In this document: positions 1 through 64,000 of the stretch, one piece after another
Numbering within the stretch: the first letter of the stretch is position 1
Layout of the letters: every line of letters starts with the position of its first letter
NCBI GenBank assembly: GCA_040905905.1
Contig: JBBDQN010000057.1
Location: 165 to 64,164, forward strand
Direction: 5' to 3'
Length of the DNA stretch: 64,000 nt
From: Acidimicrobiia bacterium
Lineage (GTDB): Bacteria > Actinomycetota > Acidimicrobiia > Spongiisociales > ZC4RG35
The notes under the pieces: model-generated
What the model saw: the letters and a program-made list of their open reading frames with translations, nothing else
Told to the model about the DNA's origin: nothing
Databases searched by the model: none
Position numbers and translations under genes: made by a program

Positions 1-910
<910 letters not shown>

Positions 911-918
<8 letters not shown>

Positions 919-1966
919 CGACTTCCGTCATCTCACTTCCGTGTTCTGTCTTCTGGCTTCCGACTTTCACTTTGAGACTTCCGTCTTCGTTGTGATAAAT
1001 CCAGCAGCGGACCAGGTGGCTATCGGTGACCGGTAACAACTCCGGTTTGACCCTGGTGCAGATCTCCAGCCCAAGCTGAACCCGGGACTTGCACCTCGAG
1101 GCGAATCGGCAGCCGGGGGGAAGGTCGACCAGTGTGGGGACCACCCCTGGGATCACCTCCAACTCTTCTTTGACGGTTCCGAGAGTCGGAATCGAGCCGA
1201 TCAGGCCCTGGGTATAGGGGTGTTTGGGTTCCCTGAAGAGGGGTCGGACCTCCGACTGCTCGACGATCTCGCCTGCATACATCACCGCCACTCGGTCGGC
1301 CATTTCCGCCACCACACCCAAATCGTGGGTGATGAGAATTACCCCCATCCCCAGGTCGCGGTTGAGCCGGCGGATAAGGTCGAGGATCTGGGCTTGAATG
1401 GTGACATCGAGGGCGGTGGTGGGTTCATCGGCAATCAGCAGCTCCGGTCCCGCTGCCAGGGCCATTGCGATCATCACCCTTTGGGCCATTCCCCCCGACA
1501 GTTCGTGCGGAAAGGCCTGTGCGCGACGCTTTGGATCAGGTATCCCCACCTGCTGCAACAGGTCGAGCACGCGAGCTTCGAGGTCGGCGTCGGAGAGTTC
1601 CAGATGAATCTCGATCGCCTCCCCGATCTGTTCCCCGGCCCGATGAACAGGGTTCAACGAGGACTGGGGTTGCTGAAAGATCATGGCGATTTGCCGTCCC
1701 CGTATCGATGGCATCTCGTCCATCGGCACTGCGAGGAGATTGCGTCCGTCGAACCACACCTCACCCTCGACCACCTTGCCTGGAAACGGGACCAACCTGA
1801 GAATCGACAATGAGGTGATCGACTTACCGCAACCCGATTCACCGACCAGACCCAGGACTTCTCCCCGATCGACGTGGAATGAGACGGCGTCGACGGCTTG
1901 CACGGTGCCATCGCTGGTGAAGAAGTGAGTCCGCAGGTTTTTGACCTCGAGGAGGGGTTCGCTCAC
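911..1966 (-). CDS. oppD: Oligopeptide/dipeptide ABC transporter ATP-binding protein (OppD/DppD-like).
   Basis: Track ORF 911..1966 has [15 protein letters not shown] (Walker A), [15 protein letters not shown] and [12 protein letters not shown]. Its ATG at 1966 forms an ATGA overlap with the stop of the upstream permease. Confidence 0.9.
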
Positions 1967-2922
1967 CGATGCAGCCTCGGATCGAGGGCGTCGCGGAGCC
2001 CGTCACCCAACAGGTTGAAGCCCAGCACCGTGAACATGATGGCCAGGCCCGGGAAGAAGACGAGATGGGGAGAAGAGAAGACCTGATTGCGATCGGCGCC
2101 CAGCATCGATCCCCACTCCGCCGTAGGTGGTTGGGTTCCGAGGCCGAGGAACGAAAGACCGGCAGCCTCGAGGATTGCCCCGGCGATTCCCAGAGTGCCG
2201 AGGACCACGAGGGGGGTGAGGGCGTTAGGGATGATCCGGCTCAACAGAATGCGCCAATTGGAAGCGCCGAGCGCCCTGGAGGCGGCCACAAAGTCCATCT
2301 CCTTGATTTGGAGGACGGAGGCTCGCATCACCCGGGCATATTGAGGGATGGTGACAATGGCGATCGCCAGCAAGGCGTTGGTCAAACCGGGACCGAGCAC
2401 CGCCACGATGGCGATGGCCAACAGCAAGGCCGGGAAGCCGAGCACTACGTCCATAATCCGCATGATGACGTTGTCGATCCAGCCGCCCCAAAACCCGGCA
2501 ATAGCGCCGAGCAATGCCCCGACCACTATTGCCGACGTCACCGTGACGATGCCAATGGTGAGGCTCACCCGGGCTCCGTAGACGATCCGCGAGTATTCGT
2601 CGCGGGCGTTGCCATCGAGACCCAGGAAGTGTTGGGGACGTTCAGCCGGGCAACCGAGCGCATGGATACATGGCGCCTCCCGTCGCTGGATACCGGGCTC
2701 CTCCCCAAGCAGACCCCGGGTAGGGTCGTGGGTGGCGAGCAGCGGTGCGAATAGTGCTACCAACACCCAGAAGCCGATGATGATGAGGCCGGTAACGCCC
2801 GTGCGGCGACGCAGGAGCCTGCGAAAGCCACTCTTCCACACCGACACCGGGCGTTCGAGGAACCGGATCTCCTGGGCCATAACCTCGAACTCTTTGACCT
2901 TTTCGCGAGGGGTGCCGATCAT
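1963..2922 (-). CDS. oppC: Peptide ABC transporter permease (OppC/DppC-like).
   Basis: The C-terminal part of track ORF 1963..3354 matches permeases (PLLATHDP..., ABC TM region). I trimmed the start to the ATG at 2922 (MIGTPREKVKEF...). That ATG makes an ATGA overlap with the oppB stop at 2919-2921. The upstream 144 aa of the track ORF are Arg/Pro-rich junk. Confidence 0.85.
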   Translation of the reverse strand: MIGTPREKVKEFEVMAQEIRFLERPVSVWKSGFRRLLRRRTGVTGLIIIGFWVLVALFAPLLATHDPTRGLLGEEPGIQRREAPCIHALGCPAERPQHFLGLDGNARDEYSRIVYGARVSLTIGIVTVTSAIVVGALLGAIAGFWGGWIDNVIMRIMDVVLGFPALLLAIAIVAVLGPGLTNALLAIAIVTIPQYARVMRASVLQIKEMDFVAASRALGASNWRILLSRIIPNALTPLVVLGTLGIAGAILEAAGLSFLGLGTQPPTAEWGSMLGADRNQVFSSPHLVFFPGLAIMFTVLGFNLLGDGLRDALDPRLHR

Positions 2923-3998
2923 TCGAGCCTGATCCTCGGGTCGAGATATGCGTACGAAACGTCCACCGCCAGGTTCACCAACACATACCCGAACGCGATA
3001 ACGAAGGTGAAGCCCTGGATCACGGCGTAGTCGCGGGCAAAGATGGCATCCACCAGGGCCCGTCCCACTCCGGCCAGGCTGAAGACACTTTCGGTCAACA
3101 CCGCTCCGCCCAGCAGAAGACCAAGTTGAAGCCCCCCGATCGTTACCACCGGCAGGAGCGCATTGCGCAGGGCGTGTCGGCTTACCACCCGGCGTTCGAC
3201 GGCACCTTTGGCCCGGGCGGTTCGCACGTAGTCGGAACCGAGCACTTCCAGGAGGGACGATCGGGTGATGCGGGCGATGATGGAGAGGGGGATGGTGGCA
3301 AGAGCCACTGCGGGAAGAATCAAGTGTTTGATGGCGTCGCCGAGGATCGCCCACTGACCGGTGATGATCGTGTTGAAGATGAAGAAGTTAGAGACGAACT
3401 CCAGCACCGACCCCCGGATGGTGTCGGGCTGGGCGGTCCATCCCCACACTTCATAGAAGGGGATCGGGCTCGTTCCGGCGCTCAGCCGGCCGGAGGGGGG
3501 CAGCGAAAAAGGGGTGTCCTTGAGAACGAGGGCAAACAGATAAGCGAGCATCAGCCCCAGCCAGAAAACCGGCATGGACACGCCGACATTGGCGACCGCC
3601 ATCGTGCCGACATCGACCGCGGTGTTGTGGCGCATAGCGGCAAAGATTCCTAGCGGGACTCCTACGAGCAGCGCCAGAGTCAGGGCAGCCGTCGACAGTT
3701 CGATGGTCATGGGCAGGCGTTCTATGAGTATCGACATGACCGGACGCGATGACCGGACCGAATCGCCGAGGTCGAACTGGAGCAGTCGCACCATGTAGAT
3801 GCCGAGTTGGACCGGGACCGGCTCATCGAGTCCGTTGACCCGGTTAAACGTGTCGCAGGCCTCCTGGGTTGCCCGTTCACCGAGCATCGATCGGCATGGA
3901 TCTCCCGGAATCGCTCTCACCAGCAGGAAGACAACAACCACGATGCCAAGCATCACCGGGATTGCGAAGAGCAGGCGACGGAGGAGAAAGTTGACCAT
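2919..3998 (-). CDS. oppB: Peptide ABC transporter permease (OppB/DppB-like).
   Basis: MVNFLLRRLLFAIPVMLGIVVVVFLLVRAIPGDP is the typical N-terminus of this family. The protein is polytopic with an EAA-type loop. Confidence 0.9.
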   Translation of the reverse strand: MVNFLLRRLLFAIPVMLGIVVVVFLLVRAIPGDPCRSMLGERATQEACDTFNRVNGLDEPVPVQLGIYMVRLLQFDLGDSVRSSRPVMSILIERLPMTIELSTAALTLALLVGVPLGIFAAMRHNTAVDVGTMAVANVGVSMPVFWLGLMLAYLFALVLKDTPFSLPPSGRLSAGTSPIPFYEVWGWTAQPDTIRGSVLEFVSNFFIFNTIITGQWAILGDAIKHLILPAVALATIPLSIIARITRSSLLEVLGSDYVRTARAKGAVERRVVSRHALRNALLPVVTIGGLQLGLLLGGAVLTESVFSLAGVGRALVDAIFARDYAVIQGFTFVIAFGYVLVNLAVDVSYAYLDPRIRLE

Positions 3999-4004
3999 AA
4001 AGGT

Positions 4005-4030
4005 GAGGGGGGCGCTAGTGCGCCCCCCTC
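4005..4030 (-). promoter_or_regulatory. Intercistronic GC-rich hairpin between the SBP gene and the first permease gene: a perfect 11-bp stem with a 4-nt loop and no U-tract.
   Basis: GAGGGGGGCGC-tagt-GCGCCCCCCTC read directly. It sits between the oppA stop (4046-4048) and the oppB ATG (3998). Confidence 0.5.
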
Positions 4031-4045
4031 AGTCGCGATTATCGA

Positions 4046-5761
4046 TCAACCCGCTAGTGCGTTCATCAATTGGGTCCATAGGTAGGTGTAGTACTCGAAG
4101 ACCCCGCTGTTGCCCACATGCAGCGGGCTCGCTGCATCGATGCCGGCCTCCCACGAGGTGACGACATCGTTGGCGTCGAACGTGCTCCCGTCGTGGAAGG
4201 TGACACCTTCCCGCAGGGTGCAGGTCCACACGGTCGAGTCTTCGTTCGGCACACACTCGGTGGCGAGCTTGGGCACGACCTGCCCGTCGTTGTCGTAGCC
4301 GAGCAGGCCTTCAACGACTGGCTGGCAAGCAGCCAGGGACTCGCCGTCGGTCTCGTCGGCGCAGTACAAGCTGATGGGCTCGGCGTTTTGGACGAAGACC
4401 AGGGTGTCTTTGCCCGGGTTCATCGACTGGAATTGAGGCGCACCGAACACCGGGCTCACGCCACCTTCGAGCGAAGCCAGAGCGGCATCGTTCGAGGCGG
4501 CGTGGGACACGGGAACCATCGGGATGTTGGTCCTGATGGCGTTGTTGGCTGCCTCGTAGAGTGGTTCGGTCGCCGCCACATCTGCCAGGGCCGAGGCCTC
4601 AACCAGCGGTTCGTAAATGTCGGCATAGGTCGCCCCGAACTGCGGGTTGGCTTCCCCGAAGTGGAAATCGAGGAAGTTGGTGATGTGCGGATAGTCCGCG
4701 GTCCAACCCAAAAGGTACAGGGAGTAGGCGCCGATTGTGGCGGCTTCGATAAACTCGCCCGACTCCACCACCTGGACGGTGACGGTGATCCCGAGATTCT
4801 CAGACAAGTCCTGAGCAATCTCCTGGGCCACCGGTCCCGCCTCAGGCAAGTAAGGACGGACGACATCGCGGTAGTAAAGGGTCACCTCGAGGTCGGAGGC
4901 GCCGGCATCAGCCAGGAGCTCTTGTGCCGCATCGGCGTCGAAGTCGTACCACGGATCACCGGTACAGGCGTTGGGCACCGAGCACGGCACGAAGTGGGAG
5001 GCCACTTCCGAGCCCGGAGCGAAGAAGTTGTCGACGAGCTGTTGGCGGTTGAGACCCATCGCAAATGCCTGGCGCACCTCGACCTGGTCGAAGGGCTCGT
5101 GTATGACTTCCGTGCCATTCGCGTCGAAATAACCAGTGGACATGCCCAGATACATCACGTTTGGTGCCCGGTTCGGTAGGAGGACCAAGCTGGAATCGCC
5201 TTCGACGGTGGCGATGTCGGACGGAGCCACATTGGTTATGTAGTCCGCGTCGTTGCCCGATTGGAGTTCGAGCAACCGCGCCGCGCTCTCAGTACCCCAC
5301 CGATAGACCAGGGTTTGGTACGCCGGAAGGTCGCCCCAGTAGTCGGGGTTCTGCTGATAGACAATCGAGTCACCACGGTTCCACGCTTCGAGCACGAACG
5401 GACCGGTGCCAACCGGGTTGTCGAGTGGAGCTCCACCCGTTGCCTCGAGATGCTCTTCGGGCTGGACACCAAAGACGTTGAAGGCCACGATCTGTTGGAA
5501 CGCCGGAACCGGCGAGCACAGCGTGAAAGTCACCTCATGTTGACCGGTGGCTTCAATCGAGCTGATCTTGCCGCCGTAACCGCAATCTACGGCAGCCACA
5601 CGCTTACCCTCGAAGTCGGTTCCATCAGTGGTGGTGGGTGGGGCAGCGGTTGTGGCGGTGGTTGTAGGGGCGGCGGTTGTGGTAGTTGCCGCCGGGGTTC
5701 CACAGGCTGCAATAACCAAGGCCAGAACGCTCAAGAGCGTTAACCAGCGCAATCGCGACAT
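4046..5761 (-). CDS. oppA: Peptide/nickel-family (family 5) ABC transporter substrate-binding lipoprotein.
   Basis: I trimmed the track ORF to the ATG at 5761, which is preceded by AAGGAGG 6 nt upstream. It has a lipobox (LALVIAAC), a Thr/Ala-rich linker (GTPAATTTTAAPTTTATTAAPPTTT) and then an SBP_bac_5-like body. Confidence 0.85.
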   Translation of the reverse strand: MSRLRWLTLLSVLALVIAACGTPAATTTTAAPTTTATTAAPPTTTDGTDFEGKRVAAVDCGYGGKISSIEATGQHEVTFTLCSPVPAFQQIVAFNVFGVQPEEHLEATGGAPLDNPVGTGPFVLEAWNRGDSIVYQQNPDYWGDLPAYQTLVYRWGTESAARLLELQSGNDADYITNVAPSDIATVEGDSSLVLLPNRAPNVMYLGMSTGYFDANGTEVIHEPFDQVEVRQAFAMGLNRQQLVDNFFAPGSEVASHFVPCSVPNACTGDPWYDFDADAAQELLADAGASDLEVTLYYRDVVRPYLPEAGPVAQEIAQDLSENLGITVTVQVVESGEFIEAATIGAYSLYLLGWTADYPHITNFLDFHFGEANPQFGATYADIYEPLVEASALADVAATEPLYEAANNAIRTNIPMVPVSHAASNDAALASLEGGVSPVFGAPQFQSMNPGKDTLVFVQNAEPISLYCADETDGESLAACQPVVEGLLGYDNDGQVVPKLATECVPNEDSTVWTCTLREGVTFHDGSTFDANDVVTSWEAGIDAASPLHVGNSGVFEYYTYLWTQLMNALAG

Positions 5762-5873
5762 TGATTTCCTCCTTGGGGTTGCGACCGATGGTCGCCTCAG
5801 AACGGTACTTGTCCGCTCGGGCTCCTGCATGTCACCAGAGCGTATTTGGGCTTATCTCGGTGGTCTTCTGGCC

Positions 5874-6725
5874 TCAAATAAGGTGTTGGTAGCTATCCGG
5901 CTGAGCGGTCAGGAACTCTTCCAAGCTCAGGGGTGGGCGGCCTGACACAGATTCGACGTCGTGAGTCACCGTCTCCATTTCCCCGGCTGCGATAGCCAGG
6001 TACGACGAAACCCAACCTTCCACCTCGAAGGCGGGAGCGTTGTAAACGGCCCGCGAGGTGTATGCCTCTTCCTCGGTCTCGGGTTGGTAGCTAATGGCGC
6101 GGCCAGTGGCCTGACCGAGGATGGCGGCGACATCGTCCAGGTTGAGGTTCTCAGGTCCAGTCAGACGGTAGGTCTTGCCGTCGTGTTTGTCGTCAAGCAG
6201 AACCGCGGTTGCAACCCCAGCGATATCTTCCCGGGCAACACCACTGAACCTGCCGTGTCCAGCCGGAGCACGGATCACCCCGTCCGGTCCCGGGAAGTAG
6301 GGGAGGACATCGAGATAGAGGTTGTCTCTGAGAAAGACGAACCGGAGACCAGAAGCGCGGATGTGCTCCTCGGTGTACCAATGCTGGCGTGCGAGGGTAA
6401 AGGTGGCATTGGACGCGGCGCCAAAAAATGATGTGTAGACGACCCGTTCAACTCCGGCCCGGACTGCCGCATCGATGGCTGTCTTGTGTTGATCGAGACG
6501 GTCGGCGGCCTCACGGCCCGAGACCAGGAACAACGTTGCGGCGCCATCAAGGGCGCTCTTCATCGCCCCGCCGTCCGCATAGGCTGCCTCCGTCACGGTG
6601 GCATCGGCCAGAGCTGGGGCGCGATCCGCCCGCCGGCAGATCAAACGTTGCTGGATCCCGAGGTCGGCCAGACGATGGGCAACCAGTCCTCCCAGAGCGC
6701 CTGTCGCTCCCGTAACCGCGATCAA
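5874..6725 (-). CDS. NmrA-like/atypical SDR NAD(P)H-binding oxidoreductase.
   Basis: MIAVTGATGALGGLVAHRL is a Rossmann GxxGxxG N-terminus. It is about 283 aa, in line with NmrA/SDR-a family proteins. Confidence 0.7.
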   Translation of the reverse strand: MIAVTGATGALGGLVAHRLADLGIQQRLICRRADRAPALADATVTEAAYADGGAMKSALDGAATLFLVSGREAADRLDQHKTAIDAAVRAGVERVVYTSFFGAASNATFTLARQHWYTEEHIRASGLRFVFLRDNLYLDVLPYFPGPDGVIRAPAGHGRFSGVAREDIAGVATAVLLDDKHDGKTYRLTGPENLNLDDVAAILGQATGRAISYQPETEEEAYTSRAVYNAPAFEVEGWVSSYLAIAAGEMETVTHDVESVSGRPPLSLEEFLTAQPDSYQHLI

Positions 6726-7408
6726 GCCGTTGATGGTGCTGAACCTCCCTGCGACAACAACGACACTACTTCCGCATCTGAGGTGGGCGAGAAGTCGCCG
6801 TAGAACTCTCCGATCGAGAGAAAACCGGCGGGGGCTGCCAGGAAGACGACCTCGTTGGCGATGTTTGAAAGCAGACGAACCGCTTCCGGTGAGGCGACGG
6901 GTGCGGCCACCACAACCTTTCGGGCTCCGAGTTTTCGCACCACCTCGGTTGCAGCCCGAGCAGTCGATCCGGTGGCGATCCCGTCGTCGATTACGAGTGC
7001 CGTCGCTCCGTTGAGGTTGAGGCGGTCCCGCCCCCGACGGAACTCCACCGCTCGGCGTGCCAGTTCGACGCGCTCACGGTCTTCAACCAGGCGGATCTGG
7101 GCCTCGTTGACGCCGGCCGTACTTATCACCCGGGCATCGAGCACCCGGACCCCATCCTCGCCGATGGCTCCCATCGCCAGTTCGGGTTGATAGGGAACAC
7201 CGAGCTTGCGGACGACGATCACGTCGAGAGGGATGTCGAGGGCTCTTGCCACTTCGTACGCGATGACAACGCCGCCCCGGGGCAGCCCCAACGCAACCGC
7301 ATCTTGTAGATCGAGTTTCTCTAGCCGGCTGGCCAGCCGGCGCCCTGCCTCGACGCGATCACGAAAGTACAAAGCAACCCGGGATGATATGGGTCCGGGC
7401 ACCGCCAC
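6722..7408 (-). CDS. Predicted phosphoribosyltransferase (type I PRTase fold). The start is uncertain.
   Basis: ALYFRDRVEAGRRLASRL...LPRGGVVIAYEVARAL...VIDDGIATGSTARAA is a PRPP-binding loop. The track start at 7480 would overlap the divergent gene. GTG at 7408/7402 or TTG at 7372 are more likely starts. Confidence 0.6.
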   Translation of the reverse strand: MAVPGPISSRVALYFRDRVEAGRRLASRLEKLDLQDAVALGLPRGGVVIAYEVARALDIPLDVIVVRKLGVPYQPELAMGAIGEDGVRVLDARVISTAGVNEAQIRLVEDRERVELARRAVEFRRGRDRLNLNGATALVIDDGIATGSTARAATEVVRKLGARKVVVAAPVASPEAVRLLSNIANEVVFLAAPAGFLSIGEFYGDFSPTSDAEVVSLLSQGGSAPSTA

Positions 7409-9306
7409 AATGGCTCCCCGTGACTGTTTCCCCCCACACGATCGCGATCGCCATCGTGGTCGCCCTGGTGCCGCTGGCATTCGACCCGGGGGGCATGTTC
7501 CCTTTCGGACCGATCAAGTGGGTGCTGGCGACTGTCGGGGTTTTCGTCGCAACCGCCCTCCTGTTTCAACAGCCTGAAATTCGAGTCCATCGAACGAGTG
7601 CCATCGGCTGGGGCGCCTTCCTGGTTGTCGGTGCGATGTCTGCGGTGGCCGGACTGGATCCCATCCATGCCTGGCTCGGGACTCCGGACCGTCACCTCGG
7701 CATGGTCGCCTATCTGATATTCGGACTTGCCTTTCTGGTCGGACAGAACATCGACGAAGATCGACAGTTGCTCGGCCGCGCAGCCGTGGTGGGGCTCTCC
7801 GGCATCGGTGTCTACGCATTAGCCGAACTCACGGGGGTGGCTCCAGTTTCGCTGGCCATTGCCTCGGACCGGCTAGGTGGCCCGTTCGGGTCACCCTCCT
7901 ATCTCGGGGCGGCGTGTGTCCTGCTGGTCCCCATTGCATTGGGTGTTGGCTTCGACGTCGACCAATCCCGCCGATGGCGAGCCACTGCCTTTCTGGCAGC
8001 AACGACGGGGCTCGGTGCTCTCATCGGCAGCCAGTCCAGGGCCGCCTTGATCGGGCTCGCGGTCGCGGTGGCGTTTTTGGTTCCCATCGTGACCCAACGG
8101 CGGGTCGCGGTTCTTGCCGGCATCACCCTGCTAGCTGGGGCTGTGCTGTTGACCCCGGCCGGAGCCCGTCTGCTCGAGCTGGCGGACGTCAACTCTTCCG
8201 ACTCCCGGGGCCGACTCGACGAGTGGAGAATTGGTGTCCGCGTGCTGGTCGCCCATCCGATTCTCGGGGTCGGTCCCGAGGGGTATCGGATTGCGTTTCC
8301 GGCTGCAGTCGATGCTGATTACGAGCGCCGCTATACGCGGCAGGTGACACCCGACCGCGCCCACAACGGGCTCCTCGACTCGGGGATTTCCATAGGCGTT
8401 TCCGGGCTCGTCCTGTACTCCGCCGCTCTCGGATGGTTAGCGGTGAGAGGCCTGCGAGCCACGCGTACCGGGGCTCCGACCCTGATCGGGATCGCCGCCG
8501 GTGTTGTCGGCTACCTCACCCACCAGCAGTTCCTCTTTCCGCTGGCCGAGGTCGATCCGGTCCTCTGGGTCATGGCCGGCTCTCTGGTCAGGGCCACCAA
8601 CGGTCCAGGGGCGACGATGGTTTGGCACCGGTCTCGAACGATCGCGTTTGCCGCCGGCGCCATCGGAGTCCTTGTCTTGACTATGGGTTCGCTCGAACTC
8701 GTCGCCGATCGTCGGGCCGCCCGCTCATACCAACTTCTCGGTACCGGTGCCTACGCCGCCGCGGTGGCTTCCGCAGACGGCGCCGCTCTGCTCCGGCCGG
8801 ACTCAATCCGCTATTGGTTTGTCGCCGCCGATGTTGTGTCCCGGCCAGGCACTGCTGATGGCATGGCCGCGGCGCTGCTGCGGGTCGACCGAGCCCTGAT
8901 GGTCTCTCCCGATGACCCCATCCTCCTGGCCACTAGTTCCCGGCTGCTGCTCGATCGCGCCCAGGTGACCGGATCAAGCAGCGACCTTGGCCTCGCCCTC
9001 GTTGCACTTTCCGAGCTGATTGCCAGCGACCCCAACAATGCCGGTCACCGTTTGTCGCTCGGTTTGGCGCTGGTGCTGGCAGGAGATTTGGAGGGCGCTG
9101 AACGTGAGTGGTTGATCAGTCAGGACCTGGCTCCCGGTTCGGCGGTGCCCTCGATCAACCTGGCCCGTCTGTACCTGGAGCAAGGTCGTCTGGCAGAGGC
9201 CGAGGCCTCTTATCGCCGGGCTCTTTCTATCGATTCGTCGGCGCCAGGTCTGGTCGATCTGGCGAACCAGTTGGTCGCGGTCGGACGGGAAGTCCCGTTA
9301 CCGTGA
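7384..9306 (+). CDS. O-antigen ligase (Wzy_C) family polytopic membrane protein with a C-terminal TPR-repeat domain.
   Basis: Multiple TM segments and a GSQSRAALIGLAVAVAFLV-type Wzy_C core. C-terminal TPR-like repeats (LGLALVLAGDLEGAEREW...LARLYLEQGRLAEAEASYRRAL). An alternative GTG start lies at 7420. Confidence 0.65.
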   Translation: MIWVRAPPQWLPVTVSPHTIAIAIVVALVPLAFDPGGMFPFGPIKWVLATVGVFVATALLFQQPEIRVHRTSAIGWGAFLVVGAMSAVAGLDPIHAWLGTPDRHLGMVAYLIFGLAFLVGQNIDEDRQLLGRAAVVGLSGIGVYALAELTGVAPVSLAIASDRLGGPFGSPSYLGAACVLLVPIALGVGFDVDQSRRWRATAFLAATTGLGALIGSQSRAALIGLAVAVAFLVPIVTQRRVAVLAGITLLAGAVLLTPAGARLLELADVNSSDSRGRLDEWRIGVRVLVAHPILGVGPEGYRIAFPAAVDADYERRYTRQVTPDRAHNGLLDSGISIGVSGLVLYSAALGWLAVRGLRATRTGAPTLIGIAAGVVGYLTHQQFLFPLAEVDPVLWVMAGSLVRATNGPGATMVWHRSRTIAFAAGAIGVLVLTMGSLELVADRRAARSYQLLGTGAYAAAVASADGAALLRPDSIRYWFVAADVVSRPGTADGMAAALLRVDRALMVSPDDPILLATSSRLLLDRAQVTGSSSDLGLALVALSELIASDPNNAGHRLSLGLALVLAGDLEGAEREWLISQDLAPGSAVPSINLARLYLEQGRLAEAEASYRRALSIDSSAPGLVDLANQLVAVGREVPLP

Positions 9307-9353
9307 ACCGATTGACTGCCTCAGGCGTGTAACAGGAGACCGAGGGAGGGCAG

Positions 9354-10610
9354 ATGAGCAGACGGAACCTGGTGGTCGGGTTGTTGGGCGCGGCAGCATT
9401 GGCCGGGCTGATCTGGGCCGCGGTCGTCGCGGTCCCGATGCTGACAGGCGAGCTGACCGCCTCCACCCCTCCCGGCGGCCGCCTGGCGGCCACCCCGAAC
9501 GTGATCGAGTCCAACCTGGTCTGGTCCACCGGCGACGGCACCATCGGAAGCTATGTGACCACTGCCTCCGTCTTCGGGAACGACGGTTTCATCTACGCCC
9601 TCTCCACTGCCCCCGGAGTCCGCGATATGGGCTTCGGTGTGCCGGTGGAGCACGCCGTCTACCGGTCCCAGGACGGCCTGGAGTGGACCCATGAGCTTCT
9701 GGCCGGGTTCGGTGCCGACCTGTATCCCCGCGACATCGCCTTCTCCGGCCCCAACCTCTACCTGGTAGGCACCGCTCCCAGCGCGGTCGACCCGTCCCGG
9801 GCGGTGGTCCGGGTGGGCACCTCGGCCGATTCTGGCCACACCTGGGAGGCAGTCGACCTCGAGGTGGCCAACCAGGGTGGCGACCCTGCCGTCGCCTCGG
9901 CCGGATCGATGATTACCGACGTTGCGGCCAATGGAATCGGGACGGTGGTGGGGGTGACCAGTGGGCATCAGTTCGACCAGTTCAACCCATCCAACGTGGC
10001 GCTGTACGTGGGCGGGGGTCCCCTCGGGTTCGAATCGACCGACACACCATTCGCCTCCGGCCATGCGCTCGACAGGCTGGCGGCTACACCAGACATGTTC
10101 TATGCCGTGGTGAGAGCACCCGGGTCCAACCTGCTCGACCTTTGGCAGTCCTCCGATGGCCGGCAGTGGGATCAACTGGAAAACTTCCCTTTCCTCGACT
10201 CGGTTCTCGCCTTCGGACCGATTGGCCAGCGACTTGTTGTGGCCGGGCAGATGGAGGGTCAGCTCGTGGTGGGTGCGACCCTCAACGGTCTCCAATGGGA
10301 CGAGGTGGATCTAGTGGACCTGGTGGCACCGGTTGTGGCCGGAAACCAATGGGTCTCGGCGGCGGGGATCGGACCTGCCGGGCTCTATCTAAATGTGCAA
10401 ACCTGGTTTCCCAACAGCGGGCCCGACGGCGGGGTAGAGGTGGCGCAGTTGGTCGAAACTCCCGACCTCAGCAACTGGTCGTCGATCCCAACCGGCAGTA
10501 TCTCTCAGGGTTTTGTCGACCAGGTGATCGTCGGAGACGACTTCGTGTTCGTCAACTCCACCACCGGACTCATCCAAGGAAGGGTGCACCTAATCGGCAC
10601 ACGGGCGTAG
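9354..10610 (+). CDS. Membrane-anchored BNR/Asp-box repeat protein (sialidase/glycosidase-like beta-propeller) of unknown function.
   Basis: N-terminal TM segment. Three Asp-box motifs, SQDGLEWT, SADSGHTWE and SSDGRQWD (S-x-D-G-x-x-W). A GGGAGGG RBS precedes the ATG. Confidence 0.6.
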   Translation: MSRRNLVVGLLGAAALAGLIWAAVVAVPMLTGELTASTPPGGRLAATPNVIESNLVWSTGDGTIGSYVTTASVFGNDGFIYALSTAPGVRDMGFGVPVEHAVYRSQDGLEWTHELLAGFGADLYPRDIAFSGPNLYLVGTAPSAVDPSRAVVRVGTSADSGHTWEAVDLEVANQGGDPAVASAGSMITDVAANGIGTVVGVTSGHQFDQFNPSNVALYVGGGPLGFESTDTPFASGHALDRLAATPDMFYAVVRAPGSNLLDLWQSSDGRQWDQLENFPFLDSVLAFGPIGQRLVVAGQMEGQLVVGATLNGLQWDEVDLVDLVAPVVAGNQWVSAAGIGPAGLYLNVQTWFPNSGPDGGVEVAQLVETPDLSNWSSIPTGSISQGFVDQVIVGDDFVFVNSTTGLIQGRVHLIGTRA

Positions 10611-10615
10611 CCGCT

Positions 10616-10930
10616 TCAGTCGAGGCCGAGATCGGACCGGAGATGGGCGTAGCCCTCCACTCGGCGGATGTGGTCGGGTCCCCGCCGGAACCGGTGACCG
10701 ATCTCCTCGTAACTGAGGCCGTCGGTGCGTAGATCGAGCACCCGTCGTTCGATCGGACTCAGACCCTGCGGACGAGCGACCTTACGGCGGGGGATCTCGG
10801 TCCAGGCGATCACGCGCTCGATGAAGTCCTCGCTCCGTTTGAACCGGCGAGCGATCTCGGCGATTTCGACCCCTTGCCCCTTCATGGCCAGGATCCGCCG
10901 TTCAACCGGGCGCAATACGTCGGTCGTCAT
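10616..10930 (-). CDS. Small DNA-binding protein with two tandem sigma-70 region-4/LuxR-like HTH repeats.
   Basis: Internal duplication LRPVERRILAMKGQGVEIAEIARRFKRSEDFIERV // LSPIERRVLDLRTDGLSYEEIGHRFRRGPDHIRRV. I trimmed the start to the ATG at 10930 (MTTDVLRP). Confidence 0.5.
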   Translation of the reverse strand: MTTDVLRPVERRILAMKGQGVEIAEIARRFKRSEDFIERVIAWTEIPRRKVARPQGLSPIERRVLDLRTDGLSYEEIGHRFRRGPDHIRRVEGYAHLRSDLGLD

Positions 10931-10969
10931 CCTTGGAAGGTAGCAGTCCGGGGTGCGTAGCAAAGAGCC

Positions 10970-12001
10970 TCACCTGGTCCTGGTCACTTTCTGAAGCCCG
11001 CGAGGCTGATCGGGGTCGAGACCCTTGGCCATCGCCAGGTGATAAGTGAATATCTGGGCAGCGACGATGCTGACGATTGGACTTAGCCAGTCGGGGGCAG
11101 CCGGAAGCAGGATTTGATGAGAAGCGGGACAACCTGAGTCATCGGTGATCCCGACCACTTCGGCTCCACGGGCGAGGACCTCAGTCAGCACCCCGGATAC
11201 TTCGGCGTGGAGGGGTCCGATCGTAGAGACCGCCATAACTGCAAATCCGGGCTCGACCATTGCCAGGGGGCCGTGGCGAAAGTCAGCGGTGGAGAAGGGC
11301 TGTGCGACGACATAAGTGAGCTCTGCCATCTTCAGCGCCCATTCGAAGGCCGTTGCCTGGTGATAACCCCTGCCCAGGACCGCGCACCGATCGACCAGCT
11401 TCATCGCCACCGCAGCAACCATGTTTGGCTCCGAGACAGCCACAACCCGGTCCACCAGCTCGGGCACTTGCGCGAGCGAGCGGCCTCTCTCCGTGTCGTC
11501 GGACATGGCCGCCGAGATCTGGGCAATCGCGACCAGTTCGGTCGTGTAGGTCTTGGTGGCGGCTACCGCCAGCTCGGTGCCGGCCCGGAGCTCGAGGACC
11601 CGGTCGGCAACCCGAGCCAGGGGAGAGCCACGGTGATTGGTGATCGCCAGTGTGGGTCGACCCTGGCGTCGGCCCTCTTCCACCACTGCGACAAGGTCGG
11701 GTGACTCGCCCGACTGGGAAATGCCCACCACTAGCGCATGGGCGAGATCGGGGGGACCACGGAGCGGGCCGAATAGGGAAGGGGCAGCGAGGGCGACGCT
11801 GAGTCGATTGTGATGACCCCACAGGTATTGGGCGTACCGAGCCGCGTTGTCCGAGGTCCCCCGGGCAGCGATCAGCGCATACGCGTAGTCCTGGCCGGAA
11901 AGCCACGAGGCGATTTCGGCAACCACGGGCTCGTTGACAGTCAGGGCGAAGGAGAGGACTTCGGGTTGTTGTTGGATCTCGTCCCAGAACTTGCTTGTCA
12001 T
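10970..12001 (-). CDS. SIS-domain sugar-phosphate isomerase/deaminase-like protein (AgaS/GlmS-C-terminal-like, probable amino-sugar-6-P deaminase/isomerase).
   Basis: Two SIS motifs (ARGTSDNAARYAQYL; VVGISQSGESPDLV). ATGA overlap with the upstream NagZ-like gene. Operon context with GH3 and ROK genes. Confidence 0.7.
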   Translation of the reverse strand: MTSKFWDEIQQQPEVLSFALTVNEPVVAEIASWLSGQDYAYALIAARGTSDNAARYAQYLWGHHNRLSVALAAPSLFGPLRGPPDLAHALVVGISQSGESPDLVAVVEEGRRQGRPTLAITNHRGSPLARVADRVLELRAGTELAVAATKTYTTELVAIAQISAAMSDDTERGRSLAQVPELVDRVVAVSEPNMVAAVAMKLVDRCAVLGRGYHQATAFEWALKMAELTYVVAQPFSTADFRHGPLAMVEPGFAVMAVSTIGPLHAEVSGVLTEVLARGAEVVGITDDSGCPASHQILLPAAPDWLSPIVSIVAAQIFTYHLAMAKGLDPDQPRGLQKVTRTR

Positions 12002-13518
12002 CCCGCCAGCCCCGAATGCCCTACCGGGTAGAGACCAGGAATGGAAACCGGCAGGTGTCCCGGAAAGGTGGCCTTGCCGAAGAGGGCGGCGGCCACCGCT
12101 TGAAGGGAGGGTGGGTGAATTCCGTAGGTGCAGACGTAGGTTGGCAACTCGGGAAACAGCGCCAGGTCGTAGGGAGTGCGAAGGGCTACTCCGACCAGAG
12201 GTTTGCCGGTGGCAAGACAGGTCTGCATCAGATCCGCTTGCTCCCGGTTGGCATCGATGGTGCCAACTATCAGCACGTCGTGCCCATCTGCCTGCTCCAC
12301 TACCGATTCGATCTCACCCGGGGTCGGGTGAGCCGCCACCACTATCTCGGTCACAACAGGATGATGGTGGCGGATCGCCGCGGCCAGACCCGGTTCGACA
12401 TAGGAGGAAGTGTCGGCCGGGGTGAGGTCGATCGGTCGCGGCATGACCACGAGGACTCGCCCTCCCGAGTCGAGCGGAAGCAGGCCATTGAGATCGCGCA
12501 CATGGGTGATCGACCTGGCAGCGAGTTCGTCCGCCAGCAGTCGGTGGGCGCTGCAACCAACCACCGTGAGCTTTGGCTGCGGAAACTGGTCCAGCCACTT
12601 GAGCAGGTCGTCTACCCGGCCCGACTGATCCGCCATCCCGGTTACCGACGCCCCGGCCTGGGCCGGACCTAACAGGAGGAGATCGGCGCCGGCTCGAAGC
12701 GGCGTCTCCGGCGCCAATCCACCAAAGGCTCCCATGTCGAGGGCATCGGTGACGATGACACCGCCAAACCCCAACGACCCCCGGATAAGGCCCTGGAGCA
12801 CTCCCGGAGATGCAGAAGCGGGCAAAGCCCGATCTCCCGTGACCGCAGGAAGGCCGTAGTGGCCGACCATGACCAGACGGGCTCCGGCTTCGATCCCGGC
12901 CCGGAAGGGCGCGAACTCCACCCGCTCCAGTCGTTCCAGGTCGAGGTCGAGGACCGGCAACTCGTAGTGAGGGTCGACGGTTGCCTCCCCTTTTCCCGGG
13001 AAGTGTTTGAGGGTTGCAGCCACACCGGCCTGCTGAAGCCCGCTCACCATTGCCGCGGTCATCCGGGCGACCTCACCTGGTTCTTCGCCGAAGGAGCGAA
13101 TGCCCAGAGAGGGGTTGTAGGGGCGGCTAGCCACATCGGCCACAGGTGCGTAGTTGAGGTTGATGCCGAGCGCCCGCAACTCAAGTCCGATTGCGTTTCC
13201 AACCCGCCGGGTCAGGTCAGCGTCGCCCACGGCGCCGAGGGCAAGGTTGCCCGCAAAGGCGGTGGTCTCCGCACCCGCCCCCAAGAGCTGTCCGCCTTCT
13301 TGATCGATGGCGATGAGCAGCCGGCCCCCGCCCGCTCGCTGGAGTTCGTCGGTCAGACGGCGGGTCTGGGCGGCGGACTCGATATTGAGGCCCCGGAACA
13401 GTGTCACTCCTGCCACCTGGGGCTGTCGGATGAGCCTGGCTACCTCGTCGGTGACGCTGAAGCCGTGGAAGGCCACGAGCGCAACCAGAGCGACCTCCTC
13501 CGCCGCAGCCGCGGGCAT
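11998..13518 (-). CDS. nagZ: Glycoside hydrolase family 3 beta-N-acetylhexosaminidase (NagZ-like).
   Basis: GH3 N-terminal domain motifs: IDQEGG, KHFPGKG, VMVGHY, VIVTDALDMGA. Confidence 0.85.
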   Translation of the reverse strand: MPAAAAEEVALVALVAFHGFSVTDEVARLIRQPQVAGVTLFRGLNIESAAQTRRLTDELQRAGGGRLLIAIDQEGGQLLGAGAETTAFAGNLALGAVGDADLTRRVGNAIGLELRALGINLNYAPVADVASRPYNPSLGIRSFGEEPGEVARMTAAMVSGLQQAGVAATLKHFPGKGEATVDPHYELPVLDLDLERLERVEFAPFRAGIEAGARLVMVGHYGLPAVTGDRALPASASPGVLQGLIRGSLGFGGVIVTDALDMGAFGGLAPETPLRAGADLLLLGPAQAGASVTGMADQSGRVDDLLKWLDQFPQPKLTVVGCSAHRLLADELAARSITHVRDLNGLLPLDSGGRVLVVMPRPIDLTPADTSSYVEPGLAAAIRHHHPVVTEIVVAAHPTPGEIESVVEQADGHDVLIVGTIDANREQADLMQTCLATGKPLVGVALRTPYDLALFPELPTYVCTYGIHPPSLQAVAAALFGKATFPGHLPVSIPGLYPVGHSGLAG

Positions 13519-13526
13519 GGAGTGGC

Positions 13527-14399
13527 TCAGCCTTTGACCGAGCCGGCCAGGAGCCCTCTGACGAAGAAGCGCTGGAGGGACAGAAAAACTACGAGGGGGA
13601 TCAACATTGAAACGAATGCGGCGGCAGTAAGGAGGTGGAAAGCCTCACCACGGGAACCGACGATTGATGCCAGCTCGATCGTGAGCACGGCTACGTCCGA
13701 CGACGTACCCAGGAACACAAGTGCCACGAGGAAGTCGTTCCACACCCAGAGGAATTGGAAGATGGCGAAGGAAGCAAGGGCCGGAACTGACAGAGGCAGG
13801 ACCAGCCTGGTGAATGCCGTGAAAGGGGTAGCACCATCGAGGTATGCCGACTCAAAGATGTCTTTGGGTAGCTGCGATATGTAGTTGTAGAGGAGGAAGA
13901 CCGCCAGCGGGAGACCGAAACCGGTGTGTGCTAGCCAGATGCCGATGAAGCTGCCGGTCAGGTCGGTAGCTTGATATATCTTGAGCAAGGGCACCAGTGA
14001 GAGCTGCAGTGGTACCACCAGGAGCCCAACCACCACGCCAAAGAGGAGGCTGCGGCCGCGGAATTTGATCCACGCAAACCCGTAGGCGGCAAAGGCCGCA
14101 AGGGTGATGGGGATGACGGTGGCTGGAATGGCGACGATCAAGCTGTTCATCAATGCGTCAAACATGCCTCCGGAGGTGAGAACCCTGTTGTAGTTGTCAA
14201 GGGTCCACTCCGTGGTAAATGGGCTGAACAGCGACGTCCACCAGCCCGTACCGCTGCTGTCGACCGACGTTCGAAAAGAGTTGACCAGCAAGCCGAGGCT
14301 GGGCACGGTCCAAACCGCCACGATGAGAAACACCGTCAGCTTGACCAGCCAGCCACTTTGTTCGGTCGGCTCTTCGATCCGGGCGGCCTTGGCGGTCAT
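13527..14399 (-). CDS. Carbohydrate ABC transporter permease (MalG/CUT1-like).
   Basis: A roughly 290-aa polytopic protein with an EAA-loop region (SAYLDGATPFTAFTRLVLP). Confidence 0.85.
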   Translation of the reverse strand: MTAKAARIEEPTEQSGWLVKLTVFLIVAVWTVPSLGLLVNSFRTSVDSSGTGWWTSLFSPFTTEWTLDNYNRVLTSGGMFDALMNSLIVAIPATVIPITLAAFAAYGFAWIKFRGRSLLFGVVVGLLVVPLQLSLVPLLKIYQATDLTGSFIGIWLAHTGFGLPLAVFLLYNYISQLPKDIFESAYLDGATPFTAFTRLVLPLSVPALASFAIFQFLWVWNDFLVALVFLGTSSDVAVLTIELASIVGSRGEAFHLLTAAAFVSMLIPLVVFLSLQRFFVRGLLAGSVKG

Positions 14400-15544
14400 G
14401 CTCCAATCCCCTGTCGGCGAAGGTTGCGGATGTTGACCACCATGATCGGTACCACGGCGACCAGGAGGATCACAGCCATGGTCGTCGCCTGGCCGAAGTT
14501 TCTGAAACGGAACATCTCCTGATACATCCTGTAGGCAACCACCGAGGTGTCGAAGTTGCCGCCGGTCGTAACGAAAATGATGTCAAAGACCTTGAGAACT
14601 GCGATAGCGATAGTCGTAAAAACGGTGAGAACCGAACCACGGATGGAGGGCAACATGACCCGGAAGAAGTTCTGGGCTTCGGTCGCCCCATCGATACGAG
14701 CCGCCTCGGTTAGTTCGCGCGGCACACCCTTGATGGCAGCAGACAGGATGACCATGGCGAAGCCCACCTGAAGCCAGATCATGATGACTATGAGAGCGAG
14801 GGTGTTGAGGGGGATGACCTGCAGCCAGGCCACCGGTTCCACCTCGTCGACCCATCCGAGGTTGACAAAAACCTGGCCCGCTGACACCCAAATTGCGTTG
14901 AGAACTCCGATCTGGGGCTGTCCGGGAGGTTTCCATGCGTAGACGAATTTCCAAATGACCGAGGCACCCACAAACGAGACCGCGAGAGGCAAGAACACGA
15001 ATGCCTTTGCCAGAGACTCACGCTTGATTCTGTCCACCAGCGCCGCGAAAGCCAGGCCGATGGTCACAGCTCCAGCAGGTGCCAGCACCAACCAGATGAG
15101 GTTGTTGCGGAGAGAGATTATGACTTCTTCGTTGGTGAACGCCTGTGCATAGTTGTAGAACGGACCTTCGCCCTCCGGAACGGCGGTGAAGCTCTCGATG
15201 ATGGTTCCGACCGTTGGGTATATGAGGTAGAGCCCAACGACGGCCACTGCAGGAAGAACGAAGACATAAGGGCGGAGAAAGACCGTTGCCCGAGCAGGGA
15301 GAGCTTCGATGATTGAGTTGGCGGCAATGAAGAGCGCCCAGATCCCGCCGACACCGAGGACGATCGCCACCAGCGCCTTGACAATCTTTGCCGGAGTGGG
15401 GCCAAAACCGGAGAATGCGGTGGGGTCGCGCAGCAACCTGATTCCGAGCCAGAGGAGGACTCCAACACCGGCTGCGATCACGGCAGCGCGAAGCGCCTTT
15501 AGCCCCGATCCTGGGGCAGGTCGCCCGACTGCGATGTCGACCAT
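14396..15544 (-). CDS. Carbohydrate ABC transporter permease (MalF/CUT1-like).
   Basis: I trimmed the start to the ATG at 15544, which has AAGGAGG 6 nt upstream. It has an EAA loop (EAARIDGATEAQNFFRVMLP) and an ATGA overlap with the downstream permease. Confidence 0.85.
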   Translation of the reverse strand: MVDIAVGRPAPGSGLKALRAAVIAAGVGVLLWLGIRLLRDPTAFSGFGPTPAKIVKALVAIVLGVGGIWALFIAANSIIEALPARATVFLRPYVFVLPAVAVVGLYLIYPTVGTIIESFTAVPEGEGPFYNYAQAFTNEEVIISLRNNLIWLVLAPAGAVTIGLAFAALVDRIKRESLAKAFVFLPLAVSFVGASVIWKFVYAWKPPGQPQIGVLNAIWVSAGQVFVNLGWVDEVEPVAWLQVIPLNTLALIVIMIWLQVGFAMVILSAAIKGVPRELTEAARIDGATEAQNFFRVMLPSIRGSVLTVFTTIAIAVLKVFDIIFVTTGGNFDTSVVAYRMYQEMFRFRNFGQATTMAVILLVAVVPIMVVNIRNLRRQGIGA

Positions 15545-15562
15545 TACTCCCTCCTTGCGAAA

Positions 15563-15595
15563 AAGGTGCCGGGGGGCTGAACCCCCCGGCACCTT
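15563..15595 (-). promoter_or_regulatory. Intercistronic GC-rich hairpin between the sugar SBP gene and the first permease gene. It has a perfect 14-bp stem and a 5-nt loop. On the transcribed strand it is followed by a short T-run, so it may act as a partial terminator or as an mRNA stabiliser.
   Basis: AAGGTGCCGGGGGG-ctgaa-CCCCCCGGCACCTT read directly. It sits between the SBP stop (15613) and the permease RBS. Confidence 0.5.
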
Positions 15596-15612
15596 AATCT
15601 CCGATTGGACGG

Positions 15613-17058
15613 CTAGCTGGGCCAGCTGTCTTCTATCGATTGGAAGACCCCCTCGGTGCCGTCACCGTTGGCAGCCACCCAATCGACCATTCCGCTCCAG
15701 AACGTTCCGACGCCGACGGCTGCCGGCATCAGGTCAGAAGCGTCGAAGCCCACTGTGGTGGCGCCTTGCACCATCTCCGCCAGCCCCGTGTTGGGATACG
15801 TGTACCAATCGATCGGTACGGTTGTGAGCGGTGAGAGGAATCCGCCCTTCTCGATCCAACCTTCAGCTGCCTCGGGGGTGGCCAACCACTCCAGTAGTGC
15901 ACGTACTTCGTCGCGGTCGTTGAACATAACGAACATGTCGGCCGCGCCGAGGACCGGGGTGCCGAACTCTTCTTCGATCATCGGGAAGTAGAAGAAGTCG
16001 ACGTCGGTTTCCGGCTTGATCGGCCATTCCGATGCCGGCAAAGTCGGCTCGTCAGCTAAGGCGTCACGGTTGGCACCCCAGAAACCACCGATCCAGGCTG
16101 CCTGCTTCTGCATCCAGCACTGCGGTCCGCCTTCGGCGAACATCGGGTCCTGAGTCTCACCGATCCAGGTCTGGTTGATGTAGGTATTCCCGCCATAGGC
16201 GTAGTCGGGCGTGAACCAGATCTGGCTCATGTATCCGGCCGCCTCCAGCACCTCTGGGTGATTGAAGGGGATCTCGTGGGTGATCCACTGGTTATAGATG
16301 TCGACCGGGGCTGTCCTAAGGAGAATGTCCTCCATCCAGTCGGTGGCCACCCAACCATCGGCTTCCTGGCTCTCGATAGAGATACACCACGGGTTGCCGT
16401 TGCCGTCGGCGACGATTTGGTCGCTGAGGGCGATCAGCTCATCCCACGTGGTAGGCACCGAGTAGCCGTTGTCGGCAAATCCCTGCACCGGATACCACAC
16501 GATCGACTTGACGTCGGTCTTGTAGTACACGCCATACAGGTTGCCGTTGTATACGCCGAGCTCGTAGAAGGCCGGCACCATATCGGCGCTCAACTTGTCC
16601 TGGTTGAAGAACTCGCTGAGGTTGACCAGCGAACCGGCATCTGCGTACTGGTGCATCTTGCCGGGCTGGGCGATCTGTGCCAGGTCGGGGGCGTTGCCGC
16701 CATCAACTGCGACCTGCAAAGCCGTCTCGTAGTCGGGTGTCGCCTGGAAGTTCACGGTTATGCCCGTGGCTTCCTGGAACGGCTCCAGCGTGTAGAGGAA
16801 GTTGGCCTCCTCCGAGGATTCGGGCAGCCACTGCGCCCAAACCTCAACGGTGGTGCCGCTGAATTCGCCTGCCATGGCCCGATCCAGGTGCTCATAGCCG
16901 GTCGATTCCATTGGCTCGCCGGTTGTGGTCGTTTCGCCGACTGCCGTGGTGGCTGTCGTGGTTGGGGCGCCCGTCGTGGTGGTGGCGGCTGGCGTTCCGC
17001 ACGCCGTTGCCACCAAAGCCAGGACGGCTACCAAGACCAACCATCGGTATTTGGTCAT
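15613..17058 (-). CDS. Carbohydrate (CUT1-type) ABC transporter substrate-binding lipoprotein.
   Basis: Lipobox LALVATAC. Thr/Ala linker GTPAATTTTGAPTTTATTA, near-identical to the oppA-like linker. SBP_bac_1-like body. A GGGAGGAG RBS precedes the ATG at 17058. Confidence 0.85.
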   Translation of the reverse strand: MTKYRWLVLVAVLALVATACGTPAATTTTGAPTTTATTAVGETTTTGEPMESTGYEHLDRAMAGEFSGTTVEVWAQWLPESSEEANFLYTLEPFQEATGITVNFQATPDYETALQVAVDGGNAPDLAQIAQPGKMHQYADAGSLVNLSEFFNQDKLSADMVPAFYELGVYNGNLYGVYYKTDVKSIVWYPVQGFADNGYSVPTTWDELIALSDQIVADGNGNPWCISIESQEADGWVATDWMEDILLRTAPVDIYNQWITHEIPFNHPEVLEAAGYMSQIWFTPDYAYGGNTYINQTWIGETQDPMFAEGGPQCWMQKQAAWIGGFWGANRDALADEPTLPASEWPIKPETDVDFFYFPMIEEEFGTPVLGAADMFVMFNDRDEVRALLEWLATPEAAEGWIEKGGFLSPLTTVPIDWYTYPNTGLAEMVQGATTVGFDASDLMPAAVGVGTFWSGMVDWVAANGDGTEGVFQSIEDSWPS

Positions 17059-18023
17059 TTGTCTCCTCCCATTGTTGGGTTCTTTTCTGTCGCTAGCGCA
17101 AGAACAAACTGCGTGGCAGCCAGAGAGGCCGCTCCCAGCGCCCCATGATGATCGCCTGCGGGGGCTAGGCGTATTCGGGACGGGGCAAGTGTTTGGGCGG
17201 CCAGATTCGAACCTCCGGCAGCCCGGATCAGCGCGGCCCGCACTGCGTCAAGGAAAGGAGGCCCGGCTGAGGCCACCCCCCCGCCCAGATAGATCGTGGT
17301 GACATCGTAGGCCGCGGCAAGCCAGTGAACAGCTATCGCCAGGTGTTTGGTTATTCGTTGGGCCTCTTCGACAGCCTTCGGATCCCCCTGGACTGCTGCC
17401 CCGAAAAGTGAGGAGGCGGCTCGATCGGGGTTGCCGTGGGGCCAGGCGGCGGAGATAGCCGGGCCGGCGGCCACGGTCTCGAGACAGCCGCGTTGACCGC
17501 ACCTGCACAACCGTCCATCGGGTTCGACGACGACATGCCCGATTTCACCGGCCATGCCTGTCGAGCCTCGTCTCAAGCTCCCCTCGATCACTACCCCGGC
17601 GGAAATCCCTGTCCCCAGGCTGATGAGGGCCATATCTGTCACGGCTTCTCCGGCCGCTCGGACCGTCTCATAAACACCGACTGCAGCGGCACGGACATCG
17701 TTCTCAACCAGAACCGGCCGACCGATCATGTGAGAGATACGGTCGCCCAGGGGAAAAGGGTTTTGGTCGATGCCGAGGTTGACGGCTAACCGGACCGTGC
17801 CACTGGTCGAATCGACCTGCCCGGGGATGCCTACTCCGACTCCGGTCACATGACTGAGGTCGAATTCCCGTAAGACTTGCAAAACCGCACCGAGCACGGC
17901 CTCACCCCCGGGGGTAGATGTCGCCACACGGCTCGATTGCAGCAGATCACCATCAGCCGAACGCATCACCGCCTGGGTGGAGGTTCCTCCCACATCGATT
18001 CCGATGGTCGTCGGGTTGTTCAT
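17055..18023 (-). CDS. ROK-family sugar kinase (glucokinase or N-acetylglucosamine kinase).
   Basis: I trimmed the start to the ATG at 18023 (MNNPTTIGIDVGGTS), which makes an ATGA overlap with the regulator stop. Zn motif CRCGQRGCLE. The track ORF start at 18428 is an Arg/Pro-rich artefact. Confidence 0.8.
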   Translation of the reverse strand: MNNPTTIGIDVGGTSTQAVMRSADGDLLQSSRVATSTPGGEAVLGAVLQVLREFDLSHVTGVGVGIPGQVDSTSGTVRLAVNLGIDQNPFPLGDRISHMIGRPVLVENDVRAAAVGVYETVRAAGEAVTDMALISLGTGISAGVVIEGSLRRGSTGMAGEIGHVVVEPDGRLCRCGQRGCLETVAAGPAISAAWPHGNPDRAASSLFGAAVQGDPKAVEEAQRITKHLAIAVHWLAAAYDVTTIYLGGGVASAGPPFLDAVRAALIRAAGGSNLAAQTLAPSRIRLAPAGDHHGALGAASLAATQFVLALATEKNPTMGGDK

Positions 18024-19198
18024 CGCAACAACACCCCGAGGCGGTCGGTCAATACGGCCGTGGCGGCGCCGGCCAGAACGAGGTCGCTGCCGAGCGGAGA
18101 GAGTTCGACCTCGACCAGCCCGGCCGTGGCCGGTAGAACCCTGGATGCCAGCTCTGCCCGGATCTCGTCGACCAGTTGGTCGCCACAGTTGCGAATCTCG
18201 GGGGCGATGACGATGTGGGTTATGTCGAGAAGCGCCACGGCATGGGCGAGCACTGATCCGAGGTGACGGCCGGCCATGCCAAGGGCCCGGCGGAGTGGTT
18301 CTTCTCCGGCGATGGCGGCCAACGCAATCGCGTCCCAAGGATGGCGGTCGGGGTCGGCTCCGACGCTGCGGAGGATGGCCGGGACACTCGCCACGGTCTC
18401 GAGACACCCGGAGTTGCCACACGAGCACAGCAGACCATCAGTCACTACCTTGACGTGGCCGATTTCGCCGGCGGCAGAGTTTTCGCCCCGATGAAGGCGG
18501 GCGCCCAGGACAACGCCGGCCCCTACCCCGCGGCCGAGCTTCACCACCAATACGTTGTCACGTCCGGCGTGACGACGCACCTCGGCCAGTGCGGCGAGTT
18601 GGGCGTCGTTGGCAATCGAGACTGGAAGAGAAAAGGTGTTGCGAATGGCAGCACCCAGATCGAGATTGTGCCAACCGAGATTGGCGGCTTCGACGACCAG
18701 ACCGGCTTGGTCGACCACACCCGGGGTGCCGATGCCGATTCCCAGAACCGGGGCTTGCGCCATGGCCAGGAGTTCGGCGATCAGGGCCAACGTCGCCTCG
18801 ACGGCCTCCGATTGGGCCAGGTCGGGCGTCGGCGCTTCCACTCGATCGCGAATATGTCCGCTGAGATCAACCAGAGCTGCCTGAAAGGGTCGGCGGCCCA
18901 GGTCGAGAGCAACGATGTCGCGGCCTCGTTCGTTGAGCGCCACCATGGTCGGAGGTTTGCCTCCGGCAGAAATGCCCCGACCGAGCTCTCTCACCAGACC
19001 CTCGTCGATGAGTTCGCCGATGAGGCTGGAAACGGCGGCCCTGGTCAGACCGGTCAATCGCGAGATCTCGGCCCGACTGGTTGAACCCTGGATCGAGACG
19101 AGATCGAGGGTGTTGCTCAGGTTCGTGCGACGCGAGTCGTGTTTAGTCGCTTTGTGGTGTTTGGTCGGCTCGATCATTGCCAGTCCATGAAAGTTCAC
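18020..19198 (-). CDS. ROK-family transcriptional regulator (NagC/XylR-like), an N-terminal HTH plus a ROK sugar-binding domain.
   Basis: HTH LVSIQGSTSRAEISRLTGLTRAAVSSLIGEL. ROK body with CSCGNSGCLE. It is the first gene of the minus-strand amino-sugar operon. Start is GTG 19198 or ATG 19177. Confidence 0.75.
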   Translation of the reverse strand: MNFHGLAMIEPTKHHKATKHDSRRTNLSNTLDLVSIQGSTSRAEISRLTGLTRAAVSSLIGELIDEGLVRELGRGISAGGKPPTMVALNERGRDIVALDLGRRPFQAALVDLSGHIRDRVEAPTPDLAQSEAVEATLALIAELLAMAQAPVLGIGIGTPGVVDQAGLVVEAANLGWHNLDLGAAIRNTFSLPVSIANDAQLAALAEVRRHAGRDNVLVVKLGRGVGAGVVLGARLHRGENSAAGEIGHVKVVTDGLLCSCGNSGCLETVASVPAILRSVGADPDRHPWDAIALAAIAGEEPLRRALGMAGRHLGSVLAHAVALLDITHIVIAPEIRNCGDQLVDEIRAELASRVLPATAGLVEVELSPLGSDLVLAGAATAVLTDRLGVLLR

Positions 19199-19279
19199 TA
19201 AACATACAAAGTATTTACCCCGGATGCCGTGAAATGCGAGGGTTTTCTGAGCAGTCTTAACACACTGTCAACAATCACC

Positions 19280-20026
19280 ATGCGCCGTCTCGCCGCTGCC
19301 TCGGCCCTTGTCGTTGCTTTTCTCCCCACCGCTGCAATGGCGGCAGAGAGCCGGCTGCCCGACTACACAGACGACGAGTTCGTCCGTCTAACCGAACTGG
19401 CTGAGTTGGCGAATCTCGCTCCGTCTGGTGACCCGATCGCGATCACCGGCGACGGGGGAATCGACGAACAGATTCGCCTGCTGGCCGAGGCCAGGGGGTA
19501 TGTGCTCCGACCAGTTCCTATTGATCCGCTGGTCGAGGTCGATGGTGAGCTACTTCAGGCTCCAGCCGCGGTCGCCTGGAAGGTGTTGCAGGCAGAAGCT
19601 GCCAGCGCTGGATTTTCGATTCGGCTCGTGTCGGGATACCGCAGCGTCTCTTCCCAGGCCGGAGTATTCGTAGCCGGGGCGGGTGGTTCGACGCTGAGGG
19701 CACTCGAGGCTCGTCTGGCCTGGTCGGCGCCTCCCGGGTATTCCAAACACCACACGGGTTATGTCATCGACCTGGCCCTCCCGGGCGAGTCACACAACAG
19801 CTTCGGACAGTCCGAGGCCCATAGCTGGCTCGTGGCCGACAATTACGAAGTACTCAAAGGCTTGGGATTTGTCCCGAGCTACCCACCGGGAGGGCCACCG
19901 CAGGGCCCCAACCCTGAGGCTTGGGAGTATTCGTTTGTGGGAATCGCGGTGATCCGCTGTGGTCATCAGATGATGCTCGGACCCCTGGCACCGAGCCGAG
20001 GAGATCCACCAGCTTGTCCCGACTAA
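19280..20026 (+). CDS. VanY-like D-alanyl-D-alanine carboxypeptidase (peptidase M15B), secreted.
   Basis: Signal peptide MRRLAAASALVVAFLPTAAMAA. M15 motifs SGYRS and SKHHTGYVIDL. I trimmed the start to the ATG at 19280. Confidence 0.7.
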   Translation: MRRLAAASALVVAFLPTAAMAAESRLPDYTDDEFVRLTELAELANLAPSGDPIAITGDGGIDEQIRLLAEARGYVLRPVPIDPLVEVDGELLQAPAAVAWKVLQAEAASAGFSIRLVSGYRSVSSQAGVFVAGAGGSTLRALEARLAWSAPPGYSKHHTGYVIDLALPGESHNSFGQSEAHSWLVADNYEVLKGLGFVPSYPPGGPPQGPNPEAWEYSFVGIAVIRCGHQMMLGPLAPSRGDPPACPD

Positions 20027-20040
20027 GAGACTTGGAGACT

Positions 20041-20066
20041 CAGAGAGACAGAATCCGGTCTCTCTG
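20041..20066. terminator. Hairpin with a perfect 9-bp stem between convergent genes. Probably a bidirectional terminator; the U-tract is weak.
   Basis: CAGAGAGAC-agaatccg-GTCTCTCTG followed by TACTCTTA. It lies between the VanY stop (20026) and the stop of the small minus-strand ORF (20072). Confidence 0.4.
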
Positions 20067-20071
20067 TACTC

Positions 20072-20266
20072 TTAGGGGGCAATAGTCGATTCAGTGCCGG
20101 GGTCGTCGGTATTGATGGTGACGGTAACTCCGGGGTCGGCGTCCAGGTTGCCGGAGTTGGCGTACCAGATCGCCAGAATGACGACCACGACCAGGATCAC
20201 GGCCGCGATCAGCGTTCCCTGACCGACTCGACCATCATCCACAGGGGGTCGCTTGGCCTCGCCCAT
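20072..20266 (-). CDS. Small hypothetical membrane protein of about 64 aa.
   Basis: A single TM segment (LIAAVILVVVVILAIWY). The ATG at 20266 was chosen, with an alternative GTG at 20284. There is no homology support. Confidence 0.3.
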   Translation of the reverse strand: MGEAKRPPVDDGRVGQGTLIAAVILVVVVILAIWYANSGNLDADPGVTVTINTDDPGTESTIAP

Positions 20267-20282
20267 ACCTGGCAAGTATCCC

Positions 20283-20299
20283 ACCTACGCTACGTAGGT
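20283..20299. promoter_or_regulatory. A 17-bp perfect palindrome, ACCTACG-cta-CGTAGGT, in the divergent promoter region. It overlaps the GTG start of the DmpA-like gene and is a candidate operator.
   Basis: Read directly from the sequence. Confidence 0.3.
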
Positions 20300-21365
20300 G
20301 ACAAGGCTGCGCGATCTTGGTGTTGTCATCGGTCGCCTGCCCGTCGGCGAGAACAACGCGATCACCGATGTTCCGGGAATCCAGGTCGGCCACGTCACCG
20401 TCACCCGCGACGAACCAACCGTCGTGCGGACCGGGGTCACGATGGTTGTCCCCCGCGAGAACACGATCTGGGACGACTACGCCTTCTGCGGTTGGCACTC
20501 CTTCAATGGCAACGGGGAGATGACCGGCCTGCCGTGGATCGACGAAAGCGGGATGCTTGGCTCTCCGATTGGAATCACCAACACTCACCAGGTCGGGCTG
20601 GTGCGTGATTCCCTGGTCAGATACGCGGTGGACAACCGCCAGGAGAAAGGTTTCATCCTTCCCGTCGTGGCCGAGACCTACGACGGGTGGTTGTCCGATG
20701 CCGGTTCGTTCCCACTGGTCGAAGCCGACGCCCTGGCTGCGGTGGATGGGGCCGCCGGAGGCAAGATAGCCGAGGGCAACGTTGGCGGTGGCACCGGCAT
20801 GATCTGTCACGAGTTCAAGGGAGGCATAGGCACCTCGTCGCGCGTGGTCGATCTGGCCATGCACACATACACGGTCGGCGTTCTCGTTCAAGCCAACTAC
20901 GGGTCCCGATCCGACCTTCGAATCGATGGAGTCCCGATCGGACGTTATCTCGGCTACGACCGGGTTCCGGCCCCCTGGCCCGACCAGGAGAGAGACGGCT
21001 CGATCATCGTCGTGATCGCCACCGACGCCCCGCTCATCCCCGTGCAGTGCAGCCGGCTGGCTCGCCGGGCGACAGTCGGCCTTGCCCGGGTAGGAGGCGT
21101 TGGACACAACGGCTCGGGCGACCTCTTTCTGGCCTTCGCTACCGGCAATCGTCTCCCGGCGGCAGTGAAGACGCCCCGGGAATTGCGGATGCTGCCCCAC
21201 GAATCTCTAGACAAGTTCTTCGTCGCCGTGGCCGACGCCACCGAAGAAGCGATTCTCAATGCGTTGCTGGCGGCCGAAACGATGACGGGTTACCGGAATC
21301 GAACCGCCCATGCCCTGCCCGTGGACGATGTGGTCGAGGTGCTCAAGCGTTACCCGGCCGTCTGA
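20298..21365 (+). CDS. DmpA/OAT-family (peptidase S58/P1) L-aminopeptidase/D-esterase.
   Basis: The N-terminus LRDLGVVIGRLPVGENNAITDVPGIQVGHVTV is typical of DmpA. GTG start. Confidence 0.8.
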   Translation: MTRLRDLGVVIGRLPVGENNAITDVPGIQVGHVTVTRDEPTVVRTGVTMVVPRENTIWDDYAFCGWHSFNGNGEMTGLPWIDESGMLGSPIGITNTHQVGLVRDSLVRYAVDNRQEKGFILPVVAETYDGWLSDAGSFPLVEADALAAVDGAAGGKIAEGNVGGGTGMICHEFKGGIGTSSRVVDLAMHTYTVGVLVQANYGSRSDLRIDGVPIGRYLGYDRVPAPWPDQERDGSIIVVIATDAPLIPVQCSRLARRATVGLARVGGVGHNGSGDLFLAFATGNRLPAAVKTPRELRMLPHESLDKFFVAVADATEEAILNALLAAETMTGYRNRTAHALPVDDVVEVLKRYPAV

Positions 21366-22482
21366 ACCGTGCCGGTGAAAGTGCGGCCAGGTCGAGACCC
21401 ACAGCCATCTGGGCGGGAGGAGCTTCACCCTTGGTGACCAAGAAAGCGGTCAACTCGCCCGCGGCCGGGGCGGTTTGGATCCCGGTGCCCCCCTGGCCGA
21501 CCAGCCAGAAAAACCCGGGATGATCGACATCAAAGCCGATCACCATGGCCCGATCGGGCACAAAACTGCGGAGCCCTGCCCAGGCGGATCGCACGGTCGT
21601 GATGTCGAGGGTGGTGGCGGCATTGATCCGTTCGATCGCTAGCGCCACATCGAGTTGATCCGGTCTGGCATCACCAGGAGGCACCGGGGTCTCGTCTGCC
21701 AGGGAACAGAGGATCTGGGTACCGTCGGGCCGGAGGTAGAAGCCGTTGTCCACGTCGGCCACCAGCGGCCACCCGGCGTAGGAGATATCCCCGGGAACCA
21801 TGAAGGCCGTCCGCCGCCTGGGCTCCAACCCCACCGGCTCCACCCCCCCAAGCGAGGCGACGATGTCGCCCCACGCCCCGGCCGCATCAATCACCACGTC
21901 AGCCGCCATGCTGTGGTGGGGGGTGGTCACCAGCCATCCTGTACCGGTCTCGGCAAGAGCGGTTACGGGGGCAGAGGTGACGATGGCCGCACCTACCTTG
22001 CGCATTCCCCGGACAAACGACTGGTGGATCGATGCCACATCGAGATCGAGGGCATCGGGTACGAGAATTGCGCCGGAGAGCTGGTCCGGTCGCAGAACGG
22101 GAACCAGGGCCATGGCTTCCGCGGGGCTGAGGCGCACGGCCGACGATCCCGCTAAGTCGAATTCTCGATCCAACGAGCCAACTTGATGATGCCGACCTAT
22201 CCACATCGCCCCTCGCCGCTCGAGAAACCTCACATCGGCCAGACCCTCAGGGGGGTCCTCGAAGAAGGACCGGCTGGCTTTGGTCAGCGGGCGGATCGCG
22301 GCGGCGCCGTACTCTTCGAAATAGAGCGCTGCCGACCGGCCGGTGGAGTGGTAGGCGAGCGTCTTCTCCTGCTCGAACAAAGTGACCTCACACCCTGCGA
22401 GGGCGAGGTGGTATCCGGCAGAAACTCCGGCGATGCCTCCACCGACCACTACCACGGTTGGCATCGAGCGGCCTGTCGCCAT
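21343..22482 (-). CDS. FAD-dependent oxidoreductase (DAO family; glycine/D-amino-acid oxidase-like).
   Basis: TVVVVGGGIAGVSAGYHLALAG is an FAD GxGxxG motif. I trimmed the start to the ATG at 22482, with an alternative at 22464. The track start at 22617 is an extension. Confidence 0.75.
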   Translation of the reverse strand: MATGRSMPTVVVVGGGIAGVSAGYHLALAGCEVTLFEQEKTLAYHSTGRSAALYFEEYGAAAIRPLTKASRSFFEDPPEGLADVRFLERRGAMWIGRHHQVGSLDREFDLAGSSAVRLSPAEAMALVPVLRPDQLSGAILVPDALDLDVASIHQSFVRGMRKVGAAIVTSAPVTALAETGTGWLVTTPHHSMAADVVIDAAGAWGDIVASLGGVEPVGLEPRRRTAFMVPGDISYAGWPLVADVDNGFYLRPDGTQILCSLADETPVPPGDARPDQLDVALAIERINAATTLDITTVRSAWAGLRSFVPDRAMVIGFDVDHPGFFWLVGQGGTGIQTAPAAGELTAFLVTKGEAPPAQMAVGLDLAALSPARFRRPGNA

Positions 22483-22519
22483 CGCCGCGCCAGGGTAAAC
22501 CGACCGGTACCTTGCTCGA

Positions 22520-23185
22520 ATGCCGGTCGAGCCGCCACCGAGCCGTTTCCGATTTCCCTCACCGACAACGAGTGACGACGACGTAGTGGCGGTCGGGGGA
22601 GATCTTGAGCCCGGCACTCTTCTGATGGCCTACCGATCCGGCCTTTTCCCCATGCACCTTCCCGATGGGCGGCTGGGATGGTGGTCACCGCTCCGCCGTG
22701 GCGTGCTCCCTCTGGACGGCATGAGAGTAAGCCGCTCCTTGCGGAAGTCCTACGGTCGTTTTTCGTATACGGTCGATACCGATCCCGGGGCGGTGATCGC
22801 AGGCTGTAGCGACCCATCCCGTACCCAGGGCTGGATCACCCCCGAGATCGGTGCCGCCTACTTACGGCTTCAGCACCTGGGCTGGGTCCATTCGATTGAG
22901 GTGTGGTCGTCGACTGGCGAACTCGCCGGGGGTCTTTACGGCGTCGGGATCGGGGGTTTGTTCGCGGGTGAGTCGATGTTCACCCGCCGCTCCGACGCCT
23001 CCAAGTGTGCGTTGCTCCATCTGGTCGAGCTGCTCCGCAACGGGGGGGCCACGCTGCTTGATACGCAATGGGCGACAACCCATCTCCAGTCTCTGGGGGT
23101 GATCGAACTCGATCGCAGCGACTACCTCGCGCAGTTGCGAGACGCCCTAGCCCACCAGGGACCATGGGGGTCGGGCGACCGGTAG
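22520..23185 (+). CDS. aat: Leucyl/phenylalanyl-tRNA--protein transferase.
   Basis: LLMAYRSGLFPM, GESMFTRRSDASK and a Leu_Phe_trans family C-terminus. 221 aa. Confidence 0.8.
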   Translation: MPVEPPPSRFRFPSPTTSDDDVVAVGGDLEPGTLLMAYRSGLFPMHLPDGRLGWWSPLRRGVLPLDGMRVSRSLRKSYGRFSYTVDTDPGAVIAGCSDPSRTQGWITPEIGAAYLRLQHLGWVHSIEVWSSTGELAGGLYGVGIGGLFAGESMFTRRSDASKCALLHLVELLRNGGATLLDTQWATTHLQSLGVIELDRSDYLAQLRDALAHQGPWGSGDR

Positions 23186-23197
23186 AGTCGAAACGCC

Positions 23198-24070
23198 TTG
23201 GAGGGTGGATCAGCAGCTGGACGGGTCGTGGCCGGCGTCGACCTAACACCAATCGGTCGCAGAGTGGCCGAACGCGGCCGTTTGGTGGCCGAAGCCCACG
23301 GCCTCGACCTGCACCTGGTCACCGTGAGCGAGTCCTCATCTGAGGCCCTTCTGGATGACGGGTTGGGAAAGATCCTGTTTGATCACCACCGCCAACATGT
23401 GAACGATCTGGCGGCGTGGTGCCAGAGCCGGAGTCAGCTGACGGTGAGCCATGAGGCAGTGAAAGGTTCCATCGGCTGGGAACTGGTCCGGCGGGCGAAA
23501 ACCGCGTCATTGGTGGTGGTAGGGACATCGTCGGTGGACGTCGAGCGTTGTGGTCCTATAGCCCGCCGTATAGCGATCATGTCGACGGGGGACGTTCTCG
23601 TGGTTCGCCGGCAACCTCGCACCGGCTACCGAAAAGTGATGGCGGCCGTCGACCTCTCCGCCCATTCGCGACAGGCCGTTGACAAGGCCTTGGCGTGGAA
23701 TCCCGAGGCCGACGTTACCGCGATATTTGCCCTCCCCTCCCGCTGGGACCCCGCCCTGACCGGGGCCGGGCTCTTTGACGTCGAGCTTGCGGCCTCCCGC
23801 AGGTCACGCATGCAGCGGGCCGTCGAGGAGATGGAGGAGTTCGCCGCCAATTGGCCCGGAAGGGTCAAGCCGATGGTCGTCGATGGACCCCCCCACACTG
23901 CCATCGATGAGGCCGTCCGGCGCCGGGGAGCCGATTTGGTGGTTGTCGCCAATCGCGGCGCCGGGGCCACGAAGATGGTCTTGCTGGGGACGGTCGCCGA
24001 CGGCGTTTTGGAGGCCATGCCCTGCGATGTCCTGGTAGCGAGGGTCCCCGGGGAGTTTCGCCGCCCCTAG
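23198..24070 (+). CDS. Universal stress protein with tandem UspA domains.
   Basis: Two Usp-like halves. The C-terminal half carries the ATP-binding-type motif VVVANRGAGATKMVLLGTVADGVL. Confidence 0.7.
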   Translation: MEGGSAAGRVVAGVDLTPIGRRVAERGRLVAEAHGLDLHLVTVSESSSEALLDDGLGKILFDHHRQHVNDLAAWCQSRSQLTVSHEAVKGSIGWELVRRAKTASLVVVGTSSVDVERCGPIARRIAIMSTGDVLVVRRQPRTGYRKVMAAVDLSAHSRQAVDKALAWNPEADVTAIFALPSRWDPALTGAGLFDVELAASRRSRMQRAVEEMEEFAANWPGRVKPMVVDGPPHTAIDEAVRRRGADLVVVANRGAGATKMVLLGTVADGVLEAMPCDVLVARVPGEFRRP

Positions 24071-24117
24071 GGGTGAAAATGCTCACTATCAGGCGCCGGG
24101 ATGCCGACATATGAGGT

Positions 24118-24801
24118 GTGGCCAACGTAACCAAAATGGACCACATTTCCGATGCACGGATCCTGGTGGTCGAAGACCAACCAGCCGACCGACATCTGAT
24201 CGAGCAGGTCCTGGCAGCAGCCGGCTTTCGCAATGTCGGCCTTTCCTCCGACCCGCGCGCGGTGGCAACCGAGTTCGATCCTCTCCGGCTCGACCTTCTC
24301 GTACTGGACCTGTGGATGCCAGGTATGGATGGCTTTGCCCTCTTGCGCCAACTCCGGGAGCGGATCCCATCCGATTCGTATTTTCCGGTTTTGGTTATCA
24401 CAGCCGATGTCACTGTGGACACACGGCGACGGGCGCTGCTGGCCGGTGCCACCGACTTTCTCACCAAACCGATCGATGTGGTCGAGGTGACACTCCGGGT
24501 GAGACAGTTGCTAGAGACCCGCAGGCTCCAGGTTGAGCTCGCTCACCAGCGCAGACAGGTAGAGGTCACCATAAATGAACTACGGACGCCGCTGGCCAAT
24601 GTGCTTGAGGTGGCCCGGAAGCTCACGGAATCGATCAGTTCCCTGCCTTCGGATGAGACCGAGTACTTGATCCGGCTGATCGCCGAAGAGGCAAACGAGG
24701 CGGCGGTGATCATCAACGACCTGTTGGCCGGGGCACAGACAGACACCAACGGCGCCGCCGGCCACAACGATCCAGTCACGCTGCGCGTCCGGGCCCTTTA
24801 G
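24118..24801 (+). CDS. Response-regulator receiver domain fused to a degenerate HisKA/DHp-like helix in which the conserved His is replaced by Asn. It has no ATPase domain.
   Basis: REC: ILVVEDQPADR...LLVLDLWMPGMDG...TKP. The C-terminus carries INELRTPLANVLEVARKL, which can be compared with the H-box MSHELRTPLNSIIGFAQLL of the adjacent kinase. Confidence 0.8.
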   Translation: MANVTKMDHISDARILVVEDQPADRHLIEQVLAAAGFRNVGLSSDPRAVATEFDPLRLDLLVLDLWMPGMDGFALLRQLRERIPSDSYFPVLVITADVTVDTRRRALLAGATDFLTKPIDVVEVTLRVRQLLETRRLQVELAHQRRQVEVTINELRTPLANVLEVARKLTESISSLPSDETEYLIRLIAEEANEAAVIINDLLAGAQTDTNGAAGHNDPVTLRVRAL

Positions 24802-24804
24802 CTC

Positions 24805-26748
24805 ATGTACGAAAGCGGGTCCCTGCCCGGCACATTCGAGGACCACCAGGACGTTCTCGAGCATCTCATCGACTCCGGGCCGATCTTGATGTTCAGCGAG
24901 AGCCTCCCGGACCGAAGGATCTCATACGCAAGCGCAAACTTCGAGCGCCTCCTTGGTTATGCCCTCAGCGACGTAATAGGTGCTCGGCGGTTCTTTGCGG
25001 CTCTGATCGTCCCCGATGACCGGTCCCGATATGAGGAGCTGATGACCCGACTCGTCGCCGGTGAATCTGAAACTCGGGAAGGTGAATATGAGCTCATCGA
25101 CGGCCACGGCAACCGGCGGTGGTTCATGATCGCTTCCCGTCTGGACACCCGGGCAGACCTGCCCCACTCGCTCTTGGGGTACGCGGCCGACGTCACCGAT
25201 CGGGTGGTGGCCTTTCGCTTTGCCCGGGAGGCCGTCGAGAAGTACGAGGCGATTTTCACAGGAGTGCCCTCGGGGATTTTTCGCAGCTCGCCAGAAGGGA
25301 CGATTCTCGAAGCCAATCCAAAACTGGCAGAAATCCTTGGCTATGACTCCACCGACGACCTCAAACGCTTGGTACCCGATGTGGCTTCTCTCTATGTCGA
25401 TCCTCGCGAGCGACTTGGTTTCATGGAGCAGGTGGGCACCCACGGTTCGGTGCAGAACTTTGAGACCAAGCTCAGACGCCGCACGGGGGAGATAATCGAC
25501 ATTTCGATGAATGCCAGCGTCGTGCGCGACCGTGATGGGAGTGTGCTCGGTTTCGAAGGGACCCTGGTTGATGTGACCGACCAACGCCAGGCCGAAGCAG
25601 AGGCCCGCAAGGCGCGGGCGGAAGCCGATCGGGCTAACCAGGCCAAGAGTGTTTTCCTGTCTCGCATGAGCCACGAGCTGCGGACTCCGCTCAACTCGAT
25701 CATTGGGTTTGCCCAACTGCTCGAGTTTCGCGAGCCGGAACCAGGCGTGGCCGACGCCGCCCATCACATCATCAAGGGCGGGCAACACCTACTGGAGTTG
25801 ATAAACGAAGTCTTGGACATTGCCCGCGTCGAGGCCGGCCGTATTGCCATGAGCCTGGAACCGGTACACCTTGGTGATGCTATTGCGGATGCCCTGGAGC
25901 TGATTCGTCCACTGGCTGAGGCACGCCAGATTGCTGTCACCGGTGGCGGACATCAAGGCTGCCAACATCTCGTCCTGAGTGATCGACAACGGCTGAAGCA
26001 GGTCCTACTCAATTTGCTCTCGAATGCGGTCAAGTACAACCGTGAAGGCGGCAGCGTCGATGTCACCTGCAGCTGCGACGATCACCATGCGAGCGTGTCC
26101 GTCACCGACACGGGACCCGGGATCGCTCCCGAGCACCTCGGTCGTCTATTCGCTCCTTTTGACCGGCTGGCGGCCGATATCTCAGGCGAGGAGGGGACGG
26201 GATTGGGCCTCACCCTCTCGCGCCACCTCACAGAGGCGATGGGGGGAGTCCTCGATGTCGTTTCCGTCGTCGGTCATGGGTCAACATTCACAGTGACCCT
26301 GGCGTCCACCAACGCCACCGAGCGTCCGCGGCCAAGCGAGAACGGCGACGGCTCGGGGGCGGTAGCGAGGATGGTCGAAGAACGTTCGATCCTGTACGTC
26401 GAAGACAACCTCGCAAGTGTGACTCTCATCGAGCAGATCATGACCCTTCGACCCGGGATAACCTTGAAATCGGTGATGCAAGGCCGGCTAGGGCTTGACT
26501 TTGCTCGCGAACACCACCCCGACCTGATCCTGCTCGACATGAACCTCCCGGACACGTCGGGCAAAGAAGTGCTGAGCGAGCTGAAAATCGACCCACGGAC
26601 AGCGGATATCCCGGTTCTCATGCTCTCAGCGGATGCCAGTCCGGGCCAGATCCAGCGCCTGATGGACAGCGGCGCCGATGGGTATATAACAAAACCCCTC
26701 GACCTCCCTCACTTTTTGGAAGAGATCGACCGATTACTTCACCTGTGA
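24805..26748 (+). CDS. Hybrid sensor histidine kinase (PAS - HisKA - HATPase_c - REC).
   Basis: H-box SHELRTPLNSIIGF. N/G boxes NLLSNAVKYN and DTGPGI...GTGLGL. C-terminal REC (ILYVEDN...LLDMNLPDTSG...TKP). Confidence 0.9.
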   Translation: MYESGSLPGTFEDHQDVLEHLIDSGPILMFSESLPDRRISYASANFERLLGYALSDVIGARRFFAALIVPDDRSRYEELMTRLVAGESETREGEYELIDGHGNRRWFMIASRLDTRADLPHSLLGYAADVTDRVVAFRFAREAVEKYEAIFTGVPSGIFRSSPEGTILEANPKLAEILGYDSTDDLKRLVPDVASLYVDPRERLGFMEQVGTHGSVQNFETKLRRRTGEIIDISMNASVVRDRDGSVLGFEGTLVDVTDQRQAEAEARKARAEADRANQAKSVFLSRMSHELRTPLNSIIGFAQLLEFREPEPGVADAAHHIIKGGQHLLELINEVLDIARVEAGRIAMSLEPVHLGDAIADALELIRPLAEARQIAVTGGGHQGCQHLVLSDRQRLKQVLLNLLSNAVKYNREGGSVDVTCSCDDHHASVSVTDTGPGIAPEHLGRLFAPFDRLAADISGEEGTGLGLTLSRHLTEAMGGVLDVVSVVGHGSTFTVTLASTNATERPRPSENGDGSGAVARMVEERSILYVEDNLASVTLIEQIMTLRPGITLKSVMQGRLGLDFAREHHPDLILLDMNLPDTSGKEVLSELKIDPRTADIPVLMLSADASPGQIQRLMDSGADGYITKPLDLPHFLEEIDRLLHL

Positions 26749-27773
26749 CGGTGACCGACCAGCAGCTTTGGACCAGGCGCATCCTGGTGGTCGACGACCA
26801 TCAGGAGAACGTGTTGCTGTTGAGGGGCCTGCTCGCCGCGGGTGGCTATGTCAATGTCAGGGACACTCGCGATTCCAGACAGGTCATGTCGATCGTCGAC
26901 GCTTGGAACCCGGATCTGATCCTCCTCGATCTTCACATGCCTCACATCGACGGTCACACCTTGTTGACTCAGCTTGGCACGAGACGGTCTGATAGCTTCT
27001 TGCCCGTCCTGGTCCTTACCGCCGACGACACCATCGAGGCCAAACGCCGGGCGCTCGACGCCGGGGCGTCCGACTTTCTCCTCAAACCATTCGATCTGGT
27101 CGAGGTGCGGTTGCGGGTTCGCAACCTGCTCTTCACTCGATGTCTCCATCAGCAATTACTCGAGGGGCAGGCGCTTCTGGAGAATCGGGTTGAGGAGCGC
27201 ACTGCTGAACTGGCAGCCTCGCAACGGGAGATGATCGATCGCCTGGCATTGGCGGCCGAGTACCGCGACTATGCCACCGCCAAACACACCCAACGAGTCG
27301 GCATTCTCTCGGCCCGGATCGCGCTCGCATTGGGGTTGGACGACCGTGAGTTGGAGGTCATCCGGCTGGCGGCGCCCTTGCATGACATCGGCAAGATCGG
27401 TGTGCCTGACCACATCCTTCTGAAACCTGGACCCTTGACCGATCAGGAGTACGTCGAGGTCAAGAAACATGTGACCATCGGGGCGTCAATCCTCTCCGGT
27501 GGCACCACCGAGTTGCTCCACCGTGCCGAGCAGGTGGCCCTGACCCACCATGAACGCTGGGACGGCACCGGCTACCTGGGACTGGTCGGAGAGGACATTC
27601 CGTTATCCGCTCGGATAGTTTCCGTGGCCGACGTTTACGACGCGTTGATCTCGGTTCGTCCGTACAAGGATGCCTGGCCTCACGATGAGGCTGTTGGGGA
27701 GATCACCCGTCTGGCTGGTCTGCATTTTGACCCGAAGGTTGTTGAGGCCTTCTTGCAGACTTTCGAAGACTGA
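26745..27773 (+). CDS. Response regulator with an HD-GYP domain (probable c-di-GMP phosphodiesterase, RpfG-like).
   Basis: REC (ILVVDDHQ...LLDLHMPHIDG...LKP), then HD (PLHDIGKIGVPD) and HHERWDGTGYLGL, a GYP-motif variant. The start overlaps the kinase stop by 4 nt. Confidence 0.85.
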   Translation: MTVTDQQLWTRRILVVDDHQENVLLLRGLLAAGGYVNVRDTRDSRQVMSIVDAWNPDLILLDLHMPHIDGHTLLTQLGTRRSDSFLPVLVLTADDTIEAKRRALDAGASDFLLKPFDLVEVRLRVRNLLFTRCLHQQLLEGQALLENRVEERTAELAASQREMIDRLALAAEYRDYATAKHTQRVGILSARIALALGLDDRELEVIRLAAPLHDIGKIGVPDHILLKPGPLTDQEYVEVKKHVTIGASILSGGTTELLHRAEQVALTHHERWDGTGYLGLVGEDIPLSARIVSVADVYDALISVRPYKDAWPHDEAVGEITRLAGLHFDPKVVEAFLQTFED

Positions 27774-27857
27774 TCCGGTCTGCGACCACGGCTGCCATAG
27801 CGGCAGGGGGCTGCGTGCAGCATCCCTTCGTAAGATATCCAAGCACGGAGAGAGAGA

Positions 27858-28334
27858 ATGAGGACTGCACTCTGGGGGCTGGCCTTCCTGGTGATTGGTG
27901 TGGCGGCGAGTTTCGCCATCGGCCAACAGGAGGCGACCTCGGCCGATCCCTGTCGGTACGGAGCGGTAAGTTCAGCCTTGCTACCTCCCGAAATGACTCC
28001 GGAGCTTGAAGTGATCTCAACCGAGTCCAAAGAGGAACTGCTTAACACCCTCGCCAGCTTTTACACCAGCGGGCCAGCACCTGATGGAACTTTGGCAGGA
28101 GTAACAGCCGCCCTGAGTCGAATACCAAACAACACCGATCGTTTCGCTCAGGCCCAGGTGAACATACCCGAGGGCACCGTCGCCTTCATCGACAATGCTG
28201 GAAATGAACTAGCCAAAGTGACGATCATCGAGTTCAAAGGCCGCTGGCTGCCCATACATTCGGACGTGTGCGAAGCCACGCCTGGTGCCTCAAGGTTCGA
28301 GCTTCTTGGTTTGTACGTAGAGGACAATTCATGA
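27858..28334 (+). CDS. Small secreted hypothetical protein (signal peptide, 2 Cys) in a lower-GC segment.
   Basis: MRTALWGLAFLVIGVAASFAIGQQ is a signal peptide. There are many A/T-ending codons, and local GC drops to about 50% towards the 3' end. No recognisable domain. Confidence 0.45.
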   Translation: MRTALWGLAFLVIGVAASFAIGQQEATSADPCRYGAVSSALLPPEMTPELEVISTESKEELLNTLASFYTSGPAPDGTLAGVTAALSRIPNNTDRFAQAQVNIPEGTVAFIDNAGNELAKVTIIEFKGRWLPIHSDVCEATPGASRFELLGLYVEDNS

Positions 28335-28453
28335 GGCGTGTCCGAATAATCTGTACTTCTATTCGCATTTGTTCTTATGCGGAGAGCGGCCTCGACTTGG
28401 CGGGTCTTGGTTAAGGGTCCGCTATAAACATCGAAGACTTCGTCTCTTCTCGA

Positions 28454-28529
28454 GGGCCGGTAGCTCAATGGTCAGAGCAGCGGACTCATAATCCGTTGGT
28501 TGCAGGTTCGAGCCCTGCCCGGCCCACCA
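28454..28529 (+). tRNA. tRNA with anticodon CAT (elongator tRNA-Met, or a tRNA-Ile2 that would be lysidine-modified). CCA is encoded.
   Basis: Cloverleaf folded by hand. Acceptor GGGCCGG/CCGGCCC, D-stem GCTC/GAGC, anticodon stem GCGGA/TCCGT with loop CTCATAA, and T-arm GCAGG-TTCGAGC-CCTGC. G1-C72 is paired, so it is not an initiator. Confidence 0.9.
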
Positions 28530-29143
28530 TGACCACAGTGAGTGCAATTGAGGCCCGCATCCTCGGGGTGCTAGTGGAGAAACAGATGACCACTCCCGAC
28601 ATCTATCCGCTCACACTGGCCGGCGTGGTGGCGGGAAGCAACCAATCCACCAACCGTGACCCTGTGATGTCAGTGAGTGAAAGGGAGGCCGAGGCCGCCT
28701 TGACTCGGCTCCATGAGATCGGATTGGCGACACCGGTTCGAAGGCCTGCCGACCGGGCCCTCAAGTATCGGCACAAGCTCACCGAAGCGCTGGAGCTCGA
28801 TCAGCCCACGCTGGCGGTGTTGGCTGTGCTTCTGCTCCGTGGACCGCAAACGGTTGGTGAACTGCGCCAACGCACCGAGCGCTACGTGACGTTCGACACC
28901 ATCGAAGACGTCGAGCGGATCGTCGACCGCCTCGAAGAGTTAGATCTGGCCAGGCGTCTAGCCCGGCAGCCGGGTCAGAGCCAGCGGCGCGTCAAGGAAC
29001 TCATGTCGGATGGCGGCACAGATGTCGACCAAGCACACACGCCAACAGTTGACGTGGGGACCAATGAGCTTGAAATACGTGTTGCCGCGCTGGAAAAGCG
29101 CTTCGACGAACTCTTACGCAGACTTGGTGTGGACGACTTATGA
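28529..29143 (+). CDS. YceH/DUF480 (UPF0502) family protein.
   Basis: MTTVSAIEARILGVLVEKQMTTPDIYPLTLAGVVAGSNQSTNRDPVMSVSEREAEAAL aligns closely with the E. coli YceH N-terminus. The homologous start ATG at 28529 shares its A with the tRNA 3'-terminal CCA. The track's TTG at 28496 would lie inside the tRNA. Confidence 0.8.
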   Translation: MTTVSAIEARILGVLVEKQMTTPDIYPLTLAGVVAGSNQSTNRDPVMSVSEREAEAALTRLHEIGLATPVRRPADRALKYRHKLTEALELDQPTLAVLAVLLLRGPQTVGELRQRTERYVTFDTIEDVERIVDRLEELDLARRLARQPGQSQRRVKELMSDGGTDVDQAHTPTVDVGTNELEIRVAALEKRFDELLRRLGVDDL

Positions 29144-30244
29144 CGCTGGCGGTCCGTGGTTGTGTTGTCTTATGAGTCGTCGGCGTTGGGGTGGACTGTC
29201 GGGGTCGATCCGATAGCCGAGCCCGTGGATAGCGACATGATGATGAAACCAACACAACAGAGCCAGGTTGGTGGGGTCGTGATCGCCGCCTTGTGACCAT
29301 TCCCTGATGTGGTGGGGTTGGAGCCGATAGCGGGATCGGCAGCCGTCGATGACACAGATCCCCTGGTCCCGGTTCCACACATGCGAACGGACCGCCGGGG
29401 GGATCGTCTCTGATAGGTCGGATACTCCGATTGGCCGGCTGTCGTCACCGGCGAAGATGATCCTGACCCTCCCGGTGCAGAGAATCTCGGAGAGGGTGTT
29501 GGGTCCAGCCCGCAGTCCTGACGACAACGTCACCCCGGCTTCCCCGAAGGTGGGGGCGGCCAGGTGGGCGTCGATGAAGATCTCGGCGACGGTCACTTCC
29601 CGACCCTCGGATCCTTCCGAGCCGCCGGTGAGAGAGTCGAGACAGACCGAGGTCAATGCATCCGCCAACCGTTGGTTCCGACTTTCACCTGGAAGAGGTG
29701 TGAACCCGTCGGCCTTCTGCAACAAGGCCTTCTCCACCAGTTGACCGTCCATACCGGCCAGCAACCCCCACAGCCGCCAGGCAGATTCGTCCAGGTTGGG
29801 CTGGATCACCAGGAAACGGTCAGCAACAGTTGCGACCTCATCGGTGGCGGCGATCCGCTTGCGGGCAGCCACGAGCCGTTCCAACCCCGCCAGATCAAAC
29901 CCCAAAGACGCAGCCATCTCGGAATCGGAAGCGCCCGCCAGGCGGAGACGGGCCATCAGCACCGCCCGCTCCAACCCGATCTCCCCGGAAGCCAACAGGC
30001 CCTCCACCTTGCGGTCTTCGGCTCGGGCAAGAAACACGAGGTCCCGGGCTATCGGATGCGACACATCGAGACGGGAAGCCACCCACTCCACCATGGTCCG
30101 GGACCCGTCAGCAGTAGCTACCTGGTCGAGATCCAACCTGCGGAGAAGCTCCAACTGACGGGCCCACACCTGTCCATGGACCCGGTGGGAGACCAACAGG
30201 TCCTGTTCCAAGGTATCGATTGTCCGGTTTCCCACTCCGTACAT
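29138..30244 (-). CDS. DUF222 + HNH endonuclease domain protein (REP13E12-like family).
   Basis: C-terminal HNH motif CVIDGCRSRYRLQPHHIREWSQGGDHDPTNLALLCWFHH. The N-terminal DUF222-like region is Ala/Leu-rich. Confidence 0.8.
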   Translation of the reverse strand: MYGVGNRTIDTLEQDLLVSHRVHGQVWARQLELLRRLDLDQVATADGSRTMVEWVASRLDVSHPIARDLVFLARAEDRKVEGLLASGEIGLERAVLMARLRLAGASDSEMAASLGFDLAGLERLVAARKRIAATDEVATVADRFLVIQPNLDESAWRLWGLLAGMDGQLVEKALLQKADGFTPLPGESRNQRLADALTSVCLDSLTGGSEGSEGREVTVAEIFIDAHLAAPTFGEAGVTLSSGLRAGPNTLSEILCTGRVRIIFAGDDSRPIGVSDLSETIPPAVRSHVWNRDQGICVIDGCRSRYRLQPHHIREWSQGGDHDPTNLALLCWFHHHVAIHGLGYRIDPDSPPQRRRLIRQHNHGPPAS

Positions 30245-30266
30245 ATGTTCGTTATACCAACCACCC

Positions 30267-30300
30267 CCGACAGTTAATAGACCCCTGTCGGATTTTTTCT
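30267..30300 (+). terminator. Intrinsic-terminator-like hairpin with a U-tract, only on the plus strand, in an intergenic region that has no upstream plus-strand gene.
   Basis: CCGACAG-ttaatagaccc-CTGTCGG followed by ATTTTTTCT. A T6 run is very unusual in this GC-rich DNA. Confidence 0.35.
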
Positions 30301-30482
30301 ATGGGGTGGGCGGTCGGGGTCGACTCCGCCTCTCCCTCCCGGAGCGGAGCGATGAAGTACGGCAAAGCCGGGAGGGGGTGGCGAACCCGTGGAGCCGTTC
30401 TCGGACAGCCGCCTTGCCCCCTCCGGCCCTTTGGGCCACCTCCCCCAAGGCTCACTCCGTTGGCTGGGGGAGGAAACAAGGT

Positions 30483-30983
30483 CTACGGCTCAACTACCTC
30501 GACATAGACGAACCCGGTGACACCGCCACGCGTTTCGTCGCTGATTCGATAAATGCCGGTCGGCACCGCGGGAATAGTGACCTCGTATTCGCTGGGGACC
30601 GGAAACCAAATGCCCACCACTGTGGTGACAGAGCCCGGCTTGATCCGATTTGGCTCCGTTTGCCCTCCGATGTCTCGAATTACCTGATAGGTCCCTACCC
30701 AACGGACGCCGTTCCAGCAGCCCCACCGTGCGCTCTGGCTAACTGCATCACCTTCGCGCATAGCGCCACCCACGTCGATCGACAACACTGCCCGTTCCCC
30801 AGACCGCAGGGGGTTGGGCTCCAATGAGATCATCACTTCGGAACGTTTCTCGAGTTCCTCAGGCGGAGGACCCCTGTTGCATTCGGGGGGGTGCAACTTG
30901 GTTTGGACGGTGCAGGCGACAATCAAAAGAGTCACGGCCACAACCACGATTGAGCGGAACTTCGTCACGTCAAACCGAACCAC
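30483..30983 (-). CDS. Hypothetical lipoprotein.
   Basis: Signal plus lipobox (VVVAVTLLIVAC). No recognisable domain. Slightly lower GC than the surrounding DNA. Confidence 0.45.
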   Translation of the reverse strand: MVRFDVTKFRSIVVVAVTLLIVACTVQTKLHPPECNRGPPPEELEKRSEVMISLEPNPLRSGERAVLSIDVGGAMREGDAVSQSARWGCWNGVRWVGTYQVIRDIGGQTEPNRIKPGSVTTVVGIWFPVPSEYEVTIPAVPTGIYRISDETRGGVTGFVYVEVVEP

Positions 30984-31468
30984 TCGCCCTTGCCAATCTC
31001 GGCCTCGAGAATCTCCCGATCCTCCCCGTCCTTGACAGTTGCCGCGATCCGTTGAGCTTTCTCCAAGTGTTCTCGACCTTTATCGATGTCTCCGTTGGCT
31101 GCCAGTGCCCGCGCCAAGGCTTCATGAGCAAAACCGAAGTCCCAATCCTCGACCTCCTCGGGGTTGGCGCCCGCCAGGTCCAAACACCGGCGAGCGTGGG
31201 TCAATGCCAACGCCACCTCGCCCACCCGGAGGGCGGTCCTCGAAATCAAGTGTTCGCCCCTCACTCGATTCGCTGCGGTCCCAATCTGTGTCCAGTGGTA
31301 AGCCGACGCAAAAGCTCCCACCAGTAGTTGTGTTCTCTCCTCGGCGGGACTGGTGGCGTTGGGCGAGCCGTCGTCAAGCTGGCGCCAGGTCTGATTGTTG
31401 AGTTCCACCCCAAACCATCGATGAAGGCCGGGAAGGTCATCGGGGTCGACTCTCACTGAATCTGCCAT
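30965..31468 (-). CDS. Hypothetical protein (helical, acidic), no recognised family.
   Basis: A 167-aa ORF with reasonable codon bias. It overlaps the downstream lipoprotein gene by 19 nt. Function unknown. Confidence 0.4.
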   Translation of the reverse strand: MADSVRVDPDDLPGLHRWFGVELNNQTWRQLDDGSPNATSPAEERTQLLVGAFASAYHWTQIGTAANRVRGEHLISRTALRVGEVALALTHARRCLDLAGANPEEVEDWDFGFAHEALARALAANGDIDKGREHLEKAQRIAATVKDGEDREILEAEIGKGEWFGLT

Positions 31469-31516
31469 GTGCCGAGTCTGCCACGTGCGATTCGCCGTTT
31501 AGCCTCGTTGCCTCTC

Positions 31517-33127
31517 ATGCCCGCTGACCTCATCATCGACGGTGGTCCCATCTTCAGCGGGAGCGGTCTCGAACCGGAAGCGGTTGCGATCAGGGCCGGG
31601 ATAATCGTTGCCGTCGGGAGTCTGCGAGACCTCAGAGCTGAACGCGGCCCACGCACGCAAACCCTCGACCTCAAAGGTCGAACACTGGCGCCCGGTTTCA
31701 TCGATGCTCACGTCCACCCCTTGACCGGTGGGCTGAAGCTCCTCAGGTGTTCCCTCTACAACGCCGGCAGCGCCCAAGGATCCCTCAATGCTGTCGCCGA
31801 CTACGCAGGAGCTCATCCCGATCGTCCCTGGATATGGGGTGGTGGGTGGTCGCTCAGTTGGTTCCCCCGCGGAACCCCCGACGCTGCCAGTCTCGATCGG
31901 GTAACCGGCAACCGTCCAGCGCTGCTCTACAACTCCGATGGTCACGGCGCCTGGGTCAATAGTGCCGCCCTGCGGTTGGCGGGGATCGATGCGTCCACCG
32001 CCGATCCTCCCGACGGCCGAATCGAACGGCTGCCCGATGGCTCGCCCCAGGGCACCCTCCATGAGGGGGCGATGTCACTGGTCGAGCGCCTGCTTCCGGT
32101 CGTGACGGCCGCCGAGTGGGAGGAGGCCTTGTTGGAGGGTCAGCGTTATCTCTTGTCGTGTGGCCTCACCGGTTGGCAGGATGCCGATGTAGCCCCACAG
32201 CAGCATGCCGCCTATCTGGCCGTGGCCGGGCGTGGACAATTGCGAGCGAGTGTCGTTGGAGCGTCATGGTGGGAGCGCGGGCAGGGACTAGAGCAGATTG
32301 AAAATCTCATCGCTCGGCGGGCCGAGATGGCACCCCGATACCGGGCCACTGCGGTGAAGTTGATGCTCGATGGCATCGCTGAGAACTACACCGCAGCCAT
32401 GTTTGGAAGCTATCTCGACGAACAAGGCCAAGCGACCTCGAATTCAGGGATTGAATTCCTAACGCGAGAAGACCTGCGACAAATCGTCCCGGTCCTCGAC
32501 CGCTTGGGATTCCATTGCCACTTCCACGCCATCGGCGACAGAGCCGTCCGCAACGCTCTCGACGCCATCGAAGCGACCCGCAATGCCCAATCCACCGGTC
32601 ACGGACGTCATCACATCGCTCACATCCAGGTGGTGAATCCCACCGATCGGGGGCGCTTCGCTGCCCTTGACGTGACCGCCAATGCCCAGCCGCTTTGGGC
32701 TGCACACGAGCCCCAGATGGACGAACTCACCCTGCCCTTCTTGCCGCCGGGGGCGGCGATCAATCAATACCCCTTTGCCTCGCTGCTAAAAGCAGGCGCC
32801 CGGCTCGCGATGGGTTCTGATTGGTCTGTGTCGACCGCCGATGTGATGCGCCAGATTCAGGTGGCGGTGACTCGCCGTCCGATCGATGATCGCCTGGCAC
32901 CGCCCTTCCTTCCCGACGAAGCCTTGTCGGTGGACCAGGCTCTCAAGGCGTTTACCGCTGGTTCTGCCTGGGTCAATGGCGTGGAGAACTCGGCCGGGGT
33001 CATTGCGGTCGGAAACCGCGCCGATCTCGTCATCCTCGAGGCCGATCCTCGCACTGAAACGCCGATCGGCGACATCCGGGTCGACGAGACGATTGCGGCA
33101 GGCTCGGTTGTCTATTCGCGCGGCTGA
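31517..33127 (+). CDS. Amidohydrolase-3 family metal-dependent hydrolase (YtcJ-like).
   Basis: ADLIIDGGPIF...GRTLAPGFIDAHVHP (HxH metal site) and HCHFHAIGDRAV. I trimmed the start to the ATG at 31517 to leave a divergent promoter gap. Confidence 0.8.
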   Translation: MPADLIIDGGPIFSGSGLEPEAVAIRAGIIVAVGSLRDLRAERGPRTQTLDLKGRTLAPGFIDAHVHPLTGGLKLLRCSLYNAGSAQGSLNAVADYAGAHPDRPWIWGGGWSLSWFPRGTPDAASLDRVTGNRPALLYNSDGHGAWVNSAALRLAGIDASTADPPDGRIERLPDGSPQGTLHEGAMSLVERLLPVVTAAEWEEALLEGQRYLLSCGLTGWQDADVAPQQHAAYLAVAGRGQLRASVVGASWWERGQGLEQIENLIARRAEMAPRYRATAVKLMLDGIAENYTAAMFGSYLDEQGQATSNSGIEFLTREDLRQIVPVLDRLGFHCHFHAIGDRAVRNALDAIEATRNAQSTGHGRHHIAHIQVVNPTDRGRFAALDVTANAQPLWAAHEPQMDELTLPFLPPGAAINQYPFASLLKAGARLAMGSDWSVSTADVMRQIQVAVTRRPIDDRLAPPFLPDEALSVDQALKAFTAGSAWVNGVENSAGVIAVGNRADLVILEADPRTETPIGDIRVDETIAAGSVVYSRG

Positions 33128-33131
33128 CCTG

Positions 33132-33887
33132 TCACCGCTCACGAAGCAGCTTTTCAGCCAGAAGCCGGATAAGGAAGCTGTCGTCGTCTGCCGGCGGATC
33201 GGGGGCGGCAACCTTGGCTCGCAAGGGGCCGGCCATATTTGCGGCCAGTTGGGCACGGCTGACCTGGTTGAGGGTCTGTCGTCGCTCGGCAAATTGACGG
33301 ATCAATCCCACTTCTTCTTCCGACACCGCTGAGGTGTCCCAGGCCGGCAGACCCGCTAGGTCGATCGCGCCCACCAGACTGGATGGCGCCACCGCCACCT
33401 TGCGATCGCGGATCACCACCGTGCCGGCGGCGAGGTCGCCTATACGTTGATTACGGCTGCTGGTGACGATGGCGATGATGCCGACGGCGTAGAAGCCGGG
33501 CAGTGAGTCGACTAGTCGAACGAGGTTGCGGATCGCTACCGCGCCAAATCCGAGGGGCGCCCCATCCATCTTGATCACCCTGATCCCGAAGGCTGCTTTC
33601 CCGGGAGTGCGACCGCCGTTGAGGGTCTCGAACAACAGGAAGTAACCAACGGTCAGAACCAGGGAGCCCAACGCAGCCAACCCGAGGACCACCAAATAGA
33701 AATCGAAGGAGGACTCCTCGGCGAAGGCGCCCAGCATGGTTGCCCCGATCAGGACAACGACCAACGCTGCGCCGATGATGAGAGAGTCGACGAAACTGGC
33801 GCCGGCCCGCGACCCGAGTCCCGCTAGCGTCACTTCGAGATCGACCCCTTCCGGGGTTTCGATTCGTAAGCGGTCCTCGATTTCCAC
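33132..33887 (-). CDS. RDD-family membrane protein.
   Basis: ETPEGVDLEVTLAGLGSRAGASFVDSLI, TM helices, and a GRTPGKAAFGIRV...RIGDLAAGTVV RDD-type core. Confidence 0.7.
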   Translation of the reverse strand: MEIEDRLRIETPEGVDLEVTLAGLGSRAGASFVDSLIIGAALVVVLIGATMLGAFAEESSFDFYLVVLGLAALGSLVLTVGYFLLFETLNGGRTPGKAAFGIRVIKMDGAPLGFGAVAIRNLVRLVDSLPGFYAVGIIAIVTSSRNQRIGDLAAGTVVIRDRKVAVAPSSLVGAIDLAGLPAWDTSAVSEEEVGLIRQFAERRQTLNQVSRAQLAANMAGPLRAKVAAPDPPADDDSFLIRLLAEKLLRER

Positions 33888-33890
33888 ACC

Positions 33891-34865
33891 TTGAAACTAC
33901 CGGCATTCCTCGACGAGCGGCGCCCCGACTGGCAGCGCCTTGAGCTTCTGCTCAAGTCCGCGGGTCGTCGGCCGGAGAGACTTCCCCCGGGGGATTTGCG
34001 TGAGCTTGCCATGCTCTATCGGGCGGCGGCCGCCGACCTCGCCACTGCTCGGCGCCGGTTTCCGACCGACCCGGTTGTGCGCCAACTCGAACTCCTGGTG
34101 GGTCGGGGAAGGGCGGTTGTCTACGAACGGGCCGCACGCCGCGCCAACTTGATTGATCTCTTCGCCGATCGATACTGGCTCCTGCTCGCAGAACGCGCTG
34201 GACCGCTGGGTCTCGCCGCAGCCGTCCTTTTGGTACCCGCTGTCCTGGCGGGGCTGTGGGCGTCCGCCGATCCGGAGACGATGGCGGGTTTGATGCCGAC
34301 CGAGTTCCTGTGGGTGACCGAGGCCCAAACTACCGACCAGGGTTTGGGGCCGGTGGGCCTCGCCGGATTTTCGACATATGTCTTCGTCAACAACATCCGG
34401 ATAACCCTCATCGCTTTTGTTCTCGGTGTAACGGCCGGGCTTGGCACCGCCTGGTTGGTCGGGTACAACGGTTTGATCCTGGGCGGGCTCACCGGATTGG
34501 CTATCTCGACCGGTAACGGAGGGCTGCTAGCCGCAGCGGTTCTCGCTCACGGCATCCTCGAGCTGACCTGCATCGTCGTGGGGGCCGGGGCCGGATTCTC
34601 TCTCGCCCGGGCGATGCTGCGACCGGGGCTGGCTACTCGCCGCTCGGCTATCCGAACCGAGGCGTTGCCTGCTCTCGCCATTGCTGGCGCCACCCTTCCC
34701 TGGTTGGTGCTGGCAGGGCTGGTCGAGGGGTTCGTCAGTCGTGTGGGGCTGGGGGCCGTCCCAACAGCAGTCGTGGGTTTGACTCTGGGTGCCGTGTTCT
34801 GGGGGCTCTTCTATTGGCGGGGCTGGCTGCCTCAAAGAAGGGCGCGTCGTTTGGCCGCCAGGTAG
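33891..34865 (+). CDS. SpoIIM-like (stage II sporulation protein M family, DUF95) polytopic membrane protein.
   Basis: N-terminus MKLPAFLDERRPDWQRLELLL, then about 6 TM segments containing the NN(I/L)R(I/V) motif FVNNIRITLIAF. It is divergent from the RDD gene, with only a 3-bp gap. Confidence 0.65.
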   Translation: MKLPAFLDERRPDWQRLELLLKSAGRRPERLPPGDLRELAMLYRAAAADLATARRRFPTDPVVRQLELLVGRGRAVVYERAARRANLIDLFADRYWLLLAERAGPLGLAAAVLLVPAVLAGLWASADPETMAGLMPTEFLWVTEAQTTDQGLGPVGLAGFSTYVFVNNIRITLIAFVLGVTAGLGTAWLVGYNGLILGGLTGLAISTGNGGLLAAAVLAHGILELTCIVVGAGAGFSLARAMLRPGLATRRSAIRTEALPALAIAGATLPWLVLAGLVEGFVSRVGLGAVPTAVVGLTLGAVFWGLFYWRGWLPQRRARRLAAR

Positions 34866-36094
34866 GCGTCCACACAAACAGCTGCAAGCTTTTCGGGTGC
34901 CGCCTCGACCACCCGGGCCCCGAGCCCGCTCAACCTCGCCGCCACTCGTTCCCGGGCTTCGATCACCTCGACCGCGACCGCCTGGCGGAGGGCCGCGGCC
35001 TCGCTGGGAACGGACGGTGCCAGGGCCGTGGCCACCGAAGGATCGGTGACCGACGCCACGACTACCGCATGATGGCGAGAGAGCACCGGCATGGCGCCCA
35101 CCAACGGGCGAGCAGCGGTCTCCTCGAGCAGATCGGTGAGGATCAGGACAAAAGCACGTTTCGCATGGGCAACTGTGCGGAAGGCAAGTTCATAGTCGCT
35201 GTCGTTGATCGAAGGCTCCAGGTCGTAGACGGCTTCGAGCACGGCGTTGGCCCCTTCCCTACGGGGCGACAACTGCCTCCGAATTGTGTGATCAAAGGCG
35301 ACGACGCCGATTCGATCGCCGATTTCGTCGGCCACGGCTGCCATGGCTGCCACGACATCCACCGCGGCATCGAGCCGGGTGAGCGGTGGACGTCCTTCAC
35401 GCGAGGGAAGAGGGGAGGCCATCAACCGCCCGCAGTCGAGTAGACAAACGATCTCGCGGTCTTGTTCCACCCGGTAGGTGTTGGACATGGGATGGCCAAC
35501 GCGGGCGGTGGCGCGCCAGTTGACCTGGCGGATGTCGTCGTCGGGTGAATATTCCCTGATCGATTCCAGTTCAGTCCCCAACCCGAGCGGACCCCGCGAC
35601 CGGCGGCCTTCTCCCCGGAAACGACCAAGCCGAACTTCGGTCGCCAGACGGCGGGCGGCCGGTAGGTCGGGGTACACAAGGACAGCGCGTTCTTCGCCGG
35701 AGCGGTGGAACCACCAGCCGAGCCCGAACGGTCCGGTGGCTCTGGTGGCGGGCAACGGGAAAACGTGGCGACCACGTCGAAGCGCCACTACGTCGGCTTC
35801 CAGCCCACCGTCGCCCTCTTGGGGGATGAGGCGAATGTCGGGGCCAGAGGGCTGGCGGATCCGCAAGGCCGAGGTCCACCCCACCGGTTTGATCGACAAC
35901 GCCGAGGTCACGCCTCTCGACAGTGTGGGTGACACCTGGACCAACAGGACAGGCACCTGTCTCACCAACCATGCGTCGGTGATGGTGACGGCCAGCACGG
36001 CAGCCATCAACATGGCGGCTAGCGCCACCGGTAGCACGAGAGCAGTCAGGGCCACCATGGCCATGAGTGCCGCGGCCCGGGGAGTGGGGCTCAT
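34832..36094 (-). CDS. DUF58-domain protein (vWA-like fold, partner of MoxR ATPases).
   Basis: N-terminal TM helices. DUF58 core ESIREYSPDDDIRQVNWRATARVGHPMSNTYRVEQDREIVCLLDCGRLM. Confidence 0.8.
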   Translation of the reverse strand: MSPTPRAAALMAMVALTALVLPVALAAMLMAAVLAVTITDAWLVRQVPVLLVQVSPTLSRGVTSALSIKPVGWTSALRIRQPSGPDIRLIPQEGDGGLEADVVALRRGRHVFPLPATRATGPFGLGWWFHRSGEERAVLVYPDLPAARRLATEVRLGRFRGEGRRSRGPLGLGTELESIREYSPDDDIRQVNWRATARVGHPMSNTYRVEQDREIVCLLDCGRLMASPLPSREGRPPLTRLDAAVDVVAAMAAVADEIGDRIGVVAFDHTIRRQLSPRREGANAVLEAVYDLEPSINDSDYELAFRTVAHAKRAFVLILTDLLEETAARPLVGAMPVLSRHHAVVVASVTDPSVATALAPSVPSEAAALRQAVAVEVIEARERVAARLSGLGARVVEAAPEKLAAVCVDAYLAAKRRALL

Positions 36095-36104
36095 ATGGGA
36101 GCGG

Positions 36105-37034
36105 TCATCGCGGCACGGTCACAGCGGCCAGGGCCGCTTTTACCGCGTCGTCAGACGAGTACCTCTCGAGTTCCGCCTCAGGTCGCACGAGGATCCGGTG
36201 ACGGAGGACGGGGGTCGACATCCTTGCCACATCATCGGGGGTGACGAAGTCACGACCCGACATGCGGGCAATGGCCTTGGAGGCGGCGAGAAGGTGAATC
36301 GAGGCTCGGGGACTCGCCCCCAGCTCCACCGACGGGAGCGTCCTGGTGTGTCTGACCACCGCGGCCAAATAGGCAAGGACTTCAGCGGCGATCTCGGTGC
36401 CGCTGGCGACCTGTCGCATCTCCAGCAAGTGGTCAGCATTGGTGACGGCACTGACGTCTGAAAGCGTGGCCGGAGCCAGGCCGTCACGGGCCATTCGCAG
36501 CATCGCCAGCTCCTGGTCGGCATTGGGGTAGCCGACCTCGATCTTCATCAAGAAGCGATCCAGTTGAGCCTCGGGCAACGGATAGGTGCCCTCGTACTCG
36601 ATCGGATTCTGGGTTGCGACGACCAGGAACGGGCGGGGGAGAGGGTGAGTGGTACGGTCGACCGAGACCTGGCCCTCGGACATCGCCTCCAGCAGGGCGG
36701 CCTGGGTTTTGGGAGGTGTCCTATTGATCTCGTCGGCCAAGAGGAGTTGGGTGAAAACCGGCCCGGGCCGAAATACGAGGTCGCCTCCTCGCAACGTCAT
36801 TGTCCCGGTGAGATCGGAGGGGAGCATGTCGGGCGTGAACTGGGCCCGGGCGAACGACAACCCCAGAGTCCGAGCCACTGCCTGGGCGAGCAGCGTTTTA
36901 GCGGTCCCTGGCACCCCTTCCAGGAGGACATGTCCACCAACGATGGCCGCCGCCAGGAGTGCGTCGATGGTGGCGGTCTGGCCGATTACCACCTTGCCGA
37001 CCTCTAAGTGCACCTTGTCGCGCAATTCCTTCAC
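36105..37034 (-). CDS. moxR: MoxR-family AAA+ ATPase.
   Basis: VLLEGVPGTAKT (Walker A), LLADEINRTPPKTQAALLEAM (Walker B / sensor), ATQNPIEYEGTYPLPEAQLDRF. Confidence 0.9.
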   Translation of the reverse strand: MKELRDKVHLEVGKVVIGQTATIDALLAAAIVGGHVLLEGVPGTAKTLLAQAVARTLGLSFARAQFTPDMLPSDLTGTMTLRGGDLVFRPGPVFTQLLLADEINRTPPKTQAALLEAMSEGQVSVDRTTHPLPRPFLVVATQNPIEYEGTYPLPEAQLDRFLMKIEVGYPNADQELAMLRMARDGLAPATLSDVSAVTNADHLLEMRQVASGTEIAAEVLAYLAAVVRHTRTLPSVELGASPRASIHLLAASKAIARMSGRDFVTPDDVARMSTPVLRHRILVRPEAELERYSSDDAVKAALAAVTVPR

Positions 37035-37052
37035 GTCACCTCCAACGTTTGA

Positions 37053-38189
37053 TCATGGCAGGGGTACACCAGGCCCCTGGCTGAGCCTCGTCAGGGCCCG
37101 GCCGGCGGCAATCGGATCCCCCGTCTCATCGAGAACGGCCTCGATCTCATCGCTGCTGAGGTCGGCGGCCAGGCCAGCCCGACGAAGAGCATCGTCCGAG
37201 GGCTCCTGACCTAGCCCGGCACGGGTGGCGAGGAGCCTCCGGGTACGGGCCCGTACCGGCCTGATCGACTCGTTGAGACGGCGGGTGCGTCCCAACATCG
37301 CCGCTACAGATTCGATGTAGGCAGCCCGGTCAGGTCGTAGCCGTCGTTCCAGGTCCTCGGGGGGTCCTAGCCGGCGGGCATAGGCGATCATTCCGGCCAA
37401 CCCTGCCACCGCGAGCAATAAGAGAGTCGCTGCCCAACCATCAGGGAGCGCCTGCCAGAAGGAGTCACCCCCGAACCCGTGACGGTATTCGTCGAACACG
37501 GCTGCCCGCCCGTCAAGCAGGGCAACGGCGAGTGCGGCCGAATCGCCCAGCGCCAGGCCCAGATTGAGCAGAGGTGCGGAGTCGGCCAGCCAAACCACCG
37601 AGCCTCGTCCCACCTCCCAGCTGACCCCTACCGGCGTCCCGTCGTCGCCCACCAGAAATGGTGTGGTTCGTCCTGTTCCGGAGAATGAGGCGCCGCCTGA
37701 CAGAGGCACCTCGTCAACGCCGGGGAGCGCCTCGGTTGCAATCGAGGAGGTTGGTCCGCCGACCTGCCAGACGGGTAGGCCAGAACCAAGAACCTCGAGC
37801 AGATGATCGGGGACAGGTCCGGCGAGCACGAGCCGGCCTCCTTCTTGGAGAAGACCGGTGACAGCCTCAAGCTCGGAGTCGGCGAACTCGGCAAATCCGG
37901 CCTCCACCAACAACAGCGTTTGGTCCGGTCGGAGCCGGGACGAGTTGTACGGGCTGCGCATCCGGATCACGTTGATTCCCTCGCTATCGAACAGCTCTGC
38001 CAGAGCGGCGGTGCCGTAAGCAGTGGTCACATACGAGGAGCCGTCGGGCCCGCTGACCCGCTCGCTGGCAGTGAGGTTCCCAAGGATCCATACCAACAGG
38101 TTGACAATGACTATTAAACCTGTGGCCCCGAGCAGCGCCGCTCGGATCCGGCGGCCCTCCGGAGTGATGGTCGTCGACCGAGGAATCAT
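37053..38189 (-). CDS. DUF4350-domain protein.
   Basis: N-terminal TM (LLGATGLIVIVNLLVWILG), then an extracytoplasmic domain, a second TM near the C-terminus, and a cytoplasmic tail. The architecture and operon position are typical of DUF4350. I trimmed the start to the ATG at 38189. Confidence 0.6.
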   Translation of the reverse strand: MIPRSTTITPEGRRIRAALLGATGLIVIVNLLVWILGNLTASERVSGPDGSSYVTTAYGTAALAELFDSEGINVIRMRSPYNSSRLRPDQTLLLVEAGFAEFADSELEAVTGLLQEGGRLVLAGPVPDHLLEVLGSGLPVWQVGGPTSSIATEALPGVDEVPLSGGASFSGTGRTTPFLVGDDGTPVGVSWEVGRGSVVWLADSAPLLNLGLALGDSAALAVALLDGRAAVFDEYRHGFGGDSFWQALPDGWAATLLLLAVAGLAGMIAYARRLGPPEDLERRLRPDRAAYIESVAAMLGRTRRLNESIRPVRARTRRLLATRAGLGQEPSDDALRRAGLAADLSSDEIEAVLDETGDPIAAGRALTRLSQGPGVPLP

Positions 38190-38791
38190 CCACCCACCCC
38201 TGCCACGACCCCGAGGTTGAGCAGTTGTTGCCAACCCTGACGGGCCAAGGCGAAGTCGTCGGCCGTTGCCGTCCGATGACCGTACACGACCTCGTCGAAG
38301 CGTCTCGCCAGCATCTCGAACTCGGGTGATGCCAACAGTTCGGCTACTTCCGCGCTGGTGAGACCCGGCCGGTAGCGAATCTGGCCGGTCTCGTCGAGCC
38401 GTAGCAGCCCAGCCCTGAAAGTAAGCCTGAGGGCGGTGGAGTAATCAGCCCCCGAGGCGGCTCTCTGGGCTTGTCGCTCCAGCTCGGCCGGGTCGGCACC
38501 CCGGGCAAGGACCTGCTCGCGCATGATCCGTAACTCGATCTCGCGAACTCGTCGTTGGCCGAGGTTGCGGGTCACCAAAACGGCGGCGATCACGACAACC
38601 AAAAACAGGATCAGGCCCAAAACCAACGGGCCCCCGATCAAGTTGGCGACGCTCGCCAGGAACTCCACAAACCTGAACCAGAGTTGCTCGAGCCACTCAC
38701 CAAATCTCTCCGAGTTGGTCGGTTGTGCCCGGTATCGCGGTTGGGCGAGAATTCGTTCCGCTTCCTCTCGCAGTCGCTCCGAGTCGACCAC
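38186..38791 (-). CDS. DUF4129-domain protein.
   Basis: One TM (LVLGLILFLVVVIAAVLV) followed by a C-terminal DUF4129-like helical domain. It sits upstream of DUF4350 and MoxR, the canonical gene order. Confidence 0.6.
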   Translation of the reverse strand: MVDSERLREEAERILAQPRYRAQPTNSERFGEWLEQLWFRFVEFLASVANLIGGPLVLGLILFLVVVIAAVLVTRNLGQRRVREIELRIMREQVLARGADPAELERQAQRAASGADYSTALRLTFRAGLLRLDETGQIRYRPGLTSAEVAELLASPEFEMLARRFDEVVYGHRTATADDFALARQGWQQLLNLGVVAGVGG

Positions 38792-38797
38792 CGTTGT

Positions 38798-39757
38798 CTA
38801 TTCGCGACCTGGTGACCCCAAACCGAATGGGTCGTCTGGTTCGGTGGGCGGAAGCGCCGATGGCTGGATCTGTTGCATCTCGGCAGCCATCACTTGGAGG
38901 TCGTATCCCTCGGCCCGCACTCGGAGGTCGAAGTAGAGAACGATCAAGACTGCGGCCAGAAACGGCAGAACCAACACTGATCTGATGGTGGAGCCAACCG
39001 TCGAGACCCAAAGGTCGGCGCTGGTGGTCGTGGTCCCTCCGGTGAAGGTGATGGCAGAGGTGATCAGGCTGATGACCTGGCCAAAGGCGAAGAACACGAG
39101 ATAGGTGAGAGAGACAGCCCCCAACACGGGCCAGAAGCGATGTCGGACCAACTCAAAAGACCGACCCATGGCTTGCACAGGACCTTTGTTCTCGACCACG
39201 AGAGCCGGAATCGCCACCGACCAGGAGGTGAACAACCAGATGCCGGGTGCCAGATAGAACAGAAGGCCAACGCTGGCAGCCGTATAGATGAGGATGGTCG
39301 CCCCCAGGATCGGGAAAAACCTCCTGAAACCAAACTGGATGGAGTCCTGCCAGGTGGGTTCCGCTCCCTGGTAGACGTCGGCAAGAGCCTTGGCGGTCGC
39401 TCCCTGCACGAGGACTGTGCCCAGCCCGGTGATGATGAGGATGCCGACTCCCAATGCCAGAAGCTGAAACGCGTTGCTCAACATCTCCTCGGCCTCTTCC
39501 TGGGTAACCGTTTGGTCGACGGTCAGGGATTCAAAGAATTGGAGTTGGTCAGGAAGACCGAAGGCGGTGACCAACCCCTGAGCCAGCCCGAGAGGGATCA
39601 ACACGATCGCCGAGATCGAGAACAAAACCCGAGCGTTGGCTAACACCAACTTGATGGCGGCATCGACGATTTCACCAACACCAAGCGGGCGCAATTGGGG
39701 TCCGGTCACGGTCGGCAACGGTAGCCGACCGGCCCCTGGTTTGATCCCGCGCACCAA
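38798..39757 (-). CDS. Polytopic membrane protein, possibly of the glycerophosphodiester-phosphodiesterase membrane-domain (GPDPase_memb-like) family. It is the first gene of the MoxR operon.
   Basis: N-terminus RPLGVGEIVDAAIKLVLANARVLF, then 6-7 TM helices. The family assignment is made from memory of that motif and is tentative. Confidence 0.5.
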   Translation of the reverse strand: MVRGIKPGAGRLPLPTVTGPQLRPLGVGEIVDAAIKLVLANARVLFSISAIVLIPLGLAQGLVTAFGLPDQLQFFESLTVDQTVTQEEAEEMLSNAFQLLALGVGILIITGLGTVLVQGATAKALADVYQGAEPTWQDSIQFGFRRFFPILGATILIYTAASVGLLFYLAPGIWLFTSWSVAIPALVVENKGPVQAMGRSFELVRHRFWPVLGAVSLTYLVFFAFGQVISLITSAITFTGGTTTTSADLWVSTVGSTIRSVLVLPFLAAVLIVLYFDLRVRAEGYDLQVMAAEMQQIQPSALPPTEPDDPFGLGSPGRE

Positions 39758-39785
39758 CTTGAACGGTCATTCAGCCGAGATCTCC

Positions 39786-41207
39786 ATGGCGCCCGGAAAA
39801 GCGCGATACTCGCAGGTGCCAAGCCACTATCAGGAGAGCCCGTTGGCCACCACAACCTCCAGCATTCGCCTCGTCACCGATGTCCCGGGACCCCGGAGCC
39901 GTGCGATTTTGTCACGACGGGAAGCGGCCACCCCCCAGGGCAACGCCAAGTTGACCCCGATTTCGATCGAATCGGCCCACGGCTCGGTGGTGGTAGACGT
40001 CGATGGCAATCAGTACATCGATCTGGCTGGCGGAATCGGAGTCTTGGCAGTCGGACATACACCGGAGAAAGTGGTCTCGGCCCTCCAGGAGCAGGCCGCC
40101 CGGCTGATCCACATGTGCGCCATCGTCTCCACCTACGAGCCCTTCGTCGCGGTAGCCGAACGCCTGAACCAGCTTGCTCCGGGTGACTTTGACAAGAAGA
40201 CGGTTTTGATGAGCACCGGGGCCGAAGCAGTCGAAACCGCCGTTCATATCTCGCGGGCCTTCTCCAAACGACAAGGGATCGTCGTCTTTGAAGGCGGTTA
40301 CCACGGGCGCACCAACCTGACCATGGCAATGACCTCGAAGTTCAACTTGTTCAAGAAGGGTTTTGGACCTTTCGCTCCCGAGGTCTATCGATTCCCCTTC
40401 CCCAACCTCTACCGGAGACCGGTGGGGATGAGTGAGGAAAGTTTCATCGACTGGCATCTCTCGTTGCTCGACCATGCCTTTATGGCCCAGGTCGATCCTG
40501 CTCACGTGGCGGCGATGTTTGTCGAACCTGTCCAGGGCGAAGGCGGGTTTGTGCCTGCGCCGGCGGTCTGGTTGCAGCGGCTCCGGCAATTGGCCGACCA
40601 GCACGGAATCCTCCTGGTATCCGACGAGATCCAGGCGGGCATGGGTCGAACCGGAAAACTCTGGGCCATCGAGCATGCCGAGGTCGTTCCCGACCTCCTG
40701 ACAACCGCCAAGTCGCTGGCGGCCGGCATGCCGCTATCGGCGGTGGTCGGTCGGGCCGAGGTGATGGACGCACCACACCCCGGCGGTCTCGGCGGCACCT
40801 ATTCAGGCAACCCTCTCGCCTGCGTCGCCGCCCTGGCAGCGATCGACCAGATCGCTACTCCCGAGTTTCTCCAACGATCCGTCGAGATCGGGGAGAGACT
40901 GCGCGGTCGTCTGACGGAGATTCAGGTGCGCCATCCTTCGCTGGTAGGCGATGTACGCGGGCTCGGTTCGATGTTGGTCATGGAGATCGTCAAAGATGCG
41001 GTATCCAAGGTGCCCTGGATGGAGGCGACGGCGGCGATCACAGCTGCCACCGTCAAACGCGGAGTCATCACCATCCGGGCTGGCCTCTACTCCAACTGTG
41101 TGCGGTTCCTGCCACCGCTCACGATCACCGATGCAGAGCTTGACGAGGCCCTCGATGTCGTTGCCATCGCGGTTGACGAGGTGGCGGCGGAGATGGGCGC
41201 CGCGTAA
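39786..41207 (+). CDS. gabT: Class-III PLP aminotransferase (4-aminobutyrate or putrescine aminotransferase, GabT/PatA-like).
   Basis: GGYHGRT, DEIQAGMGRTGKLWA and TTAKSLAAGMPLSA (Lys site). I trimmed the start to the ATG at 39786. TAATG coupling to the next gene. Confidence 0.8.
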   Translation: MAPGKARYSQVPSHYQESPLATTTSSIRLVTDVPGPRSRAILSRREAATPQGNAKLTPISIESAHGSVVVDVDGNQYIDLAGGIGVLAVGHTPEKVVSALQEQAARLIHMCAIVSTYEPFVAVAERLNQLAPGDFDKKTVLMSTGAEAVETAVHISRAFSKRQGIVVFEGGYHGRTNLTMAMTSKFNLFKKGFGPFAPEVYRFPFPNLYRRPVGMSEESFIDWHLSLLDHAFMAQVDPAHVAAMFVEPVQGEGGFVPAPAVWLQRLRQLADQHGILLVSDEIQAGMGRTGKLWAIEHAEVVPDLLTTAKSLAAGMPLSAVVGRAEVMDAPHPGGLGGTYSGNPLACVAALAAIDQIATPEFLQRSVEIGERLRGRLTEIQVRHPSLVGDVRGLGSMLVMEIVKDAVSKVPWMEATAAITAATVKRGVITIRAGLYSNCVRFLPPLTITDAELDEALDVVAIAVDEVAAEMGAA

Positions 41208-42640
41208 TGGAGTACCGCCAGTACATCGGCGGCCAATGGAACGGCGCCAACAACGGCGGCACCTGGGAACTCGTCAACCCCGCTACCGAGGAGATCATCG
41301 ACCTCTTGCCTTACGGCGATGCCGATGACGCCCTAGCGGCTCTAGATGCGGCGGACCACATCTTCGCGACATGGTCGCAGACGACCCCATACGAGCGGGC
41401 GGCAATCCTCCACAAGGCGGCCGACATCATGGAAACCCGCGCCGGTGACTTCGCAGCCGTCACAACCGAGGAGTCGGGGAAGCCGCTAGGTCAATCCAAG
41501 GCCGAATGGCTGTCGTGCCCCAACTATTTCCGTTGGGCGGCGGAGGAAGCCAAGCGGGTCTATGGGCGGTGGATCCCATCGCGAATGGCCAATCGTCGCA
41601 TCGATGTGACCTATCGCCCGGTGGGCGTAGTCGGTCTGATCACGGCCTGGAACTTTCCCGTCTACAACCAGGCCCGCGCGATAAGTTCGGCACTTGCGGC
41701 CGGATGCACGATGGTTTCCCGACCAAGCGAATTCACGCCGCGCTCGGCCATGCTGATCACCGCATGTCTGGAGGAGGCCGGGTTGCCGGCCGGCGTCCTC
41801 AACCTTGTCAACGGTGAACCGTACCCCATCGGTCAGGTGATGTTGAATGATCCGCGCTGTCGCAAGATCAGCTTCACCGGATCGACCAGGGTTGGAAAAC
41901 TCCTCATGGACGGTGCCAGTCGAACGGTCACCCGCCTTGCCCTGGAGATGGGGGGAAACGCCCCGGTGATCATCTTCCCGGATGCCGGTGATGTCGCCAC
42001 TCTGGCGAACAACGGTCTCTCGGCCAAGGTACGCAATGCCGGCCAGGTTTGTGTCGCCCCGCAGCGGTTCTACGTCCACGGGAAGATCTCCGAACAGTTC
42101 ACCCACGCGGCGGTCGAGGCGGCTCGCGCCCAGGTGGTGGGAGATGGCAGCGACCCCGCCACCACTATTGGACCGCTCATCAACGCCACCCAACGCGATC
42201 GGGTCGAACGGATCGTGGCTGACACGGTCGATCAGGGAGGTACGGTCCGAACCGGCGGTACCCGCCTCGATCGCCGGGGGTACTTCTTCCAGCCGACCGT
42301 AGTGACCGACGTCAAACCGGGCAGCCCTCTCCACGAAGAGGAGGTATTCGGGCCGGTGCTTCCGATTATCGAGTTCGAATCGATAGAAGAGGTCCTGGCA
42401 ATGGCCAACTCCACCGAATACGGCCTGGCCGCCTTCGTCCACACTCGAGACATCGCCACCGCCATGGCCGTTTCGGAACAACTCGACTACGGGATGGTGG
42501 GTGTGAACGACTGGTACGTCGCAACTCCCGAAGCTCCGTTCGGGGGGATGAAGCAATCCGGTTTGGGCCGGGAGTCAGGCAGTGAAGGGGTCTTCGAATA
42601 CCTCGAGCCCAAGACCAGATACTTCGGAGGAATCGTTTGA
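41207..42640 (+). CDS. gabD: NAD(P)+-dependent succinate-semialdehyde / aminobutyraldehyde dehydrogenase (ALDH family).
   Basis: FTGSTRVGK, LEMGGNAP (catalytic Glu region), GQVCVAP (catalytic Cys) and EEEVFGPVL. Confidence 0.85.
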   Translation: MEYRQYIGGQWNGANNGGTWELVNPATEEIIDLLPYGDADDALAALDAADHIFATWSQTTPYERAAILHKAADIMETRAGDFAAVTTEESGKPLGQSKAEWLSCPNYFRWAAEEAKRVYGRWIPSRMANRRIDVTYRPVGVVGLITAWNFPVYNQARAISSALAAGCTMVSRPSEFTPRSAMLITACLEEAGLPAGVLNLVNGEPYPIGQVMLNDPRCRKISFTGSTRVGKLLMDGASRTVTRLALEMGGNAPVIIFPDAGDVATLANNGLSAKVRNAGQVCVAPQRFYVHGKISEQFTHAAVEAARAQVVGDGSDPATTIGPLINATQRDRVERIVADTVDQGGTVRTGGTRLDRRGYFFQPTVVTDVKPGSPLHEEEVFGPVLPIIEFESIEEVLAMANSTEYGLAAFVHTRDIATAMAVSEQLDYGMVGVNDWYVATPEAPFGGMKQSGLGRESGSEGVFEYLEPKTRYFGGIV

Positions 42641-43713
42641 AGGACCGTCCAATTCGACTTCTCCAACTCGAGGGGGACCCCTTCGACCGCGGGGCCGCCC
42701 ATGGGGCGGCCTATCACAACGAGATACGTCGCTACGCGTCAGAGCGAGTGCGGTTGTCGGCGAACGGCTCCTGGGCTGGCCGTCCTGCCACCGCCTCCGA
42801 CGCGCTGCTACTGGCCGAGAAAATGCTGCCCGCCCACCGAAGCTACGCCCCTGATCTCTTCGAGGAGTTGGAGGGCCTGGCCAGGACGTCCACCATCTCG
42901 CTCGCCGAGGCGGTCATCGTCGGTGGTTTCACCGATTTCGTCGATGCGGTCTGGGCGCAGGGGGCGGTGCCGGTGGTCGAGGAAGACGATTGCACGGCGG
43001 TGATGGCCCCGCCCGAGGCCACTGAGGACAGCGGCCTTTTCGGCCAGACCTGGGATATGCACGACAGCGCCACCGAACATGTCAGCCTCATCAGGGTGGT
43101 GCCGGCCGCCGGACCCCGCGCCCTCATCTTCACAACGGTCGGCTGCTTGGGCCAGATCGGCCTCAACTCGGCGGGCATATCGGTTGGCATAAACAACCTG
43201 GTGGCGGCATATGGCGGTGTGGGGGTGACCTGGCCGTTTGTCGTGCGCAAGGTCCTGCAGCAGACCAATCTCGAGGCGGCGCTTGAATGTGTACTCGAAG
43301 CCGAACTGGCCGGCGCTCACAACTACCTGTTGATGGACCGCACCGGCAAGGGTTACAACATCGAGGCCATGCCGGGCCATCGGGCAGTGACGGCGCTCGG
43401 AGACGATCCTTTCATTCACACCAACCATTGCCTCGATCCCGAGGCGCGGGCCAGGGAGGCGGTGCGCCCGGCCGATCTCCTTGCCTCCTCCGAGGCGCGG
43501 CTGGCCAGGGCCACAGAGTTGATGAAGGTCCGTCCGATCACACCGGAGGACCTGATGGCGCTAACCCGAGATCCGGAGGCGATCTGTCGGCGTTCGACTG
43601 CGCCCCATCACAACGAATCGTCGGGCGCCGCCATCATGCGCCCGAGCAGCGGGGAGTTCTGGGCTTGTTGGGGTGTCCCCGCTGACAACGAATACGAGAG
43701 CTTCACAGTATGA
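42637..43713 (+). CDS. Peptidase C45 / acyl-CoA:6-APA acyltransferase-like Ntn-hydrolase family protein.
   Basis: About 358 aa with an EEDDCTAV segment carrying the candidate nucleophile Cys. TTG start 6 nt after GGAGG. The family call is moderately confident. Confidence 0.6.
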   Translation: MKDRPIRLLQLEGDPFDRGAAHGAAYHNEIRRYASERVRLSANGSWAGRPATASDALLLAEKMLPAHRSYAPDLFEELEGLARTSTISLAEAVIVGGFTDFVDAVWAQGAVPVVEEDDCTAVMAPPEATEDSGLFGQTWDMHDSATEHVSLIRVVPAAGPRALIFTTVGCLGQIGLNSAGISVGINNLVAAYGGVGVTWPFVVRKVLQQTNLEAALECVLEAELAGAHNYLLMDRTGKGYNIEAMPGHRAVTALGDDPFIHTNHCLDPEARAREAVRPADLLASSEARLARATELMKVRPITPEDLMALTRDPEAICRRSTAPHHNESSGAAIMRPSSGEFWACWGVPADNEYESFTV

Positions 43714-44351
43714 ATGATCTTCGCGTCGTCAACTTGACGCAAGACCTGGCGGCGCAGTGTGCCGCCCTCGAACGCCTCGCCTTTCCCCACGCCGATCCCG
43801 CCGACCTGCTTGATGAAGAAGACATCCGCGTCTACGCCAACACCTTCCCCGAGGGGTTTTTCGTCGTCCTCGATGGAAACCGGGTGGTGGGGCAAGGCGC
43901 CGGGATCTTTCTCGACTTCGATTTCGATCATCCGCAACACACGATCGCCGAGATCACCGGGGATCATCAATGCGGGAACCACGATCCGGAGGGGGAGTGG
44001 TACTACGGCACCGACATGGTCGTTCACCCCGACTACCGGCGCCGGGGGATCGGGAGCCGCCTCTACGAGGTGCGCAAGGACCTGGTCATGGAAAGCAACA
44101 AGGCCGGAATCATCGCCGGAGGTCACATCCCCGGTTATCCCGAACACCGGGATGCGATGACTGCTCCGGAGTACATCAACAGCGTCGCAGCCGGCAAGTT
44201 GTACGACCCCACCCTTAGCTTCCAGATTGAGAACGGCTTCCGTGTCGCCGGCGCCCTGGAGAACTACCTCAAGGACGAGGAAACGGATAGCTATTCGGCC
44301 TTGATCGTGTGGGACAACCCGGAATACCAAAGGAGCAAGGCAGGCCGATGA
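43710..44351 (+). CDS. GNAT-family N-acetyltransferase.
   Basis: HPDYRRRGIGSRLYE is the acetyl-CoA binding motif A. ATGA overlap with the upstream gene. Confidence 0.7.
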   Translation: MNDLRVVNLTQDLAAQCAALERLAFPHADPADLLDEEDIRVYANTFPEGFFVVLDGNRVVGQGAGIFLDFDFDHPQHTIAEITGDHQCGNHDPEGEWYYGTDMVVHPDYRRRGIGSRLYEVRKDLVMESNKAGIIAGGHIPGYPEHRDAMTAPEYINSVAAGKLYDPTLSFQIENGFRVAGALENYLKDEETDSYSALIVWDNPEYQRSKAGR

Positions 44352-44400
44352 GGGCTTGTCATACAATCGGCCAAGGCGGCTGGAAAAAGGAGAAATTGAA

Positions 44401-45609
44401 ATGAATCGGATTCAAACCCCGCGGCGCCGCGGCAACCGCGACACCCTGCTGGCATTGTTGGCATCGAATCGCATCGATCGTCGCCAGTTCCTCAAGCGAG
44501 TGGGAGCAGGTGGCGTTCTCATGTTGGGCGGCCCGGCGCTGCTGGCCGCCTGCGGGGGCGAGACCGGGGGCACCACCGGCCCCGGCGGCGATACCAACCA
44601 GCTTTTCGTCGACAACTGGATCGAGTACATCGACCTGGCCGAAGACGGCACCAACCCGACCATCGACAAGTTCACCGCCGACACCGGCATCTCGGTCACC
44701 TATACCGAAGGCGTCAACTCCAACGAGGATTGGTTCGGTAAGTACCAGCCGCAATTGGCGGCGGGTCAACCCCTCGGAATCGACCTGACCGTGCTCACCG
44801 ACTACATGGCGGCCCGGATGATCCGGCTGGGGTACGTCGAAACCCTTGATCACGCCAACATTCCCAACATGTCCAATCTGGCGGCCGCGCTCCAGAGTCC
44901 CGACTTTGACCCCAATCGCGACTACACCCTGCCCTGGCAATCCGGCTTTACCGGTATCGGATATGACATCGAGTTGACCGGCCGCGAGATCACCAGTCTC
45001 GAGGATCTGCTTGACCCGGCATTTGCGGGCAGGGTGGGCCTGTTGGAGGGATACAACGACACTGTGCCCCTGTTCCTGTTGATGGAGGGCAAAGATCCAG
45101 CCACAGCCTCGGTAGACGAGTACGTCGCCGCCGCCGGCCGAATCGGGGAAGCCGTCTCCTCGGGCCAGGTTCGCCAGATCTACGGCAACGATTACCTCGA
45201 CGCGTTACTGGCCGGCGATCTCGCGGTGGCATTGGCCTGGTCGGGCGACATCGTCGTCAACCAGGAGAGTGTTCCGTCGTTGCGATGGTCCTTCCCTCAG
45301 GAGGGGTTCATGATCTGGAACGACAACATGATCGTGCCCAAGGGGGCGGCCAACAAAGCCGGCGCCGAGGCGTGGATGAACCACTACTACGCTCCGGATA
45401 TCGCTGCCGAGTTGGCCGCATACATCTGGTACGTTTCCCCAGTTAGCGGTGCCCGCGAGGCGGTTGCTGCCATCGACCCGACCTTGGCCGATGAGCCGCT
45501 CATCTTTCCCACGGCCGAGCTACTGGCTAATTCCCACATTGTCCGGGCGTTCACGGAAGAAGAGGAGGCGATCGTCAACGTGGCCGTAGCCGAAGCTGCC
45601 GGGGTCTGA
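44401..45609 (+). CDS. Polyamine (spermidine/putrescine) ABC transporter substrate-binding protein with a twin-arginine signal, PotD/PotF-like.
   Basis: The ATG at 44401 is preceded by AAGGAG. RRQFLKRVGAGG is a Tat motif, followed by the lipobox-like LLAAC. SBP_bac_8-like body. Confidence 0.8.
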   Translation: MNRIQTPRRRGNRDTLLALLASNRIDRRQFLKRVGAGGVLMLGGPALLAACGGETGGTTGPGGDTNQLFVDNWIEYIDLAEDGTNPTIDKFTADTGISVTYTEGVNSNEDWFGKYQPQLAAGQPLGIDLTVLTDYMAARMIRLGYVETLDHANIPNMSNLAAALQSPDFDPNRDYTLPWQSGFTGIGYDIELTGREITSLEDLLDPAFAGRVGLLEGYNDTVPLFLLMEGKDPATASVDEYVAAAGRIGEAVSSGQVRQIYGNDYLDALLAGDLAVALAWSGDIVVNQESVPSLRWSFPQEGFMIWNDNMIVPKGAANKAGAEAWMNHYYAPDIAAELAAYIWYVSPVSGAREAVAAIDPTLADEPLIFPTAELLANSHIVRAFTEEEEAIVNVAVAEAAGV

Positions 45610-46703
45610 TGAGACCGAGTGCGGTTACAACCAACGATGGTGTCCCGGCGGTCGAGTTAGACAGCATCACCAAGCGGTTCGTTGACTTCACCGCGGTCGA
45701 GGATCTCAACCTCCAGATCGATGACGGTCATTTCTTCGCGCTGTTGGGTCCCTCTGGATGCGGGAAAACGACCACGTTGCGGATGATCGGAGGATTTGAG
45801 GAGCCCACCTCCGGGGTGATCCGTCTGCATGGCGAGGATGTCACCGGGCTCAAGCCGTACAAACGACCGGTGAATACCGTTTTCCAGAGCTATGCGCTCT
45901 TCCCCCATCTGACCATCTTCGAAAACATCGCCTTTGGCTTGCGCAGGCAGGGAGTCGACGACGCCGACGTGACCAAGCGGGTGGGAGACGTTCTGGAACT
46001 CGTGCAACTCACGGGTCGCGATCGCCAACGGCCCCGGCAACTGTCGGGTGGCCAACAACAGCGAGTGGCCGTAGCCCGGGCCTTAGTCAACCATCCCCGG
46101 GTGTTGTTGCTCGATGAGCCCCTTGGAGCCCTCGACCTGAAACTTCGCAAAGAGATGCAGATAGAGCTGAAACGGATCCAACAGGAGGTCGGGGTCACCT
46201 TTATCCATGTCACGCACGATCAGGAGGAGGCCATGACCATGGCCGACACCATCGCCGTGATGCACGGCGGCAGGATCGAGCGAATGGGGGGGCCGACTGA
46301 GATCTACGAAGATCCCAAGACCGAATTTGTCGCCGGTTTCCTGGGTGCCTCCAATCTGATGGGCGGCCGTCTCGAAGGCAACCGGGTGGGATTGGTGGGA
46401 GGGACCGTCGTCCATCTCACCGCGGCGGCCGCCGCCAACCAGGCGGGGGCCGTCAACATCGGGGTACGGCCCGAGAAGATCCGGCTACACGCTCCCAACG
46501 ACGAAACCGCCGCCCCCAACCGACTGGCGGGCAAGGTCACTGACGCCAGCTTCATCGGAGTCAGTACTCACTATCGGATCATGAATCCGGATCTCGGGGA
46601 GCTGGCGGTGGTTGTGCAGAACCTGGACGACCGCCGATTTGCCCTCGGCGAAGATGTGGTCGCGGCCTGGCAACCCGAGCACACCTTTGTGGTTTCGCCT
46701 TGA
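45609..46703 (+). CDS. potA: Polyamine ABC transporter ATP-binding protein (PotA-like).
   Basis: [26 protein letters not shown] and LLLDEPLGALD, plus a C-terminal TOBE-like domain. Confidence 0.9.
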   Translation: MRPSAVTTNDGVPAVELDSITKRFVDFTAVEDLNLQIDDGHFFALLGPSGCGKTTTLRMIGGFEEPTSGVIRLHGEDVTGLKPYKRPVNTVFQSYALFPHLTIFENIAFGLRRQGVDDADVTKRVGDVLELVQLTGRDRQRPRQLSGGQQQRVAVARALVNHPRVLLLDEPLGALDLKLRKEMQIELKRIQQEVGVTFIHVTHDQEEAMTMADTIAVMHGGRIERMGGPTEIYEDPKTEFVAGFLGASNLMGGRLEGNRVGLVGGTVVHLTAAAAANQAGAVNIGVRPEKIRLHAPNDETAAPNRLAGKVTDASFIGVSTHYRIMNPDLGELAVVVQNLDDRRFALGEDVVAAWQPEHTFVVSP

Positions 46704-47599
46704 CGGCGATCGCAGCTCCTACCCCGGTGAATCCAATCGCCGCGGCGGCAGCCAGGCGCCGCCGGCGCGTTCCCTATCTGCTGCTGCTGCCCGGTCTGCT
46801 CTATCTTTTTGTGTTCTATCTGATTCCGCTGATCAGTCTCGGACGGATGGCACTCCAGAGCGGCAACCTGCAAGCGGGGTACGAGCTGACGTGGCAGTGG
46901 GCGAATTTCTTGCAGGTATTCACCACCTATCGGCCCCAGTTGTTGCGCTCGCTCGGATATTCGGTTGGAGCCACCCTCATCACGCTGGCGCTTGGTTATC
47001 CCTTGGCATACGCCATCGCTTTCCGCGGCGGTCGCTGGAAGAACCTGCTTCTAGTCCTGTTGCTGATGCCCTTCCTGGTGCCGTTCCTACTGCGAACCCT
47101 GGCCTGGCGGATCATCCTCGCCGATCAGGGACTGGTGGTTGAGACCCTTAAGACGATCGGGATCCTGCCCGACGCGAATGGGCGGTTGCTGGCGACCGGA
47201 TGGGCCGTGATTGCCGGGTTGGTCTACGCATTTCTTCCCTTCATGACCCTCCCCATCTATGTGGCCCTGGAGAAGATCGATCGGTCACTGTTGGAGGCCT
47301 CAGGTGACCTCTATGCCACGCCTGCCACCGCCTTCTTCAAGGTGACCTGGCCTTTGTCGCTCACCGGTGTGATCTCCGGAACCCTTTTGACGGCGATCCC
47401 GGCGGCGGGCGATTACATCAACTCGCAACTTCTCGGTAGCCCTGCTCAGACAATGATGGGCAACGTGGTGGAGAGCAAGTTCCTATCCATCATCGACTAC
47501 CCGTCAGCTGCCGCAATCTCGCTCACCTTGATGTTGGCGATTGTGGTGGCGGTTGTCCTCTATGTTCGCTCCGTAGGCTCCGAGGAGTTGATCGCATGA
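46700..47599 (+). CDS. Polyamine ABC transporter permease (PotB-like).
   Basis: Six TM segments and an EAA loop (EASGDLYATPATAFFKVTWP). Confidence 0.85.
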   Translation: MTAIAAPTPVNPIAAAAARRRRRVPYLLLLPGLLYLFVFYLIPLISLGRMALQSGNLQAGYELTWQWANFLQVFTTYRPQLLRSLGYSVGATLITLALGYPLAYAIAFRGGRWKNLLLVLLLMPFLVPFLLRTLAWRIILADQGLVVETLKTIGILPDANGRLLATGWAVIAGLVYAFLPFMTLPIYVALEKIDRSLLEASGDLYATPATAFFKVTWPLSLTGVISGTLLTAIPAAGDYINSQLLGSPAQTMMGNVVESKFLSIIDYPSAAAISLTLMLAIVVAVVLYVRSVGSEELIA

Positions 47600-48384
47600 A
47601 GTGGCGGCGCGCCCTCCTGCCGATCTATCTGGTGGCGGCCCTTACCTACATGTTCATACCGGTCATGGTGGTGATCGCTTTCTCCTTCAATGACAACCAG
47701 GGCCGTTTCAACGTTGTCTGGCAGGGGTTCACCCTCAAACACTGGCTCGACCCCTTCGCCGACCCGGGGATCATCGAGGCCCTTGGAGTGAGCCTGGTGA
47801 TTGCGCTGCTGGCGGCAGCGGTGGCGACCGTCCTTGGCACCCTGATCGCTCTCGCCCTGGCGAGGTACAACTTCAAAGGTCGGTCGGCCACCAACGTCTT
47901 GTTGTTCTTCCCCATGGCGACGCCTGAAGTGGTCATGGGCTCGTCGCTCCTGGGGCTCTTCGTGGCGCTCAGGGTGGGAACTGGCTTTCTGACAGTTCTC
48001 CTGGCGCACGTGCTCTTTATCATTTCGTATGCGGTGGCCACGGTCCGCGCCCGCATCGTCGGCTTCGACCGACACCTCGAAGAGGCAGCGATGGATCTGT
48101 ACGCCAATGAATGGGATACCTTCAGGAAGGTCACCCTGCCCATGATCATGCCCGGTGTGTTTGCCGCCTTTCTCCTCGGGTTCGCGCTGTCGGTGGACGA
48201 CTTCATCGTGACCAACTTCACCTCGGGGTCAATTCAGACCTTCCCGGTCTACGTTTGGGGGGCGGCCCGCCGCGGAATACCGCCCCAGGTCAACGTGGTC
48301 GGGACGGCGCTGTTCATCATCACCGTCTCAGCGATGTTGTTCTATCTCCGCTGGCAGCGCCGGAGCGCCCTCAAGAAGGCCTAA
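47596..48384 (+). CDS. Polyamine ABC transporter permease (PotC-like).
   Basis: Six TM segments and an EAA loop (EAAMDLYANEWDTFRKVTLP). Confidence 0.85.
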   Translation: MKWRRALLPIYLVAALTYMFIPVMVVIAFSFNDNQGRFNVVWQGFTLKHWLDPFADPGIIEALGVSLVIALLAAAVATVLGTLIALALARYNFKGRSATNVLLFFPMATPEVVMGSSLLGLFVALRVGTGFLTVLLAHVLFIISYAVATVRARIVGFDRHLEEAAMDLYANEWDTFRKVTLPMIMPGVFAAFLLGFALSVDDFIVTNFTSGSIQTFPVYVWGAARRGIPPQVNVVGTALFIITVSAMLFYLRWQRRSALKKA

Positions 48385-49292
48385 GTCGTGGGCGTCACCG
48401 GCACGGCGTGACGGTGCCACCGACGCCAGGCCAGCCAAGCGATCCCCGCGATGGGGCCAACTGTTATGACCAAGATGGGCAGCACGTTGAGAACGAACCG
48501 GATCAGGAAGTCGGCAACGGCTTGCAGCGCCTGGATCGTGTCACGCAGCGCTCCTTTGGCAACCGTCAATGGCTCCCAGGCCGGTTCCCCGACGATCGGA
48601 GCCGAAGCCGGTGAGGGACTGATCCCGATCTCAAGTGTGGCCATCGCCACTAGGTTCTCTAGGAGCTGTTTACGACCCTCGAGCCGTTCGATTTCACCGC
48701 GGGTTTGCCGGATCTGATCGAAGACTTGAAGGAGCTTGGAGGGATCGGCGTCTTCGTTGTCGCGGAGCTCGGCAAGCAGTGCCAGCAACTCTGTCTCCAG
48801 GGCCTCGAGGTTGCGTAGCTGGGCTTGGATGTCGACGAACTCTTCGGTCACGTCCTGGCTCGACAACGACTCGCTCACGACCCTGTCAGCCTCCTGTCGG
48901 ATCGCCGTCAGGGTGGCGGTCAGCCGATCGGCCGGGACCCGCACCGTCATCGAGATGAACGGCTGGTCATCATCGTCTTCGACCTCCTGCACGGTTGCCG
49001 CCGCCACGAAGCCACCGGATCCTTGCACCAGGGCCGTGAGCCGGTCGAAGACCAACCGGGTCTTGGCAGCCTCGAGTTGCATGCTGGCGTCGTAGATCAC
49101 TTTGCGGTCGATCGGGGGGACGACACCGACGTCGTATTCATCAAAGTCTGCACGGGCGAAGCCAGCGCCGGTTTCTTCCGCTGCGGCTGTCGTGGTTGCG
49201 GCTGCCTGGCTCGTCGTGGTGGTGGCGGCTCCTTGTGCACACGCCGCCAACGTCAATACAGACATCATCAACAAGGCGATACGCCTTTTCAT
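48381..49292 (-). CDS. DUF4349-like lipoprotein with a coiled-coil region and a C-terminal TM anchor.
   Basis: I trimmed the start to the ATG at 49292, with AAGGAGG 6 nt upstream. MKRRIALLMMSVLTLAAC lipobox. Central EEFVDIQAQLRNLEALETELLALL coiled coil. C-terminal TM helices. The family assignment is tentative. Confidence 0.55.
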   Translation of the reverse strand: MKRRIALLMMSVLTLAACAQGAATTTTSQAAATTTAAAEETGAGFARADFDEYDVGVVPPIDRKVIYDASMQLEAAKTRLVFDRLTALVQGSGGFVAAATVQEVEDDDDQPFISMTVRVPADRLTATLTAIRQEADRVVSESLSSQDVTEEFVDIQAQLRNLEALETELLALLAELRDNEDADPSKLLQVFDQIRQTRGEIERLEGRKQLLENLVAMATLEIGISPSPASAPIVGEPAWEPLTVAKGALRDTIQALQAVADFLIRFVLNVLPILVITVGPIAGIAWLAWRRWHRHAVPVTPTT

Positions 49293-49385
49293 TTGCTCCT
49301 CCTTGGGGAGGCGGCGTTGCCTGCGACGACCACGCCGCTGACAGTTCGACGCCGGCGGTGGGGCAGAGGTTCCTGAGAAACCCCA

Positions 49386-49445
49386 TTTTGGTTCGGACGA
49401 TCGACACCAGGGGAGCAGAACTACGCGCCAGAACGGAAGGGTCTT
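49386..49445. repeat. A 60-bp direct repeat, copy A. It lies non-coding, 10-34 bp upstream of the DUF559 gene start, and is 59/60 identical to copy B.
   Basis: TTTTGGTTCGGACGATCGACACCAGGGGAGCAGAACTACGCGCCAGAACGGAAGGGTCTT read directly. Confidence 0.9.
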
Positions 49446-49478
49446 CCCTTTGAGGTGGGGTTCCGCCACGGTCGCGCC

Positions 49479-50450
49479 ATGAATGATGCGCGAGAGGTGA
49501 TCGTGGGTTTGTCGGAGCTTCAACATGGAGTAGTCAACCGGAAGCAGCTGCACCAATCGGGAGTTGGTTCTCGGGCGCTGCGCCATCAGATCGAGTCTGG
49601 GTTCATCGAACCAATGTCACCCCAGGTCTTGCGACTGGTCGGCAGTCCCAGGACCGATGCCCATCTAGCGATGGCCGGCGTGCTTGACGCTCCTGGCACC
49701 GCGTACCTGTCTCATGTGGCGGCCGCGGCGTGGTGGAGGATCCCCGGATTCGATCTCAAGCCACCAATCGAGGTTGTCATACCCTGGCAAGGCACCAATC
49801 GCAGGACCCGACTCGCCCAGGTCCACTATCACCGGGGTCTTCCACCTGAACACCTCGCCACCCTCGCGGGCATTCCCGTCGTCTCCCCGGCTCTCCTCAT
49901 TTTCCTTCTGGCCGGGACCGAGGCTACCGGTCGAGCCGAAAGAGCTCTGGATCATGCTCTGTCGATGCGGATCCTGAAACTTCGAACAATGCACGATTTG
50001 CTCAAACAGCTCGGGGCCCGAGGCCGCGATGGCATTACGGCGGTTCGTTGCATGCTTGCTGTCAGACCACCAGACTATGTGGCGCCGCAAAGTGGGCTCG
50101 AGTCGCGGGTGGAGCGTTTGGCTCTGGACGTTGGAGTCCAGCTCCGCCGACAGGTCGATGTAGGGGATGATCTGGGTTGGATTGGACGGGTCGACTACGA
50201 ACTCGACGACTGCACTGACGTGATCGAGGTTTTATCCGACCGCTACCACTCCGCTCTGCTTGACCGCACCGCCGACTCGATCCGCTTCGCCCGTCTGCAA
50301 GCGTCAGGTCGCCGGCTGCTCACGATCTGGGACCACGATGTCTGGTCGCGACCAGAAGAGGTTCGCCACCAAATCCACCTGTTTTGGCTCGGACGATCGA
50401 CACCAGGGGAGCAGAACTACGCGCCAGAACGGAAGGGTCTTGGGGTCTAA
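49479..50450 (+). CDS. AbiEi_4-like N-terminal domain + DUF559 (Vsr-like endonuclease fold) C-terminal domain protein.
   Basis: N-terminus GVVNRKQLHQSGVGSRALRHQIESGFIE. C-terminus ESRVERLALDVGVQLRRQVDV...VDYELDDCTDVIEVLSDRYH...IRFARLQASGRRLLTIWDHDVW. ATG 49479 preferred; the track start is GTG 49455. Confidence 0.7.
   Translation: MNDAREVIVGLSELQHGVVNRKQLHQSGVGSRALRHQIESGFIEPMSPQVLRLVGSPRTDAHLAMAGVLDAPGTAYLSHVAAAAWWRIPGFDLKPPIEVVIPWQGTNRRTRLAQVHYHRGLPPEHLATLAGIPVVSPALLIFLLAGTEATGRAERALDHALSMRILKLRTMHDLLKQLGARGRDGITAVRCMLAVRPPDYVAPQSGLESRVERLALDVGVQLRRQVDVGDDLGWIGRVDYELDDCTDVIEVLSDRYHSALLDRTADSIRFARLQASGRRLLTIWDHDVWSRPEEVRHQIHLFWLGRSTPGEQNYAPERKGLGV
50382..50441. repeat. A 60-bp direct repeat, copy B. 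It forms the last 20 codons of the DUF559 gene (FWLGRSTPGEQNYAPERKGL).
   Basis: TTTTGGCTCGGACGATCGACACCAGGGGAGCAGAACTACGCGCCAGAACGGAAGGGTCTT. It has one mismatch to copy A, and the spacing between copies is 996 bp. Confidence 0.9.
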
Positions 50451-51466
50451 ACTCCGGCCGCTCGTTCGGCCATGCCGTTGAGGATCTCGAGGACCACCCG
50501 GTTGGCCAAGTAGGCGGTTATCTCGCCGGGGCCGTCATAGGGGGGCGATACCTCGACTACGTCGGCACCTATCACGTTGAGCTCTCTACCCAGCCTGCGG
50601 ACCGTGTCGAGGATCTGGCGAGAGGTGAGCCCGCCGGGCTCGGGGGTGCCGGTGCCGGGGGCGAAACCCGGATCCACCACGTCTATGTCGACCGAAATGA
50701 ACACTCCCTTGGCGCCTCCACCAATGGCAAAGTCGACCGCCTCGTCGACAACTGTGCGAAGGCCACGATCTTCGATCTCGTTCATCATGTAGCTGCGCAT
50801 CTTCTGGGTCTTCATCCAGGCCATCACGTGCGGCTCCGGCCAGTAGCCACGAAGCCCGATCTGGACGAAGCGGTGACCGGGAACCGCTCCCGACTCGATC
50901 AGACGTCGCATCGGAGTGCCGTGTCCGTAGAGCTGGCCGTTCTGGAGCTCGCCGGTGTCGGCGTGGGCGTCGAAGTGGATCAGTGCCACCTCACCAAAAC
51001 CAAACGCGCGCGCCACACCTGTGGCGTTCGAGAAGGTGACGGTGTGGTCGCCGCCGAGCACGATCGGAACCTTGCCCGCTCGTGCCACCGTCTCCACAGT
51101 GTCGGTGATCCGCTCCAAAGAGAGCTCAATGTTGCCCGGGACGACGTAGACATCGCCGATGTCGACCACTTTGAGCAATCGCAGCGGGTCGATGCCTGTG
51201 GGGAGATGAGGCCGGTACCCGTCCATCGCCCCGTAGTCGGCTTCGCGGATTGCGGCCGGGCCAAACCGGGCACCGGGGCGGTAGGTAGTGCCCCAGTCGA
51301 AGGGAGCACCAAGGATCACAACACCGGCGTCGTCTATCTCGTCCAGCCGACGGGCGGGGACCCCGAGGAAGGAATTGCGGGAGGCAAACGAGACGTACTC
51401 GGCCGAAGCAAAGGGTATTTCGGAGGCCCTTTTCTCGTATGGAACCGAAACCGGGTCGTGCTGCAT
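50447..51466 (-). CDS. speB: Agmatinase / ureohydrolase (arginase family).
   Basis: Mn-binding motifs GGDHTVT, DAHADT and SVDIDVVDP. Sharper substrate assignment (agmatine vs guanidinobutyrate etc.) is not possible from the sequence. Confidence 0.8.
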   Translation of the reverse strand: MQHDPVSVPYEKRASEIPFASAEYVSFASRNSFLGVPARRLDEIDDAGVVILGAPFDWGTTYRPGARFGPAAIREADYGAMDGYRPHLPTGIDPLRLLKVVDIGDVYVVPGNIELSLERITDTVETVARAGKVPIVLGGDHTVTFSNATGVARAFGFGEVALIHFDAHADTGELQNGQLYGHGTPMRRLIESGAVPGHRFVQIGLRGYWPEPHVMAWMKTQKMRSYMMNEIEDRGLRTVVDEAVDFAIGGGAKGVFISVDIDVVDPGFAPGTGTPEPGGLTSRQILDTVRRLGRELNVIGADVVEVSPPYDGPGEITAYLANRVVLEILNGMAERAAGV

Positions 51467-51553
51467 TGGCCGATAACGCTAACCCGAAGGAGACCGGAAA
51501 TTGCTGTTGGGTGCGTCACCCGTCGAGGTTGTCTCAATAGTCTGCTTTGAGGA

Positions 51554-52735
51554 GTGCAAGCACCACAGGGGATAGAGACTTCGCTGGGATCAACGGCCGG
51601 TTCTAATCGGCGCGGGCAAGTCTTTACCTTGTTGTTGTGGGGTTTGGTGGCAACGCTCTATTTCACAAGCCCTTTCCTACTGGTGGTTCTCGGGTGGTTC
51701 CAGGAGCCTTTTTCCGACCTGGGCGGAGGCGACAGGGTTTCCCACCGGGTCCATGAGATTCTTTTTGGTGTGACCTTTGCCCAGGTGATGGCCGGGGCGA
51801 TCAGTCAGCTCCTGCGGCCCCGACAGTGGTCAGCAGGGATGCTGCAAACACTGATCGCTATCGCCGCTTTCGTGTTGGTCCTGGCGGCGGTAGGCAGAAG
51901 GGAATGGCTCGGAGTTCTGTTTCTGTCCCTGGCGGGCGCCGCCGCTTGGCTGCATCCAGCCGGGAGAGAACTCTGGCGTGGTCGATGGCGACCGAGCCCG
52001 TTTCTCCTTGTGTTGGCTGTCGCCGGGGTAATGCCGTGGGTATCAGTGGCTGAAGCGAACCTCCTCAAGGCTCAGCTTGAAGCAGCGGACCACCTGACTC
52101 ATTGGGGTGGGGTGGCAACGTTTGCAGTGGTGCAGTTGCTCCTGGCTTTCCTGGCGGCAATGCGTCCCCCGGGCTTTCGTTTGGTCGCAGCCTCGGTGGG
52201 AGCAGCCGGCCTTATCTACTTCGCGGCATCCCAGCTCTTTCCGTTTGATGCTTCCGCCGAACCTCTGACCTTTTCTCCGTGGCTCTTGTTGTGGTCGTTG
52301 GCATGGATGGCCATTCCGTTTCTGCCGGAGGAGAAACGCCGGAGAGTGGGCTGGCCCCGGTTGGTTAGGGGGGGCCTGGCTGGGCTCGGGCTCATGATCC
52401 TGATCCTGGGAGGAACAATCGCCGGCGCAGACGAGGAATCCAACATCCCTCATGGACTCTCTGTCGATTACACCGCGGCGGATCGGCTGACTTGCCTTGA
52501 ATGCCACGCCACGGCATTAAAAGGCGCCACCGTCATTCCCCACGAGTTGGGGAGAATCTGCGAGGGAGACGTCTGCTGGGACGGTCGCAGTGACTGCATG
52601 GGCTGTCACCGGTATGACCCGTCCTTGATCGCCGCGGCGTCCCTACCCGTCATGGAAACAACAACGGGCGTACGCCAGGGTGGGATTGGCTTGCTGGCCG
52701 ATCAGGTGCTCGCCCTGAGACGTTATGGCCGTTGA
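51554..52735 (+). CDS. Polytopic membrane protein with a C-terminal extracytoplasmic segment carrying two CXXCH haem-c binding motifs.
   Basis: About 8 predicted TM helices. The C-terminus carries CLECH and CMGCH within 45 aa. GTG start at 51554; the start is uncertain. Confidence 0.5.
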   Translation: MQAPQGIETSLGSTAGSNRRGQVFTLLLWGLVATLYFTSPFLLVVLGWFQEPFSDLGGGDRVSHRVHEILFGVTFAQVMAGAISQLLRPRQWSAGMLQTLIAIAAFVLVLAAVGRREWLGVLFLSLAGAAAWLHPAGRELWRGRWRPSPFLLVLAVAGVMPWVSVAEANLLKAQLEAADHLTHWGGVATFAVVQLLLAFLAAMRPPGFRLVAASVGAAGLIYFAASQLFPFDASAEPLTFSPWLLLWSLAWMAIPFLPEEKRRRVGWPRLVRGGLAGLGLMILILGGTIAGADEESNIPHGLSVDYTAADRLTCLECHATALKGATVIPHELGRICEGDVCWDGRSDCMGCHRYDPSLIAAASLPVMETTTGVRQGGIGLLADQVLALRRYGR

Positions 52736-54995
52736 ATTCGTCGGGCGTAGTCCGATAATGCGCACGGCGTGGTGGGGGATCACGTTGGTCACGATCTCGG
52801 TGGCGGTCATTGGCTTCGGGAATGTCTTGGACGGCCCAACTGAAACTCTGATCCAGGGGCCTTTTGCGGTTGATCCCAATCTGGGAGACCGGCTGGAAGC
52901 AGTGCTGTCGGCCTCCTTCATCTCCTGGAGCCAGCTCGCGATCCATATCGTCGGTTTCGGGCTCTTTGTCGCGCTCGGAATGCTCATTGCGGCCCGATCG
53001 TCGGAGCGAATGCCGCTCCTGGCGTCCGCCATGCTCATCACCCTGGCCACGAGCCTGTTCGTGCCCTTTTCAAAGATCTCTGGACCCTGGGCGGCGATAG
53101 CGCGGGTGATAGGCGAGGTCACACCCGACCAAATGGCAGGTTTCTGGATCTCGCTATCGGGGATATTGCTGCTGGCGTTCTTGTTGTTGGTCCCGTCGGG
53201 GCGACCAAAGCGGGCGGCCTTGGTGGTCCTCGCATCGTTACTGCTCTTGGGGATAGCCGCGGCGGTTTTCCCGGGATGGGCGTTTGACCCGCACACCCTG
53301 CCATCGCCCTGGCGTCAGCTGTGGACCATCGCCGTTCCGGTCGGGGCAATGGCGACAACATGGATCAGGCTGACCAGGCTCGATGACGCAGTACGTCGGC
53401 AATGGCAGCCCGTACTGGTAGCACTCTCCGTGATCGTCGGCACTTACCTGGTGCTGGTGTTGCTGCGGCCCGAGTTGCAAACCGACGCCTTCGGGCTGGT
53501 CCTGGTCACGCCTCGACTGCAGGCGCTGTACGGACTCAACACCTTGCTTCTGCTCACGGGTGCCGTGTTTGCGCTCCCGTTCTCGATAGTTCTGGCCGTG
53601 GTTCGATATCGATTGTTCGAGATCGACCTCCTGGTCAACCGGGCGCTGGTCTACGGCTCACTGACGGCGATTGTCACAGTGATGTTCGGAGCGGTCACTC
53701 TGGTGACCGTCGTCGTGATCGGAGGATTGCTGGGTCAGGGTATGACCGGTCTGCCGATTGGACAGACGGCCGCTCTCGCCGGAGTTCTGACTGGATCCGT
53801 CCTGGCCGGAAGCTTGCGACCGCTCCGCAAGCGCGTGCAACGAGCCGTCGATCGACGGTTCTATCGCGAGAAGTTCAACGCGGAAGAGGCTCTCGAGAGG
53901 CTTGTGGCCCGATTGGGCGATGTGGTCGATCGGGAGCTGCTCAACGCCGAAGTCGACTCTCTGTTTGCGGCCACCCTGCAGCCCACATGGGCCACCCTCG
54001 TCCGTGCCGATCAGCTCCCCCCCGGCTTGGATCCTGCCGGCACCGAGCCCCAGATTTCCTCGCAACCGGGCATCGCAGTGGTTGTTCCCTTGCTGGTAAG
54101 TGGTGATCCAATTGGGGCCCTGCTGATGGGTCATCGCAAATCGGGCGTTCCCTATCGGGGGATTGAGCTTGCCTTTCTCCGCAGGGTTGCTGATCGGCTC
54201 GGCCCAGCCCTCCGGATCGTCGAACTGGTTGAGCGTCAGGAGGCCGATCGCACGCGTCGGGAAAGCGTAGAGCAGGAACTGTCCGTTGCCAGACGTATCC
54301 AGCGCGAGTTGCTGCCCCGTGAGGTTCCTCAGCCCCAAGGGTGGGCATTTACCGTCCACTACGAACCCGCCCGTGAGGTAGGAGGTGACTTCTATGACTT
54401 CTACAAGCTTGGGCCGAGAAGGATGGGAATCGCCGTCGGCGATGTGACTGACAAGGGAATGCCGGCAGCGCTGGTCATGGCGTCTTGTCGCACGGTCTTA
54501 CGCGGAACTGCTCTTGGTGCTCTCGCTCTGACTCCGGGCGGGGTGCTGGCTCAGGCCAACGGCCTTCTGGTGGGCGACATTCCGAGGGGAATGTTCATCA
54601 CTTGCCTCTTCGGAGTTCTCGAACTCGATACCGGCCGGTTCTGGTTTGCCAACGCCGGTCACAATCCTCCCCAACACCGCCATCGGGACGGATCGTCCGA
54701 GGTACGGGCGCGGGGGATGCCACTCGGGCTTTTGGCGGGAATGGATTACGAAGAGATGGAAGTGGTGCTGGAACCGGGCGATGGCCTCATCCTCTCCTCC
54801 GATGGTATTACGGAGTGCCGTAATCCGACCGGAGAGATGTTCGGATTTGATCGGTTGAGCGAGACGATTTCGTCGGCGACCCGGAGCGCGATAGAGACGT
54901 TGTTGGCCGCTCAGTCCGAGTTCGTTGGGAAGGACTGGGTGCAGGAGGACGACATCACGCTGGTCGAGATCACTCGAGATCCTTCCGCAGGTTGA
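52725..54995 (+). CDS. Membrane-embedded sensor with GAF and a PP2C-type Ser/Thr phosphatase (SpoIIE/RsbU-like) domain.
   Basis: About 10 N-terminal TM helices. A GAF-like middle region. PP2C motifs GGDFYDF, GDVTDKGMPAALVMA and ILSSDGITE. Alternative ATG at 52758. Confidence 0.8.
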   Translation: MAVEFVGRSPIMRTAWWGITLVTISVAVIGFGNVLDGPTETLIQGPFAVDPNLGDRLEAVLSASFISWSQLAIHIVGFGLFVALGMLIAARSSERMPLLASAMLITLATSLFVPFSKISGPWAAIARVIGEVTPDQMAGFWISLSGILLLAFLLLVPSGRPKRAALVVLASLLLLGIAAAVFPGWAFDPHTLPSPWRQLWTIAVPVGAMATTWIRLTRLDDAVRRQWQPVLVALSVIVGTYLVLVLLRPELQTDAFGLVLVTPRLQALYGLNTLLLLTGAVFALPFSIVLAVVRYRLFEIDLLVNRALVYGSLTAIVTVMFGAVTLVTVVVIGGLLGQGMTGLPIGQTAALAGVLTGSVLAGSLRPLRKRVQRAVDRRFYREKFNAEEALERLVARLGDVVDRELLNAEVDSLFAATLQPTWATLVRADQLPPGLDPAGTEPQISSQPGIAVVVPLLVSGDPIGALLMGHRKSGVPYRGIELAFLRRVADRLGPALRIVELVERQEADRTRRESVEQELSVARRIQRELLPREVPQPQGWAFTVHYEPAREVGGDFYDFYKLGPRRMGIAVGDVTDKGMPAALVMASCRTVLRGTALGALALTPGGVLAQANGLLVGDIPRGMFITCLFGVLELDTGRFWFANAGHNPPQHRHRDGSSEVRARGMPLGLLAGMDYEEMEVVLEPGDGLILSSDGITECRNPTGEMFGFDRLSETISSATRSAIETLLAAQSEFVGKDWVQEDDITLVEITRDPSAG

Positions 54996-56391
54996 AGACG
55001 ACGGTTTGTAGGTCGGTGAACTCCTCGATCCGCTGCCGTCCCCAGCCGGTCTCGGTACCCGCCGCTCCTCCAAATGGTTGAAACGTCTCCCAGAAGTCGG
55101 TGGAGTCGTTGACGATGACGGTCCCCGCCCGGATCCGATCCGCGTACCAGAACGCCTTGCTGACATCGTTGGTGAAGACGGCTGCCTGGAGGCCAAGATG
55201 AGTGCGGTTGGCGATTCCCACCGCGTCCTCGTCGCTGGAGGCGGTGAGGATCGGTACCACCGGTCCGAACGACTCTTCTCGCGAGACCAAAGACTCTTCC
55301 GGCACGCCGTCGATCACCGTGAACTCGTAGAAGAGGTCGGTGGCGTAGCCGGAGGCGCGGCCCCCTCCCATCAGGACCTCGGCTCCCCGGGCGCGGGCAT
55401 CTTCCACATGGCGATCCATCTTGGCCGCCACCGGTTCGTTGTTGAGCGGACCCATGTTGGTGGAGTCGTCAAAGGGATCACCCAGGCGCACATCTTCAGC
55501 GGCCTTGAGGGTTGCCTCCACGAATTGGTCGTGGAGTTCCTCTACGACGATGACGCGTTCGGTGGCGGTGCAGACCTGACCGGCGTTGTAGTAAGCCCCA
55601 TAGACCGCGGCGGTGGCCGCAGCCTCGACATCAGCGTCGCCCGCCACAATCAACGGACCGTTGCCCGACATCTCCATGATCGATCTCTTCAGACCCATCA
55701 TCGAAACGATGCGCTTGCCGGTCTCGGACGACCCAGTGAAGCTGATGCCGTCGACGTCGGGGTGGGTCACCAGCCATTCACCGATGTCGCCTGCCCCCGG
55801 GATCACCGACAGAGCGCCGCGGGGAAATCCGGCCTCCTCGATGGCTTTGGCCGCCTCCAGCATCGCCCAGCAAGTGTTGAGGGGCGGTTTGACTATCACC
55901 GCGTTCCCGGTGGCCAGCCCTGGCCCCACAGTCTCCATCGGGATCATCACCGGAAAGTTCCACGGTGTGATGGCCACCCAGACGCCGACGGGGCGGCGAA
56001 CAGTGAACATCCTGCGGTTGCGTTCCGTCGTGGGGATGAGGTCGCCTTTCATTCTCTTGACGTCCTCGGCGGCGATGTGGAGGTAGTCACCGGATTCGGC
56101 GATGTCATCGATGGCCTCGGCCTTGAACGGCTTCCCTTGTTCCAGGGTGAGGATGCGGGCGATGTCCTCGATGCGATCCTGCCAGATCGCGTAGGCCCGC
56201 AGGCAGAGTTCGGCTCGTTCGAATGCCGACCAATGACGCATCTCTTCGGAGGCCCGGCGACCGGCCGCCACCGCCCCGTCGATATCGGCCTTGCTGGCTA
56301 ACGGCACGTTGGCAATGTGGCTGCCGGTGGCGGGTGAACGTAACTCGTAGTGCTCCGAACCGCTGCCTTCGGTCCATTCCCCGGCGATCAA
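54970..56391 (-). CDS. Aldehyde dehydrogenase family protein.
   Basis: FTGSSETGKRI, EMSGNGP and GQVCTATERV (catalytic Cys). TTG start at 56391 per the track; the true start may differ. Confidence 0.85.
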   Translation of the reverse strand: MIAGEWTEGSGSEHYELRSPATGSHIANVPLASKADIDGAVAAGRRASEEMRHWSAFERAELCLRAYAIWQDRIEDIARILTLEQGKPFKAEAIDDIAESGDYLHIAAEDVKRMKGDLIPTTERNRRMFTVRRPVGVWVAITPWNFPVMIPMETVGPGLATGNAVIVKPPLNTCWAMLEAAKAIEEAGFPRGALSVIPGAGDIGEWLVTHPDVDGISFTGSSETGKRIVSMMGLKRSIMEMSGNGPLIVAGDADVEAAATAAVYGAYYNAGQVCTATERVIVVEELHDQFVEATLKAAEDVRLGDPFDDSTNMGPLNNEPVAAKMDRHVEDARARGAEVLMGGGRASGYATDLFYEFTVIDGVPEESLVSREESFGPVVPILTASSDEDAVGIANRTHLGLQAAVFTNDVSKAFWYADRIRAGTVIVNDSTDFWETFQPFGGAAGTETGWGRQRIEEFTDLQTVVFNLRKDLE

Positions 56392-56739
56392 GAGTTTGAG
56401 ATCAACTGTTATGACTGCCTCCTGTCGCCAGCGACGCTAGTGGCCCGAGGTGGCTCCGTCAGCTAGCCTCGGCCACGGGTGAGAGCTTGCTCGAACTGAT
56501 CATCGTTGAAACAGCACCGGGCGTTTTGCCCGTGTTCGGCTGGAGGTGATGGATGGACCGCAGTTCCGTCCCCTCCCGCCGGTGAGGCGCTGACTCCGCC
56601 TTCCGTCGGGTCTGATCCGGGGTTTGCCGCCCCGGCGTCATAGCGGGATGGGAGAAGCGGCAGAAGTGCCGCCCAACCCTCACACGACGAAATTCATGGC
56701 ATCGACCGATGCCGGCAGACACCCGGAGGAATTCCCCTC

Positions 56740-58089
56740 ATGAGTATGCAAGGCGCCCATACAGCCGAGTGGTTCAACCGCGCACGAGCGGTTTTGGTCA
56801 ACGGCGTTTCCAGCGGTTTCCGCTATCTGGGAGACGACGACACCCTCGTGATCTCTCGCGGCGAAGGCGGCCACGTCTTCGACATGGATGGCAAGCGTTA
56901 CATCGACTACCAGTGTGCGTGGGGGCCGATAATCCTCGGGCACGCCGATCCCTACGTCACTGAGGCCGTAGTACAGGCCGCCCGCGACGGAACCACTTTC
57001 GCCATGACCCAGCGGCGCGAGGTGGAAGCGGCCGAGGCGTTGCTGGGCGCCGTCAAGTGGGCCGACAAGATTCGTTTCACCAACACCGGGACGGAAGCGA
57101 CCATGCATGCGCTCCGGCTTGCCCGGGGATGGGCTGGCCGCGACCTGGTGCTGAAGTTCGAGGGTCACTACCACGGCACCCATGACTACTTGTTGTTCAC
57201 TACCGCCGGCGCACCGCCCGCCCACCTCGGGTCGAGGCTCCGACCCATTCCCTACCAGGCGTCGTCGGGCATACCCGACGCTATCCGCACCTACGTCAGG
57301 ACCCTGCCGTTCAATGACATTGAGGCTGTCAACGACTTCTTCGACGATCATGGTCACGAAATCGCGGCGGTGATCGTCGAACCTATGGCCGGCAACGCTT
57401 TTGGAATCCTGCCGGAGCCGGGGTTTCTGGAGGCCCTGCGGGCCCGGTGTAGCGAGCACTATGCAGTCCTGATCTTCGACGAGGTAAAAACCGGCTTCAG
57501 GCTCTCATTGGGCGGGGCGGTCGAGACCTTTGGAGTGGTGCCCGACATCGCGACCTATGCCAAGGCGCTCGGCAACGGTTTCCCGGTTGCCGCTATCGCC
57601 CTCAGTTCTGACCTCGTCGAAGGCTGGAAACTCGGAGGCATCGCCCAGGCCGGCACCTATTCGGGCAACGGCGTCGCCACCGCGGCGGCGATCGCCACGC
57701 TCGACCGGCTTCAGAACACGGACGCATATGACCGGATCTACAAAGTCGGGCGGGCTCTCATGGAGGGCCTGGAACGAGTCCTCGCCGAGTTTGGGGTCGA
57801 AGGCAAGGTCCTCGGGCACCCTGGGATGTTCTCGGTCTATCTTGGTGAGGGCCGACCCACCGAATACCGCGACATCGCCAATCACAACGCCCGCCTCTAC
57901 ACGGCCGTGGTCGAAGGCATGATCGAACGAGGGGTCATGCCCTGCGTCGATGCCCGCGAACCATGGTTCACATGTGCAGCTCACACCATGGAAGACGTCG
58001 ACCAGACCCTCGTCGCATTCGCGATGTCGTTAAAAGAGTCGTTGGCCCGAGCCGGGTCTCTGCCGTCACATCTTGACGAGGCTGAGTGA
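56740..58089 (+). CDS. Class-III PLP aminotransferase (glutamate-1-semialdehyde aminomutase-like subfamily).
   Basis: LVNGVSSGFRY, FEGHYHGT, IFDEVKTGFRL and TYAKALGNGFPVAA (Lys). Confidence 0.85.
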   Translation: MSMQGAHTAEWFNRARAVLVNGVSSGFRYLGDDDTLVISRGEGGHVFDMDGKRYIDYQCAWGPIILGHADPYVTEAVVQAARDGTTFAMTQRREVEAAEALLGAVKWADKIRFTNTGTEATMHALRLARGWAGRDLVLKFEGHYHGTHDYLLFTTAGAPPAHLGSRLRPIPYQASSGIPDAIRTYVRTLPFNDIEAVNDFFDDHGHEIAAVIVEPMAGNAFGILPEPGFLEALRARCSEHYAVLIFDEVKTGFRLSLGGAVETFGVVPDIATYAKALGNGFPVAAIALSSDLVEGWKLGGIAQAGTYSGNGVATAAAIATLDRLQNTDAYDRIYKVGRALMEGLERVLAEFGVEGKVLGHPGMFSVYLGEGRPTEYRDIANHNARLYTAVVEGMIERGVMPCVDAREPWFTCAAHTMEDVDQTLVAFAMSLKESLARAGSLPSHLDEAE

Positions 58090-59465
58090 CCTCGTATAGG
58101 TCGTTGAGCTTTTGGCACGACACCGCCGGTGAGGACCTGGTGCCGCGGCCAGCTCTTGATGGTCTCGTTGAGGCTGACCTCGCCATCGTAGGAGCCGGGT
58201 ACACGGGCCTCTGGACCGCCTATTACTTGAAGAAGGTTCGGCCCGACCTGCGAGTCGTAGTCGTCGAAGCCGAGGTAGCCGGGTTTGGGGCTTCGGGTCG
58301 CAATGGCGGGTGGGCCACCGGGGAAATCGCCGGCAACCGAGCGGCGATGGCCCGCCTCCATGGCCGCGAACCGGTCCAGCGGTTGGTGCGGACAATGTTT
58401 GAGACAGTCGACGAGATCGCCCGGGTGTTGGGAGAGGAGGGGATCGAGTGCCATTTCGAAAAGGGTGGGATCCTCTGCTTCGCAACGAATTCCGCCCATG
58501 TCGTGCGCCTTCAACACGAGCTTGACCACCAGCGATCATGGGGACTGGGAGAGGACGACTATCGCTGGCTGACGGCCGATGAGCTGGACGACCGAGCCCG
58601 GGTGGCCGGGTCGCTGGGTGCCGTCTACACCCCCCATGCCGCAGCAATCCATCCCGGTCGGTTGGTGCGCGGTCTGGCCGCGGCGGTCGAGCGCTCCGGA
58701 GTGACGATCTATGAAAGGAGCCGGGCGGGGATTGTGGAGCCGGGCATCGTTGTCACCGATCACGGCAGCGTGCGTGCCAAGACGGTGTTGCGTTGCACCG
58801 AGGCCTTTACTCGCGACCTCCCCGGTCAGCGCCGCAACTACCTCCCCGTCTACTCGTTGATGGTGGCCACCGAGCCGCTCGGCGGGGCCTTCTGGACCGA
58901 TGTGGGCTTCGGTCGACGCGAGGTTTTCAACGACGCCCGTCACCTGGTCATCTACGGCCAACGCACTTTTGACGGACGGCTCGCGTTTGGGGGGCGGGGT
59001 GGCCGTTATCACTTCGGGTCGATGGTCGATCCTTCGCTCGATCGTCAGCCCCGGGTCCACGAGGCAGTCGCCCGCATCCTTCGCACGCTCTTTCCGGCGG
59101 CTGCCGATGCGCGGATCACCCACACCTGGGGCGGGGCGGTGGCGATTCCCCGCGACTGGCGCCCGGCCGTGGTCTTCGATCGGACTTCGGGCTTTGGCTG
59201 GGCGGGTGGTTACGTCGGAGAAGGAGTGGCGGCGTCCAACCTGGCCGGTCGAACTTTGGCCGACCTGGTACTGGAACGCGACACCGATCTCACCAGGCTT
59301 CCCTGGGTGCAGCACCGGGTTCGCCGCTGGGAGCCCGAACCGCTGCGGTTCCTGGGTGTTAACGCCGCGATCCGGCTCGCACCCATCGCCGACCGGATGG
59401 AGGCACGCACGGGTCGACCCTCTCGAGTCATGGGAGGCCTGCTCGACACCCTGACGGGCAGATAA
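58086..59465 (+). CDS. FAD-dependent oxidoreductase (DAO family, gamma-glutamylputrescine-oxidase-like).
   Basis: DLAIVGAGYTGLWTAYYL is an FAD dinucleotide motif. 459 aa. ATGA-type coupling to the aminotransferase gene. Confidence 0.8.
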   Translation: MTSYRSLSFWHDTAGEDLVPRPALDGLVEADLAIVGAGYTGLWTAYYLKKVRPDLRVVVVEAEVAGFGASGRNGGWATGEIAGNRAAMARLHGREPVQRLVRTMFETVDEIARVLGEEGIECHFEKGGILCFATNSAHVVRLQHELDHQRSWGLGEDDYRWLTADELDDRARVAGSLGAVYTPHAAAIHPGRLVRGLAAAVERSGVTIYERSRAGIVEPGIVVTDHGSVRAKTVLRCTEAFTRDLPGQRRNYLPVYSLMVATEPLGGAFWTDVGFGRREVFNDARHLVIYGQRTFDGRLAFGGRGGRYHFGSMVDPSLDRQPRVHEAVARILRTLFPAAADARITHTWGGAVAIPRDWRPAVVFDRTSGFGWAGGYVGEGVAASNLAGRTLADLVLERDTDLTRLPWVQHRVRRWEPEPLRFLGVNAAIRLAPIADRMEARTGRPSRVMGGLLDTLTGR

Positions 59466-59498
59466 CCCGACCAACCCGATATAGGTGATAGAAACCAG

Positions 59499-60770
59499 GT
59501 GATGACACCGCTCCCTTGGTCGTTGCTGCCGGATTCCGCCGAGGAGGGTCCCGTCGGGGAGCTGGAGATCGGAGGTTGTTCCACGCTCGAGCTGGCGGAG
59601 CAGTTCGGCACCCCTCTCTTTGTCTATGACGAAGCCCATCTCCGCACTCGCGCCCGACAGGCTCGGGAGCTCTTTGGGGACGGTGCCGTTTACGCAGCGA
59701 AGGCTTTCCTCTGCAAGGCCATGGCCGGGCTGGCGCACGATGAAGGTCTCCGGATCGACGTCGCCACCGGGGGTGAGATGTTCGTGGCCCTGGCGACCGG
59801 GGTCCCTGGTGACCGACTCGTGATGCACGGCAACAACAAAAGTGTCGAGGAGCTGGCCGAGGCCGCTCAGGCCGGAGTGGGCCGGCTGGTGGTCGACAAC
59901 TTTGACGAGTTGGACCGGGTCGAGGAACTCCATGAGCAAACCGGCCACATATTCGATGTTCTCTTGCGGGTGACGCCGGGGGTGGAGGCTCACACTCATC
60001 ACTACATCGCCACAGGTCAGGACGACACCAAGTTCGGATTCACCCTCTCAACCGGCGCCGCTACAGCGGCGGTGAGACGGGCACGATCGATAAGAGGGAT
60101 CCGGCTGCGGGGAATTCACCTTCACATCGGTTCACAGGTGTTCCTGGTCGATTCCTTCGCAGCGGCGCTGGGGGTGGTGGCGTCGTTCGTCAAAATCCAC
60201 GACCTGGAGGAGTTATCGATGGGGGGCGGGCTGGGTGTGGCCTATGTCGAGGGTGAGACGGCGCCGTCGATGGTCGACTGGGCGCGGATGCTGACCACCG
60301 CAGCGGCCGACGCCGGGATCAGTGCTGCCTTGTCGGTGGAGCCCGGCAGGGCGATCGTTGCCCAGGCTGCCATCACCATTTACACCGTCGGAACGATCAA
60401 GGAGATCCCGGGCGTGCGGACCTATGTTGCGGTCGACGGGGGGATGAGTGACAACCCGCGACCGGTCCTCTACGGGAGCGGGTATGAGACTTTCCTGCCA
60501 AGAGCGGTTAGGGCCACCCGGCCGCGGGCTGTACGACTGGTCGGGAAACACTGCGAATCCGGTGATGTCCTCGTGATGAAAGGAATGGTCCCCGACGATC
60601 TCGGGGTGGGCGACCTCATCGCCACGCCCGTCACCGGGGCTTACGGCCACTCGATGGGATCCAACTACAACAAAGTGGGTCGGCCCGCGGTCGTTTTCGC
60701 GAAGGACGGCGTTCCCCGCCTGGTCGTGCGTCGCGAGACGTATGAAGACTTGGTGCGGAACGACCTGTGA
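59499..60770 (+). CDS. Orn/DAP/Arg decarboxylase family-2 PLP enzyme (diaminopimelate-decarboxylase-like).
   Basis: YAAKAF (PLP Lys), HIGSQ, EPGRAIVA and GKHCESGD are hallmark LysA-type motifs. Confidence 0.85.
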   Translation: MMTPLPWSLLPDSAEEGPVGELEIGGCSTLELAEQFGTPLFVYDEAHLRTRARQARELFGDGAVYAAKAFLCKAMAGLAHDEGLRIDVATGGEMFVALATGVPGDRLVMHGNNKSVEELAEAAQAGVGRLVVDNFDELDRVEELHEQTGHIFDVLLRVTPGVEAHTHHYIATGQDDTKFGFTLSTGAATAAVRRARSIRGIRLRGIHLHIGSQVFLVDSFAAALGVVASFVKIHDLEELSMGGGLGVAYVEGETAPSMVDWARMLTTAAADAGISAALSVEPGRAIVAQAAITIYTVGTIKEIPGVRTYVAVDGGMSDNPRPVLYGSGYETFLPRAVRATRPRAVRLVGKHCESGDVLVMKGMVPDDLGVGDLIATPVTGAYGHSMGSNYNKVGRPAVVFAKDGVPRLVVRRETYEDLVRNDL

Positions 60771-61204
60771 TCGTCCGTCGAGCCACTCTCGACGATCTCG
60801 ACATCTTGCTCACGCTGGCAGCGGAGTTCAACGATATCGATCGTCACGATCACGACCCGGTGCGGGTTCGGGCGGCGATGCAACCTCTGTTGGTTTCGGA
60901 TGACCTTGGTGTCGTCTATCTATTCGGCGATGGCCTCGGGTATGCATTGGTAACCTGGGGCTATTCGATCGAATCCGGCGGTCGCGATGCCTTGCTGGAC
61001 GAGATCTACACGAGGGAGCGAGGGAAGGGACGAGGAGGCGAACTGCTCGATGCTGTGCTCGAGGACCTGGCCCAACGGGGATTGCCGCGGGTATTCCTCG
61101 AAACCGAGGCCCACAACAAAGCCGTCCGCCGCTTCTACACCCGCCATGGCTTCCGGACCGAAGACTCGATCTGGATGACGCGAGACCTCTGGCCTTTGTC
61201 GTGA
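60767..61204 (+). CDS. GNAT-family N-acetyltransferase.
   Basis: ERGKGRGGELLDAVLE is motif A. 145 aa. Overlap-coupled to both flanking genes. Confidence 0.7.
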   Translation: MIVRRATLDDLDILLTLAAEFNDIDRHDHDPVRVRAAMQPLLVSDDLGVVYLFGDGLGYALVTWGYSIESGGRDALLDEIYTRERGKGRGGELLDAVLEDLAQRGLPRVFLETEAHNKAVRRFYTRHGFRTEDSIWMTRDLWPLS

Positions 61205-62829
61205 TGAAGATCCACGGGGGCCAAATCATGGCCCGGGCCCTCAAAGCCGAAGGTGTGGATGTCGTCTTCACCTTGTCCGGCGGGCACATCGTCGGTTTTC
61301 TCGACGGGTGTGTGCAAGAGGGGATCCGGGTTGTGGATGTGCGCCACGAGCAGGCCGCTGCCCATGCTGCCGAGGCCTATACACGTTTGACCGGTCGATT
61401 GGGAGTAGCGGCGGTCACCGCCGGGCCAGGAGTCACCGACACCATGACGGCAGTGGCCAACGCCTGGTATGCGTGCACGCCGATGCTGCTGATCGGCGGG
61501 CGTCACTTCATTCGTCAAGAGTTGAAGGGCGGGCTCCAGGAGATGAACCACCCCGCCCTGTTCGGGGCGATCACTGCCTGGTCGGCCACCGCCTGGCAGG
61601 TCGACCGGCTCGCTGACTACATCGCCACCGCCGCTCGTCACGCATTCGGAGGTCGGGGAGGTCCGGTTTTTCTCGACGTGCCGATGGATGTGCAGTTCGA
61701 CATGGTCAATGAAGAGGCCGTTGAGTGGCCTACCCACTACCGATCCCGACAATCACAGGGCGCCGACCAGGCCACTCTTGGGGCAATTCAGAAGGCGTTG
61801 GGCGAGGCCGAGCGGCCGGTGATTTTTGCCGGAGCCGGCGCCCGACCGGGAAACGAGAACCGTTTGTTGGACCTAGCCGAGCTCCTGGGTGCTCCCACCT
61901 ATCTCAACTCTCGCGCTCGAGGTTCGCTGCCGTTCGGTCACCCGTTGCTGGGCAACCACTCCCGCTCGCAAGCGATGGCCGAATGCGATCTCCTCCTTGC
62001 CTTGGGAGTCGATTGGGACTTCCGCACCAACTACGGGGACAAGGTGAACCCGGCGGCAACGGTAATCCACATCGACCTCGAGCCAGACCGAATCGGCTGG
62101 AATCGGGCCGCTCATTTTGGGGTCGTGGCCGACCCGCTCGTGGTGGTATCCCAACTCGGCGATTCCGCCGGCCTTGCCGGTCCGATATCTGGCTGGGCGG
62201 AAAAGATCATGGCCTCCGACAGAGAGCGCCAGGTAGCCCTCGCCGCCGAAGCAGCAACGGCTCCAACTTCACCCGTCAATGCCCAACGGTTCGCATCCGA
62301 AGTGGGCGCATTCTTCGGTACCGACGCCATCGTTTCAGTCGATGGAGGCGACATCGTTTCAACCACTGCTCGCTGGCTCCAAGTCTCGAATCCTGGCCAC
62401 GTCCTCGATCCGGGACCGTTCGGGACCCTAGGCACCGGAGTTCCATTTGCCCTTGCGGCCAAGGTGGTCCATCCCGAGAAACTGGTCGGCATCGTGTTCG
62501 GCGACGGCGCCTTTGGTTTCAACGGTTTCGAGTACGACACGCTCGTCAGGCTGGGGCTTGCGGTGGTGGGAGTGATGGGCAACGACGGCGTGTGGGGCAA
62601 CATCAAGACCTTTCACCGCATGTTGTATCCGGATCGGGTGGTGGCGGCCGATCTCGGACGCCGCCCCTATCACGAGGTGGTGCGTGCCCTTGGGGGCTAC
62701 GGGGAGTTGGTGACCGATGCGTCGGAGATTCGCCCTGCACTGGAGCGGGCCAAAGCCTCAGGGCTACCTGCGCTGGTCAATGTCCACATCGAAGAGACGA
62801 TGCGGATGTCAAGCAACTACAGCCAATAG
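61201..62829 (+). CDS. Thiamine-diphosphate-dependent enzyme (acetolactate-synthase / benzoylformate-decarboxylase-like).
   Basis: The N-terminal Pyr domain ([25 protein letters not shown]), the middle domain and the C-terminal PP domain ([14 protein letters not shown]...FGDGAFGFN, a ThDP motif) are all present. Confidence 0.8.
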
Positions 62830-62886
62830 CCAGTTCGTCGGGACTTTGGGCTAGGTCCCCGGACAGGTATAGGGTGACCAGGTCCT

Positions 62887-64000
62887 ATGCGACGGCTCTC
62901 CCTTGTATTCATTCTCTTCGCCGCGTGCTCGGCCGAACCGACGCGGCCCATCACCACACCCCCGGCTGCCACGTCCTCGACCACTCCTACGACGCAGGCG
63001 ACCACGACGACCGCAGTACCTTTCCTGGCAGGGGCGACCCAGGCTTGGGCCTCAGCAGTGGCCAACGTTTACGGTCCGGCTTGTGGAGGCGATCGCAGCC
63101 TTTTGCCGATCGAGTTGGCGGCCTTGGCCGCACCCGCAACGTGCCCGACCGGCGGAACTACCACGTTCGCCGATGTGCCGGGCGCCGTTCTCGCCGTGGC
63201 AGCCTTCGGTGAAGACCTTGTCTTTGGGGCCGACCAAGGCGCCGGATACGAAATCGTCGCGGTGAGACTGCCCTCGTTGGGCAACACGGATGGGTGGTAC
63301 GGAGCCGTTCCAAAGATCATCGCCGTGGTCGGAGCAGACGCCCGCCCTGGCGAGGACCCTGCCGTCACCCGAGGCGACAGCCTCCACCTCTTGGCCCTAA
63401 ACGGAGCCGGAGCCGGTGGCCTCGTCGGCATTCCCCGCGACTCGTGGGTGCCTATTGGTGGCGGGGGCGCCAACAAGATCAACTCCGCCCTATCCCAGGG
63501 CGGTCCCGACCTCATGATGAACACTCTCACCTCGGTAACGGGGCTAGCTATTGGTGGATATGCCCTCACAGGTTTCGAGGGGTTTCAGCAATTGTGGGGC
63601 AACATTCTCGGCGGGGCAGAGGTGGACGTCCCTATCCGCATCGCCGATGCGGCAGCCGGGGCCGACTTCCAACCCGGGCGCCAGTACCTCAATGGACCGC
63701 AAGCCCTCAGCTTTAGCCGGGCTCGCAAGGCTTTGGCAGGAGGAGACCTCACGCGTCAGTTTCACGGCGGTCTCGTTCTGATCGGCGGACTCCAACGGGC
63801 CCAGTCTTTGGGACCGCTCGGTTTACCGGGTTTGATGGCTGCCAGTGAACCCTGGATCAGGACAAACATCCGATGGGGTGACCTTCTATCGCTAGCGGCC
63901 CTGGCACTGGCCACGCCCACCGAACAGATCGGGAACGTTGTGGTTCCAGCCCGGGTTGGCACCGTTGGCTCAGCCTCGGTGGTCTTCCTGACCGACGGAG
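62887..64000 (+). CDS. LytR-CpsA-Psr (LCP) family cell-envelope phosphotransferase, a lipoprotein. The C-terminus lies outside the window (partial).
   Basis: Hand translation; absent from the ORF track because no stop lies in the window. MRRLSLVFILFAACS lipobox with a Thr-rich linker. LCP core RGDSLHLLALNG...GIPRDSWVPIGGGGANKINSA...GGYALTGFEGFQQLWGNILGGAEVDVP...LNGPQALSFSRAR. Confidence 0.75.
   Translation, partial: MRRLSLVFILFAACSAEPTRPITTPPAATSSTTPTTQATTTTAVPFLAGATQAWASAVANVYGPACGGDRSLLPIELAALAAPATCPTGGTTTFADVPGAVLAVAAFGEDLVFGADQGAGYEIVAVRLPSLGNTDGWYGAVPKIIAVVGADARPGEDPAVTRGDSLHLLALNGAGAGGLVGIPRDSWVPIGGGGANKINSALSQGGPDLMMNTLTSVTGLAIGGYALTGFEGFQQLWGNILGGAEVDVPIRIADAAAGADFQPGRQYLNGPQALSFSRARKALAGGDLTRQFHGGLVLIGGLQRAQSLGPLGLPGLMAASEPWIRTNIRWGDLLSLAALALATPTEQIGNVVVPARVGTVGSASVVFLTDG

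Follow-up and report, generated by a model that had tools for sequence, protein, structure and literature searches.

How a signal passes through four adjacent genes of an Acidimicrobiia bacterium, and what the second of them contributes, are the questions raised by this locus. The genes lie in the window, the whole 64-kb stretch of DNA that was analysed, and were read as co-directional open reading frames:

23198..24070, + strand: tandem universal stress protein (USP), 290 aa; Pfam PF00582 in two stretches
24118..24801, + strand: gene 2, REC plus DHp remnant, 227 aa from GTG 24118 or 221 aa from ATG 24136
24805..26748, + strand: gene 3, soluble hybrid histidine kinase PAS-PAS-HisKA-HATPase_c-REC, 647 aa (Pfam)
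26745..27773, + strand: gene 4, RpfG-family REC-HD-GYP response regulator, 342 aa (Pfam REC and HD_5/HD)

Inspection of the sequence confirmed the coordinates and the tiny or overlapping junctions of the original prediction. The USP gene and gene 2 are separated by 47 nt, gene 2 and the kinase gene lie 3 nt apart (TAG at 24799-24801, ctc, ATG at 24805), and the kinase and HD-GYP genes overlap by 4 nt (GTGA at 26745-26748). The co-directional cluster extends beyond the four genes: on the upstream side, a Leu/Phe-tRNA-protein transferase gene stops 12 nt before the USP ORF, and on the downstream side a conserved 158-aa gene begins after 84 nt, with a tRNA-Met at 28454-28529 marking the end. Pfam reproduced the predicted architectures, namely USP, REC-pseudoDHp, PAS hybrid kinase and REC-HD-GYP. 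None of the four proteins gave a Pfam match to a DNA-binding domain, in agreement with a signalling module that has a predicted HD-GYP phosphodiesterase as its output. No TM segment was found in them (maximum Kyte-Doolittle 19-residue window of 1.39). A motif scan and consensus tblastn (best matches at E of at least 0.08) revealed no GGDEF, as predicted, and no EAL or HPt in the 64-kb window. In control loci, the tblastn consensus queries picked up domains with E values from 1e-39 to 1e-78; the HPt query was a hand-written consensus without a positive control and HPt domains are divergent, and the absence of HPt is taken mainly from Pfam. An HPt could also be encoded outside the 64-kb window. 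The Rfam scan returned tRNA only and no c-di-GMP riboswitch, the promoter and terminator scan gave counts no higher than chance level, and a scan of species-representative genomes found no close ortholog, the best match being 51% identical. The locus is an ordinary bacterial signalling operon, and gene 2 is its one unusual feature.

Gene 3 has every feature tested for a hybrid HisKA kinase. Its domains are PAS1 (about aa 35-134), PAS2 (about aa 145-259), HisKA (aa 281-345), HATPase_c (aa 393-500) and REC (aa 529-641). The H box SHELRTP at 289 contains His290 (25672-25674), followed by the N box NLLSNAVKY at 403, the G1 box DTGPG at 435, the G2 box GTGLGL at 464 and Asp578 (26536-26538) of the C-terminal REC. 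No HPt domain was found in the kinase by Pfam. An input through cytoplasmic PAS domains is borne out by the two Pfam PAS matches and the lack of a TM segment. The further proposal of a redox, light or small-ligand signal finds no constraint in the data, as the PDB relatives of the PAS region are uncharacterised proteins. LOV-type light sensing was ruled out, because the PAS region contains no Cys and thus no LOV photoadduct site. An intermediary receiver of the FATGUY type (PMC9981736) was also rejected, the motif being missing by eye from the aligned RECs of the kinase and gene 2.

We propose that the four-gene locus works as a two-component module in the cytoplasm and lowers c-di-GMP, with gene 2 and the REC of the kinase as side branches, a reading that we hold to be fairly probable. 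Upon sensing an intracellular cue, the soluble PAS-PAS hybrid kinase would autophosphorylate His290, an activity suggested by its catalytic motifs. Asp62 of the REC-HD-GYP protein, whose gene is translationally coupled, would then receive the phosphoryl group directly from the kinase, as the 4-nt overlap and the recurrence of the gene pair suggest. Phosphorylation of this receiver would control the HD-GYP phosphodiesterase cleaving c-di-GMP, judging from homology to PmGH, the Persephonella marina GAF-HD-GYP protein, and from published structure-function data. The main product would be pGpG, since the third-metal ligand E185 is replaced by Ala and the site is predicted to be binuclear. Asp578 of the kinase and Asp58 of gene 2 would lie on side branches and would not be steps of a relay. 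The core cassette recurs across phyla: of 80 loci, 14 from several phyla have a hybrid kinase directly followed by a REC-HD-GYP. The homologous kinase of three actinobacterial loci adjoins instead a REC-EAL of the same REC subfamily, which fits c-di-GMP hydrolysis as the conserved output.

The usual route of phosphate in hybrid kinases runs via the kinase's REC to an HPt protein, which counts against direct transfer. The original prediction had suggested a probable multistep phosphorelay; such a route would lead from His290 to Asp578 of the same protein, then to an HPt encoded elsewhere and finally to Asp62, with the REC of gene 2 as another terminal acceptor. The kinase is indeed a hybrid with an intact C-terminal receiver, the RpfC/RpfG paradigm uses a hybrid kinase, and the visible sequence is only 64 kb of the genome. 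However, HPt is absent from the four proteins, from the annotations of their orthologs and from the window. Gene 2 is no Spo0B/ChpT-type His carrier either, its pseudo-DHp His having been lost in a 29-residue deletion, and the overlap of the kinase and regulator genes suggests a direct partnership. A classical His-Asp-His-Asp relay is therefore unsupported, because the four proteins and the window lack a second phosphotransfer His, and we regard the multistep route as unlikely.

Gene 2 was predicted to combine a REC with a pseudo-DHp, and both parts were found:

24136..24477, + strand: receiver domain of gene 2, phospho-acceptor Asp58 at 24307-24309 (221-aa numbering), E13/D14, T89 and K111 present (CheY alignment)
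24478..24747, + strand: helical hairpin of gene 2 (alignment to intact orthologs, AF2 model)

Pfam matched the REC at 1.4e-24 and a HisKA remnant at 23.5 bits, under the cut-off of 26.9, over profile positions 12-59 only. ATG 24136 is a possible start of translation, being the one called in most relatives; the N-terminal ANV(S/T)K extension of the GTG 24118 reading is shared with two intact relatives (P0006 and P0007). The receiver residues Asp58, E13/D14, T89 and K111 are invariant across 19-37 relatives, and the AF2 pLDDT of this domain is above 90. In the model, α5 of the REC runs on as one helix (residues 115-169) that bears N-ELRTPLANV as the H-box remnant; a loop and a second helix (residues 173-204) come next. 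Both the phospho-acceptor His and the CA (HATPase_c) domain required of a histidine kinase are missing. A Foldseek search of the model against the PDB gave receiver-domain matches only and no analog of the whole architecture, and an exact look-up of the protein gave no recorded match. A dedicated phosphatase acting through the ExxT motif beside the lost His was down-weighted, as P0002/L005 reads ELRRPL, with a T-to-R change at that Thr.

Comparison with orthologous loci revealed the origin of gene 2 from an intact kinase, which is the new result of this analysis and had been missed before. An intact REC-HisKA-HATPase_c kinase of 383-389 aa occupies the gene 2 position, with the same tight junction, in the orthologous syntenic loci L001 and L007/L008 and in the contig of P0011. 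The versions in L002 and L006 are CA-less and retain the helix, and both deletions are found in the window, L003, L004 and L005. In the window, two in-frame deletions removed 29 aa comprising the signalling helix and its His (junction at about 24576/24577, N147/E148) and the whole ATPase domain (junction at about 24792/24793), the latter ahead of a retained C-terminal Ala-Leu-stop. With 29 aa corresponding to 8.06 helical turns, the first of these deletions keeps the helical phase. Judged by these alignments, gene 2 is a former REC-HisKA-HATPase_c kinase reduced to a receiver and a helical stub. The REC is under strong purifying selection (ω of about 0.10-0.15) and is as constrained as the other cluster genes across dS up to about 1. 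The tail shows ω of 0.25-0.47, with bootstrap intervals that exclude 1 in all seven truncated-form pairs tested; this is 3-5 times the value of 0.085 for the same segment between intact orthologs. Within the hairpin, helix 1 has an ω of 0.21 and helix 2 one of 0.51, the constraint on helix 2 and the C-terminus (0.4-0.5) being much weaker. No frameshift or stop was found in gene 2 in six independent contigs.

Residue conservation and paralogy suggest that gene 2 is probably a competing phospho-acceptor or a modulator. It would most likely compete for the phosphodonor of the HD-GYP protein, as a phosphate sink or buffer, and/or modulate the kinase through its hairpin. We propose competition for the same phosphodonor because the receiver of gene 2 is a paralog of the HD-GYP receiver, with 51% identity versus 28-30% to the REC of the kinase. 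The α1 helices normally set the partner specificity of receivers, and the considerable differences between the α1 helices of the two paralogs in the alignment count against a shared phosphodonor. In the sister lineages, the intact gene 2 would act as a second, REC-gated kinase in the same operon.

Gene 2 might alternatively be a REC-gated decoy or inhibitor, whose DHp-like hairpin docks on or heterodimerises with the DHp of the PAS kinase while phosphorylation of Asp58 tunes the inhibition. The retained hairpin, with ω below 1 and lowest in the helix of the H-box remnant, and the preserved helical phase are consistent with this function, and precedents are VieB acting on VieS (PMC4352251) and RetS acting on GacS (PMC12189002). 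However, helix 2 and the C-terminus are far less constrained, and in the intact orthologs the DHp-CA of gene 2 and the kinase core share only about 36% identity, making a decoy a rather doubtful assignment. Among relatives, gene 2 occurs in three grades: an intact kinase, a CA-less form in which the His is either retained or replaced by Arg, and a CA-less form that has lost both His and helix to deletion. They might reflect a stepwise conversion of a receiver-gated kinase to a kinase-dead adaptor, in which a phosphorylatable receiver uses the DHp hairpin to cap or heterodimerise with the PAS kinase. The result would be a phosphorylation-dependent feedback brake on c-di-GMP degradation and a so far undescribed class of regulators, REC-DHp pseudokinases, a scenario that we consider distinctly unlikely. 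Another explanation is that the tail is a functionless relic: the ORF would be open only for ribosomes to reach the coupled kinase start codon, and the protein, or its tail at any rate, would have no function. Points that would suit a relic are that neither deletion shifts the frame, that the ending Ala-Leu-stop survives together with the 3-nt junction, and that the tail is less constrained than in the intact orthologs. The exclusion of 1 in seven of seven pairs, the constraint on the REC and the uninterrupted frame in the six contigs argue against it, and we find this explanation quite improbable.

In the favoured two-component reading, the output depends on gene 4. Its REC (aa 13-125, Pfam E = 1.5e-26) carries Asp62 at 26928-26930 together with D17/D18, T92 and K114, and all three receivers of the operon retain the phospho-acceptor residues. 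The HD-GYP domain (aa ~173-332, HD_5 111.6 bits) has as its best PDB match the active c-di-GMP phosphodiesterase PmGH (4MCW, E = 1.7e-51), and retains seven of the eight PmGH metal ligands and every c-di-GMP-binding residue. The positions of PmGH D183, H189, H221, D222, K225, H250, H276, H277, G284, Y285, D305, D308, R314 and K317 are conserved in the window and three orthologs, and ω of the gene is 0.06-0.11. Neither of the defects named beforehand as fatal, loss of the metal-ligating set or of a receiver Asp, was found. The receiver residues and a full HD-GYP (HD dyad, HHExxDGxGY loop, metal ligands other than E185) place the protein in the RpfG family. It lacks the carboxylate at the E185 position that defines the trinuclear (E/D-T-G) subgroup, and it scores 155.8 bits against a cut-off of 400 for the NosR-family REC/c-di-GMP phosphodiesterase NF053512.

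The original prediction took a GYL in place of GYP as a variant that might shift specificity between cGAMP and c-di-GMP, which is not upheld. The loop HHERWDGTGY-LGL (27546-27584; motif HHERWDGTGYLGL at residues 268-280 of this last protein) has a one-residue deletion of Pro relative to PmGH (gap at P286), not a substitution. The Pro is missing in 40 of 51 related REC-HD-GYPs, and PmGH P286A stays active (PMC4159591); therefore its absence is no argument against HD-GYP membership or activity. Reported cGAMP specificity shifts map to changes of RxxK to RxxQ/N (bioRxiv 10.1101/2021.11.05.467447), and the guanine-binding RxxK motif (R314/K317) is canonical here, as RPYK at aa 305-308, and conserved in the orthologs. 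The real active-site deviation, overlooked earlier, is E185 to Ala (Ala177, 27273-27275), shared with L004, whereas L001 and L007 have Asn; the resulting site is expected to be binuclear, not trinuclear. HD-GYPs without E185 form a large group, for which a binuclear site is predicted (PMC4159591), and c-di-GMP hydrolysis has been reported for some of them (bioRxiv 10.1101/2021.11.05.467447). The E185A mutation strongly reduces the activity of PmGH (PMC4159591), and by analogy the HD-GYP of gene 4 could be a slow enzyme. That it is not mainly a c-di-GMP hydrolase, and either prefers 3'3'-cGAMP or works, like the degenerate HD-GYP HnoD, as a sensor or scaffold of low activity, draws on this Ala and on the lack of a GGDEF gene in the window but is very improbable given the canonical RxxK, the invariance of all other catalytic residues, the REC-EAL proteins at the same position beside homologous kinases and the hydrolysing members of the E185-less group.

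Similar to this operon, RpfC/RpfG of Xanthomonas has a hybrid sensor kinase gene adjoining a REC-HD-GYP regulator, and its output is c-di-GMP turnover, not DNA binding. RpfC is a membrane protein with its own HPt, whereas the kinase here is soluble, has a PAS input and lacks HPt; RpfG lacks two PmGH metal ligands (PMC4159591), gene 4 only E185. PmGH resembles gene 4 in the seven metal ligands, the catalytic D183/K225/D308, Y285 and RxxK, and differs in having a GAF instead of a REC N-terminus, E185 instead of Ala, and a GYP loop that is one residue longer and contains Pro. In layout the operon resembles VieSAB of Vibrio cholerae (PMC4352251), in which one operon encodes a hybrid kinase together with a REC-fused c-di-GMP phosphodiesterase and with VieB, an auxiliary third protein that contains a REC and modulates the kinase VieS (PMC4352251). 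However, VieA has an EAL and gene 4 an HD-GYP, the C-terminal part of VieB is TPR-like and that of gene 2 a DHp remnant, and there is no sequence relationship. Like gene 2, DivL, RedE of the RedCDEF 'four-component' system (PMC2755868), PhyT (PMC5898713) and Spo0B/ChpT are histidine kinase-derived proteins kept in signalling, with non-kinase roles such as phosphotransfer, phosphatase activity and scaffolding. They keep a CA-like domain and, except for DivL, a phosphorylatable His; gene 2 keeps neither and has an N-terminal REC. Its ancestral architecture is that of REC-DHp-CA kinases (the dual-sensor kinase 6OB8; gene 2 family P0006-P0038), in which α5 of the REC leads into the DHp helix; relative to these, gene 2 of the window is missing the CA domain as well as the signalling helix and its His.

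If the proposed model is true, the locus would be an actinobacterial (Acidimicrobiia) case of two-component c-di-GMP control through the less-studied E185-less class of HD-GYPs. The otherwise syntenic operons, with the second kinase intact, CA-less, or CA-less and His-less, are a natural experiment, and their comparison could show how multikinase networks drop a kinase yet keep its receiver. The practical value is modest, and the current understanding of two-component or c-di-GMP signalling is not challenged.

By its adjacency alone, the USP may possibly belong to the signalling pathway. Integral membership is kept as no more than a possibility: distant cassettes lack the USP, and among close relatives the whole region is syntenic, unrelated housekeeping genes included. 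The Pfam match has E = 2.3e-25, and for orthologs a start at GTG 23228 is also called, with a product of 280 aa. A near-canonical nucleotide-binding motif, ANRGAGATKMVLLGT, lies in the C-terminal USP domain (about residues 144-282); it is identical in five orthologs and reads A-2x-G-9x-G-T versus G-2x-G-9x-G(S/T) in the ATP-binding subclass; the N-terminal USP domain has no match to the latter. With ω of 0.03-0.06, the USP gene is the most constrained of the cluster.

The decay of an intact kinase into a receiver-plus-hairpin protein is the one noteworthy feature of this locus and our main new result. The protein concerned is encoded by gene 2, within the following co-directional run (the first four entries from the ORF listing).

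23198-24070, + strand: USP ORF
24118-24801, + strand: gene 2
24805-26748, + strand: PAS hybrid kinase
26745-27773, + strand: REC-HD-GYP
27858-28334, + strand: conserved 158-aa ORF with an N-terminal hydrophobic segment, 84 nt past the HD-GYP gene
28454-28529, + strand: tRNA-Met (anticodon CAT), closing the run

The four signalling ORFs lie where the original prediction had placed them, all on the + strand, and reading of the sequence bore out both tight junctions. The TAG of gene 2 (24799-24801) is separated by ctc from the kinase ATG at 24805, and the kinase and REC-HD-GYP genes share a GTGA stop/start overlap at 26745-26748. The gap between the USP ORF and gene 2 is 47 nt. The co-directional cluster exceeds four genes, as it is flanked upstream by a Leu/Phe-tRNA-protein transferase gene (22520-23185, +) ending 12 nt before the USP ORF, and downstream by the 158-aa gene. 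The latter found no match in a Pfam search and is 73% identical to its counterpart in the related locus L001 (12220-12678); this conserved, function-unassigned ORF may share a transcript with the HD-GYP gene.

The predicted domain content was also recovered by Pfam. The first gene matched in two stretches, as a tandem USP, and gene 2 gave a REC plus a sub-threshold HisKA (23.5 bits against a cut-off of 26.9, profile positions 12-59 only), in keeping with a REC-pseudo-DHp protein. The kinase comprises two PAS, HisKA, HATPase_c and REC, and the last gene REC and HD_5/HD. As predicted, Pfam found no DNA-binding output domain in the four proteins; in addition, none of them contains a hydrophobic stretch compatible with a transmembrane helix. 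The PAS region of the kinase has no Cys and therefore no LOV photoadduct site, and the search for PDB relatives gave only two, both uncharacterised. Alignment with CheY revealed the acidic pair, the phospho-acceptor Asp, the Thr/Ser and the Lys in all three receivers: E13/D14, D58, T89 and K111 in gene 2, E533/D534, D578, S608 and K630 in the kinase, and D17/D18, D62, T92 and K114 in the HD-GYP protein. In the kinase, the N, G1 and G2 boxes accompany an H box with His290. No other gene of the cluster is as conserved as USP, which shares 87-88% amino-acid identity with its counterparts in L001 and L007, versus 65% for the kinase.

A database search with gene 2, followed by alignment of the matches, divided its full-length relatives into five short proteins and a large REC-HisKA-HATPase_c family. 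The short group consists of P0001-P0003 (221 aa, 86-95% identity to gene 2), P0004 (256 aa) and P0005 (248 aa), and the long group of kinases of about 385 aa (P0006-P0038), the closest 57-60% identical to gene 2 by BLASTP. Among relatives that carry a name, Acidimicrobiia MAGs are the nearest. Intact kinases occupy the exact slot of gene 2 in syntenic loci, in the order VanY, S58 peptidase, DAO, Aat, USP, REC-HK, PAS hybrid HK, REC-HD-GYP. The junction of the intact gene with the PAS kinase gene in L001 and L007 is 3-4 nt, as in the window, and is an overlap in a more distant contig whose gene 2 is 52% identical. The intact gene of L001 spans 8001-9170. Against the intact kinases, gene 2 shows two in-frame deletions. 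One takes out the signalling helix together with the H-box His, 29 residues in all (junction ...VTIN|ELRTPL...), and the other the whole CA (HATPase_c) domain, about 133 residues, with the terminal Ala-Leu-stop kept. An intermediate grade is found in L002 and L006, which are CA-less and keep the helix; the His is kept in L002 and is Arg in L006. By identity of the kinase and the USP, the window goes with L002 (kinase 79%), not with L001 or L007 (65%). The simplest history from these comparisons would be a single CA loss, then a single loss of the helix and His.

Selection was estimated as ω by the Nei-Gojobori method with bootstrap intervals. Among the truncated forms, the gene 2 REC has ω of 0.10-0.14 at dS up to about 1, in line with the kinase (0.09-0.19), HD-GYP (0.06-0.11) and USP (0.03-0.06). 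The tail downstream of the REC has ω of 0.25-0.47, with bootstrap intervals excluding 1 in all seven truncated-form pairs; the tail segment between the two intact orthologs gives 0.085. Split into its parts, and pooled over non-independent pairs, the tail has ω of 0.21 in the long helix with the H-box remnant; helix 2 is at 0.51 and the C-terminus at 0.37. The AF2 model (mean pLDDT 82) has a confident receiver whose α5 is prolonged as a 55-residue helix, then a loop, a second helix and 18 disordered last residues. The 29-residue deletion corresponds to 8.06 α-helical turns, and therefore preserves the helical phase. Foldseek found no analog of the whole architecture in the PDB; the receiver subfamily of gene 2 includes other short REC-plus-helical-tail proteins. 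Based on the ω values and the model, gene 2 is therefore no kinase, and no plain pseudogene either: its product is a receiver protein under selection, whose DHp-like hairpin is partly relaxed. A role as dedicated phosphatase is weakened by P0002/L005, where the Thr of the ExxT motif is replaced by Arg. On the contig of P0013 (JGI 3300056388), a REC-HK of the gene 2 family heads a cluster of STAS, STAS, RsbW-like kinase, SpoIIE phosphatase and RsbU_N-HK-REC; this family of REC-gated kinases is thus connected to partner-switching modules as well.

The REC domains of gene 2 and HD-GYP are paralogs with 51% identity, each sharing only 28-30% with the REC of the kinase, and in the intact orthologs both proteins have an RTAEL-type linker helix. 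This paralogy and shared linker make it plausible that the two receivers compete for one phosphodonor. The best documented functional analog of the locus would be VieSAB, in which an auxiliary protein with a REC attaches to a hybrid kinase and inhibits it; that kinase feeds a REC-fused c-di-GMP phosphodiesterase (PMC4352251). RetS-GacS serves as a precedent for inhibition via DHp contacts (PMC12189002), and RedCDEF and PhyT as precedents for kinase-like proteins kept in non-kinase roles (PMC2755868, PMC5898713).

A hybrid HK lies directly upstream of a REC-HD-GYP in 14/80 loci, from Acidobacteriota, Abditibacteriota, Chloroflexota, Actinomycetota, Pseudomonadota and others. This recurrence makes the core pair a common cassette, and USP and gene 2 have been added to it in particular lineages. 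At three actinobacterial loci (Acidimicrobiales/Actinomycetes MAGs), a homologous hybrid kinase adjoins a REC-EAL of the HD-GYP's receiver subfamily.

L014, 5046-7632: REC-EAL locus
L031, 5031-7365: REC-EAL locus
L029, 2966-6254: REC-EAL locus

Their RECs are 51-53% identical to the HD-GYP REC of the window, so one type of phosphodiesterase has replaced another behind a conserved receiver. This arrangement beside a homologous kinase favours the view that the conserved output is c-di-GMP hydrolysis. In the 64-kb window, motif scans and consensus tblastn gave no GGDEF, as predicted, and no EAL or HPt, with tblastn matches at chance level only; in control loci, these queries scored 1e-39 (GGDEF) and 1e-78 (EAL). 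No component in the visible sequence offers a second phosphotransfer His, so the classical multistep phosphorelay proposed originally is unsupported there. The original prediction is borne out in its ORFs and domains, and its interpretation in part: the predicted HD-GYP output is supported, the multistep relay and the GYL specificity are not. The module appears to belong to a known kind of system, in which a two-component pathway controls an HD-GYP phosphodiesterase of the RpfG family.

The closest solved relative of the HD-GYP protein is PmGH (4MCW, E = 1.7e-51), an active c-di-GMP phosphodiesterase from Persephonella marina, and the functional positions set by its mutagenesis (PMC4159591) were mapped onto the window protein. 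D183, H189, H221, D222, K225, H250, H276, H277, G284, Y285, D305, D308, R314 and K317 (PmGH numbering), which include the metal-ligating His/Asp set, are kept in the window protein and three orthologs. GYL, conserved in all four orthologs, had been suggested as a variant that may alter activity, for example nucleotide specificity. Alignment revealed a one-residue deletion of Pro (GY-LGL versus GYPFGK of PmGH), and 40/51 related REC-HD-GYPs have the shorter Pro-less loop (GY-xGL), with Pro in only 10/51. Mutation P286A in PmGH did not substantially reduce activity (PMC4159591). The shifts toward cGAMP that have been reported accompany RxxK to RxxQ/N (bioRxiv 10.1101/2021.11.05.467447), and the window protein carries the canonical RPYK. 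GYL is no meaningful variant; the real active-site deviation is at E185, the eighth metal ligand, where the window and L004 carry Ala, and L001 and L007 Asn. Absence of the carboxylate here is the hallmark of a predicted binuclear subgroup tending to stop at pGpG (PMC4159591; bioRxiv 10.1101/2021.11.05.467447), and PmGH E185A is strongly impaired, yet active (PMC4159591). Among the REC-HD-GYP relatives within P0039-P0120, 28/51 have Cys at this position; together with the short loop of 40/51, this looks like a large uncharacterised subclade with a different metal site.

Several neighbouring gene models deserve comment. The listed DAO oxidoreductase ORF (21343-22617, -; 424 aa) overlaps the divergently oriented Leu/Phe-transferase gene at the latter's start. 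Orthologs of the DAO ORF have 373-376 aa, so it probably begins further inside, leaving a very short divergent intergenic region. The tRNA-Met overlaps the nominal TTG start of a DUF480 ORF (28496-29143), which probably begins at a downstream ATG giving MTTVSAIEAR. An HNH/DUF222 endonuclease-like gene (29138-30244, -), possibly a mobile insertion, lies where downstream synteny with L001 breaks.

Follow-up and report, generated by a model that had tools for sequence, protein, structure and literature searches.

A receiver protein with a truncated DHp hairpin in an Acidimicrobiia two-component gene cluster, probably the kinase-dead remnant of a Rec-controlled histidine kinase

In the window analysed, a stretch of 64,000 nucleotides from an Acidimicrobiia bacterium, a gene located just upstream of a hybrid histidine kinase encodes a receiver (REC) domain followed by a helical tail of histidine-kinase type, and the question is from where this dimerisation element (DHp) derives and what it may do in a protein devoid of a kinase domain. 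An earlier note had described the protein as a REC fused to a DHp helix whose phospho-acceptor His had become Asn, with no ATPase domain, and had taken the helix to be clearly homologous to the H-box of the kinase downstream. Comparison with syntenic loci leads to another origin. With a probability of about 70%, the protein is a kinase-dead remnant of a Rec-controlled histidine kinase (Rec-HK), made by two in-frame deletions and converted into a modulator which is no longer a kinase. The case illustrates how a signalling gene is reduced and does not stand for a new type of system. The gene, its parts and its neighbours are reported in Table 1.

Table 1. Position of the gene under study, of its parts and of the adjacent genes within the window, with the evidence used to define each feature.
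Feature	Positions	Strand	Evidence
Tandem universal stress protein (Usp) gene, upstream neighbour	23198..24070	+	Pfam Usp, two stretches
REC + truncated DHp hairpin gene	24118..24801	+	ORF list and sequence; 227 aa, GTG start, stop TAG 24799-24801
Receiver (REC) domain, residues 15-128	24160..24501	+	Pfam Response_reg, alignment A1, AF2, dN/dS
REC alpha-5 and surviving N-terminal part of signalling (alpha-S) helix, residues 121-153, the last being Asn153	24478..24576	+	AF2, alignment
Deletion junction, Asn153 (AAT, 24574-24576) / Glu154 (GAA, 24577-24579)	24574..24579	+	Codon alignment, gap count
DHp remnant, residues 154-209	24577..24744	+	HisKA profile, identity to P0007 DHp, AF2, dN/dS
Disordered C-terminal tail and stop codon	24745..24801	+	AF2, gap comparison with L002 and L006, 3' end comparison
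PAS-PAS-HisKA-HATPase_c-REC hybrid histidine kinase	24805..26748	+	Pfam
REC-HD-GYP (HD_5) response regulator	26745..27773	+	Pfam HD_5 111.6 bits, Response_reg 93.1 bits

The open reading frame is uninterrupted. An internal ATG at 24136 defines a 221-aa form, which is the one annotated in other assemblies; the upstream GTG was favoured as start, since the residues preceding the ATG (ANVT/SK) are kept in the orthologues P0004, P0006 and P0007, and the internal Met of the others is replaced by Leu in P0004. The REC domain matches Pfam Response_reg (PF00072) over residues 15-128 with 86.8 bits (E=1.4e-24, cutoff 30.2 bits), and its active site is intact: E19/D20, D64, T95 and K117 are present, D20, D64, T95 and K117 being invariant in alignment A1. 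No match to HATPase_c was found by Pfam in the 227-aa protein.

In the AF2 model, one long helix leads from the REC to a turn and a second helix, after which the chain is disordered. The pLDDT is above 90 in the REC, ranges between 72 and 79 in the helices of the DHp remnant and falls below 50 in the last 18 residues (204-221 in ATG numbering), predicted to be disordered. The long helix is modelled as continuous over residues 121-175 (115-169 in ATG numbering), of which 121-153 match, by alignment, the linker of the intact orthologues. Three elements compose the remnant itself: ELRTPLANVLEVARKLTESISS, which is what is left of DHp helix 1 (its C-terminal half), the turn LPSD, and ETEYLIRLIAEEANEAAVIINDLLAGAQ, corresponding to helix 2. 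The string INELRTPLANVLEVARKL is present in the 227-aa protein. A Foldseek comparison of the model with the PDB returned receiver-domain matches only, none of them to the hairpin.

The origin of the gene was established from its genomic context. The same order of genes is found, as far as the contigs reach, in the related loci: VanY, a small ORF, Peptidase_S58, DAO, Leu/Phe-transferase, Usp (present at this position in L001, L002, L003, L005 and L007), a variable slot, PAS-HK-REC and REC-HD-GYP. The slot is occupied by a REC-coil-HisKA-HATPase_c kinase of 383-389 aa in L003 and L007; intermediate forms of 248/256 aa fill it in L002 and L006, and the 221-aa short form in L001, L004 and L005. 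Together with the window, these last three give four independent assemblies carrying the short form with the same two junctions, the identity being 86-95%. In an NJ tree built on REC and linker, one clade unites all six CA-less forms (four short, two intermediate) and has the full-length P0006-P0009 as its sister group; every outgroup is full length and carries SHELRTPL. The family profile matches end to end (8vc9_A, E=4.7e-32) LvrB, the prototype Rec-HK, composed of REC, an alpha-S coiled coil, DHp and CA (PMC13269768). By its sequence and its place in the gene order, the window gene is identified as the positional orthologue of a Rec-HK of LvrB architecture. Four short forms, two intermediate ones and a small number of intact kinases entered the comparison; no close relative was found in a scan of genome contigs, where the best full-coverage match was in an Acidimicrobiia MAG (38% identity), and two metagenome contig scans added one locus only, ending at residue 80.

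Two in-frame deletions separate the short form from the intact kinases, and that of the CA domain is the older one. It appears, in the alignment against the intact orthologues, as a gap of 133 codons common to the window, L002 and L006. Its scar is found within a few codons of 24787, inside the C-terminal tail, where VTLR aligns with VDIR in the DHp-CA linker of P0007; comparison of the 3' ends shows that the terminal ...RAL* is similar to the ...PRAL* end of intact kinases. The younger deletion, defined by codon alignment and gap count, consists of 87 bp (29 codons) missing between 24576 and 24577 relative to the orthologues. The missing block encodes DRTAELAAANSELADLVRAKDEFxLRLG(H/R), including the codon of the phospho-acceptor His, so that the signalling helix was deprived of its end and DHp helix 1 of its first half. 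Microhomology at its ends is limited to 2 nt (GA), and the heptad phase seems continuous across the junction of the short form, by a crude count to which little weight is given.

The codons around the junction account for the Asn. At this point two short forms out of four, L005 and L001, have Ser (AGT), and the undeleted L006 has AGT (Ser) immediately 5' of the block lost elsewhere. The position of the phospho-acceptor itself is occupied by His in one intermediate form (P0005, a CA-less orthologue more distant than the short ones) and by Arg in the other (P0004), and His is kept in all intact orthologues. A His-to-Asn substitution is ruled out, because the His codon is inside the 87-bp deletion and the Asn/Ser codon sits just 5' of it. 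The order of events is as follows: the whole CA domain disappeared in an ancestor which the 248/256-aa and 221/227-aa forms have in common, after which the phospho-acceptor His was free from constraint; the short lineage then lost 29 codons, His included, and the residue now beside ELRTPL, originally a Ser, turned into Asn in the sub-lineage of the window.

Of the architecture given in the earlier note, the REC, the DHp-derived helix pair and the lack of HATPase_c were thus retained, while the point replacement of His gave way to a 29-codon deletion following the 133-codon loss of CA. The statement that the helix cannot autophosphorylate is in agreement with the sequences, in which both the CA domain and the phospho-acceptor His are absent. 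Conservation of the Asn, which the note had suggested to survey, was contradicted by the Ser of two short forms out of four. The note had also held that orthologues carrying His would mark the gene as a sequencing or strain variant: the closest orthologues are without it, P0005 and all the intact ones have it, and a sequencing variant is excluded by the occurrence of the short form in four independent assemblies.

The kinship of the tail with DHp was evaluated by profile and pairwise comparisons. Pfam HisKA (PF00512) scores 23.5 bits on the whole protein and 25.8 bits on the isolated tail, below the gathering score of 26.9, and its match spans positions 12-59 of the 66 of the profile, beginning after the His position. 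A search with the tail alone against PDB sequences produced no significant solved DHp, the best being that of ERS1 (E=0.15). Homology is established, despite the sub-threshold score, by the match to the orthologues: in the orthologous kinase P0007, the DHp is 41% identical to the tail over 71 aa (E=1e-14). The HisKA score is 52.5 bits for the intact P0007 versus 20-30 bits for the CA-less forms. With the H-box of the neighbouring hybrid kinase, 8 identities in 17 positions were counted, corresponding to the generic motif only; the clear homology claimed for this pair was therefore not confirmed, the tail being orthologous to the DHp of the Rec-HK found in the same locus. A gapless alignment sets the Asn opposite the His of both ERS1 and P0007.

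Within the tail, six out of six CA-less forms share E148, L149, P152, L153, A154, N155 and V156 in ATG numbering, and the nine-residue block EL..PLANV does not vary among them; at dS ~1 the positions of the hydrophobic core show, in both helices, either no change or conservative replacements. The E-x-x-T phosphatase motif is present (E154, H+1; T157, H+4); its Glu is invariant in the CA-less forms, and its Thr is found in five out of six, with Arg in L005 (ELRRPL). Across the same six forms the tail contains no invariant His, all invariant His residues being located within the REC. The specificity positions H+7, +8, +11 and +12 are unlike those of the intact orthologues, which makes retention of the ancestral partner uncertain.

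Selection was evaluated by Nei-Gojobori estimates on a few metagenome-derived sequences. The REC is under strong purifying selection, with dN/dS of 0.10-0.14 among short forms. The DHp hairpin and tail are under relaxed but real constraint: dN/dS is 0.31-0.56, with three independent pairs giving values below 1 (p=0.002), compared to 0.09 for the same columns of the intact orthologues (p=0.014 for the relaxation). The tail is 4-5 times less constrained than an intact DHp. For the closest pair, window and L004, a tail dN/dS of 1.15 was obtained, on only 8 changes. The reading frame is kept at dS ~0.9-1.0 between short and intermediate forms.

The tight three-gene cluster recognised in the earlier note was supported by the Pfam assignments and by the spacing of the genes: the start codon of the hybrid kinase is 3 nt past the stop of the stub, and the start of the REC-HD-GYP gene overlaps the stop of the kinase by 4 nt. 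The hybrid kinase is syntenic in all related loci, with dN/dS of 0.10-0.19 and a DHp helix 1 identical across all lineages. For the REC-HD-GYP regulator dN/dS is 0.06-0.11, and its REC is the closest paralogue of the stub REC (53% identity over 128 aa). No obvious compensatory change following the loss of the kinase was seen in the DHp of the hybrid kinase or in helix 1 of the HD-GYP REC, which suggests that the lost kinase may have been peripheral to the pathway. Promoter and terminator scans gave background levels, and the only element detected by Rfam was a tRNA, located downstream.

Several features of the tail could also be explained if only the receiver were useful, as a phosphate sink: the REC would compete for the phosphate of the hybrid kinase and the DHp remnant would decay, its frame being held open only for translational coupling. 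Such decay is in line with the relaxation of the tail (dN/dS 0.3-0.55 versus 0.09 in intact orthologues and ~0.1 in the REC), with the fall in HisKA score from the 52.5 bits of P0007 to 20-30 bits and with the predicted disorder of the last 18 residues; coupling is in line with the 3 nt between stop and next start, and the 53% identity of the stub REC to that of the HD-GYP regulator fits competition for one kinase. Coupling alone, however, would not constrain amino-acid identity, and the tail, with a dN/dS significantly lower than 1 (p=0.002), has kept EL..PLANV and its hydrophobic core positions at dS ~1; an early stop has been acquired in no lineage. The sink is for these reasons regarded as possible but rather unlikely. 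Lower still is the probability of a pseudo-HisKA with a true His-to-Asn change, heterodimerising with the DHp of the neighbouring kinase as a RetS-like anti-kinase or scaffold. The Asn is a residue of the deletion junction, being Ser in two of four short forms; linker sequence has replaced the N-terminal half of helix 1; and the neighbouring DHp, only 8/17 identical to the tail as against 41% over 71 aa for the orthologous Rec-HK DHp, has the same helix 1 with or without an intact Rec-HK, with no sign of adaptation. These data outweigh the co-operonic arrangement with the hybrid kinase, the generic H-box motif in common with it, the gapless alignment in which the Asn falls on the His of ERS1 and P0007, and the precedent of RetS/GacS for inhibition by DHp-DHp heterodimers (PMC8498467).

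A histidine phosphotransferase of DHp type, similar to Spo0B or ChpT and shuttling phosphate from the REC of the hybrid kinase to REC-HD-GYP, was considered, since the AF2 model has a helical-hairpin fold, the hybrid kinase ends with a REC and no HPt was noted in the three-gene cluster. It was rejected as very improbable, being contradicted by the sequences: the tail is without a conserved His, the canonical one being deleted in the short forms and replaced by Arg in P0004. The least probable of all, an assembly or sequencing artefact or a strain-specific pseudogene, has nothing in its favour except the unusual architecture and was likewise rejected, on sequence grounds, as already contradicted by the same form with the same junctions in three other independent assemblies (86-95% identity), by the in-frame nature of both deletions and by the strong purifying selection on the REC.

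Taking the gene as a remnant of a Rec-HK, the following mode of action may be outlined. The stub can neither autophosphorylate nor relay phosphate via a His. Its REC would most likely be phosphorylated by the co-operonic PAS hybrid kinase, as LvrB is by LvrA. The hairpin may still dimerise and would expose its conserved E-L-x-T-P-L-A-N-V face. In intact HisKA kinases this face docks the receiver domain and bears the E-x-x-T phosphatase motif. The stub could then be a phosphorylation-dependent modulator of REC-HD-GYP output, either as an antagonist of docking or phosphatase type or as a competing phospho-acceptor. In general terms, a constrained DHp stub on a phosphorylatable receiver probably modulates the adjacent pair of hybrid kinase and REC-HD-GYP regulator. 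A more specific proposal is put forward tentatively: the stub, free of both His and kinase domain, might bind a receiver, most likely that of REC-HD-GYP, and dephosphorylate or sequester it under control of the phosphorylation of its own REC, in which case the 383-389-aa, 248/256-aa and window forms would be a preserved stepwise series leading from a Rec-kinase to a phosphatase or adaptor. In HisKA phosphatase chemistry the work is done by E/D-x-x-T/N, the His only assisting, and phosphatase activity has been reported for a HK853 construct without CA (PMC7005713).

A functional stub would mean that only the lower half of a DHp bundle, without His or ATPase domain, is needed for a regulatory role. 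The three syntenic grades (intact kinase; CA-less with or without His; CA-less with truncated helix 1) offer a natural deletion series for the signalling helices of Rec-HKs, whose mechanism was worked out only recently, with LvrB. Should the tail simply be in decay, the gene would exemplify ordinary reductive evolution in a two-component cluster. Annotation is affected too: P0002 and P0004 are called "DNA-binding response OmpR family regulator" in the JGI source and have no DNA-binding domain.

Among comparable systems are three other natural proteins of 203-258 aa, P0157, P0237 and P0244, which contain a REC, a linker helix and an H-box-like helix pair with no CA. In P0157 the place of the His is taken by Gln (SVSQEARAPL), and P0237 and P0244 keep a His; all three are uncharacterised and belong to unrelated lineages (different 50% clusters). 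CA-less DHp constructs of HK853 and EnvZ (PMC7005713) similarly bear E-x-x-T, but are laboratory truncations with a complete helix 1 and a His which assists catalysis, whereas the stub is natural and His-free. RetS-GacS (PMC8498467) illustrates a possible route by which a non-phosphorylating DHp may regulate a neighbouring kinase; here, however, the sequence relation between the stub and the neighbouring DHp is only generic.

DivL, with Tyr at the His position (PMC4211667), and PsmA of Streptomyces, with a variable residue there, a dead CA and loss of the E/DxxT/N motif (PMC12963549), resemble the stub in being derived from HisKA without the phospho-acceptor His, and PsmA also in the variability of that position among orthologues (N/S/R/H here). 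Both keep the full DHp and CA fold, unlike the stub, which has no CA, a truncated helix 1 and an N-terminal REC as input; differently from PsmA, five CA-less forms out of six still have E-x-x-T. A histidine pseudokinase of the DivL/PsmA type is defined by a complete DHp and a CA-like fold with substituted His, while here the CA is absent and the His deleted.

The closest comparison remains that with LvrB. The protein of the window differs from it by the lack of CA and of the phospho-acceptor His, by about 29 residues missing at the alpha-S/DHp junction, which is the switch region in LvrB, and by the downstream regulator, REC-HD-GYP in place of the anti-sigma-type LvrC. Full-length alpha-S, H-box His and CA are therefore the Rec-HK features which the stub does not have, and common descent and locus those which it does: the family profile matches LvrB end to end, the stub gene, as in the LvrA/LvrB pair, adjoins a PAS hybrid kinase, and the LvrB architecture is found, unaltered, in the intact orthologues of this locus.

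The stub gene, which encodes a receiver (REC) domain followed by a DHp-derived tail, is an intact ORF of 227 aa when read from its GTG start; other assemblies call a 221-aa version, which corresponds to the in-frame ATG at 24136. Comparison with Pfam assigned residues 15-128 to the receiver domain (86.8 bits), in which the active site is intact (E19/D20, D64, T95, K117), and found no HATPase_c domain in the protein. The HisKA match is sub-threshold (23.5 bits versus a gathering score of 26.9), spans residues 154-204, corresponding to profile positions 12-59 of 66, and starts just past where the phospho-acceptor His would lie. The protein contains the motif INELRTPLANVLEVARKL, with Asn153 encoded by AAT (24574-24576). 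The descriptive part of the earlier note, i.e. the ORF, the receiver domain, the motif with its Asn and the absence of HATPase_c, was borne out.

Coordinates of the features discussed, in the window and in contigs encoding related proteins
Sequence	Coordinates	Strand	Feature	Remarks
Window	24118-24801	+	Stub gene	REC and DHp-derived tail
Window	24805-26748		PAS-PAS-HisKA-HATPase_c-REC hybrid kinase (Pfam)	Downstream of the stub gene
Window	26745-27773		REC-HD_5 (HD-GYP type) regulator (Pfam)	After the hybrid kinase
Window	27858-28334	+	158-aa ORF, no Pfam match	After the REC-HD-GYP gene
Window	28454-28526	+	tRNA gene (Rfam, 75.9 bits)	Just past the signalling cluster
Window	28496-29143		DUF480 ORF	Mechanically called TTG start (28496)
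Window	29138-30244	-	368-aa ORF, HNH endonuclease motif, weak DUF222 match	Adjoins the tRNA
L002	2111-2857		P0005	Intermediate form
L003	12220-12681		153-aa ORF, no Pfam match	Position equivalent to window 27858-28334
L006	246-1016		P0004	Intermediate form
L089	323-934		P0157, 203 aa	Complete ORF on a 976-bp JGI contig

A homologue search covering 5.8 billion proteins revealed three clusters of short forms (P0001-P0003, 221 aa, 86-95% identity to the stub), two clusters of 248/256 aa (P0004 and P0005, about 62% identity) and many REC-HisKA-HATPase_c proteins of about 385 aa, which cover the full query at 58-60% identity and lower. In a joint alignment, SHELRTPL of the long proteins is preceded by a coiled-coil linker; the 248/256-aa proteins, or intermediate forms, keep the linker and a complete DHp, and end where the CA domain would start; the short ones are devoid of the CA domain and of a 29-residue internal block. 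P0002 and P0004 are labelled 'DNA-binding response OmpR family regulator' by JGI; they contain no DNA-binding domain, and the label has probably been transferred in error on account of their REC domain.

The gene order is common to the window and the related contigs, as far as each of them extends: VanY, a small ORF, Peptidase_S58, a DAO oxidoreductase on the opposite strand and a Leu/Phe-tRNA protein transferase are followed by a tandem Usp gene, the stub slot, the PAS hybrid kinase and the REC-HD-GYP regulator. The slot is occupied by an intact kinase (389/383 aa) in L003, a contig of 1.47 Mb, and in L007/L008, by an intermediate form in L002 and L006, and by a short form in L001, L004, L005 and the window. 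In a NJ tree built on the REC-plus-linker region, the four short and two intermediate forms (together, the CA-less forms) make up one clade, whose sister group is the intact P0006-P0009; the outgroups are all full length. On the basis of synteny and tree placement, the stub gene is a derived, reduced orthologue of a REC-DHp-CA kinase, i.e. of a Rec-controlled histidine kinase (Rec-HK). The main value of the locus lies in this natural, stepwise series of kinase reduction.

Codon alignment against the intact kinases revealed a gap of 133 codons, common to short and intermediate forms, and an exact gap of 29 codons, found in the short forms only. The block lost in the latter, 87-bp deletion, DRTAELAAANSELADLVRAKDEFxLRLG(H/R), corresponds to the C-terminal part of the signalling helix together with the first half of DHp helix 1, His codon included. 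Directly 5' of the junction, L005 and L001 have the codon AGT (Ser), and L004 and the window have AAT (Asn); just before the block, the undeleted L006 has AGT (Ser) and L002 has AGA (Arg). Because of these codons, Asn153 is read as a junction residue derived from Ser, and not as a mutated His; the H-to-N pseudo-HisKA proposed in the earlier note was accordingly abandoned. Its kinship to the neighbouring hybrid kinase did not hold either: the tail shares 8 of 17 residues with the DHp of that kinase, in the generic H-box only, versus 41% identity over 71 residues (E=1e-14) with the DHp of the long protein P0007. The tail alone gave no significant match to solved DHps. What stands of that interpretation is a kinase-dead, DHp-derived protein, with neither CA domain nor conserved His, encoded in a three-gene signalling cluster.

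At the true His position, L002 has CAT (His) and L006 has CGG (Arg). Since these are close relatives (dS about 0.17), the split indicates, at the codon level, that the constraint on His ended once the CA domain was lost. No invariant His is found in the tail of the six CA-less forms. A Spo0B-like phosphotransfer role was considered and rejected, the His/Arg variation in the intermediates counting against it. The stub C-terminus is ...VTLRVRAL*, the intact proteins end in ...PRAL* and the DHp-CA linker of P0007 is VDIR: the terminus can be read as this linker followed by the original last residues, and fits an internal in-frame deletion which kept the stop codon and the 3-nt spacing to the kinase start, with a junction ambiguous by a few codons.

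Selection was evaluated by Nei-Gojobori dN/dS estimates, using REC and the neighbouring genes as internal controls for the same method. Values are 0.10-0.14 for REC among the short forms and, over all pairs, 0.10-0.19 for the hybrid kinase, 0.06-0.11 for REC-HD-GYP and 0.03-0.06 for Usp. The tail scores 0.27-0.56 in short-short and short-intermediate pairs, and 1.15 between the window and L004, on only 8 changes; the matching DHp columns of the intact pair L003-L007 score 0.09. Summed over three phylogenetically independent CA-less pairs, the tail shows 43 nonsynonymous changes over 479 sites and 32 synonymous over 181, significantly below neutrality (Fisher p=0.002) and significantly more permissive than the intact pair (p=0.014), as estimated by a simple method from small counts in few sequences, all metagenomic. 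Between short and intermediate forms the frame is preserved at a dS of about 0.9-1.0, the only indel besides the 29-codon deletion being a 2-codon gap in the intermediates; conservation is not randomly placed, since E-L-x-x-P-L-A-N-V, straight after the junction, and several helix 2 core positions do not vary among the six CA-less forms. From an alignment of 44 sequences, AlphaFold2 predicted, with residues numbered from the ATG, a REC fold of high confidence (pLDDT above 90), a single continuous helix at residues 115-169, crossing the deletion junction, a three-residue turn and a second helix at 173-203 (pLDDT 72-79), with residues 204-221 disordered. Based on dN/dS, conserved positions and this model, the tail still has the appearance of a helical hairpin that can fold and on which purifying selection is weakened. 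In the intermediate forms constraint is relaxed on REC too (dN/dS 0.44 between P0005 and P0004, about 0.1 in the short forms), and their lineage may be further towards loss of function than the short one.

Within the cluster, a 3-nt gap separates the stub and hybrid kinase genes, and the latter overlaps the REC-HD-GYP gene by 4 nt. Over 128 residues, a stretch that takes in alpha-5 and the beginning of the linker helix, the stub receiver shares 53% identity with that of REC-HD-GYP; its identity with the receiver of the kinase itself is only 29%. Judging from this similarity, stub and regulator may share a phosphodonor. In the hybrid kinase, DHp helix 1 (SRMSHELRTPLNSIIGFAQLLE) does not differ between any of the six lineages compared (the window and the orthologues in L002-L007): synonymous sites are saturated (dS about 2), yet this partner-recognition helix is unchanged, an unusually strong conservation. 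The 158-aa ORF could be a conserved fourth cluster member. The tRNA gene overlaps the called start of the DUF480 ORF, whose real start therefore probably lies downstream of the called one. Near this tRNA, the synteny with L003 and L007 stops; the adjoining ORF combines an HNH motif with a weak DUF222 match, as genes of the HNH/DUF222 (13E12-repeat-like) type, which are common in Actinomycetota, typically do, and its location might suggest an insertion.

Since the CA domain and a conserved His are absent, the stub can perform neither autophosphorylation nor His-mediated phosphotransfer. In Rec-HKs, the upstream hybrid kinase (LvrA) phosphorylates the receiver, upon which the alpha-S coiled coil forms and the CA domain is released (PMC13269768); by analogy with LvrA/LvrB, and given how the operon is arranged, the stub receiver would be phosphorylated by the PAS hybrid kinase next to it. 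In HisKA kinases, the helix 1 segment from H+1 to about H+16 docks the partner receiver and carries the E/D-x-x-T/N phosphatase motif, His merely assisting the reaction, and a CA-less HK853 construct is reported to be an active phosphatase (PMC7005713); E154 and T157 are kept in the stub. In the preferred reading, to which a probability of about 0.3-0.35 is given, the stub would be a phosphorylation-controlled dimer, still able to engage a receiver, most plausibly REC-HD-GYP, and would thereby damp or gate c-di-GMP hydrolysis.

Against this reading count the Arg at the Thr position in L005, specificity positions unlike those of the intact orthologues, and the absence of compensatory changes after kinase loss in the DHp of the hybrid kinase and in the HD-GYP receiver. 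The main alternative, judged somewhat less probable, is that the stub is purely a competing phospho-acceptor with a decaying tail. DHp heterodimerisation of the RetS type (PMC8498467) is possible, but nothing in the analysis supports it. The stub is also a candidate His-free DHp regulator.

When 1.84 billion cluster representatives were searched exhaustively by HMM, the short and intermediate clade fell into a single 50% cluster, and other, unrelated REC-DHp proteins without a CA domain were recovered. In P0157, where REC is the sole domain recognised by Pfam, a short linker is combined with an H-box-like helix pair (SVSQEARAPL) in which Gln occupies the His position; this His-less REC-DHp stub may have originated independently. 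P0237 (236 aa) and P0244 (258 aa) keep the His in the H-box (AHDLVEPV and VHDVNNAL) of a helix pair C-terminal to REC, and could be DHp-type phosphotransferases or truncated Rec-HKs. The architecture is rare, not unique, and none of these proteins appears to be characterised. The family profile of the stub aligns end to end with Leptospira LvrB, the Rec-HK prototype (8vc9_A, E=4.7e-32): the stub belongs to that family by descent, but is devoid of three of its defining features, the His, the CA domain and the full alpha-S helix. It also differs from the histidine pseudokinases already described in bacteria, DivL (PMC4211667) and PsmA (PMC12963549), both of which keep the DHp plus CA fold with a substituted His.

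Follow-up and report, generated by a model that had tools for sequence, protein, structure and literature searches.

A tRNA gene abutting the start codon of a DUF480/YceH-family gene in Acidimicrobiia: a candidate case of tRNA maturation yielding a near-leaderless mRNA

Protein-coding genes located downstream of tRNA genes in one operon are known from E. coli, as in thrU-tyrU-glyT-thrT-tufB and metY-nusA-infB. The closest described system is the tRNA punctuation of mitochondria, where tRNAs are excised by RNase P and RNase Z/ELAC2 and leaderless mRNAs are released (PMC3790967, PMC11775629). Messages of this kind can be translated in mycobacteria, in which a 5'-terminal AUG or GUG is enough for translation and mRNAs with a leader of ≤5 nt are handled like leaderless ones (PMC4633059, PMC6448022). 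Post-transcriptional formation of leaderless mRNAs in E. coli through cleavage by MazF is cited in a further source (PMC3848588). Full-text literature searches brought up no account from bacteria of an mRNA that becomes leaderless when an abutting tRNA is excised, and no functional study of the DUF480/YceH family.

The window analyzed here is a stretch of 64 kb from an uncultured Acidimicrobiia bacterium (a metagenome-assembled genome, MAG). The features of the locus, all read 5' to 3' on the numbering of the window, are as follows:

28335-28453, forward strand: AT-richer intergenic stretch (GC 0.46-0.49 against ~0.6 around it), candidate promoter/5'-leader of the tRNA-DUF480 transcript
28454-28526, forward strand: tRNA with anticodon CAU, from G1 to the discriminator A73 (ARAGORN, Rfam and comparison of loci)
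28487-28492, forward strand: CATAAT in the anticodon loop, a -10-like hexamer read from the sequence
28527-28528, forward strand: CC spacer from the discriminator to the ATG, which spells CCA together with A28529
28529-29143, forward strand: DUF480/YceH-family (UPF0502) gene of 204 aa, with ATG 28529-28531 and TGA 29141-29143 (Pfam PF04337)
29138-30244, reverse strand: convergent HNH/DUF222 gene (Pfam HNH 2.5e-06, DUF222 5.7e-04)

The sole tRNA found by ARAGORN in the 64 kb was called at 28454-28529 with the anticodon CAT and labelled tRNA-Met. The region 28454-28526 formed a cloverleaf and matched Rfam RF00005 over model positions 1-71 of 71 with 75.9 bits, above the gathering score of 29, and was assigned to the tRNA class on these grounds. 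Its sequence was identical at 73 of 73 positions in the orthologous loci L084, L087 and L216. When compared with E. coli, seven of the eight best matches listed were annotated as tRNA-Ile and one as tRNA-Lys; the one match that was aligned carried the CAT anticodon, showed ~80% identity, and had C4, C5, G68 and G69 in common with the window tRNA. These four nucleotides were invariant in the tRNA alignment, and the pairs C4-G69 and C5-G68 are presumably TilS determinants. The window tRNA(CAU) is probably tRNA-Ile2 (lysidine type) and not tRNA-Met. An initiator tRNA-fMet, which would show a 1:72 mismatch and a run of three G-C pairs in the lowest part of the anticodon stem, was rejected, given that G1 pairs with C72 here and the strands of the anticodon stem read GCGGA/UCCGU. 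An Rfam match to 'Plastid-ycf2 5'UTR' was dismissed, being under the gathering score and antisense to the tRNA. The tRNA of the window locus is intact and uninterrupted, and no second copy of its 3' end (att repeat) was found in the 64-kb window.

The product of the downstream gene matched PF04337 with an E value of 3.5e-50 and 170.4 bits (cut-off 25), and profile positions 2-149 of 149 lay on residues 5-150, so that profile position 2 corresponds to residue 5. As the score exceeds the gathering score and the match spans the entire domain, the protein belongs to the DUF480/YceH family. A total of 5674 homologues were obtained at E ≤ 1e-10, their source names being DUF480 or YceH family, and the NCBI record of the source MAG holds an identical 204-aa product (P0001). 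The stop codon is overlapped by 6 nt by the HNH/DUF222 gene, which is present in L084 and absent from L087 and L216. Given that this convergent gene bounds the transcription unit, the tRNA and the DUF480 gene make up a two-gene unit.

The junction of the window reads ...CCCGGCCCA CC ATG ACC ACA GTG..., with the discriminator A at 28526 (in fuller form, ...GGTTCGAGCCCTGCCCGGCCCA-CC-ATGACCACAGTGAGT...). At L084 and L087, both from Acidimicrobiia, the tRNA is followed by one C and then by the orthologous ATG, so that the gap from the discriminator to the ATG is 1 nt at these loci and 2 nt in the window. All three show the direct contiguity (0 to a few nt) that characterizes tRNA punctuation, and the juxtaposition that the initial annotation had proposed to look for at orthologous loci was thus seen. 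The DUF480 proteins of L084 and L087 were 77% and 74% identical to that of the window, and the flanks were syntenic on both sides, with a PAS/HisKA hybrid kinase gene and an HD-GYP response regulator gene upstream, and a 167-aa gene and an Amidohydro_3 gene downstream. The tRNA-DUF480 junction recurred in independent assemblies of different samples. At the abutted loci the DUF480 genes have diverged to a dS of 0.65-1.9 and the junction persists, which indicates that the abutment is old and no assembly artefact. By this comparison of loci, the abutment is inherited and due neither to chance nor to assembly.

An encoded 3' CCA was not consistently found. The discriminator is followed by CCA in the window (A-CCA), by CAT in L084 and L087 (A-CAT), and by CAA in L216 (A-CAA), where the intact tRNA is not directly followed by the DUF480 gene and reads ...CCCA CAAATCC. 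The spacer base in the orthologues is a single C (L084, L087, L212, L082) or an A (L213). According to the A-CAT and A-CAA ends, CCA is not encoded by the tRNA gene in this lineage. Several metagenomic tRNAs sharing the anticodon-stem sequence, among the matches listed, were mostly without CCA. The CCA of the window consists of one extra C, seen in the window only, and the A of the ATG, and its overlap with the gene is, as judged from the orthologues, incidental. The tRNA had been described as adjoining the ATG and as sharing the last nucleotide of its CCA with it; the coordinates and sequence of the adjoining tRNA were right, and the shared nucleotide lost its meaning when the orthologues were found to read CCCA C ATG. 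The zero-length leader derived from it is likewise given up: the overlap being specific to the window, a leader of 1-2 nt is expected.

The 3' end of the tRNA also served as a DNA pattern for a scan of metagenomes. No new tRNA-DUF480 junction was present among the matches listed, which belonged to unrelated tRNAs from a wide range of phyla (tRNA-Tyr, tRNA-Lys and other CAU tRNAs). Among the 106 tRNA ends listed, at least six had a mechanically called ORF of ≥100 codons starting within -1 to +8 of the tRNA end. Four of these six were translated and proved to be rich in Arg, Ala and Ser, looking like off-frame translations, and the start of a fifth sits in a terminator-like hairpin. Of 80 genome loci holding more distant DUF480 genes, L004 alone had a tRNA abutting the gene.

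The start codon was examined by comparing the first 25 codons at ten orthologous loci (the window and nine others from public assemblies). The equivalent of ATG 28529 was invariant at 10 of 10 loci. Codons 8-15 (EARILGVL) were each represented by two or three synonymous codons with zero amino-acid changes, and over codons 5-19 the pairwise differing codons comprised 274 synonymous and 112 non-synonymous cases. This synonymous excess indicates that the region upstream of Met20 is translated; residues 5-19 are inside the Pfam domain and under purifying selection. Moreover, at L088 an in-frame TGA is located four codons upstream of the corresponding ATG. On comparative grounds, ATG 28529 is the true start of the DUF480 gene. 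The initial annotation had placed the start at A28529-T28530-G28531, and the invariance of this codon and the synonymous-only change in codons 8-15 bear it out; orthologues beginning at the internal Met, which it had named as evidence that would speak against this start, were looked for, and this is not the case.

Three other starts were tried and rejected. GTG 28538-28540 (forward strand, codon 4) is GTC at nine of the nine other loci. TTG 28496-28498 (forward strand), the first start of the mechanically called ORF, lies within the functional tRNA, at tRNA positions 43-45, that is, at the end of the anticodon stem and in the variable loop and not in the T-arm where it had been placed; it is in frame in the window only, because the orthologues are one base shorter before the ATG. 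ATG 28586 (Met20), with the arrangement GGAG-N6-ATG at 28576-28588 (forward strand), was rejected as a start led by a Shine-Dalgarno (SD) sequence because the GGAG is not conserved, being GGAA in L084 and TGAA in L087. In other family members, R, V, A or K takes the place of Met20.

It had been noted at the outset that neither a promoter nor an SD would fit between the tRNA and the gene, and the 2-nt gap confirms this. None of the loci with a complete or partial tRNA (the window, L084, L087, L216, L212 and L213) had a NANNNT hexamer 5-8 nt before the ATG. The -10-like hexamer ending ~6-8 nt before the start, by which transcriptional leaderless genes are recognized, was thus missing in the window, and in front of the ATG there was no such hexamer to point to the independent promoter that had been named as contrary evidence. 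For this reason the window gene, as judged by its upstream sequence, is not a member of the promoter-derived leaderless class. The promoter scan gave one promoter-like site, no more than in shuffles, and no terminator-like site was found between the tRNA and the DUF480 gene by the promoter/terminator scan. A weak sigma-70-like match (AGGACA-18-AATAAT) was located at 28321-28350, partly within the AT-richer stretch 28335-28453. In an alignment of four orthologous loci the regions upstream of the tRNA did not align, and no conserved promoter was derived from them.

Leaderless-type starts were enriched in this lineage, at 17 of the 51 called genes against a background of 11%, in line with the earlier statement that leaderless translation is common in actinobacteria; a divergent gene pair 48 nt apart (31469-31516) is one example. 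SD motifs were found for five of 41 genes in the related loci. As the SD is rare as a rule in this lineage, a missing SD is no evidence in itself. In the predicted processed mRNA the first 6 nt were unpaired, and the 5' region showed no extra structure compared with shuffles (z = 0.15). When the tRNA and the mRNA were folded together, the minimum-free-energy structure missed the cloverleaf (z = -0.7), so that this fold carries no information.

The more distant members of the 'MTTV...' clade had no tRNA at the locus. The distance from the end of a NUDIX gene to the ATG was 4 nt in L085 and 6 nt in L090, while an ECF sigma-factor gene was located upstream in L088, with which L215 has upstream sequence in common. 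At these tRNA-less orthologues a hexamer, CAGAAT or CACAAT in L085 and L090 and TGAAAT in L088 and L215, is followed by exactly 6 nt and the ATG, which corresponds to the predicted geometry of an actinobacterial promoter initiating transcription at the start codon. The tRNA-less orthologues most probably use the promoter-derived leaderless mode, and by this spacing the gene looks leaderless elsewhere. The window gene would be best seen as a leaderless gene whose promoter was replaced by the end of a tRNA gene. In orthologues at 59-63% identity the N-terminus was longer, and a clear GGAGGA was present as SD in L001 and at most a weak AGGGA-type motif in L002.

In three further lineages, the orthologous ATG was preceded by only part of the tRNA, namely 9 to ~46 nt of its 3' end. 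The remnant was ~46 nt long and began in the anticodon stem in L082, L083 and L216, was ~31 nt long in L213 and L214 (with weaker similarity out to ~43 nt), and was reduced to 9 nt in L212. L216 keeps an intact tRNA 4 kb upstream of the DUF480 gene, and the 3' half of the tRNA occurs there three times, at 5966-6016, 6818-6868 and ~9955-10001. These repeats bracket islets of 0.85 and 3.1 kb, and L216 thus shows the direct repeats expected of a tRNA-targeted genomic island. The genes between the repeats are a SnoaL-like gene, a guanylate cyclase and a 5'-nucleotidase, and no integrase Pfam family was on record among the genes of the L216 islets, the one remnant context examined. By its arrangement, the triple repeat of L216 is the trace that insertions into a tRNA gene leave behind. 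The remnants are attributed to islets inserted into the tRNA gene, and the DUF480 gene forms the conserved flank to the right of this hot spot of insertion.

The pairwise dN/dS of the DUF480 gene was 0.08-0.19 throughout, with the remnant loci resembling the intact loci; for L212 and L213, which carry different remnants, it was 0.086. By these values, selection is not relaxed in the remnant lineages. As the gene is under purifying selection behind mere fragments of the tRNA, tRNA-type processing is not an obligatory route, and expression in the remnant lineages must presumably be from read-through or other transcripts without SD.

For the intact loci, a route through the tRNA precursor may be proposed. 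The gene, which would have no promoter of its own, would form the 3' trailer of a tRNA precursor whose transcription starts at a promoter upstream of 28454. An endonuclease, either RNase Z acting after A73 or an enzyme of the RNase E type acting between the two Cs, would free the 3' end of the tRNA, and the CCA would then be completed by the CCA-adding enzyme. The same cut would leave a 5'-monophosphate mRNA beginning CC-AUG or C-AUG, to be translated by the leaderless mode with a 5'-terminal AUG that is common in Actinomycetota. The simplest reading is that transcription runs through the tRNA gene; it rests on the missing promoter space and the missing terminator, and from these we infer co-transcription. 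That the gene is co-transcribed with the tRNA and then released by an RNase Z- or RNase E-type cut with a leader of 1-2 nt is a proposition for which our confidence is evenly balanced. The wider claim is held more tentatively, at somewhat below even confidence: that mitochondria-style tRNA punctuation may operate in a free-living bacterium, one cut yielding both tRNA-Ile2 and an effectively leaderless YceH-family mRNA, with the synthesis of the protein tied to the transcription and maturation of a single-copy decoding tRNA and the arrangement kept over long divergence, to a dS above 1, within a clade of Acidimicrobiia.

The non-encoded CCA of the relatives bears directly on the cut, because a tRNA 3' end of this kind needs an endonuclease cut at or just after the discriminator and CCA addition. 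An encoded CCA normally hinders RNase Z, as is known from other bacteria. The CCA-less state of the orthologues makes RNase Z plausible, and the encoded CCA of the window would disfavour it there. In S. coelicolor, 53 of 65 tRNA genes are without CCA, and those that encode it are mostly cut between the Cs (PMC4681348). The mycobacterial RNase E cleavage motif is RN|CNU (PMC10641625), and the window junction A-C|C-A-U fits it. RNase P, to which a part in making the mRNA 5' end had been given, would have none. The earlier interpretation is thus retained insofar as a near-leaderless mRNA made by a 3' cut is the best reading of the locus, and is revised as to the CCA overlap, the role of RNase P and the obligatory nature of tRNA processing.

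Several points weigh against the processing model. A 5'-monophosphate end may make the mRNA short-lived. The remnant lineages evidently express the gene without an intact tRNA, so that recognition of the RNase P/Z type would be dispensable there. With SD motifs at so few genes, SD-independent initiation on longer RNAs must be common in this lineage, and it could serve this gene too. Such internal initiation at ATG 28529, with tRNA 3' processing irrelevant, is the alternative to which we give the greatest weight, while regarding it as unlikely. It could take place on the tRNA-mRNA precursor before processing, on read-through transcripts, or on RNAs that were cut at other sites. It agrees with an SD-poor lineage (5/41 genes) and with the weak structure of the coding sequence near the ATG, and the three lineages that keep the gene under purifying selection behind tRNA fragments, with same-strand island genes in front, point the same way. 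At the intact loci, however, the acceptor stem with its seven G-C pairs ends 2-3 nt before the AUG, in the stretch that the 30S subunit holds single-stranded, and with the stem so near the AUG the unprocessed precursor should be a poor template; moreover, every tRNA molecule that matures necessarily frees a trailer bearing the AUG.

A promoter inside the tRNA, with CATAAT as -10, would give a leader of ~30 nt consisting of the T-arm and the 3' strand of the acceptor stem. CATAAT resembles the NANNNT / NNNAAT hexamers before leaderless-type genes of the lineage, and the ~46-nt remnants (L082, L216) start just upstream of it and keep it, but the hexamer is dictated by tRNA function (the anticodon CAU with A37 and A38), is accompanied by neither a -35 element nor a TG extension, and went unreported in the promoter scan. 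The gene is also kept in L213 and L212, whose remnants lack CATAAT, and the resulting leader would carry a T-arm hairpin and no SD; we therefore regard such a promoter as improbable. The remaining explanations are far less credible. If the gene started elsewhere (TTG 28496, GTG 28538 or ATG 28586), the abutment would be an annotation illusion, as the GGAG 6 nt upstream of ATG 28586 and the ORF called from TTG 28496 might suggest; the comparative data (the invariant ATG, the Pfam domain from residue 5, and the in-frame stop at L088) contradict this and leave it hardly tenable. Scarcely any probability is given, either, to a silent accident in which the gene was placed behind the tRNA by rearrangement or assembly error and is unexpressed there. 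tRNA genes are hot spots of rearrangement and integration (cf. the L216 islets), and the source is a MAG, but the junction was found in independent assemblies of different samples with syntenic flanks on both sides, and the window gene has a dN/dS of 0.09-0.12 against other members.

Taken together, the arrangement is real and conserved by comparison of the loci, and a near-leaderless mRNA derived from tRNA processing is its best reading, yet one that appears dispensable in relatives; the locus is a testable candidate. Should the processing route prove real, bacteria would offer an example of a leaderless mRNA made by tRNA maturation, which would join three topics, namely leaderless translation in Actinomycetota, the 3' maturation of CCA-less tRNAs, and mitochondrial tRNA punctuation. 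The starts of such genes will be misplaced by gene callers in which a CDS may not touch a tRNA, and by those that let ORFs run on into tRNAs. Insertion of an island into the tRNA gene would sever a gene of this kind from its source of transcription, and the remnant loci are a natural test of the effect of such insertions.

Compared with the tRNA-mRNA operons of E. coli, the locus likewise has a protein gene downstream of a tRNA that is, as proposed here, co-transcribed with it and separated from it by processing. Unlike the window, those operons have spacers of tens to hundreds of nt and an SD-led start. With MazF the proposed route has in common that an endonuclease cut just 5' of the AUG turns a longer RNA leaderless; MazF, however, is a toxin induced by stress, and its cleavage at ACA produces a 5'-OH end, whereas the window would use a housekeeping cut of tRNA maturation. 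The tRNA-targeted genomic islands, with att repeats from the 3' part of the tRNA, are matched by the repeats and islets of L216 and by the shorter remnants of L213 and L212, and differ in that the L216 islets lack an integrase and that the window locus is intact and without a second copy. The promoter-derived leaderless mRNAs of Mycobacterium, Streptomyces and Cutibacterium resemble the predicted message in lacking an SD and in carrying the AUG at the 5' end or a few nt from it (PMC4633059, PMC6448022, PMC3848588); theirs is a triphosphate start set by a -10 element, whereas the window has no -10 and a predicted monophosphate processing end. From mitochondrial punctuation, which is genome-wide, the present case differs in being one junction in a free-living bacterium, known from its sequence, and in that relatives of the window tolerate the loss of the intact tRNA. 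The likeness to it lies in the gap of 0-2 nt between the tRNA and the coding sequence, in the tRNA 3' cut that would make the mRNA 5' end, and in the leaderless translation that would follow.

Shine-Dalgarno sites are very few in the lineage. When the called genes of five related loci (L216, L087, L085, L088 and L084) were searched for GGAG, GAGG or AGGA at positions -18 to -4, the motif was found in 5 of the 41 genes. Downstream of the DUF480 gene in the window, two divergent genes have their starts 48 nt apart, and a third runs towards the DUF480 gene itself from the opposite strand:

31466-31519, both strands: divergent start region
31468, minus strand: start of a 167-aa TPR-like gene
31517: ATG of an Amidohydro_3 gene, divergent from the TPR-like gene
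29138-30244, minus strand: HNH/DUF222 endonuclease gene, convergent with the DUF480 gene

One strand of the divergent start region reads TGGCAGACT, 6 nt and ATG, and the other reads TAGCCT, 11 nt and ATG. Both start arrangements were kept in L216, L087 and L084, and the TPR-like and Amidohydro_3 genes are probably both leaderless or nearly so. The HNH/DUF222 gene, which overlaps the DUF480 stop codon by 6 nt, occupies this position in L084 too but is missing from L087 and L216, and is therefore a mobile insertion.

The tRNA(CAU) preceding the DUF480 gene gave a minus-strand match to the Rfam family "Plastid-ycf2 5'UTR" (28454-28527; 41.6 bits against a gathering score of 65.7). This sub-threshold match was rejected as merely the antisense of a trnI-CAU-like tRNA, and it incidentally supports an Ile2-type identity of the tRNA. 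The GGGCC of the 5' acceptor strand (28454-28458) is complementary to GGCCC in DUF480 codons 8-10 (28552-28556), and the two were paired in the minimum-free-energy fold of the tRNA-DUF480 co-transcript. Given a z of -0.7, this predicted pairing is probably without meaning.

In L216, the tRNA(CAU) 3' half was present in three copies (5940-10001), flanking islets of 0.85 and 3.1 kb. These islets encode a SnoaL-like protein, a guanylate cyclase and a 5'-nucleotidase, and none of their genes is recorded as an integrase. The "tRNA-Ser(cga)" that ARAGORN called at 6819-6905 lies on the middle copy and was dismissed as false. The same long-read contig holds a further set of repeats:

L216 9616-10214 (the same stretch as L081 2616-3214): exactly duplicated segments of 80-85 nt, and a 63-aa fragment of DUF480

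Because these are missing from the short-read contigs of the same species (L082 and L083), duplications and fragment are probably an assembly artefact.

An independent second case of a tRNA/DUF480 junction was observed in Gaiellaceae (L004 2921-3000, with L005 1751-3000). In L004, a tRNA-Gly(CCC), inside which there is no in-frame canonical start codon, is followed by a single T and then by CTG. In an alignment, this CTG falls on the GTG at which the L005 DUF480 orthologue starts. In L005, a 1.2-kb PD40-repeat gene keeps the tRNA and the DUF480 gene apart, and the DUF480 start reads TAGCCT, 9 nt and GTG.
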